Of a stretch of 53,295 bases of DNA, positions 1 to 53,295 are shown piece by piece. A program made the position numbers and the translations under genes. A model generated the notes under the pieces. It worked only from the letters and a program-made list of their open reading frames with translations. It had not been told where the DNA came from and did no database searches. The stretch is from Scenedesmus sp. PABB004 (Eukaryota), in contig JABVCE010000053.1 of the NCBI GenBank assembly GCA_014905635.1, positions 1 to 53,295 on the forward strand, given 5' to 3'. Position 1 is the stretch's first letter; every line of letters starts with the position of its first letter.

Positions 1-8970
<8,970 letters not shown>

Positions 8971-9193
8971 GTCGGCGGCCGGGCGCCCTCGTCACGCCGC
9001 CACCGCGCGCGGCCCCTCGGGCCGCGTGTCCGGCATCTGGCGCACCCGTGGCGCCCGGCGGCACGCAGGCCTGCGTGCACGAGCGTCCTTTCGAGCGCGT
9101 CTCTGCGTCGGCTCGCCCTCTGCTCGTCCGTGGCCGCGCGATCCGCTCCCCAAGCGACGACGTTAATGGTGGCGCGCGCACGGGCATTGTTAC

Positions 9194-12100
9194 TCAGATG
9201 ATGGCCTCGCAGCCCGCGCCGGCGCCCCAGGTTGCGGGGTCGTCCAGCGTCTGCACCAGCGCGCCCAGCAGGCGCGCCGCGGCGTCGCGGGGCGTCGTGG
9301 GCGGCAGCACGAGGTACACGACCGCGCCGAGCGGCCGCGCCGCGACGCCGCGCGCGCGCAGCGCGGCCACGACGTCCGCGGCGGCCGCGCTGCCGCCGGC
9401 GTAGCTGCCCGCGCCGCGCAGCTCGACGGCGAGCACCGACCCCAGCGCCACGACGCCCGACAGCCGCGGGTGCGTGCTCAGCGCGGCCGCGTCGGCCTCG
9501 GCCCACAGCGCCGCCACGCGCCCGCACGGCCCGCCGCACGCGGGCCGCCCCGCCGCCTCGGCCGCGCAGCGCCCGGGCGCGCCCGGCGCGCAGAGGTTGG
9601 GGTTGGTCCCCGCGCCGGCCAGGATTGCGAGGCTGCACGCCGCCGCGGCGCAGCCGACCGGGTATGCCGTGTACGAGTGCCCGTGCAGCAGCGCGTCGGC
9701 CTTGCTGTCCCCCGCAAACGCCGCAAACACGCCGGCGCTTGCGAGCGTGACCGCGAGCGGCGCCGCGCCGCCCGTGAGCAGCTTTCCGTACACCGCGACG
9801 TCCGGCGCGGCGCCGAGCAGCGCGCCGCCGGTCGGCGCGCCGAGGCGCCAGCAGCCGGTGAAGACCTCGTCATACACCACCGCAAGGCCCCGCGCGCGCG
9901 CGACCTGCGGCGGCGCGGCGGCGGCGCGCGGGCGGCGGCGGCGGCGGGCGCGCGCGTGGCGGCCCGCCCCGGCGCCGCTCGGCGCCGCGCAGGCACAGGC
10001 GGAGCGCAGCGCGCGCGCGCGCGCGCGCCGCGCCTTGACGGCGGCCGCCTGGAAGAGGGGGTCCACCAGCCGCATGCCGCCCGCGCCCTGCAGCACCGGC
10101 TCCAGCAGCAGCACGCCCAGCGCCGCGCCGGTCGACGCCTCGTGCGCGGCGGCCGCGGCGGCGATGTGGCCCTCATACACGCACGCCAGCCGCGACCTGC
10201 GCGCGCGCGCCGCACAGGCGCGTCGGCAGCGGCGCGCGTCGGCGCGCGTCCGGCCAGCCGCCGCGCGCGCGGCCGCCCGCGCGGCCGTCGCACCCGCGGC
10301 GCGCCGGGAGGTCGAACACCTCGTCCCTGCTGGCCCAGCTGAGCGCCGCCGCGTCGCGCCCCGCCGCGCGCTCGGCGTCGGCCAGCCACCCCGGCGTCGC
10401 CGCGAGGCGCCACGCGCCGCCCGTGAGCGCGAGGCAGGGCGGGTCCAGGAAGAGCCCGCGGCCGGTGTACCAGGGGCTCTGCCGGCGCCCGTTGAAGGGG
10501 CTGGGGCCGCTGCAGTCCATCGCGCCCAGCGTGTCGCCGTGGTAGCTGCCCCCCAGGCCCAGCACCTGGCCGCGGCGCGGACCGGCGTGGGCGGCGCGCG
10601 GGCGGCGGCCGCGCCCCCACGCCGCGCTGCGCGGCGCAGCGCGGCGGCGCGCGGCGCGCGCGCCTGCAGCTCGGGGCCGCGCTCGTGCTGCAGCGTGCCG
10701 GCGTCGGCGCTGAACTTGCGGAAGGCCATCTTGAGCGCGACCTCGACCGCGGTGCTGCCGTCGTCGCTGAAAAACGCGCGCGCCGCCCAGCCGGCGCCGA
10801 GCGGGCCGGCCAGCAGCGCGCGCGTCAGCTCCAGCCCCGGCGCGTGCGCGGCCTGGGGCCACATGACGTGCATGTAGCGCCCCGCAGCGCACGACACGGC
10901 CCGCACGACCTCGGTCGACAGCGCGGCGCTGCCCGACGTCTGCGTCCACCAGCTGCTCGCGCCGTCCACCAGCGGCGTCAGCGCCGCGCCCGCCGCGCCC
11001 GCCGCCGCCGCCGCCGCCGCCGCCGCCTGCCCCGCCTGCTCCTGCTGCCCCGCCTGCTGCCGCCCAGCTGCCCGCTGCTCAGTGTACACCAGCCAGCTGT
11101 CCCCAGCACGCCCGTCCACCACCGTGACATCGCTGCGCGGGCCGCGGCCGCGGCCGCGGCGGCGCGGGGGCGTGAGCAGGCGCCCGCGCCGCGCGCGCGC
11201 GCAGCCGCCGCGCGGCGCGGCACGCGCACCCGTGCGGCAGCGCCGCGTGCTGCGTGAAGGGCCACCACACGCTCTCCGCCGCGCCGCGCGCCGCGCCCGC
11301 CAGCCACGCGAGGCGGCGCTCGTGGTGGTCGAGCAGCAGGGCAAGCAGCTCATCAAACTGCGGCGCCGAGGCCTCCAGCCACGCCGCCAGGTGCGCGTCG
11401 ACGGCGCCGCCCGCCGCGCCCGCGCCGCCGCCGCCGCCGGGCGGCGGCTTGCACAGCGGCAGCGCCAGCACCGGCAGCCCCTCGCCCAGCCTGCGGCGGC
11501 AGGGCGCGCGCCGGCGCGTGGGCGGGCGCGCCGGCGCAGCGGCTGCCGCCACCGCGCGCGCCGCCACCGCGCGCACCGGTGCGCGGCGGCGTGGCGCAGG
11601 TGGTGCGCCACGGCGGCGATGTTGCTGAGGCGGCCGTCGTCCATGCACACGACCGCTGCGGGCGGCTGCCCGCGCAGCAGCAGCGACTCGTAAGCGCTGA
11701 GCGTGGTGGAGATGCCGCCCAGCGCTGGGTCGCCCACGAGCAGCCCCGGCAGCGCGAGCGGGCGCAGCAGGTCGCCCTGCGCGGCGGCAGCACCCGGCGG
11801 CGGCCGCTGAGCGGCGGCAGGGGCCAGCGCGCTGCAGCGTGCGCGCCTGCCGGCCTCGGCGCGCGCGCGCCTGCAGCGTGCCCGACGGCCCCGGGCTGGT
11901 CACGCCGCCCGCGGTCTCCACGAGCGAGAGGCCGCGGCCGCCGGCGGCGCCGGCGCGCGGCGCAAGCTCCGCTGCAAACGCGGCCAGCGCGCCCGCCACG
12001 GCCGCCACCACCTCGCCGTCGTCCACGCGTCGCCCCTCTGCCGCCGCGGCGAGGTGGGGCGAGACGGGGTCGGTGAACGCGTGCAGGGTCTCGCTGCGCC

Positions 12101-12612
12101 GCAGGAACGCGGCCGCCGCGGCGCGGCCCGCGGCCGCCTCCGTCGCCGCGGTCTGGCGGCGCCGCGGGCGGCGGCGGGCGGTGGCGGAGGCGCGTGGGCA
12201 GCTGTGCAGCTGCCGCCCCGCGCTCTGCGCGCCGCACAGGTGCGCGCGGCCCCCTCCGCCGCTCACCACGAGGCGCGCGTCTGAGTCGGCCGGGTATCCC
12301 GTCTGAACGGGCTTCAGATACTGCACGGGCACCTGCGGGGACGGAGGCGCGCGCGGGCGGTGAGCAGGGGGGCGGGCGGCGCGGCAAGCGGGGCGGCGCC
12401 GCGCCCGCTGCCCGCACCTGGCCCCGCACGGCCGCCGCGACGAGCGCGGCGCTGATCAGCGTCTTGCCCACGCCCGTGTTGGCGCCCCAGACGCACACGG
12501 CAGCCTGGGAGAGGTCCACGCCGGGCGCGTGCGCCTGGCTCGCGGCGGCGCGGCGGCCCAGCAGCGCGCCCAGGCGCGCTGGCCGGGCGCGGCGCGCCCA
12601 GGTGCGTAGCAT
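9194..12612 (-). CDS. BIO3-BIO1: Bifunctional dethiobiotin synthetase / 7,8-diaminopelargonate aminotransferase, multi-exon
   Basis: Arg-rich mitochondrial-type presequence MLRTWARRARPARLG. BioD motifs WGANTGVGKT, YLKPVQTG, VETAGG, LGGISTTLSAYESL. BioA motifs WWPFTQH, DGASSWWTQ, FSDDGSTAVEVALKMA, YHGDTLGAM, EPVLQGAGGM, DEVFTG, YGKLLTGG (PLP Lys), LHGHSYTAYPVGC. Stop 9196-9194. Confidence 0.95.
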
Positions 12613-12991
12613 TTGGCTCAGCGCATCGATCGCGCGGTCTCCGGCAGCGTTCTCGCAGTGTTTCAGGCCGGCCCGCGCTCCGGCAGCAGCGCCGTTGGCA
12701 GCGGCGGCGGCGACGCGGCCCGCGCTGGCGAAAGTAGCGTCTCGCCTGGGTGGAGGAAAGGCCCGTGCGGACGGGCGGCGTGGCGCGGGCGGCCTCTCTG
12801 GTGTTGCGCGCCGCGGTCTGGCGCCGGGGTCTGGCGCCCCGCGGCGGCGCTTCACCGGCCCGGCGCCGCTCGCCCCGCCAAGGGTGCAACCGCAGACTGA
12901 TCCACGCTGCATCACCGCACACACACCTAGCACACAGCCGCCGCCCGAGCGCGCCGAGCAGACGACAGCGGCGCGCGCTGTGATCGCCGCC
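12613..12991. promoter_or_regulatory. Short divergent (bidirectional) promoter region between BIO3-BIO1 and the RCC2-like gene
   Basis: The two inferred ATGs (12612 minus, 12992 plus) are 379 bp apart, head to head. No specific elements identified. Confidence 0.5.
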
Positions 12992-15900
12992 ATGGCCGCC
13001 GAGGCCAAGGAGTGGGCGGGCGGGCAGGTGCTCTTCGCGGGCGGCACGGACTGGTCCATGGTGCGCAGCGCGGGGCGCGTGGGGCGGGGCGCGGGCGCGC
13101 AGGCGCCTGATGGCGCGCGCTTCGAACGCCGGCCCCCGATCCGCCGCCTCCCCGCCTCGCAGCTCGGCCGATCCATCGCCAAGGGCAAGGCCGATCCGCA
13201 GGTGACCGGCGGCGCCGCGGCTCGCCGCCGCCGCCGCCCGCTGCCGCTGCTGCCCGCCGGCGCCGACCGCCGCCCCGCCGCGGCGCGCAGGCGGAGCTGG
13301 AGCGCCAGGAGCGCTACCCCAACCTCACCTCGCCCACGCGCCTCAAGGCGCTGCTGGTGCGGCGCGGCGGCCGGCGCGGCGCGGGCGGTCGCCGGCGCCA
13401 CCCGCCGCAACCGCCGCCCGCCCGTGCCGCGCGCCCCGTGCCGCGTGGCTCGCAGGACGTCAAGGTCGCGTTCATCGCGGCCGGCAGCGCGGCGGTGCAC
13501 TGCATCGTGGGCGACGTCAACGGCGTCTGCTACACCTGGGGCCGCAACGAGGCGCGCACCGGACGGGGCCCGCGCCGCAGCGAGCGGCGGCCGGCGCCGC
13601 GCCGCTGCTCACGCGCGCCCGGCCCGCGCGCGCGCGCCGCCACCGCCGCGGCCGCCCCCGCAGAAGGGGCAGCTCGGGCATGGTGACCTCTGCCAGCGCA
13701 ACACCCCCACCGTCGTGGCCGCGCTCGCGGGCAAGCACGTGGTCGCCGGTGCGCCGCCGCAGCCGCGCCGCGCTGGCCGCCGCAGCCGCGCCGCCGTTCC
13801 GCCGCCGCGGCTGCTGCGCCGCCGGCGCCCCCGGCGCCGGCGCTGGCGCCGGAGCAGTTGCGGCGGGCGCAGCCGCCGACGCGCGGGCCGCCGACGCGTG
13901 CCGCGCGCGCCGCACGCACGCCGCGCAGCGGCCGGCGGGCGGCACCACACCCTCGTCGTGACCAAGGGTGGCGAGAGCTACGCCTTTGGCCTCAACGCCC
14001 AGGCGCGCAGCGGTGGCGCCGGCGCGCGGCGGCGGCGGCGGCACGGGAGGGGCGGGCGGCGCGCCCCGCGTCCGCGCTCGTCCTGCATCGCCGCGCCGCG
14101 CCGCCGCGCCGCAGGGCCAGCTGGGCATCGGCAGCATCAGAAAGGGCAAGGCCGAGGGTGCGGCGCCGCCCCCGGCCCGCCAGCTCGCGCCCGCCCGCCG
14201 CCCGGGCGCAGCTGCCGCCGCTGTGGCCGCGCCGCGCGCGGTCCGAGCGCCCGCGCCGCCGCGCCGCCGCAGACCTGCAGCTGTCGCCGGTCAAGGTGTC
14301 CGCGGTCGACGGCGCGACGGCGGTGTCGGCCGGCCTCGACTTCTCCGCCTGGCTCACCAGCAAGGGCCGGGTGCGGCGCCGCAGCCGTGTGCCGTGTGGC
14401 CGCGCCGCGCCGTCACCGCGGACCGGCTCACCCCCTCCCCCTCCCCTCCCGCTGCGCCGCGCCGTGCCGCGCCGCGCCGCGCCGCGCCGTGCCGTGTGCC
14501 GTGCTGCGCGCCAGGTGTTCACCGCTGGCAACCCCCAGTACGGCCAGCTCGGGGGCGGCGACGACCACATGTACAACGCCAAGGACTGTGAGCACCCGCA
14601 CCTGCCCCCCGCGCCCCGCGCCGCCCGCACTCGCTGCCGCGCGCTGCCGCGCGCTGGGGCGTGCCGGCCGCTGCCCGCTGCTGGAGCACCGCTCGGGCGC
14701 TGCTGCCGCGGTGGTGCTGACGAGCCCCTGCCCCGCTGCCCCCTGCCCCCGCCCCTGCCCCTTTCCCTTGGACGGCCAGCGAGCATCAAGATCATGTTTG
14801 AGCCCCAGCCCCAGCCCTCCGTGGTGGAGGGGCTGCTCGGCGTCACCGTCAAGCAGGCGCGCGGGCCACACCGGACCGGGCGGCAGCGGCAGCGGGCGCC
14901 CAGGCGGTCGCACGGCGCGCCTGCGCGCCGCGCCGCGCCTGCGCGCCGCGCCGCGCCTGCGCGCCGCGCCGACGCCGCCGCCGCGTCGTCGTCGTCGGCG
15001 TACTGCAGATCGCGTGCGGGCACACGCACACGCTCGCGCTGGACGACAAGGGTGGCGCGTGGACGTGGGGCAAGGGCGACTACGGCAAGCTCGGGCACAA
15101 GGTGCAGGCGGACGAGCTCGCGCCGCGGTCGATCGAGTCGTTCCGGGGGCGCATCCTGGTGCAGCCTGACGCCGTGGTAAGCCACGCGCGGGGGCGCGGG
15201 GGTGTGCGCGACGGCGCGGCGTGAGACCCGCCGCCGCGCCGGCCCGCCCCGCCGCGGCGCCGGCCCGCCCCGCCGCGCCGCGCTGACCCGCCGCCGACCC
15301 GGCGCCGCAGTGCGGCGCGGGCGGGCTGAGCACGTTTTGCGTCGCGAGCGGGCCGCAGCTGTACGGCTGGGGCAAGCTCAAGGCCTCGGGCGACGCCACG
15401 ACGCACCCCACGCCCGTGGAGGACCTGTCCGGCTGGAACGTGAGCGCCTCACGCTTACGCGCGGCGCGCGCGTGTGGTGGCGCCGCGGGGCGCGCCTGCG
15501 CTCCGTGCTCCCGCGCCGGCCGACGCGGCCCGCCCCGCCCGCCGCCGCGCGCGCCGCAGCTGCGCAGCCTGTCGTGCGGGCCCGCCACGTTTGCGGTCGC
15601 GGCGGACCGCAGCGTGATCACCTGGGGCGCCGCGACCAACGGCGAGCTCGGCTACGGCCCCGCCGGCAAGAAGTCGAGCGCCCGCCCTGACAAGGCGCGG
15701 CGCGGCGCGCGCGCCCGGGGTTGCTGCCGGCGCGCGCCCGGGTTGCTGCCGGCGCGTGTGCGGCCGCTGCGCGCGTCAGCGCTTGACGCCGCACGCCGGC
15801 GGCGCGCGGGCGCGCGCAGTGCACGGCGCTCGAGGACACGGCCACGCACGCGGTGGCGTGCGGCACCGGGTTCACCCTGTTCCTGACCGACCCGGACCCC

Positions 15901-16199
15901 AAGGTGCGAGGGGTGCAGACCAGGGTTTATGGCTCACGAGGGTTGTTGTTTCCCTCGGGGCTTTTGCACAGCGCAGCGGACGGGGGCGCTCAGGGCGAGC
16001 CCACCTCCGTCAGCCAACGCGCTGCGCTGCCCCGGGCCCACAGGTGCTCGAGCGCTTTGAGACGTGGGCGCCGTCGGTGGAGGTCGAGGAGGCCAAGGCG
16101 GCGCCGCCGGACGACGACGCCGCGGCGGGCGGCAAGGCCGGCGCCAAGCGCAAGGGCGCCGCGGCGGGCGGCGCGGGGCGCGGCAAGAAGGCCAAGTGA
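12992..16199 (+). CDS. RCC2: RCC1-repeat protein, RCC2/TD-60-like, about 16 exons
   Basis: MAAEAKEWAGGQVLFAGGTDWSM; RCC1 blades CYTWGRNE|KGQLGHGD, GGRHHTLVV..GLNAQ|GQLGIG, SAGLDFSAW, AGNPQYGQLG, ACGHTHTLAL..WTWGKGDYGKLGH, ITWGAATNGELGYG, VACGTGFTLF; basic NLS-like tail GAKRKG...GKKAK; stop 16197-16199. Confidence 0.85.
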
Positions 16200-16520
16200 G
16201 GCCGCCCGGAGCGGAGCGGCGGGCGGGGCGGGCGGCGGGCAGCAGCACCCAGGCCAGGCGTCGGCGTGGCGCCGACGAGTTGCCCGCGCAGCCGCGTGCG
16301 GGGTTGTGGCCTCGTGCTCGCGTACCTCGAAATACCACATGCAACGCCTGCGACGCGCTGTCATGTAGTTCAGTCAGAACTCGAGCAGGAAGTGAAGAGC
16401 AGCGGCGACGCGCAAGTAGAGTGACGCTCCGCCGCCGGCAACGGGGGCGTCCCACGGCCCGCCGCCGCGCGGCTCACTGCTCCCTGCTCCCTGTGCTTTC
16501 CTCCCGCCCTGCCGCGCGCG

Positions 16521-19500
16521 ATGGAAGCCCCGCGGAGGGCCGTGCTGCTGCTGCCGCCGTGCCTGCTCGCCCTGCTCCTCCTGGCCGCAACCGGGTCTGT
16601 GCGCGGCCAGGATGATTCGCCGACGACTCAGCGGTTCCCTGCATGCGTGATCCCGGGCTGCAGCGCGTGCGTGCAGCGCTCCTGCTCCGCGTGTGCCGAT
16701 GGCTACACCCGGAACTCCCAGGGCGGCTGCGGTGCGCTGCGGCGATGGTGCATGGCGGCGATGCTCGGGACAAACGGGCACCGCCACCAGCCAGCCCCCG
16801 AGCAGCCGCGCGGAGCCCGGGGCGGCCGGCAGCAGCCAGCGCAGGCAGGCACGACAGCGGCGGCGTGCCAGGCTGGCCGCCGGCCGCCGCGCCGAGCCTC
16901 CCTCCCCTCCTCCCACCCCCGCAGACTGTGCGCCCGGCTTCGGGAGCTACGCAAAGTGCGGTGACAAGCCGACCACCGCGTGCAAGCGCTTCCGGTCGTC
17001 GACACCGCCCGACGGCTGCCCCGCCACCGTTCCCTTCGCCGAGACGCGCCGCGCGGTCCGCCAGTGCTTCTGCCGCGCGTGCCCCTCGGGTGCGCGGATG
17101 CGGGCGGGCTCACGCCTGGCCCGACTCCGCGGCCGCGGCAGGGCCTGCGGCACCAGGCGCCCGCCGACCCGCCCCGCCCGCCCCGGCACGCAGGCACCAC
17201 GGGCAGGGGCGGCCCCATCGAGCTCGCCTCGTGCCTGCCGCCGCCGCAGAGCGGCGCCAAGCTCGCGGTCAACGTGACCGCCGCGGCAGCCTTTGGCGCG
17301 GCGCTCGCGAGCAGCAGCCAGCCGCGCTGCGTGTTTGTGCCCGTGAAGCGCGGCGCGCCGCGCGCGGCCTACGGCGGCTACGCCTGCGCGCTCGGCGCCA
17401 ACACGACCTCGCCGCCCGACTGCGTGCCCGACGCGGCGGCGCTGGCCGCCAACTGGCCCGTCACGAGCTGCGCGCCCGCGCTCGCGCGCCTGCTCGCGCC
17501 CGCGGAGAGGCACGCCTGCATCGAGGCGCTGAGGTATCCGTACCAGGGCGAGGCGTTCTCGTGCACCGTGCCGCCGATCAACTTTGCGGCGTGGGAGCGC
17601 GCCGGCCTCACCGCGGTGCAGTGCTGCGTGGGCGCGCGGCTTGCGGCGGACGAGGGGCCGGCGGCGCGCGCGGCGCTGCGGCTCCTGGCGGGCAACAAGA
17701 CTGTGCAGGAGTACCCCAGCTCGGAGGGCCTCTCCACGGCAGCGGTGCCGGCTATCGACCTCGCGTACGTGCCGGACCCGCTGCGCGTCCCCGCGTACAA
17801 CCCCTCGCAGCCGCCGAGCAAGCTGCGCCCGACGGCCAAGCCCGTGGCCGCGGGCATGGCCGGCACGCCGGACGGCGCGGTCAACGAGACGCGGCTGGCC
17901 CCGGGGCGCTACGCGGGCGGCAACATCACCGACGCCCAGGCCGTGGCGTTCGCGGAGGCGGAGATCACGCGCGCGTGCACGGAGCAGTACGGCGACCGCT
18001 GCGCGGCGGAGCTGCCCGACGTCGGCAGGAACGTCACCGCCGCAGAGGAGGAGCGCGCGGCGCGCGAGGCGGCGATCGCGGCCAACTCGAGCTGGGCGCC
18101 CCTGCTGGACCCGCCCCTGAACGAGGCCTACGCGCGGCCGGAGCTCGGCGGCGACCTGCTCTCGCCGCCGCGCGCGGGCGGGCCGGCCGTGCTCAAGTGG
18201 GCGCTGGCAGACCTGCTCGAGGCGTCAAACGGCGGCGAGCGCGGCGCGGGCGGCGGCGCGGCGCCGCAGCGCAACACGAGCTGGTCGCCGCGCGCCGGCA
18301 CCGCGGACACCGCGTACGAGCTCCTCGTGGCGGCGGAGCTGCTCGAGACGACGGCGGACGCGGAGGGCGTGCCGCAGGTCACCTTCAGCCCCGAGAGCGG
18401 CGCCGTGGTCATCCTGACCCTGGACGACAAGCTGCGCGTGAGCGGGCTCACCAGGGACCGCCTGGACAGGTTTGAGGCCGACGTCGAGCTGCTGCGCAGC
18501 GTGCTGCAGAAGTCGACCATCGACAGCACGTGCGTGCGCGCGCCACGCACGAGCGAGCGCGGGAGGAGGAAAGGGGGGGGGGGGGGGCGAGCGCGCGCCG
18601 CCCTTTTTTGCCACCGACCGCCGCCCCCGCGGCGCGCAGCGTCACGTCGTTTGTGAAGCGTGTCCAGAAAATCCACAAGACCGGCAAGCGCCTCGCCCTG
18701 CTGCTCGGCAAGGGCGAGGATTTCACGAAGTTCGTTCAGGTGCGCCGCGCCGCGCCCTAGGGCGCTGCCGCGTGGGCGCCGCCGCGGCCGCTGGTCTGTC
18801 CCCGCGACGCCGCCGCCGCGCCCGCCGCGCCCGCGGCCGCGCCCTCTGCAGCGCATCACGACCGGCCTCATCCGGCGCGTCGTCCGGCTGCTCGTGAAGG
18901 TCTTCAACTGCAGCGAGGACTCCGCCAAAAAGGCGGTCAAGGTGCGGCACGCCGCGCCACGCGCAGCACGCCGGCCCGCGCGGCAGCCCACCGCCGCGCC
19001 GCCGCGCGTGCGCGGCCGCGCCGCGGCGCGCAGGTGGCGCAGCGGCTGCTCGACGCGTCGCTCAAGGCACAGAAGGTGGTCAAGCTGCTGTCCCTGCAGC
19101 TGCCCGTCCTCGACGCGCAGCTCATGGGCGGCCGCGCGCTGGTGGGCCTTCAGCTGCCCGCCGCGCCGCCCGCCTCGGCGCCGCGGCCCCGCAGCACGCC
19201 GCGCAGCGCGCCGGGCCCACTCCCGCCGCCGCCGCCGCTGCCGCCGCCGTGCCCTGAACCCTCGGCCTCAACAACCCAGCTGTGCATCATGGACACCATC
19301 CGCTTCAGGGAGGACAGCGCGGAGCTGCTTGAATTCATGGACCGCTCAACCGACGCGCAGGCGTACATGACCTCCCTTGCCATCGCGGAGCAGGCGCGGC
19401 AGCTGCTGCCGCGGCGCGCGGCGGCGCGCGGCGCCGGGGCGTCGGCGCCGGGGCGTCGGCGCGCCGTGCGGCGGGCCGCGGGCTGCAGCCGCGGCGCGAT

Positions 19501-21009
19501 GGGCTGAGCCGCCGGGTGGCGCCACCGCCGCGGGCGCGCAGGCGGTGGGCGCGCAGGTGCAGATCGTCAGGGTGGTGGAGGAGGTGCTGAACGAGCTCAA
19601 CGTGCGCGCACCCCCCGCGCACGCGCCGCGCGCGCGCCGGCCGCGCGGCGCCCCGAGCGGCGCGCCGCGCCGCGCTCGCTCGCCGCGGGGGCCGCGCCTC
19701 CTGCCCCGCAAAACCGCTGCAAAACCGCGCAAAACCCTGCAGGTGCTGGCACCACTGGAGGAGGTGCTTGACCAGATGGCGGCCATTGTCGGCCCCGTCA
19801 TCGACAGCCTGGTCGACCCGATCCTGGCCGTGCTGCGCAAGTCGCTCTGTGTCAACATCTTCGGCTGGTGCGGCGCCCCGCCGCGCCGCGCCGCGCGCGC
19901 CCCTGCGCCGCGCGGCGCGTCACCGCGCCCGCGCCCGCGCCCGCGCCCGCGCGCCGGCCGTGCGCAGGAAAAAGTGCGTCTCCCTGGCCGACGTGCTCGA
20001 GGGCGTCGCGCGCCTGTTTGACTGGATGCTCGGCTGGGCCGAGGACATCCTCAACGCCCTGCTGGAGCCGCTCTGGGGCCCCGTGGAGCGGGCGATTGGC
20101 AAGATGTTTGACCTGCTCGTCCCTGACTTCAACCTGGACTGGGCGCGCATCCCCGCGGTGCGCCGCCCGCGCGCGGCGCCAGCGCACCGCGGCGCGCGGC
20201 GCCAGCGCACCGCGGCGCGCGCGCCGCGCGCGCCGGCTGCGCCTTGCGCCGGCTGCGCCCCACGCCCGCTGCGCCTCGCGCCTCTCTCACGCGCGCGCCG
20301 CCGCCGCCCGTCCTCCCGCCCCCTGCCTTGCCGCGTGTGTGTGACGTTGCGCCGCCAGCTGCCGGAGCTGCCGGTTGTCAACCTCGACCAGCTCATCTGG
20401 GACATCCGCCTGCGCCTGCTGGCCAAGCTCAGCACGCCCACGCTCTACCTGCGCGGCGTGGCCGACCCGGTCATCCCGGCGCGGCTCAGGCAGCCCACCG
20501 TCGCGGTCGGGGTGTGGCGCGGGAAGATTGTGTGCTACGAGGGACCCATCGGGCAGGGCGGCGAGCAAGTGTTTGGCGGCAAGTGCTACGCGGAGCCGCA
20601 CTGGGCGTGGCTGGTGCGGGCCGCGGCGCCGGCGGCGCGGCGCCGGCGCGGCGCCGGCGCGGCGCGTCGTCGGAGCGCGCCCGGCGCGCGCGCGCGGCGA
20701 GGGCGCTCGGGCGAGAGGCGCCTCCCCCCGCCCCACCTCTCCCTCTCCTTTCCCCCCCCCCCCTTCCCTTGCCAGGGCTTTGTCAAGCTGAAGTACCTCG
20801 ACGTCTGGGCCTACGTGCGGCGCCGCGCCGACGCGGGCATGGCCGACCGACTGTGGGCAAAGTTTGAGGCCTCCGCGTCGAGCACCGTGCGGGCGCTCGA
20901 CTGCGCCGGCAGTGACAAGGAGCGTTGCAAGGCCTATCTCGCCAGCTTTGCGCTGGCGCTGCTGCCGGAGGCCTGCGTCGACATCATTGACCGCGTGATC
21001 AGGCCCTGA
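16521..21009 (+). CDS. Large secreted/cell-surface protein of unknown function (signal peptide, Cys-rich N-terminus, long amphipathic-helical C-terminal half), about 13 exons
   Basis: Signal peptide MEAPRRAVLLLPPCLLALLLLAATGSVRG; CxxC clusters (CVIPGCSACVQRSCSACADGY, CFCRACPSG). Phase-consistent introns checked at 16732-16924, 17090-17193, 18530-18639 and 19394-19541. N-glycosylation sequons NVT, NTT, NKT, NET, NIT. Stop 21007-21009. Confidence 0.8.
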
Positions 21010-21852
21010 CGGGAGCAGGGAGCGCCCCCGCTCCTCGAGCCCGCAGGGCCCTGAGCCCTGAGCCTGGAGGGCTGTGGGCCGCAAAACCCTGCGCGCGCGC
21101 GCGCGCCGATCGGCGCCCGCGCGCCAGCGCCTGCCCATCCACACACGTCTGCTTGGCGCCCGCCTCCTTGTCTTCTGCCGGCGCGCCGCTGGCACGTTCG
21201 TTGTATTGTTGCCGCGCGCTGCGTTCATGCGTCATGCTGCGCCCGCCTGTGCGCGGGTCATTCGGGAGGGCTGCCACGGCGCCGCCGTGGCGCGTTGCAC
21301 AACGACTGCTGGCTTGCGGGAGGACTGCTTGTGCGGGAGGACTGCTTGCGGGGGGCGCCCGCCACCGGGCGCGGGCCCGCGCGCGGGCACGCCGGTGTGC
21401 ACGGCGCATGCGGCCACAGAACGCCGCGCAACTACGGCGGCCAACCTCATTCGGTTGCCACAGCCATTCAAGCGATCAACCCATCACGCATCACGCATCT
21501 GAGGCGAACTCACCAATCAGCGGCACACCTGCAAGCGACACGGGACCGCACCTGCACCTGCCTCACGCCCTGGGCTGTCGGCCGACCTCAAACCAACCGC
21601 TGACGACAACTTTGCGCTCGCGCGGCGGCTGCGGCGCCACCTTTGTTGCCGCCACCGCCCTGCTCGGCTGCAGGCGTACTGAGCGCGTGCTGAGCGCGCG
21701 GGGGGCTGGTCCGGACTCACAGGGAGCTTCCCGCGGCGACAACTCACGTTGCAACAAGCTCCCTCTGAGCGACGGGCAGGCAGGCAGGCGGCCGCGCAGA
21801 AGGCCCTCCCTCGCACCAAACGCGCCCCGCCAGCGGGAAATTGGACCGCCGA

Positions 21853-24800
21853 TCACCCCGGGCCCGCGGGCGCCAGCGGCGCCAGCAGCCGCGCGCTGCC
21901 CAGGCGCCCCTGCTGCGCCGCGACCTCGTTGGCGACCAGCTGCACGCCCTCGTCGCCGCCCGCCGGCTCGCATCGCGCGGCGGCGGCGCCGGTCGGCAGG
22001 CTGGCGCTGCTTGGCAGGCGCGGGCTCAGCGCACCGCTCAGCAGGCGCAGCACCTCGCCCAGGTCGGCCGAGCCGCCGGGCACTCCGCCCCCTGCCAGCC
22101 CTGCGCCGCCGCCCTCGACCCCGCCCGCGGGCGCGGCAGCCTCGGGCGGCGCAGCGGCCGTGCCGAGGCCGGCGTTGCCGCCGCCGGCCGGCGCTGCGGC
22201 TGCGTCGGCGGCCAGCGGCTCCGCGCACGGGGGCCGCTGCGCCTCCGCCTGGGCGAGCAGCAGCGAGAGCGTGTCCAGCGCGCCGCTCTCCTGCAGGACG
22301 CCAGTGCCCTGGCCGAGTGACGGCGCCAGCAGGCTGTGGCCGCGCCCGGTGAGCTGCGCCACCGGCAGCTCCTGGCTCGCGCACCGGCTCGGCAGCTGCC
22401 AGCTGGCGCGGCGCGCGCCCGCGGAGGAGCCAGCGGCCGGCGCCGCCAGCCCGCGCGCCGCCGGCGCGGCGCCGGGTGCGGCGGGCGGCGCCGCCCCGCG
22501 CGGCGTGAGCTGCGCGGGCCAGCCGGGCCTGCCGCTGGTGCTGCCCTGCTCCTCGTCACCAGCCGCCGAGCCCTGCCCGTGGCCCTGCTGCAGCGCAAAC
22601 AGCTCTCCCGCATTGAGCGACAGCAGGTTGGACAGCGGCGGCAGGTGGAAGCTGCCAGCAGTGCAGGCCTGCGGCGTGCCGGCACCTGCGCCGAGCAGCG
22701 CCGGCGCCGAGACGCCCAGCAGCGCGGGCGTGAGCGGGCCGTCGGCACTGGCGCGCGGCGCCTGCGCCGGCGACGCCGGGCTGCTGACGGCGCCGTGCCG
22801 GCTGCCGCTGCTCAGTCGCTGCTTCCGCCTGCCGCGCGGCTGCGCCGCGACGCCGCTCTCGGCGACCGCGGGAGGCGCCAGCGGGGGCAGGGCCGGCAAC
22901 CCGCCGGCGCCGCCCGGCCCCGGAAGGCTCACCAGCAGCGCCACGGGGCCGCCGCCCGGGCCCGGCAGGCCGCCGGGGCAGCTGGCCGCACCGGCGCCTG
23001 CCGCGACTGCCGCTGCCGCGGCGGCTGCGCCGCCCGCGTCCACGCGCGCGGTGGCGGCAGGCACGGCAGCCGCGCCGGCACCTGGCGCGCCGCCCGTGCC
23101 AGTGACGGCCGCCGCTGCCGGCGCGGGCGGTGCCGCGGGCTTGGACCGCCGCTTCTTGGGCGGCAGGGCATGCTCAGGCGGCAGCAGCGCGGCGGGGTGC
23201 ACCGGCTCGCCTTGGTCGGCGGCGCCCGGCACACGCGTGGGCCCGGGACTGGGCAGCGGCGCTGGCACCGCCGCCACAGGGAGCCCCTGCGGCGCCACCC
23301 CGCCGCCGCCGTCAGGCGCGCCGAGGCTTCCCGCCCTGCTCGCCTCGTGCGCTGCGCGGGGCGTCGTCGAGGGCGGGATGTGCGGCACCACCGGTGGTGC
23401 CGGTACCGGGGGCGGAGCAGCAGGCGCGGCCTCGCCCGTGCCGCCCCCGCCCGCGCCCGCAGCGCCCGGCGCCGCGGCGCCCCCGCCCCGCGGCATCACG
23501 CCAGACAGGAGGGTCTTGGCCGCGGCGCCCTCCTGGCGGCTGCGCGCGCCGGCGACGCGGCCGCCCCCTGCACGCGCGCCCGCCGCAGGCGAGGCCGCCG
23601 GCCCGATGGCGGCGGCGCCGCCGAGCGTGAAGGGCTGCAGCGCGGGAGGCGGCATGGCGCACAGCAGCTCCAGCGCCCGGAGGCCCCGGCCGCGCCGGGC
23701 CGGGGCGTCGCTGGCGGGCCCGCGCTGGCGCGGCCGCTCGAGCCCCCCGCCGCAGCGGCGGCGACGTCGGGCCCGCGGCCGGCCGCCGGCGCTGCCGCGG
23801 GCACGCTGTCGGGCTTGCGCCGCTGCTGGCCGCTCCGGCCACCAGCGACTGGCGCGGGCACCGCGGCGTCGTCGCCACCGGCCTCTCCGGCAGCCGCCGC
23901 AAAGGGCGACACCATGCGCCGCGCGGGCGGCGGCGGCGCGGCGCCTGCTGCGGCCGGCGGGCCGCCCTGTGCGGCCTCGGCCCTCGCGTGCGGCACGGGC
24001 TGCGAGCACCGGGCCTGGCCCTGGCGCAGCCTGGCGGTGAGCGCCTCCTCTGACGTGAAGCCGAGGCGCTGCGCCGCCGCGGCGTCGAGCCCGGCCGGCA
24101 GCGCGTCGGCCGCGTCCCAAGCGCCACAGGCGACCAGCGCGCGCGCCAGCGCGTCGGCCAGCGCCGCCTCGCCCTGGGCTGCCGCCTCCGCGTCCGCCAG
24201 CTCCTGCTGCGCCGCGTCCAGCCTGCCGGGAAGGGGGCGGCACGGGCACGTGCGCGCGTGGGCGCAGCAGACCGCGCGCCGCCGCCGCGCCGCCCGGTGG
24301 CGGGCCCGCGCGCCGCACCGCGCGCGCAGCGCCTCCGCCTCGAGCTCCAGCTCCTCCAGGCGCTGCGTCTTCTTGGCGCGGCAGCGCTGCGCCGCCAGGC
24401 GGTTCTTCTCACGCCTGTGACCCATCGGCGCGCCCCGATGCGGCGGCGGTGAGCGCATGCGCTGCGCAGCGCTGCGCTGCGCAGCGCAGCGCACCGCGCC
24501 GCGCAGCGCGCCGCGCCGCGCAGCGCGCTCACCTCTGCGCCTGCCGCTCCTCCTTGCTCAGCTGCGACGGCGCGGCGGCGGCGCCGTCCTTGGCGTCCGT
24601 CGCCGCGCGGCCCTGGGACCCCGGGCCGCCCGCCGCGCGGCGCGCGCCGCTGCGTCTCGCGCCGCTGCGCCGCGCGCCGCTGCGCCGCGCGCCGCTGCGC
24701 CTGCCCGCCGCCGCGGAGGGCTCGGCGCTCTCGTCGTCGCTCTCCCCTTGCTCCTCCTCCCCGGCGCTCTCCTCCTCCTCGCTGCTGTCGCCTTCGCTGT

Positions 24801-24984
24801 CGCTGCCCGCGCCGGCGGGGTCGCCGGCGCGTGCGCGCTTGCGCGAACCCCGCGCGCCGCCGGTGGGAGGGGCCGCGCCGCGGCCGCGTTTGGCGGCGCG
24901 CGCCTCGGGCGCCGCGGCCGTTTCGCTGCTGCCAGCGACGGGCGGCAGCGCGGCGCGCGGCGCGCGGGCGCCGGCGGGGCCCAT
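21853..24984 (-). CDS. bZIP transcription factor (start codon and one frameshift near 23690 uncertain)
   Basis: Spliced basic region and zipper LSKEERQAQR|REKNRLAAQRCRAKKTQRLEELELEAEALRA|RLDAAQQELADAE (N-x7-R motif, Leu heptads). Acidic stretch DSEGDSSEEEES upstream, NLS PPKKRR and a long Ala/Pro/Gly-rich C-terminus ending at 21853. Confidence 0.8.
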
Positions 24985-25398
24985 GGCGTGCGGCGCGGCG
25001 GCAGGCGGCCTTGCCCCTGCCGCCGCGGTCGCCGGCCGCAGTTGCGGCGCGGCGCGCGGTCGCCCGCCGCGGCGCCGCACGAGCGCTGCCGCGAGGCCGA
25101 GCGCGGGCGGGGATCGGATGTGTGGGATGGAGTCGGGCCGCCGCGGGGCGCGCGGGCGCCGGCGGCGGCCGGCGTCTGGCGGCGCGGGGGTTTGGGGTTG
25201 AGCCACGCGCCGCGCAATCGACGTCGGGCGCGCGCGCCGCGCAGGCGCACAGCCCGCCGCATCCCGTCACACGACGGCCTGCGCCTTGGGCCCCTGCGCC
25301 GGCGGCGATGCGGCGCCCCTGCGCCGCGGGCGGCGAGCGAGGCGGCGGCGCACCCGCAGCAGCAGCGGCGTGACCGCGCGGCGCTGGGCCGGCGCCAA

Positions 25399-28300
25399 AT
25401 GGCGAGCGCCGTGGCCGTGGACGGCGGGGACACTCCCGACGCTCCAGACGTGCCCTGGCTGGCGGGGGCGGCGCCGGTGTTCGAGGACGCGTTCAGGGCC
25501 AACATCAAGGCCTTCCTGCGCACCTGCGCGCGCAAGGTGCCGCTCAACGGCCTCCGGCGTGCGACGGCGTACGTGGTGGACCTGCACTCGCGCGTGGGCG
25601 GGCGCGCGGGCGTCACGCGGCTGCACATCTACGAGGAGGGGCTGGACGAGAAGGACGGCCTCGTCTGCGACCAGTGCCGCTGCATGGGTGCGCCCCGCCC
25701 GCGCGGCAGCGCCCACCCGCGCGCAGGGCGCGGCGGGCCAGCCGCCGGGCGCGGCGCGGCACGCGCGCGGGCGCCGCGCGCGCCGCCGCCCGCGGCGCCG
25801 CCGCTGCTGCTCACCCGCCGCGGCCGCCGCCGGCGCCGCCGCCAGGCTGGCAGAGCCACCCGGTGTGCCTGACGCGCTACCACGTGATCATCCCCGCTGA
25901 GTCGGCGCTGGACGACCCGGCGCAGCTCGTGTCGGTGGTCGATGGCAAGGCGGCGGGCACGCTCCCGCTCTCCGCCAAGTGGGCGCCGCCGGCCGAGCCC
26001 GGCGGCGCCGCCGCCGACGAGGCGGGGCCGTACAACGCCGCCGCGAGCGTGTTTGAGAGCCAGGACCACCTGCTGCACGGCCTGCTGCACTCCAACGGCT
26101 TCGGGCACCTCCTGCGCATGAACGGCGCCCAGGGCGGCTCGCGGCGCCTCGTCGGTGCGGCGGCGGCGCGCGGGGCGGCGGCAGCGCAGCGCAGCGCAGC
26201 GCAGCGCAGCGCAGCGCAGCGCGGCGCGGCGGCAGCGCGGCGCCGACCGCCCGCCCGCCGTCGCGAATGCGCAGGCAAGCAGCTGCTGGGCGTGTGGGAC
26301 GCGCTGTGCGCGCTGCTGCGCGTGCGGGAGGTGTCGGTGGAGGACGTGAGCACCAAGTGCGGCATGCTGCTGCGCCTCCTGCACACCGCCGCGCACGGCA
26401 CGACCTGGTGCGGCGGCGCGGGCGCGATACAGGGTCGTGCGGCCGCACGGCGGCGCGGCCGCCGACCCGCGGCACGCGCACGCGCGTGCATTGCCGCCTG
26501 CGCCTAGGTACGGCAAGCTGGGCTACGGCTTTGGGCGCGGCAGCTACGGCATCAGCGCGCAGCAGTACGCGGCGGCGGTGGCGGAGGTGCAGGCCGCGCC
26601 GCTGTCGGGTCTCGCGGCCGACTTTGAGGCCGCCCTGGGGCCGGGCACGCCGCTGCCGCGGCTGCTGCAGCACTACAGCACGCCGGGTGCGCCGCGGCGG
26701 TGCCCGCAGCGCCCACGCCGAGCCCGCGCCCGCGCCGAGCCCGCGCCCACCCCGCCGCCGCCTGCCCGACGCCGCAGACGAGCCGCTGTCCACGCTCGGC
26801 GAGCTGTTGCGCCGCCTGCTGGCGTTCAGCGCGCGGCCCGCGCTGCTGGCGCGCCTGCGGCCGCCGCCGTGGGGCTGGGCGGAGCCGCCGCCGTACGCGC
26901 AGCAGCTGCTGCTGGGCGGCGGTGGGCCCGTTGCGCGGGCGCGCTCGGGCGGTGCCAAGGGTGAGCGGCGTGGACCTGGGCGCGCGGCGGCGGCGGCGCG
27001 GGCCGTGGCCGCCTGGCTGCCCGCTGAGGCCGCCCACACGCCGCCGCGCCCGCAGGCAAGCGCGGGCGCTCCCACTCCGGCAGCCCGCTGCCTCCGCCGC
27101 TGGCCGGCATCGGCCAGGCCGCTGCCGCCAAGCAGCAGCCGGCGCCTGCCGCAGCGCAAGGCGGCGCGGGCAGCGGCGCCGGCGGCTCGGTCGACGCCGT
27201 GCCGGTCGCCAAAGCCGGTGGTGCCGCGGGCGCAGCGTCCGAGCCCGCCGACTCTGCCGCTGAGCTGGCAGGAGGGGCGGGCGCCGTGCCCACGGCGAAG
27301 GCGGGCCGCAAGCCCCCGGTCAAGGCAGCGCGCCAGCGCGGCGGCAGCGGCGGCGCGAGCAGGCCCAAGGCCGCGCCTTCAGGGGGCGCCGCGAGCGAGC
27401 AGCAGCAGCAGCCGGGCGCGGGGGGCGAGGCCGCAGCGGCGCCGGCCGAGGCGCCCGCCACGGCGGGGGCGGGCGCAGCGGCGCCGCGCGGCCGCGGTGC
27501 CTCGTTCTGGGAGCACCACGCAGCGGGCTGGCGGCGCAGCGCGGCGCTGCTTGGCATCGTCGGCGGGTGTGAGGCTGACGACGAGGCGCCGGACGACGGG
27601 CAGCCGGCCAAGAAGCGCAAGGCGTCTGCGGCGGCGGCAGCTGCCGCCGGCTCGCGGCCTGGCAGCGGCAGGCAGCTGCTGCGCTCGCCGCAGCGGCCGG
27701 GGCAGCTGGAGGTGGAGGGTGAGGCGGCTGCAGCGAGATGCGGCGCCGGCCCGGGCAGCACGCCCGCCAAGGGCCCCCGCAGCCACCGGACGCCGCCCTG
27801 GGCGCAGCAGAGCGCGGCGGGCGGCGCAGCGGCGCCGCCCAGCCCGGCTGCTGAGGTGCAGCAGGGCCTGGTCGCTGGTGGCGCGGAGGCGCCCGGCGGT
27901 CGGGCGCAGCGCGGCAGCACGGCGGGCGGTGGCGCTGGCAGGCGGCGGCCGGGCAAGGCGCAGCCGCACCAGCAGCAGGAGCAGCTGGTGGACGGTGAGC
28001 AGCAGCAGTCTGGAGAGCAGCCCCAGGCAGCCGCTGGTGCTGCTGGCGGCGCCAGCAGGCGCCGGCCCGGGCGCGAGAGCGGCGCCTTGCCGGCGGGCGC
28101 GCCACTGGCGGAGGCGCAGCCGGCAGGGACGGCTGCGGAGCCTGGCGCGGGGCCCGCATCGCGGACGCGGCACCGCAACCACCATGGCAGCGAACCGGGC
28201 GGCCTTGCGGAGGAGCGGCAGCCGGAGCAGCCGCAGCAGCAGGCGGCGCGCGCCAACGGCCGGGCGGCGGCCGCCCCGGCGCCGCGCAACGGGGGCAAGC

Positions 28301-31300
28301 TCGCTGCCGGCACCCCGGCCGCTCGGGCTCGCGTCGCCAAGGCCAGCACGCCGCCGCCGCCGGCGTCAGCGCCGCTGCCCAGCGGCGACTCGACGCCCGC
28401 CTGCGCGGCCGCCGGCGCGGCCGACGACGCGCTGGCGCCTGGCAGCACGGGGCGGCGGCGCGACACCGACTGGTCGTGGCTGCAGTTTGTGCCGCGCCGC
28501 GCGACGCGCGGCCATGCGGTGGACTGGCAGCCCGACCTGGGCGGCGAGGCGCTGGACGCCGCCCCGCCGTCGCCGCACGCCGGCGCGGGACCGGGTGCCA
28601 CAGCACCCGCCGGCACGCCCCCGCGCGGCAGGCAGCCGTCCAAGGTGAAGCGGGAGCCGGGGGGCGACGGGGTCGACCAGCGCGGCGCGCCTGCCGCCTC
28701 TGCGGCAGCGGCAGCAGCCTCGGCGGCGCCAGCGCCGACGCCGCGCGGGCGGCAGCTCACGCCCAGCGCCAAGGCGCCGCCGGCGGCCGCGGCCGCGGAG
28801 GCGGTCGCGGCGGTCAAGCAGGAGGGCGACACGCAGCACGCGACGCCGGCGGGCAAGGCGCAGCGTGGCAAGGCGGGTCGCGGCAAGCAGGCGGCTGGCG
28901 CGCAGGCGCCAGAGCCCGACCTGGAGGCAGCGCCCGCGGCAGCGGCGCCCGCCACGGCAGCGGGCGAGCAGGGCGCGGCGGTGAAGCAGGAGCCCGGCGC
29001 AGCAGCGCACCCGGGCGCTGTTGGCGGCCGCTCGCGGCGGCGCAGCACGGGCGGCGGCGGCGGCGGTGGCGGCGGCGGCGGGGACCCCGTCGCTGCGCCC
29101 AGGCCCTCTGGCGCCCGTCAGCGCCGGCGCAGCATGGACGGCAGCGGCCCTGCCGCGGCGGCAGCCGCCGCGGCTGCCGCCGGCGCCTCGGCCGCCGGAC
29201 GCGCAGCGCCGCAGCAGCCCGGCGCCGGCCCAGCTGCGCTCGCCGAGCCCGCCGCCGCGGCCACGCCGGCCGCGCCGCCAGGCGCCGCCGCGGCGGGCGC
29301 CCGGGGCGCGCCCGCGTCCGGGGGCGCTGGCGGCAGCGCCGGCAAGGGCGGCAGCGGCGGCAGCGGCGGCGGCAGCGGCGGCAAGAAGAAGCGCCGGCCG
29401 GGGCTCTTCAGCAGCAAGGGCAAGCACCGCGGGTGGCGCTGGGTGGTCAAGCCGCAGTATGTGCTTGACGAGGAGGCTGCCCACCGCGCCGCGCTGGAGG
29501 CGGGCAGGGCCGCCAAGGCGCTGGGCGCCGGCCCCGACGCGGCCGCGGCGGCGGAGGCCGCGCGCGCCGCGTGGCACGCCGCGCGCGCGCACACCGCGGC
29601 GGAGCTGGCGCGCGCGGAGCGCGAGGCGGCGGCGGCGCGCGCCGAGGCGCGCGCGGCGGCCGCGGCGGCGGCTGCGGCGGAGGGCGCGGCGCCGGGCGGC
29701 AAGGCCGCCAGGCAGCAGGGCGTGCAGCTCAAGGCGCCGCGCCCTCCGCTGGCGGTCAAGGGGCTCGGCCGCGGCGGCAGCGGCGGCGGCGGCAGCGGCG
29801 ACGCAGCGTCCGACGGCATCGCGGCGGCGCTGCTGGGCGTCAGCCTGCACGGCCGCAAGCGCCGGGCCAGCGCGGCGGCGCTGGAGGCGGTGGAGGACGC
29901 GGACGCCCTGGCGGCGGCGGCGTCGGGCGGCGGCGCGCCGGGCGCGCGGCACTCCAAGCGCGTGCGCGCGGCGCCCGCGGACGGGCCTGTCGGCGGCCTG
30001 CTGCTGGGCGCCAGCGCGACGCGCGCGCTGAGCATGCTGGTCGCGTCCGGCGGCAGCGAAGGCGGCGAGCCGCCGCCCGCCCGCAGCAGGGCTCGCGGCG
30101 GCGGCGGCGGCGGCGGCGCGCGCCGCGCCACGCTGCTTCGCTGCCCCTCGCTCGACGCCTGCGACGGCGCGCCCGCGGGCGAGGGCGGCCGGCACGGCAG
30201 CGAGCCGCCCGCCGAGCTGCCGACGCCGCACCACCCCGACCTCGCCGCGGGGCTGCCGCCGTACAGCGTGCCTGCCATCCGCACAGCCGACCTGGTGCTC
30301 GCGGACCTGCAGTACGTTTACAACAACGCCCTGCTGACCTACGCGCCCGCGGCGGCGGCGGCGGCACGCGCGCGCGACGCGCAGCGGGCGGCGCCCGCCG
30401 AGCTGCCGGCGGCGCACGACGCGGCGGCGGCGGCGGCGGCGGCGGCGGCCGCCGCGCCCAAGAGCGGCGGCGGCGGCGCGCGGCGGCGCGGCGGCGGCGC
30501 GCCTGGGGCGGGCGCCCCTGCCGCCGAGGGCGCGCCCGAGCCCGGCGCGCGCGCCGCGGGCGCTGCGCCGCGCGGCGGCGCCGCGGGCAGCAGCGCCGCG
30601 GCCGCCGCGGCGGGCGCGGGCGCGGCCGCCGCGCCGCCTGGGCTGCTGGCGCTGCCGGGGCTGGCCGCCGCCGTGGGCGTGCTGCGTGACATCAAGCACT
30701 TTGTCAAGGACTACGGCGGCGAGGCGGGGCCGCCGCACGCCGCGCCGCAGGCCGCGCTGCTGGGCGGCGCCGGCAAGACGCCTGGCAGGAAGCAGGCGGC
30801 GGCGCGGCGGCGCGGCGGCGGCGCGGCGGCGCCCGAGGCGGCCGCGCCGGACCCGCCCGAGGTCGCGCCCGAGGTCGCCACCGCGCTCGCGGCCGCGGGC
30901 TTCGACGTGCCTCCGGCAGGCGGCGGCGGCGCCGACGACGCGGCGCCCGTGCGGCTGCTGGTGCAGGTGCGGGCGGGCGCGTTGCCCTGCGCCCCCTCCC
31001 CCCTCAGCCCCCACACACACCGACGCCCCGCCGCGCCGCGCCCGCCTGCAGCTCGACCTCACCGCCTCGCACCTGCTCGACGTCTGCGTCGTCAAGCTGC
31101 CGGGCGGCCGCCTGCTGCAGCGCCCGCGCTCGCCGCACCTGACGCCGGCGGAGCTCGTGCTCGTGCGCCCGCGCGCGCCGCTCGCCGAGGTGCGGCGCGC
31201 GGTGGGCGAGGCCTTTAGCCAGGTGTACCGCCTCGCGGTCGGGTGGCGCTGCGAGCAGCTGCTCGGCCTGCCGCCGGGCGCGGTCGACGCGGGCGGCGGC

Positions 31301-31687
31301 GGCGCCGGCGGCGGCGGCGCGCTCGCGCCCGGCGCGGCGGCCGCACTGCGCGGCGTCACGCTGACCGCGGTCGGGGCGGGGCTTGACCCAGAGCGCCGCT
31401 TCCGGCACGCCGGCGGTGTGGAGGACTGGGCGGTGTCGTGCGGCTGCGGCACGACCGACGACGACGGCGAGCACATGATCGTGTGCGACGGCTGCGGCTT
31501 CTGGATGCACACGCGCTGCGTCGGCGTGCCCGACGACGGCGGCGAGCCGCCGCGCTTCGTGTGCGCGCCCTGCCGCGCCGCGGGCCGCGGCGGCGCTGGC
31601 GGCGGCGGCGGCGCCGGCGGCGGCGGCGGCGGCGCCGGCGGCGGCGGCGGCGCTGGCGGCGCGGGCGGCAAGCGCGGGCGCGGCTGA
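25399..31687 (+). CDS. PHD-finger protein of the MALE MEIOCYTE DEATH1 / MALE STERILITY1 family
   Basis: Family N-terminal motifs FRANIKAFL, CDQCRCM|GWQSHPV, RYHVIIP, HLLHGLLHSNGFGHLLRMNG, WDALCALLRVREVSVEDVS, W|YGKLGYGFGRGSYG. Later DIKHFVKDY, PAELVLV and C-terminal PHD CGCGTTDDDGEHMIVCDGCGFWMHTRCVG...FVCAPC. Stop 31685-31687. Confidence 0.9.
26181..26222. repeat. (GCAGC)n pentanucleotide microsatellite in an intron
   Basis: About 8 tandem gcagc units. Related runs occur at ~24459-24492 and ~47407-47422. Confidence 0.85.
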
Positions 31688-31907
31688 CCGTCAAGAGCGG
31701 TTTTGCGAGCGCCTGCAACACCTGTCGCGCGCCGCGGCCACGTCGGCAGTGCTGGACCAGCGAGAGCCTGCTCGTCTGCCTGCTCGTCTCTTCCCCTCAA
31801 GTGGGCAGGCAGCCGCAAGAGAAGCAGCACAGCCGCGCGTCGCGCCGCCGCCGAGCGAGTGCCGAGCGAGTGCCAGCGACCGCCAGCGCGCCGATCCGCT
31901 GCTGCGA

Positions 31908-33043
31908 ATGGCCGAGCCGTTCACGGCCGTGGGCTGGGGCGCGATGGCAGACCCGGCGGCGAAGCCCGGTGCGGCGAGCTGGGAGCGCCGCATGCATGGC
32001 GCCGCCGCCGCTGCGCACCCGCTGCTGCTGCGCCCGCTCCTGCCGCCTGCTGTGCGCACGTGCATTCAGCCGTGACTGGCACGTCAGCGCCGACCCGCAG
32101 CCGCCCACTCCCGCCGCACCCGCCGCCCACCCGCCGCACCCGCCGCTGCTCGCGCGCCCGAGCAGGCGGCGCGCTGCCGCCGGACGTGATCCAGGCCTTC
32201 CTGCAGGCGCGCGCCGGCTCGGACGACGCGGACGCCGCCGGGCCGCGCGCGCTGGCGAGCGCGTCAACCGTGGAGGGCGACGCCGCGGCGCTGGCGTCGC
32301 TCAGCCGCAGCAGCAGCAGCCACCTGCACGAGGCGCCGCTGGTCAACCCGTTTGCGGCGCCCGGCGGCGGCGCCGACATCGGCGCGCGCCTGCCGCAGCA
32401 GCAGCTGCTGCGGGCGGCGCAGCCGTCGCCCGCGCCGCCGCCGCGGCGGCCGCGCAGGTCGCTCGCGGCGCGCCTGCTGCGAGGGCTGGCGATCGCCGGC
32501 GCGGCGTCGGGGCTGGTCGCCGCGGGCGCGTGGGCGGGCACGACCGCGTACCGCCGCTATGTCGCGTCCCTGGACGACCGCGAGCAGCTCGCCCGGCGCG
32601 TCGCCGAGCTCGCCAGGCAGGAGGAGCGGCTCGTGCTGCGCTGCACGGCGCTGGAGCAGGAGCGCGCGGGGCTGACGGACGCGCTCGCGGCGGAGCGCGC
32701 GGCGGGCGCGGACGGCGCCGCGGCGCGGCGCGCGCTGCAGTCGCAGCTGTCTGCGGCGCGCGCGGAGCGCGAGCAGGTGGTCGGGCTGAACCTCAAGCTT
32801 CAGGCGCGCCTGGCGGCGCTCGAGGAGGCGCACGCCGCGCTCGGCGCCGCCCTGAAGGACGCGCAGGCGGAGCGCGACGCGGCGCGCGCGGACGCGGCGC
32901 GCCTCGGCCGCGAGGCTGCGGCCGCTGCGGCGGCGGGCGAGCGGCTTGAGGCGCGCGCCGCGGCGGCCGAGGCGGCGCGCGCCGAGGCGGCGGAGGAGGC
33001 CGCAGCAGCGCGTAAGGCGGCGCGCGCGGCGGCGCACGCGTGA
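31908..33043 (+). CDS. Single-pass membrane protein with C-terminal coiled coil, unknown function
   Basis: Exon 1 31908-31968 (MAEPFTAVGWGAMADPAAKP), phase-1 GT-AG intron 31969-32165, exon 2 in frame. Hydrophobic segment LLRGLAIAGAASGLVAAGAWAGTTAY followed by about 150 aa of E/R/A/L heptads. Confidence 0.75.
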
Positions 33044-33064
33044 GGCGGCCGCGCGCTCCTGTCG

Positions 33065-33574
33065 GGCTGCGCGCACTGCAACAGGCGTCCTGCGATGGCC
33101 CGGGGCGCGCTTCGGCGCGGGAGTCCGCCCGCCCGCCGGTGGTGCTCTGGCCGACAGCGGCTGCTGGGGGCGTGCCGCGGGGTTTGTCGTGGTCGGGGAC
33201 GCGTGTGGGGCTTCCAGGGCGGCGGGCGGGTCCCGGGGGGGCCGTGCGCGTGGGCCCTGGTATCGCGCGCGTCACGTCAAGCGGCGCCACTCTCAACCCA
33301 GGCCTCGGAGCCATGCTTGCAGGGCCCCAAAAGTCAGCCCGACGCGGGACTGGGCTCACGCCGCGCGCCCGGCTGCCGCGGCGGCGCGGTCGCGATGATG
33401 GTCGTCTGCCGTGGCGGGCCCGCTGACCGCGCCCGCCCCGGCTCCGCCGCCCCCGCCGGGCGCGCCGCTCGGCGTTGGGGCAGCCAGGCAGGAGGCCCCA
33501 ACACCAGCCGGCGCCGGGCGGCGGGCGGGGCGCGGGCGGCCGGGCGGCGGACGGCGGCGCGGCCGGCGGCGCGG
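33065..33574 (+). repeat. Left arm of a ~510-bp near-perfect inverted repeat
   Basis: Reverse complement of 37295-37805. In the segments compared by eye I found one difference, a 1-bp indel in a G-run near 33238/37631. Weaker similarity continues inward to ~33621. Confidence 0.97.
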
Positions 33575-34107
33575 GGCGGCGGGCGGCGGCAGGGCTCAGG
33601 TCCGCGACGCCGACGCGGCGGTCCGACGGAGCTGGGCGTCGCCAGCGTCGGCCCGACGCGTCAACGCCGGAAAGAGCTCGCACGTGGGACCTCGGCAGCA
33701 GTGGCCGCCACCTCCCGGCCAGCCCGGCCCCGTCCGATCGCGCGAGTTCGCTCTCCACGCGCTCCAACGCCCATGAGGCTTCACAGCTTGACGCGCCGCT
33801 GCGCAGGCCGCGGCAGCAGCGCGTAGGCCGCGGCAGCAGCATGCGGCAGTCACTTGCTGCCTGATCGGCCATGCCGCGACCTACCGCGCGCCGGCAGTGG
33901 TGAGGGGGACCCGCGTGTGCCGCAGCTGGGCCGGCAGCGCGCCCCGCGGCGCTCGCTCGCAGACACAGCTCCGCCGCTGCTGCCGCCGCCGCTGCTGCTG
34001 CCGCTCCCCGCCCGGCAGGCGCACCGGCCTGGCCGGCCAGCGGCGGCGCAGGGGCCGCTGCTGAGCCGCCGCCGGTGGTGGCGGCGCCGGCCCCAAAGCT
34101 GGCCGCG

Positions 34108-36508
34108 ATGCTGCTGGGCTGCGCCGGCGGCGGCGCCGGCGGCGGCGGCGTCGCCAACGGCGGCGCGCTGCCGCGCGGCGCGCCGGGGCGCGCGTTTGCG
34201 CTGCCCGTCGACGCGGAGGGCAAGGCGTGCGTGCTGCCGCTCTGCAGCGCCGTGCGGCCGCACATGCGCGCGTTCCACGTCGGCTGGGCTGCGTTCTTCG
34301 CGAGCTTCGCCGCGACGTTTGCGCCCGCGGCGCTGCTGCCGGTGCTGGCCGACGCGCTCGAGCTGACCGCGACGGACGTCGGCAACGCCGGCATTGCGAG
34401 CATGTGCGGCGCGATCGGCGCGCGGCTGGCGATCGGCACGGCGGTCGACGCGTGGGGGCCGCGCGCGGGCGGCGCGATCGCGCTGCTCGGGACGTCGCCG
34501 TTTGCGTTTGGCATGGCCCTCGTGTCCGGGCCGCGCAGTTTCGTGTGCCTGCGCATGCTCGTGGGGCTGAGCCTCTCCATGTTCGTGGTCAACCAGTTCT
34601 GGGCGACCCAGATGTTCAACACGCGCCTGCTCGGCACCGCCAACGCGCTCTCCGCGGGTGCGGCGGCGCGGCGCGGCGGCGCGACGGCGCGGTCCGCGCG
34701 CCCTGGCGCGAGGGCTGGCGTGAGGGCTGGCGCGCGGGCGCGCGCGGCGCCGCCGCCCAGTCGCCGCGCCGCGCGCCCGCCGCGCCGCGCCAGGCTGGGG
34801 CAACATGGGCGCCGGCGCGACGCTGCTGCTGATGCCGCTGCTGTTCGAGGGCTTTGCCCGCGTCGTCGCGCCGGGGCTCGCGTGGCGGCTGGCCTTCCTC
34901 GTGCCCGGCCTGCTCCAGCTGGTCATGGGTGCCATGGTGCTACTCGCAGCGGACGACTGCCCCGCGGGCGCGTGGCCCCGCATGCACCGGTGCGGGCGCC
35001 GCAGCTGAGCTGGCGCCGGCGCCGCCGGGCCGCCGCGGCCGCCGCGCCGCGCGCCGCCGCCAACGCCGCGACCGCCGCGCCCGCCCGCGCGCCGCGCCGC
35101 CGCGACCGCCGCCGCCCGCAGCGCGGCGGGCGCGCCGCGCGCGCGCCGCGCGTGCTGCGCGCCGTGGTGGTCGGCGGCGGCCAACTACCGCACGTACGGC
35201 CTCGCGCTCGCGTACGCGCTGTGCTTTGGCGTCGAGCTGACCACCCACAACGTGGCCACGCTCTACCTCTACCAGCACTTTGGCCTCTCCCTCACCTCCG
35301 CGGGCCTGCTCGGTGCGGCCAGCGCCAGCGGCAGCGGGCGCAAGCAAGCGGCAAGCCGCGCCCTGCGGCGGCCGCGGGCGCGGGCCTGCGCCCACGCGCG
35401 TGCGCCCGCGCCAACGCGCCGCGCCCGCGTGCTGCGCCCGCGTGCGGCAGGCGGGTGCCTGGGCCTCATGAACCTGGGCTCCCGCTTCCTCGGCGGCCGC
35501 GGCAGCGACGCGGCGGCGCGGCTGCACGGCATGCGCGGCCGGCTGTGGGTGCTGCAGGCGCTGCTCATGGTCGAGGGCGGCGCCTGCCTGCTGGTCGGCA
35601 TGAGCCACGAGAGCCTGGCCGCCACGGTGCGACGCACGCGCGCGGCATGCGCGGGCGCCGCCACCCCGAGGGCCGGCCAGGCCGCCCACGCCGCCGCGCC
35701 CCGCCGCCGGACCCCCCCCCCCCCCCCATACACACACACACATACAGCTGGGGATGCTCTTTGTGTTCAGCTTTGCCTGCCAGGTGGCGTGCGGGGCGGT
35801 GTTTGGCATCGTGCCCTTTGTCAGCCGCCGCTCGACGGGCGCCGTCACGGGCATCGTCGCCGCCGGCGGCAGCCTCGGCTCCGCCGTCACCCAGGCGCGC
35901 CGCCGCGGCGACGGCGCCTGGTCGGGCCGCGCGCGCCCGCCGCGCCGCCGCCGCGCTGCGGCCGCGCCGCGGGACACCCGGGCGGCAGCAGCCCCGCGCC
36001 CCGCCCTGAACCCCGGCACGTCCGCCCCTGAACCCTGAACCCTACAACCCCAGGCCCTGTTCTTTGGCTACGCCGATTTCACGCCCTACGAGGGGTTCTA
36101 CTGGATGGGCACCGCCGTCATCTGCCTCGGCGCCGCCGTCGCGCTGCTGCACTGGCCCATGTGCGCCGCGCCGCCGACGCCGCCGCCGCCGCCGACGCCG
36201 CCGCCGCCGCCGCGCTGCGCGGCCCCCGCGCCGCCGCAGCCCGCGGCACGCGCCCGCCGCGTGACGCGTCACGCCGCCGCCGCCGCCGCCCCACCCCGCG
36301 CCGCCGCGCCGGCGCAGGTGGGGCGGGCTGTTCTGCGGGCCCTCGCCCGGCGCGAGCGAGGAGCGGTACTATCTGTCAGAGTACTCCCCCGCCGAGCGCG
36401 TCGCGGGGCTGCACCTCCCCGCGCTCGGCTTTGCGCACGAGGCGCGCAGCGAGCGCCCGCCGCCGGGCTGCTGCGGCCCGCCCTGCGGCGGCGGCCTGCG
36501 CGCGCTGT

Positions 36509-36539
<31 letters not shown>

Positions 36540-36813
36540 CGGCGTGCAGGAGCCGTCGCTCGGCAGCACGCACAGCGCGCGCGGGCTGCTGGGCAGCGCG
36601 CTGCAGCTCGCGTCGCCGGGGGAGCCGCGCCTGCCGCCCGCGGACGGCGGCGCGGCCGCCCGCGGCGGCAGCCCGGATGGCGCGGAGCCGCGCCTGCCCC
36701 CCGCGGACGGCGGTGCGCCTGCGCTGCCGCCGCCGGGCAGCCTGTACGCGTCGACGTACTCCGGCCGGCACCCGTTTGCGCTGCCGCTGCACCAGCCGGG
36801 CCGCGGCGCGTGA
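34108..36813 (+). CDS. NRT2: High-affinity nitrate/nitrite transporter, NRT2 (NNP/MFS) family, 7 exons
   Basis: FALPVDAEGKA...RPHMRAFHVGW, GAIGARL (TM2 Arg), DAWGPR, NQFWATQMF, nitrate signature ANALSA|GWGNMGAG, NYRTY..YALCFGVELT, MNLGSRFLGG (TM8 Arg), GMRGRLW, GAVFGIVPFVSRRSTG, HWPM|WGGLFCGP, YYLSEYSPAE..GLH. Stop 36811-36813. Confidence 0.95.
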
Positions 36814-37166
36814 GCGCGCGCGCCGGCGGCGCGCGGGCTGCATGCATTTTCGCCCGCGGCGCGCGGGCTGCGCGCATTCTGCCCGCGGCGCGCCGCGCGG
36901 CCCGGCACTCCCTCGCGACGGTGATGGTTCGCGCCTGCCCGTGCGCATGAGCCAGCGCGGGCGGCGCAGCACGACACACAGGGAAGAAGAAGAGAGCTGC
37001 GATTTGAGCACTGAACACGGTGTGTGTGTGCCCTCCTGATCAGGCGCTCGCATGGGGCGCCTACGCGCCCCTCTGTCGGTGGTCGGTGTGGTTTTGTGGT
37101 TTCAGCAGTCGCGCCGCGGCCAGCGGCCCGGACCACTGGGCTGATTGTTTACCTTCGCCGGCAGGC

Positions 37167-37171
37167 TGTAA
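37167..37171 (+). terminator. TGTAA polyadenylation signal of NRT2 (putative)
   Basis: Chlorophyte poly(A) motif TGTAA about 350 bp after the NRT2 stop, just before the right inverted-repeat arm. Confidence 0.55.
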
Positions 37172-37294
37172 CGGCCGCCGCGTCGGCCTCGCGCACCTGC
37201 CCTGCCGCCGCGCGGCCTCGCGACCTGAGCCCTGCCGCGGCCGCCCCCCCCCCCCCCCCCGTCCCCCCTCCCCCCCCCCCCCCCCCCCCCCCCG

Positions 37295-37805
37295 CCGCGC
37301 CGCCGGCCGCGCCGCCGTCCGCCGCCCGGCCGCCCGCGCCCCGCCCGCCGCCCGGCGCCGGCTGGTGTTGGGGCCTCCTGCCTGGCTGCCCCAACGCCGA
37401 GCGGCGCGCCCGGCGGGGGCGGCGGAGCCGGGGCGGGCGCGGTCAGCGGGCCCGCCACGGCAGACGACCATCATCGCGACCGCGCCGCCGCGGCAGCCGG
37501 GCGCGCGGCGTGAGCCCAGTCCCGCGTCGGGCTGACTTTTGGGGCCCTGCAAGCATGGCTCCGAGGCCTGGGTTGAGAGTGGCGCCGCTTGACGTGACGC
37601 GCGCGATACCAGGGCCCACGCGCACGGCCCGCCCCGGGACCCGCCCGCCGCCCTGGAAGCCCCACACGCGTCCCCGACCACGACAAACCCCGCGGCACGC
37701 CCCCAGCAGCCGCTGTCGGCCAGAGCACCACCGGCGGGCGGGCGGACTCCCGCGCCGAAGCGCGCCCCGGGCCATCGCAGGACGCCTGTTGCAGTGCGCG
37801 CAGCC
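37295..37805 (-). repeat. Right arm of the ~510-bp inverted repeat
   Basis: Reverse complement of 33065-33574. Preceded by a ~50-bp poly-C tract (37244-37293) and further patchy similarity down to ~37175. Confidence 0.97.
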
Positions 37806-38185
37806 ACCCGGAAGCGCGCGGAGCGCGCCCGGCGCCGCGAGCGAGGCGCGAGCGGCCTCGGCCCGGCGAAGGGGCCACCTCACGATTGCGCGCGCCAGCC
37901 CCGTCGCGCGCGTAATTGTGCGGCCGGCGATGCATCCGGCGTGAGGGCGAGCGCCAGAGGTGCGGGGCGCGGGGTCACGGCGGGGGCAGCAGCTCTGGTG
38001 GCGATGAGGCGCCCGCGGCCGCGCGCCGGGAGGGCCCGCCGCCTCGTGTGCGGTCCTGGGAGGCCCTGGGACGCGCCCTGGGCGCCCGCATCGCGCCCGC
38101 GGCGGTCGGCGGGCGACCGACAAGGCGGTCGCGCCACTCTCCCGCGCTCGCGCCGCAGGGGCTCGCGCCCGCAAGGCGTGCCGCG

Positions 38186-40543
38186 ATGTGGAAGGGCCTG
38201 CGCAGGGCCCTGGCCAAGTCGCGCAAGGGCCCGGCCGCGGAGCAGCGCGCGCCGGACACCTCGCATCGGTCCACGGCCTCCTCGGCGGCGCCCAGCAGCG
38301 TGCTCTTCCCGCTGGACGTCGCGGACGTGGACGCGCTCGCGGGCTGGAATGAGCAGCAGCAGGCGCAGCGCGGCGAGCCCGCGGCGGCGCAGCGGCAGCC
38401 GGCGCAGCACGCAGCGCCGGCGCAGCCGCAGCCGCGCGGCGTGCCGCCGCTCCCCTCGGAGCAGGCCCGCGCGGCGCCGCTGAGCGGCACGGCGCTGCAG
38501 GCGCAGCTGCAGCAGTCGGCGGCGCTGCAGGCGCTCGTGGCGGCGGGCGCGGACGACGCGTCGGCGCCCAAGCGCCAGGCGGCGGCGGTGCAGAAGCGCA
38601 TCGACAGCGCGATGCTCAACCCCGGCACCACGCTCTACCAGATCAGCAGCCTGCTCTCGCTCTCGACGCTGTTCGAGCACAAGGTGCGCGCGCGCGGGGC
38701 AGGCGGGCGCGCGCGCGCGGGGCGGGTGGGCGCGCGCGGCGGGCAGCGCGGCGGGCAGGCCGGCGCGCGGCGGGCAGGCCGCCGACGCGCCGCGCGCCGC
38801 GCCCCGCGCCGCGCCCCGTGCCCGCAGCTCCAGCGCGACGCGATGACGGCGCTGGAGCAGGCGCCGGCGCTGGTCGCGCCGGCGGCCGCGGCCGCGGCCG
38901 ACGCAGCCGCGGCGCTGCCGTGCTGCTGCGAGCCCGGCGGCGCGCCGCCGCTCGGCAGCAGCGCCGGCAGCGGCTTGTGCGGCGGCGGCGGCGCCTGCGG
39001 CAGCTGCGGCGGGTCGCCGGCGCGCACGCCGAGCGCGACCGCGGCCGCGACCGCTGGCGTCGCGCTCGCGCTGGCGAGCTGGGGGTACCGCGTCATTGTG
39101 CGCAAGGTGCTGCACAGCAAGGCGTACTGGACTAAGGCCATGGACAACACCTTCATCGTCGCGCTCGACGCGAGCGGGGGCGGGCACGTAGAGTACGTGG
39201 TCGACCCGCACTTCCGGGAGACGTTCAACGTCGGCGTCGTGTCGCCGAGCTACGCGGCGGTCCTGGCCAGCCTCCCGGCCGTGTTTGTGGGCATGCCGTG
39301 CCAGCTGCAGCCGGTCGTGCAGCTGCTGTGCGAGGAGGTGGAGCTGAGCTTCCTCGAGGCGGGGCGCCCCTGCCCGCCCTGGCGCGAGTGGGGCGCGACC
39401 ATCAACCGGTGGATGAGCGACCAGTACGTCGACATCCTCGTCCCGCCCCCGGGCGCGCCGGCGGAGGAGGTGGCCGACTTTGTCGCGGCGTGCGCCGCGT
39501 ACGGCGGCGCGGCCGGCGGCCCCGGCAGCGCGCGCAGCAGCGGCAGCGCCAGCAGCGGCGGCGGCAGCCCCGGCTCGCGCCTCGCGAGCGGGCGGCCGAG
39601 CGAGCGCATGCACGTGAGCAGCGTGCTGAGCGCGGCGAGCACGTGCAGCCGGCGCGCGGTGCCGGAGCCGCTGCACAAGCAGCTCGGCTTTGCCGCGCAC
39701 GAGCAGCGCGGCGAGGAGGGCGCGTCGCCCGCGCCCCCGGAGCTGCGCAACGCGAGCTTCACGTCGCCCAGCAGCTCCGGCGCGTCGGCCGGGGCCAGCA
39801 GCGCGGCCGCCGCGGCGGCGGCGCTCGGCGGCGGGGCGCGCGCGCTCGGCTGCTCGCTGAGCGTGCCGGGCGCGGACCTGCTCAGCAGCAGCGCCGGCAG
39901 CAGCGCCGCGGGCGACGACGGGCTGGTGCGGACGCTGGAGCCCACCGCGCTGCAGCGGCACGAGGCGGCCATGCTGGCAGCGCAGCGGCAGGCAGCGCCG
40001 CAGATGGCGGCGCGGCAGCAGGCGCCGCCGGCGGCGTCGCGCTCGGGCTCCAGCAGCAGCGCCGTCAGCAGCAGCAGCAGCGGCGGTGGCGAGGGCCGCG
40101 TCGCGCCCCGCAGCCGGTCGCTGCTGACGGCGCACATGCAGCTGAAGGCCCAGCTGCAGGCGGCGCAGGCGCCAGCGCTGCAGCAGCAGCAGCAGCAGCC
40201 GCAGCACGTGCTCGCGTCGCAGCTGCTGCAGCAGCAGCACCTCGCGCAGCTGCAGCTGCAGCACCAGGCCACACTGCAGCAGCTGCTGCAGCAGCAGCAG
40301 CTCCGGCAGCAGCACGCGGCGCAGCAGCCGCTCCTGGCGCCGCTGCTGCCGGTGGTGCACACGGTGCGGCCGTGCGGCGCGCCAGTGGCCCTGCCGCAGC
40401 AGCAGCCGCAGCAGCCGCAGCAGCCGCAGCCGCAGCAGCAGCAGACCGGCTGGGGCGGTGGCGCGGCGCTGGCCGCAATGCAGGGCCCGCCTGGCCAGGA
40501 GCAGCAGCCGCGCCTGCTGCGGCTCATCCCCCGGCACCAGTGA
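38186..40543 (+). CDS. DUF506 (PD-(D/E)XK-like, plant/algal) protein with poly-Q C-terminus
   Basis: YVVDPHFRETFNV...YAAVLASLPAVFVG..QLQPVVQLLCEEVELSFLEAGRPCPPWR...RW matches the DUF506 core (LPxxFVG, PPWR). Probable in-frame 144-bp GT-AG intron 38684-38827. Stop 40541-40543. Confidence 0.85.
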   Translation: MWKGLRRALAKSRKGPAAEQRAPDTSHRSTASSAAPSSVLFPLDVADVDALAGWNEQQQAQRGEPAAAQRQPAQHAAPAQPQPRGVPPLPSEQARAAPLSGTALQAQLQQSAALQALVAAGADDASAPKRQAAAVQKRIDSAMLNPGTTLYQISSLLSLSTLFEHKVRARGAGGRARAGRVGARGGQRGGQAGARRAGRRRAARRAPRRAPCPQLQRDAMTALEQAPALVAPAAAAAADAAAALPCCCEPGGAPPLGSSAGSGLCGGGGACGSCGGSPARTPSATAAATAGVALALASWGYRVIVRKVLHSKAYWTKAMDNTFIVALDASGGGHVEYVVDPHFRETFNVGVVSPSYAAVLASLPAVFVGMPCQLQPVVQLLCEEVELSFLEAGRPCPPWREWGATINRWMSDQYVDILVPPPGAPAEEVADFVAACAAYGGAAGGPGSARSSGSASSGGGSPGSRLASGRPSERMHVSSVLSAASTCSRRAVPEPLHKQLGFAAHEQRGEEGASPAPPELRNASFTSPSSSGASAGASSAAAAAAALGGGARALGCSLSVPGADLLSSSAGSSAAGDDGLVRTLEPTALQRHEAAMLAAQRQAAPQMAARQQAPPAASRSGSSSSAVSSSSSGGGEGRVAPRSRSLLTAHMQLKAQLQAAQAPALQQQQQQPQHVLASQLLQQQHLAQLQLQHQATLQQLLQQQQLRQQHAAQQPLLAPLLPVVHTVRPCGAPVALPQQQPQQPQQPQPQQQQTGWGGGAALAAMQGPPGQEQQPRLLRLIPRHQ

Positions 40544-41210
40544 GCAGCACTGGGCCGCGCGCGGCGGGCTGCCGCGTGGCAGAGGGCCCTCAGCCCTGCA
40601 CGGGGCTGGCGTGTACGACGGGGGGAAGGGCGCACAGTGGCTTTATCGTTGCTGGCGGCGAGGGGACTGCGGGACAGGGCCCCGGCTGGGTTCCCAGGCC
40701 CGCCGCGAATCAAGGGCCGCGCCGCCCGCGCCTGCGCCTGCGAAGTAACCCCACCCAGGGGTGTGCATTGCTGGCCACGCCGGCGTGCACGCGCGCTGGC
40801 GCGCGGCGCGGCGGGCGGTTGTGTGCGTGGGCGAGCCCGGGGGTTGTGTGTGTGTGTGTGTGCGGCAGCAACAGCGGGCGCGCCGGACGGTCCGCCGACC
40901 GGCGGCGCATGCCTTTGCCTACATAAGGAGGGAGCGCGGCGCACGCCGCGCTCCCTTCTAACCAACAACATCAACAACGCCGCCGCCAGGGGAGGGGGCG
41001 CGGCCGGTCAGGGCGTCCCTCGCCGCTGCGCCTGGCGAGCGGCGAGGTCGGTGCGGGGGGCAGGGTCGGGTCGGGCGTGGAAGGGGGCGGGCGGGGGGTG
41101 GGGCTGTGATCGGTCTGGCCAATCTGTCGCTGGCGTGGCGCGCCCCCCCCCCCCCCCCCCCCCCCCCGCGGCGCGTTTTTGCCGCACCTTTGAGCGGCCG
41201 CCGCGGTTGC

Positions 41211-41240
41211 ATCCGTATACGGATACGATACGTATCCGTA
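41211..41240. repeat. Overlapping palindromes in an AT-richer intergenic island
   Basis: atccgtatacggat (41211-41224) is a perfect 14-bp palindrome. tacggatacg-ata-cgtatccgta (41218-41240) is a 10-bp stem with a 3-nt loop. Confidence 0.9.
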
Positions 41241-42644
41241 GGTTGATACCGACTTCAGCCTCACTGGCCAAGATTGAGGCGGCGGCGCCCGGGCCGCCCG
41301 ACGGCCCGAGCCGAGCCCCGCGCGCGCGCGCCCGCGCGCGCGCGCGCCCAGGCGGCGGCGCCGCGCCGTTGATGTGTCACTGCGCTGCAGCTTTTGTAGC
41401 TGCGCACGTGCGGCGCACCAACTTCTGGGGGGTGGAAGCGAGCGAGCGACCATTGGGCGGCGGCGGACCGACGGTCCGCCGGCCGCGCGAGGACCGCACA
41501 GTGCATGCATCGCATCGTGCCGGGGGCAGGACTTGATTCACACGAGCACACGAGCACCCCTGCTGCTGCTGGGGCGAACCGCGGGCGCGGCGGGAGGCGC
41601 GCGACGCGTCGTGCCCCCGCCGCGCCCGCGCGCGGGCCGGGCCCTCTTGCCTCTCTGCCTCTTGCCTCTCTCTGAATGCCGGCCGCTGCCAAACCGCAGC
41701 GACGGCGACGCACTGCTGGCGTGACATGACTGCGCTGACGCCGCGCGCCGCGTGGCGCCCGCTGAGCCGGGACGCGAGGGAGGGAGGGAGGGGGTCTCTC
41801 TGGGGTCGCGTGTTGTGGCGGCGTGCTTGTCTGCACCGCCCGAGCGGTGCCAAGCAAGCGGTGCCAAGCTCGGCCGCTTGCTTGCTGTGTTTGGCTCCAG
41901 GCCTGCCGCTGTCGCTCGGCGGCTGCGGCCGGCGTGTTGGGCGGCGGCGGCGGTTGTTAGCGCCGTCGTCGTCGGCGTGCGCCCCCTGCCTGCGCCGCGC
42001 GCGGTGGTGTGTTGTGCGCCGTCGTCGTCGGGCGTCGCGGGACGTGTGTTCGTGTAGATCCGTTGCTTGCTGCTGCTGGCCTGTCGGTGGTGCGCTGAGC
42101 CGCCACGATCACTGCCCAAGAGCGAGCGCCCCTGGACGGGCGCTATCTGACTCCCCTGCCCAACGGGGCGTTGTAATGGTGAGTGTGCGTGACCCACCCT
42201 CAGCTCAGCAAGCAAGCCACGGCCGCAGCACGCGTCAGCGAGCGGCGCTCGACGCCTCCGTGCAGCGCCGCCGAGCCCAGTGCCAGCCCCCCGGCGCGAC
42301 GCGGCGGCCGCGACGGCTTGCCCCGAGCTGCAGGCGCGGCCAGCGGGCACGGCGCGGGCTCGGCGAGCGCGATCAGCGGGCTGGCGATCGCGCCTAGGTC
42401 GTCGCGTGCCCCTGGCGCGACCGCGGTGCAGCAAGCTCCCGCAGGCGCTGGGCCGGCGTGGCCAGCGGCGGCGCGATGAGGGGAGCCGCAGAGGGGGCGC
42501 GCGGCCAAGGCGCGCGGCCGGGGTGCAGCGCGCTACGCCGCGGGTCGACGTGCCTTCGGCGTGGCGCCGCTCGCGTGGCGACAGCCACTCGCGTGATCAC
42601 GTTACGCCAGCAGCACGCGCGCACGCACGCGCACGCAGCACACC

Positions 42645-44482
42645 ATGGGCGCGGCGTTCAGCCTGGTGCGGGGGAGGCCCGTCCGCGGCCACGCGGCGGC
42701 GCGGCGGGCCGGCCGGCCCGACGCGACGCCGTGGGTGCCGGCGCGCGGCCGGCGCGCCGCTCTGCGCGGGCGGGCAAACTGCTGGGCGCGCCCCGCCTCA
42801 CCGCGCCGTCGCGCCGCGCCGCGCGCAGCTGGGTGCGGTGGCCCTGCCCCTGGGCAGCGGCTTCGCGGTGGGCCTGGCCACGCAGCACGACATCAAGGGC
42901 TGGTGCGCGCATGCGCAGCGCAGCCCGGCCCTCGCACGGCGCGCCCGCGCGCCGGGCGGGCGCCGCTTGCCGCCAGATCGCTGCTGCGTCCCCGATCGCA
43001 GGTATGGCGGCCTCAAGAAGCCCAGCTGGAACCCGCCCGTGAGCGGCGGCGCACCGGCGCAGCAGCAGCGCCGCTGCAGCGCGCGGCCCGCGCGCATGCA
43101 CACCGCGGCGCCGCGCCCGGGCCGCTGCGCGCCCGCGGCGCAGCCCGGCGTGGCCGTGACGCAGCGACGCGCGCCCCGACCGCCGCCCGGAGGGCCGCGA
43201 GCTCAGCCGCCCGCGCCGCCGCCGCCCCGCCGCCGCCGCCGCGCGCGCCGCCGCCCCCTCGGACCCTCGCCGCAGAACTGGATCTTCGCGCCCGCCTGGT
43301 CCGTCTTCTACACCAGCATGGGCCTGGCCAGCTGGTTCGTGATCCGGCAAAGTGAGCGCGCCGCGCCGCCCGCGCCGCTGCACCCGCCCGCGCACGCCTT
43401 CCCGCGCCGCCCGCGCCCGCGCGCGCCCGCGCGCCCGCGCGCCGCGCCGCCCCCGCCCACGGCCGCGCCGCCGCCCGCTTTCCCGCGCGCAGAGGACGGT
43501 CGGCGGGTGCCGCTCGCACTGTACGCTGCGCAGCTCGCGCTCAACCTGGCCTGGACGCCGCTGTTCTTCAAGCAGCACGCGCTCGACCTCGCGCTCGCCG
43601 ACAGCGTGGGTGCGTGGCGCGCACGCCTCGGCGCACGCGCGTGCACAGCAGCGCAGCGCAGCGCGCGACCAGCGCAGCGCGTGCGCGCTGGGCGCGGGCT
43701 GAGCCCGGGGGCGCCGGCGCGCGCGCGCCGAACGCCGCCGCGCGCCGCGTGCGCCGCGCGCGCGCAGCGCTGCTGGGCGTCGCGGCGGCGGCGTCGGCCA
43801 AGATGGCCAAGGAGCGCCCGGGCGTGGTGTGGCCGCTGATGGGGCCCTACCTCTGCTGGGTCACCTTTGCGACGGCGCTCAACGCCGAGATCCTGCGCCT
43901 CAACCCCAGCGTGAGGGGGGTTTAGGGAGGGGGTTTTGGGGGGTGCTGCCGGGGGGAGAGGGCGGGGGAAGGGGCTGGCGCTGGGGGCCCGGCGCGGGGG
44001 CCGACGCACGCCGCGCCGCCGCCCCCGGACGTCACGCAGGAGACTGCGATCGACTACAGCAAGCTGCAGAAGAGCGCCAAGGACACCGCCGACAAGGCCG
44101 CCGCGCGGGCCAAGGAGGACACCGCCAAGGTCAAGGCCGCCGCCAAGGACGCGGCCGACAAGACCGCCGCCGCGGCCAAGGACGCGGCAGACCGCGCGGC
44201 GGCCAAGGCCAAGGAGGCCGGTGCGTGCCGCGCCCGGCGCGCGGGAGGGGCGGGGCTTGCGCGTGTGTCCGCACGCCCGGCGCCGCCCGCGCGCCGACGC
44301 CTGCCGCGCCCGCCCCACCGCCGGCCGCAGGCGACGCCGCGGCGGCCAAGGCCAAGGAGGCGGCCGCCGCGGTCGCGGACGCGGCGGCGGAGGTGGCCGA
44401 GAAGGCCAAGCACGACGCCGCCGAGCTGGCGGCGGTGGTCAAGGACGGCGTGGCCGGCAGCGCGCCCGCGCCCGCGCAGTGA
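42645..44482 (+). CDS. TSPO: TspO/MBR translocator protein with C-terminal LEA-like 11-mer repeat extension, 8 exons
   Basis: Spliced MGAAFSL|LGAVALPLGSGFAVG...W|YGGLKKPSWNPP|NWIFAPAWSVFYTSMGLASW...LALYAAQLALNLAWTPLFF...LMGPYLCWVTFATALNAEILRLNPS (TSPO signatures). Two further exons 44040-44220 and 44331-44482 encode A/K/D/E repeats. Confidence 0.93.
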
Positions 44483-44970
44483 GCGCGCGGCGCGCGGCCC
44501 GCCCGGCGGCGCGTGATCCGGGCGCGCGGCGCGCGCCGTGGTGAGCGGCGGCGGCGGTGCGGCGGTGCGTGCGAGCGGCAGTGCGTCTGTGAGTGGTCGC
44601 GCGTGGGGCGGGGGGTTTCAGTCTTCACACACCTGCATCCGGCATCGATCGTGGGGCCCGGCCGGCGCCAGCCCACACCCACCACAATAAGCGTCAGCGG
44701 CTGGCCTTTGCGACGACGGCTTGACGATCGCTTTGCAGGGCGCGCGCCCCTGAGCTGCTCGCGGCGGGCGCCGGGGCGTCGCGGCATGGTTGGCGGCGCG
44801 GGCGCCCTCTCCCCTGTCTCGTCTGCTGCTGCTCGCCGTCAACGCCCAAACAGCCCTGTTAAACGAATTCGTGCGCTCGCGCGACCGCCGCGCCCGCCCG
44901 CGCCCTCTCGCCGCGCCGCGCCGCGTGCGGCCGCCGCGCGCCGCGCGGCGCCCCTCGGGGCGCGGCTCGC

Positions 44971-50004
<5,034 letters not shown>

Positions 50005-50498
50005 GCTGATACGACTGCTGATCTGACGCCGTGGGCGCGCGCCGTGTCGTGCAGAGTCGCGCCGCGGCGTCCGCATGCGCGCCGGCAGCGGCGCCGCGCC
50101 GCTGCTCGCACCTGGCCGCTGCGCGCGGGGACGGCTAGCCGGCACGCCGCGCCGCCTGTCGTCGTCGCAGAAGGCCGCAGACGCATCACGCCCGGCGCAG
50201 GCGCCCCACGCAGCAGCATGGACGCGGGCGCGACGTGAGAGCGGTTGCTGCTGCCCCCAGGCGCCCGACCGATGCTGCGCCCGGGCACCCGCGTCGTGGG
50301 CTCCAAGTGCGTCACGCCTGCGTGAGCGTGCGCCTGCGCGCTGCTGCTGCTCTGCTGGTGCTCGCCGCCGGTCGCGCGCTGTTGTGCGTGTGTGCCGCCG
50401 GGCGGTCGTGCGTGCGGCGCTTGCTGCGTGTGTGTGCGTGTGCGCGTGTTTGGCTGGCCTGCCGCATGCATGCGGCATGCACATGCACCGCGTCATCG

Positions 50499-50503
50499 TT
50501 ACA
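50499..50503 (-). terminator. TGTAA polyadenylation signal of RPS25 (putative)
   Basis: ttaca on the plus strand, about 157 bp past the RPS25 stop. Confidence 0.65.
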
Positions 50504-50659
50504 TGCGACCCAAGCCCCCGCGCGCGGCGCCGCCCGCTGCGCCTGCAGCGGCACGCCGCCGCGCCGCCGCCGCGCCGCGCGGGGCGCCGGTCGGGCCCGC
50601 GCCCGGGCCGGCGCGCCCGGGCCGGCGCGCCCGCCGGCGCGCGCGCCGTCGCTGTGCCC

Positions 50660-52012
50660 CTACTGGCCCACGGCGCGGGTGTAGATCTTCTGGCTGCCGT
50701 GCTCCGCGATGGGCTTGATGAGCCCCTTCTCGAGCAGCTCCCGGATCGCGGCGCGCGCGAGGGAGCCGTTGAGGCGCAGGCGGTCGCTGAGGATGGAGGC
50801 GGTGATCATCTTGTACTTGGGCACCTCGGCGTGGAGCTTGTCGTAGGTCGCCTGGTCAAAGAGGACCAGGTTGTTGACCTTCTCCTTCATCTTGCCCTTG
50901 CTCCACTTCTTCTTCTTGCCCTGGGGGGGGGGGGGGGGGGGGGGAGGGATGGGAGCGGATGGGAGCGGATGGGGCGGGCGGGCACGGGGTCAGGGGGGGG
51001 GGGGCAGGGGGCGCCGCGCGGAGGCGAGGGCGGCGCGCGCGCGCGCGCGCGAGACGGCCGCCGCCGCCGCGGCCGCTGATGCTGCCGCTGCCGTGCGCGG
51101 CTGCCCCGTGTCGCCGCCGCCGCTGCCGTCGCTGCCACGCGCAGCTGCCGCTGCCGGCACCGCGGTCGGACGCCGCCGCTGCCGCCGCTGTCGCTCCCGC
51201 CGCTGCCGCGCCGCTGCCGCCACCGCGGTCGGACGCCGCCGCCGCTGGTGGTCGCAGCGCAGGCGCTCACGCCAGGCGCTCCCGCTGCCCGCCGTGCTCG
51301 CGACCGCTGCCCCCGCCGCTGCCGCTGTCGTCGCTGGCGCTGCCCGCCGCTGCCGCTGCCCGCCAACGCCGCGGCCGCCGCCGCCGGCGAGGCTCGCCCG
51401 CCGCCGCTCGCTGCGCCGGCTGCGCAAGGCAAGCCGGCCGTGCGCCCCTGATCTACACACACAGCCTCCACGCACCTTGCTGGAGTTGGCGGCCGCGAGG
51501 GCCTTCGCCTCCTTGCTCTGCGGGGGCGCAGCAGCGGCGGCGGTGGCCGCGTGAGCGGCGCCGGCGCGGGCGCAGCAGGAAGCCGCATGCGGCCGCCGGG
51601 CGCGTGCCCGCGGCCCTCACGACGCTGCCCCGCCAACGCGGCCGCCCGGCGGTCCCCCGGGCCCGCCGCGCGCCGAGGGCGGGTGGCTGCGGCCATCGCG
51701 GCGCTGGTGCGCCCCCGCCAGGCCGCTGCCGGGTGCGCGCTGCGGCCGGGGACGGCTGATCCGGGCGCTGCGTCCCAGGGCGCGCCCCGCCAGGCCGCCG
51801 CCGGCGCTCGGCTGAGACCGGGCGCCGGGGGCCCTCGATGCGCCGCGCCCGCCGCTGCTGCGCGCCGGGCGGCTGCCCGGACGAGCCGGCCTGGCACTGC
51901 CCGGCCACCGCCGGGCTCCGGGGGCCCACGCCGCGCCCTGCTGCCGCCCGGCCGCCAGGCGCCCGCCCCCGCCCCGACGGCGCGGGCGCACCTTCTGCTC
52001 CTTGGGCGCCAT
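50660..52012 (-). CDS. RPS25: 40S ribosomal protein S25 (eS25), 3 exons
   Basis: Exons 52012-51992 MAPKEQK, 51517-51476 [14 protein letters not shown], 50920-50660 [29 protein letters not shown]...[19 protein letters not shown]...QKIYTRA. All introns GT-AG, phase 0. Confidence 0.98.
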
Positions 52013-52027
52013 CTTGACTGGATGTTC

Positions 52028-52038
52028 GGAAAAAGAGG
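52028..52038 (-). promoter_or_regulatory. 5' oligopyrimidine (TOP-like) tract / initiator of RPS25
   Basis: cctctttttcc on the minus strand 15 nt upstream of the ATG, typical of ribosomal protein gene starts. Confidence 0.6.
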
Positions 52039-52676
52039 CCGGTCGCCGGCGAGGCGGGCCGCCAAATCGCTGCTGCAGCAGCGGCCGGGGCGCAAGGGCG
52101 CAAGGCGCAGGCGCGCGCGCCCGCGGCCGCCCAGGCGCCCGTCAGCGGTCGCAGCATACCGCGCGAGCGCCCGCAGCACCGCCGCCACGGGCGGCGGCGC
52201 GCGGCGCCCTCGGCGCGCACGGTCGCGCCGTCGCGGGCGCGCAGCGGGCGGGCCAGCGAGGCCCCCACCCGAGACGCAGGCACCGCCGCGCCGGCCAGCG
52301 GCGTGCCGCACGCCGCCGCCGTCGGGGCGCCAGGCTGGGCTCGGCCCGCGGCTGGGCGCGCGCCCAGCCCGTGGGGGGGCGGAGCTGCGTGCGGCGGCCG
52401 CCGCCGGCAGTCCGTCGCCGCAAGCACTCGCTGCCGAGCAGGAGCTCGTCGTGCCGTGCCGGGGGCGGGCCGCGCTGGCGCGCGGGCCGGGGCTGCCGGG
52501 TGTGCCCCGCGGCGCCGCCGGCGGCGGCAGCTTCTGCAGCACAGCCGGCCGCCCACGTGCGCGGCGGCCGGGGCGCGCCGCCGCGCGAACCCTCGACTCA
52601 ACCCTCGCCCCGCCGCCGCGCACATCGGCCCCGCGCGCCGCCCCTGCGCCCTCCCAGTCTCGCCTGAGCGCCCGAC

Positions 52677-53295
52677 ATGCCCGACATCGAGTCAGCGGGC
52701 CCCGGGGCCCGCGGGGAGGCCCCCGGCGGCCTGCGGGGCTGGCTGTTCGGCGGCGACAGCAGCAGGCGGCCCGCTGCGCCCACCCAGCCCGATGGCCGCG
52801 CGTTCAACCCCTACTCGCGCTTCAGCGCCGTGCCGGAGGAGCAGTGAGCACCGCCCCGCGCGGCGCCGGGCACGGGGGGCGCGGCGGGGCGGCCCCGCCG
52901 CGCCTGCTGCTCCGGCGGCGCCAGCGGGCGCTGCGTCGGCAGCAGCCGCGGGTCCGCAGCACGATCGCGGCCTCCTGCCCACGCCGGCCGCCCGCCCGCG
53001 TACGCGCGCGCGCAGCCGCACGCGTCGCCCGCGCCGTCGGGCTCAGCCGGCGGCGCCGCGCAGCGACGACGGCGGCACATCCTACAGCGCGGGCAGCGGG
53101 GGCGGCGCGCTCGCGCGCAAGGCCCCGCTGCCCGGCCTGCGCCAGGGCAGCGCGGGCGAGCTGCACCACGGCAGCGCGGGCGTCGCCGCGGCGTCGACGG
53201 CCACCACGACCAGCAGCAAGCTGAGCGCGCAGACCGGCGCCGCGCGGGCGCTGGGTGACGTCGTCATCGGCCGCGCCTCGACCGCGGTCAAGGTC
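52677..53295 (+). CDS. 5' part of an unidentified protein-coding gene (3'-partial)
   Basis: MPDIESAGPG...RAFNPYSRFSAVPEE, GTGAG donor at ~52844, acceptor ~53063, then an in-frame exon (DDGGTSYS...LGDVVIGRASTAVKV) open to the window end. Divergent from RPS25. Confidence 0.6.

Follow-up and report, generated by a model that had tools for sequence, protein, structure and literature searches.

Among the closest described systems are the staggered-break inversions of Ranz et al. 2007 (PMC1885836), in which non-repetitive host DNA lies as inverted duplicates on both sides of a segment. As described there, the duplicates have a median length of 321 bp and range from 46 bp to about 1.9 kb, often just one breakpoint is duplicated, and the inversions are large, were proven against outgroups and carry copies about 88% identical. 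The local two-jump, copy-and-paste rearrangements of Li et al. 2020 (PMC7025897) are duplications linked by inverted junctions: with two such junctions, a template from the vicinity is copied the other way round. Template switching is proposed for such classes. Palindrome P6 of the human Y chromosome combines inverted arms, a unique spacer and near-total identity, and according to PMC3723533 conversion between its arms is far commoner than inversion. In the flip/flop mating-type systems of Komagataella and Ogataea, a nuclear segment is invertible by homologous recombination between inverted repeats (PMC11764356). Finally, the non-autonomous Chlamys Penelope-like elements and the Crypton pairs of Chlamydomonas provide cases of opposite copies around a segment, of a poly-C neighbourhood and of ends with neither terminal inverted repeats (TIRs) nor a clear target-site duplication (TSD) (PMC8557442, PMC9977147).

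The locus analysed here shares features with each of these systems. Within the window, i.e. the whole 53,295-nt stretch of Scenedesmus sp. PABB004 DNA under study, two inverted copies of non-repetitive DNA enclose a complete NRT2 gene (Table 1). The copies are similar in size to the staggered-break duplicates, and the arrangement resembles a template copied inverted through two junctions. In contrast to the inversions of Ranz et al. 2007, the segment of 3.7 kb comprises a single gene, core identity is 100% and one arrangement was assembled. Whereas the two-jump rearrangements come from human tumour genomes with read support, we have one assembled algal contig, and whereas the P6 arms span about 100 kb and are conserved across apes, those at NRT2 measure 0.5 kb. 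Telomere silencing, genes inside the repeats and demonstrated switching, all described for the yeast systems, were not seen at the NRT2 block. Chlamys and Crypton elements are multi-copy and have pseudo-LTRs or CAYCG targets, neither of which is present in the arm; unlike them, the arm shares sequence past the poly-C tract. In the likely case, the NRT2 arm pair does not represent a new system. A recent accident of DNA repair is its most probable origin, ahead of a mobile element or a genetic switch.

Table 1. Features in and around the NRT2 inverted repeat (positions are those of the window).
Feature	Position	Strand	Remarks
Coiled-coil/transmembrane gene	31909..33043	+	flanking, outside the unit
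Left arm core	33065..33574	+	non-coding; begins 21 nt past the coiled-coil stop codon; exact 174- and 336-nt blocks vs right arm
TGCAACA, candidate poly(A) signal of the coiled-coil gene	33077..33083	+	in left arm; putative function
Left diverged tail	33586..33621	+	aligns to 37205-37238
Unique region upstream of NRT2, putative promoter and 5' UTR	33622..34107	+	non-coding
NRT2-type nitrate/nitrite MFS transporter gene	34108..36813	+	7 exons, 620-aa open frame
NRT2 exons 1-4	34108-34657, 34794-34989, 35122-35312, 35451-35626	+	
NRT2 exons 5-7	35748-35894, 36054-36160, 36318-36813	+	
TGTAACG, putative NRT2 poly(A) signal	37167..37173	+	354 nt past the stop
Right diverged tail	37205..37238	-	aligns to 33586-33621
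50-nt poly-C/poly-G tract	37244..37293	-	C17, short break, C24; G-quadruplex-type motif on - strand
Right arm core	37295..37805	-	inverted copy, extra C at 37631
Poly(A)-signal copy in right arm	37787-37793	-	faces NRT2
DUF506 (PF04720) gene	38189..40543	+	flanking, outside the unit; conserved NRT2 neighbour

Self-BLAST of the window and alignment of the arms, the latter proposed in the preliminary description, revealed 510 identical bases among 510 aligned and one extra base. Positions 33065-33238 are the reverse complement of 37632-37805 (174 nt) and 33239-33574 that of 37295-37630 (336 nt), both with zero substitutions; the sole difference, an additional C at 37631, faces a G7 run of the left arm. 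The earlier account of near-identical inverted repeats of some 510 bp with one indel is thus confirmed to the base. It was equally right about what they enclose: 533 nt from the left core to the NRT2 ATG (given as about 530 bp), all seven exons and the TGTAA at 37167. The arms are 3.7 kb apart and unique sequence adjoins them on all four sides, the weak similarity just outside them being no higher than expected by chance, with an equal or better score in 76 of 400 random pairs. At an E-value of 1e-8, the remaining self-matches were those between the two tandem ArsA modules (71-84%), a single match of low complexity and a local palindrome of 55 nt; neither a third arm copy nor a head-to-tail or tandem copy of the pseudo-LTR kind was present in the 53-kb window.

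Inward of the core, similarity resumes as a diverged tail of 16 exact nucleotides followed by two gaps and one mismatch, with a local score of 63 that was reached by 4 of 4965 random window pairs. The gap between core and tail measures 11 nt in the left copy and 56 nt, including the poly-C tract, in the right. As the tail extends similarity beyond the core, the duplicated unit comprises about 555-600 bp. Core identity stops 1 nt from the poly-C tract. A distance of at most 5 nt to the end of a run of this kind applies to 0.4% of positions in the window, which corresponds to p ~0.016 for any of the four junctions. Divergence differs between core (1/510) and tail (3/36 differences; Fisher p 0.001). 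The tail differences adjoin the poly-G tract and could be sequencing errors, and recent origin combined with errors near poly-G also explains the contrast. A deeper inner similarity between the NRT2 upstream region and the 3' side was rejected, as 910 of 976 nulls scored as high.

The arm itself looks like host DNA. Its codon score is negative in all six frames of the left copy, and a 243-codon ORF starting at 33095 was rejected on that ground and because the extra C puts the right copy out of frame. With a folding z of -0.04, the arm was likewise rejected as a structured RNA. Rfam returned no match at the gathering threshold in the whole window (one match with E 0.62 inside NRT2 exon 1 was attributed to chance), and the window contains no tRNA. 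A 23-nt arm motif had no match in metagenome contigs, an 18-nt motif none in viral contigs, and blastn none in plasmids. The TGCAACA at 33077 lies at the 5' end of the left arm and is the only TG[CT]AA on the + strand between 33044 and 37166. This motif occurs within 400 nt past 7 of 12 gene ends as opposed to 10% of random windows (binomial p 6e-5; 0 of 2000 shuffles), in a test whose motif was selected after TGCAA had been seen, whose gene ends were hand-picked and whose opposite-strand control gave 4/12. In Chlamydomonas, UGCAA is listed as the commonest single-base variant of UGUAA (PMC6413133, Table 2). Non-coding, unstructured and containing the sole candidate poly(A) signal for the gene upstream, the arm resembles, as far as its sequence goes, terminator or spacer DNA of the host.

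The enclosed gene is intact and apparently has not left its ancestral position. Its product of 620 aa without a stop is identical to database protein P0001 (source label NRT2.2; PF07690 on the database record), is 68% identical to P0002 from Tetradesmus obliquus and is related to NRT2/NarK over its full length, which makes it an intact NRT2/NNP member of the MFS. Intron 5 is of the GC-AG type. Against TIGR00886 the protein scored 227.7 bits (E 2e-67) with a curated cut-off of 311.7, in a library that is prokaryote-oriented and leaves the orthologues P0002 and P0004 likewise under the cut-off. In alignment A1, R106 is invariant and R324 nearly so; both residues have a putative role in substrate binding. 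The NRT2 and DUF506 orthologues are consecutive in three T. obliquus assemblies (WIA21146/21147, WIA41441/41442 and SZX72851/72852) and in M. minutum (KAI8472868/KAI8472867, each from a contig with a length of 387,965 bp), accession order indicating adjacency only and nothing on orientation. The orthologous NRT2s and P0001 form one clade (7 of 20 tree rows, support 100/99). Because adjacency to DUF506 is kept in T. obliquus and Monoraphidium minutum, NRT2 appears to reside at its ancestral locus.

The coiled-coil gene of T. obliquus lies 3-4 loci beyond DUF506 and does not adjoin NRT2, so the left interval in Scenedesmus is a rearranged junction. Of the order coiled-coil gene, NRT2, DUF506 put forward for comparison with relatives, the second pair is therefore conserved and the first is not, at least in T. 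obliquus. The rearrangement behind the different position of the coiled-coil gene in T. obliquus was rejected as the origin of the arm pair, since no scar of it is expected between NRT2 and DUF506. At the arm, the C-terminus of the coiled-coil protein is intact, and the homologues P0064 and P0065 stop at a similar place. Pattern matches to the DUF506 alignment A3 in metagenome (594), viral (44) and prokaryote contigs (578) included none that was confirmed.

Taken together, the locus is probably the product of a local inverted duplication, generated by a staggered-break inversion or a template switch at the G-tract, that is either recent or homogenised by gene conversion. In the course of break repair or replication, about 555-600 bp of host DNA comprising the 3' end of the coiled-coil gene, its poly(A) signal and spacer would have been duplicated once, the inverted copy coming to lie between NRT2 and DUF506 at a distance of 3.7 kb. 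We infer that the left arm is the original copy, and the mechanism likewise, although an origin of the arm on the DUF506 side is also conceivable. Two routes come into question. A staggered break across the stretch would have inverted NRT2 in place, to which we give slightly less than an even chance; a template switch at the poly-G tract would have pasted an inverted copy without turning NRT2, for which the chances seem slightly better than even. Both lead to the same product and are indistinguishable here. The size of the arm unit falls within the range given for staggered-break duplications in PMC1885836. Among the origins proposed in the preliminary description, the staggered-break inversion scar, taken as a repair-derived inversion or duplication, fits best, and so does its notion of recent origin or homogenisation. 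Identity of the core could reflect the youth of the event or arm-to-arm gene conversion, in which case the length difference of the poly-G tract might block conversion of the tail. The arms could also permit rare inversion via ordinary homologous recombination, which would be roughly neutral because the same promoter and terminators are rebuilt. As a counter-point, 70.6% of the inversions and translocations in Chlamydomonas mutation-accumulation lines are reported to be linked to transposable elements (PMC9977147).

Unlikely, though worth weighing, is a dispersed non-autonomous element lacking TIRs and a TSD, of the Chlamys Penelope-like, Crypton or Replitron type, as the source of the arm, with two insertions or a local hop behind the pair and youth or conversion behind the similarity of its copies. 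Chlamys elements are known from Sphaeropleales, prefer (C)n/(CA)n targets and often have no visible TSD, and related elements have 30-40-bp tails and inverted copies (PMC8557442); here, one arm adjoins a poly-C tract and a 36-nt tail is present. Moreover, two opposite Crypton copies flank a frequently inverted region in C. reinhardtii (PMC9977147). However, independent insertions at different sites would not yield a common tail past poly-C in both copies, and the arm holds, at its 5' end, the only poly(A) motif of the neighbouring gene. A Chlamys-type end has a (C)n or (CA)n target and unrelated flanks beyond it, whereas in the present pair only the right core adjoins poly-C and both copies share further homology past it. 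Neither a pseudo-LTR nor a third copy exists in the 53 kb, CAYCG is absent from the junctions, the sequence does not fit a Helitron-type end, and no TIR or hammerhead pattern was detected within one arm.

Improbable, too, is an assembly or polishing artefact, in which one arm was mis-inserted beside the poly-G tract, where sequencing often fails. The junction does coincide with 50 nt of G/C tract whose bases are ragged. Against this, one internal base differs between the arms, the tails are related yet different, the exact seed beyond the tract measures only 16 nt, and the arms are well separated with unique sequence on every side. Fold-back read chimeras produce adjacent palindromes, not arms 3.7 kb apart.

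A still smaller probability attaches to the idea that the second arm has been kept by selection and that the inverting block toggles NRT2 between two heritable levels of nitrate uptake. At each end of the block, 13 nt from its border, a poly(A) signal facing inward would then shield NRT2 from read-through of the coiled-coil gene and from antisense transcription by the DUF506 promoter in either orientation, and populations would alternate between a gene downstream of a terminator and one back-to-back with the DUF506 promoter. If true, a green-algal nucleus would contain a nutrient gene that is both insulated by terminators and invertible. We consider it highly improbable that arm-mediated inversion turns NRT2 up or down as a programmed flip-flop, comparable to mating-type switching in Komagataella and Ogataea. 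Identity over 510 bp is a usable recombination substrate, the near ends of the flanking genes would be unchanged in both states, and the yeast counterpart is triggered by nitrogen starvation (PMC11764356). That switch, however, relies on a silencing telomere (PMC11764356), whereas both flanks here are ordinary genes, and at human P6 conversion outnumbers inversion 56 to 3 (PMC3723533). In-silico flipping restored the 1043 nt that precede the NRT2 ATG except for the 1-nt indel, and a flip by inner crossover left upstream identity over 869 nt up to the indel. As about 1 kb upstream of NRT2 is unchanged, inversion would not swap promoters, which leaves little of the proposal of a regulated switch. 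A Pfam scan of 213 stop-to-stop ORFs of at least 170 aa found no recombinase or transposase, a weak result for spliced genes since it missed the NRT2 exons as well.

Capture and transport of the whole NRT2 gene by a long-TIR non-autonomous transposon (Pack-MULE or foldback-like) hardly deserves credence and is already largely refuted: long near-identical inverted ends, one intact gene and the absence of a transposase inside would suit it, but NRT2 adjoins DUF506 in two other genera, so the cargo was not moved from a donor locus, and a host poly(A) motif is part of the arm. Pack-MULE and foldback elements create an 8-11-bp TSD. No duplication of 8-11 nt with up to two mismatches exists at the unit ends ±3 nt and none of at least 5 nt around either single arm, which bears out the earlier remark on the absence of a clear TSD; only GC dinucleotide repeats of 4-6 nt were seen. 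CACTA elements have CACTA/G at their very ends and a 3-bp TSD. The CACTG...CAGTG pair at 33074/37796 was rejected as such an end because inverted identity continues 9 nt outward, with GCG and CGC as flanks. To speak of an invertible or mobilised cassette was therefore an overstatement, NRT2 being at its old locus and its promoter unchanged by a flip.

In the likely case, the locus represents a clean, recent inverted duplication on a single-gene scale beside a G-tract in an algal genome of 80% GC, and it may serve as a gauge of conversion versus inversion rates in a small nuclear inverted repeat. Its importance would be greater if both orientations exist with differing NRT2 expression; among the papers listed in our literature search, none reported a nuclear nutrient gene that is invertible in green algae. 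Beyond the repeat, a search for homologues of the PHD gene returned one unplaced protein, and the NRT2 genes of this divergent clade have kept their place beside a DUF506 gene in Scenedesmus, Tetradesmus and Monoraphidium.

The near-identical inverted pair reported around NRT2 in the preliminary description is real, and the structure is itself of a well-known type. In this whole green-algal contig of 53,295 bases, with a GC content of ~80%, the cores of the two arms consist of two exactly matching blocks (see table) and contain no substitutions, the sole difference being one extra C. With 0 substitutions in 508 nt, core divergence is below 0.6% at 95% confidence. In agreement with the preliminary description, a search at the unit found no target-site duplication (TSD). 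Inward of the cores homology starts again in a tail missed in the preliminary description, which aligns exactly over 16 bases and then with two gaps and one mismatch. Its alignment score was the highest among all window tiles and was matched by 4 of 4965 random pairs. Core and tail are separated by 11 nt in the left copy and by 56 nt, including a 50-nt poly-C tract, in the right copy. Differences are rarer in the core than in the tail (1/510 vs 3/36, p 0.001).

Coordinates of the inverted pair, its neighbours and further features of the window
Feature	Position	Strand	Remark
Coiled-coil gene	31909-33043	+	
TG[CT]AA	33077	+	within left arm
Left arm core	33065-33574	+	blocks 33065-33238, 33239-33574
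Left tail	33586-33621		
NRT2	34108-36813		620 aa
NRT2 intron 5	35895-36053		GC donor
NRT2 TGTAA signal	37167		
Right tail	37205-37238		
Poly-C tract	37244-37293		
Right arm core	37295-37805	-	blocks 37632-37805, 37295-37630; extra C at 37631
DUF506 (PF04720) gene	38189-40543	+	
DUF506-TspO gap	40544-42645		C25 run at 41143; first TGTAA at 42172
Repeats resembling CCCTGAA	43915-43945, 46050-46140		
RuvB-like (TIP49) gene	3440-4480	-	ATG near 4477
Imperfect palindrome	5427-5514		
ArsA/GET3 modules	44971-50000	-	
S25-like gene	50924-51988	-	

The left arm begins 21 nt past the coiled-coil stop codon, and the coiled-coil protein is not truncated. A codon model that scored control exons positive gave no coding signal for the arm in six frames, an RNA folding test revealed no structure, and neither an Rfam family nor a plasmid match was found. 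A single arm shows neither terminal inverted repeats nor a TSD. The motif TG[CT]AA, chosen post hoc, occurred within 400 nt after 7 of 12 gene ends compared with 10% of random windows (p 6e-5; 0/2000 shuffles). These ends were picked by hand from codon-score segments; the last gene, the one at ~5.6-8.7 kb, the kinase and the RuvB fragment were left out for their unclear ends. The opposite-strand control also gave 4/12, partly via convergent neighbours. In six of the seven positive ends the form was TGYAAC[AG]. On the + strand, the left arm holds the only TG[CT]AA after the coiled-coil stop and before the TGTAA of NRT2. In Chlamydomonas, UGUAA is reported as the dominant poly(A) signal and UGCAA as its top variant, at 6.42% (PMC6413133). 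Our inference is that the left arm represents the terminator of the host coiled-coil gene plus spacer, and the right arm a copy of it. Five of the motif-bearing ends carry TGCAA and two TGTAA; TGCAAC seems to serve as poly(A) signal in this genome at least as frequently as TGTAAC.

The pair most likely arose when one repair or replication event made an inverted duplicate of ~555-600 bp of host DNA. A staggered break could have inverted NRT2 in place, as in Drosophila, where 17 of 29 inversions are reported with inverted duplications of non-repetitive DNA (PMC1885836). Alternatively, a local template switch could have pasted the inverted copy, corresponding to the 'local two-jump' class described in PMC7025897. 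The core stops 1 nt short of the poly-C tract, whereas no more than 0.4% of the positions in the window are this close (within 5 nt) to where such a run ends (p ~0.016 across four junctions). The tract therefore probably either was the initiating lesion or hindered conversion afterwards. In human P6, conversion is given as more frequent than inversion by 56 to 3, and conversion can hold spaced arms identical (PMC3723533).

That the arm is instead a dispersed element is rather unlikely. Green-algal Chlamys elements are described as preferring (C)n targets and as lacking clear TSDs (PMC8557442), and in one set of Chlamydomonas lines 70.6% of the inversions and translocations involved transposable elements (PMC9977147). 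However, the tail is common to both copies beyond the poly-C tract, and the arm holds a candidate host poly(A) motif. An inverted pair created by the assembly is less probable still.

The proposed flip-flop cassette did not hold up as a promoter switch. In-silico crossover within the arms rebuilds the 1043 nt preceding the NRT2 ATG except for a 1-nt indel, and neither neighbour gene is altered at its near end; a flip would thus be tolerated, yet would switch no promoter. It is very unlikely that a terminator-insulated NRT2 block toggles and tunes nitrate uptake, and a programmed switch, of which a defining property is lacking, is highly improbable. Unlike the NRT2 block, the yeast flip/flop mating-type inversion acts via telomeric silencing (PMC11764356). 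Pack-MULE capture of NRT2, likewise wanting a defining property, is the least credible explanation.

NRT2 is complete, as described: its seven exons form a stop-free frame, five of its introns are GT-AG and one is GC-AG, and the predicted TGTAA signal is present. Its translation is identical to the database protein P0001, labelled NRT2.2 of Scenedesmus sp. PABB004. Intron 5 carries telomere-like CCCTGAA repeats ahead of its acceptor. There was no sign of the suggested mobilisation of NRT2: in Monoraphidium minutum (KAI8472868/KAI8472867) and in three assemblies of Tetradesmus obliquus (WIA21146/21147, WIA41441/41442, SZX72851/72852), the accessions of the NRT2 and DUF506 orthologues follow directly on one another. 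The NRT2s from these loci and P0001 fall into one starred clade (7/20 rows of a tree with two truncated models trimmed), the neighbour evidence covering all clade members but four. In T. obliquus the coiled-coil orthologue is in the same neighbourhood but on the far side of DUF506, with 4 intervening loci in one haplotype and 3 in the second; thus the neighbourhood was shuffled at least once, in a comparison that takes locus tags to be numbered along the chromosome and carries no strand information. Three scans for relatives' DNA at this locus gave no confirmed locus. In line with the preliminary description, no report of an algal NRT2 between inverted repeats was among the matches listed by a search of open-access literature, judged by title and the opening of the abstract.

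The divergent NRT2 clade adjoins a DUF506 gene in Scenedesmus, Tetradesmus and Monoraphidium (window 34108-40543; orthologue pairs P0002/P0059 and P0004/P0026). This pairing was kept while genes nearby were shuffled, and it may have a functional basis. DUF506 and TspO are joined in the source model P0023 (1013 aa) across the non-coding 2.1-kb gap from the DUF506 stop to the TspO ATG, a fusion that is probably erroneous because an in-frame TGA ends DUF506 at 40543. The gap may represent an extended 3′ UTR or else an insertion that escaped recognition.

Elsewhere in the window, the RuvB-like gene seems to break off some 70 codons in, where it meets a kinase gene of the + strand whose 3′ end is garbled; this may be a further junction of recent rearrangement or a partial duplicate. 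In non-coding DNA, an imperfect 55-nt palindrome overlaps a 33-nt tandem repeat. The two tandem ArsA/GET3 ATPase modules share 71-84% of their DNA sequence and are not separated by any clear poly(A) motif; they are likely one two-domain gene, as in Chlamydomonas ARSA1. Two introns of ~0.5 kb each interrupt the ribosomal protein S25-like gene; they are three to four times the size of NRT2 introns, and one of them contains GCC-type repeats and poly-G runs.
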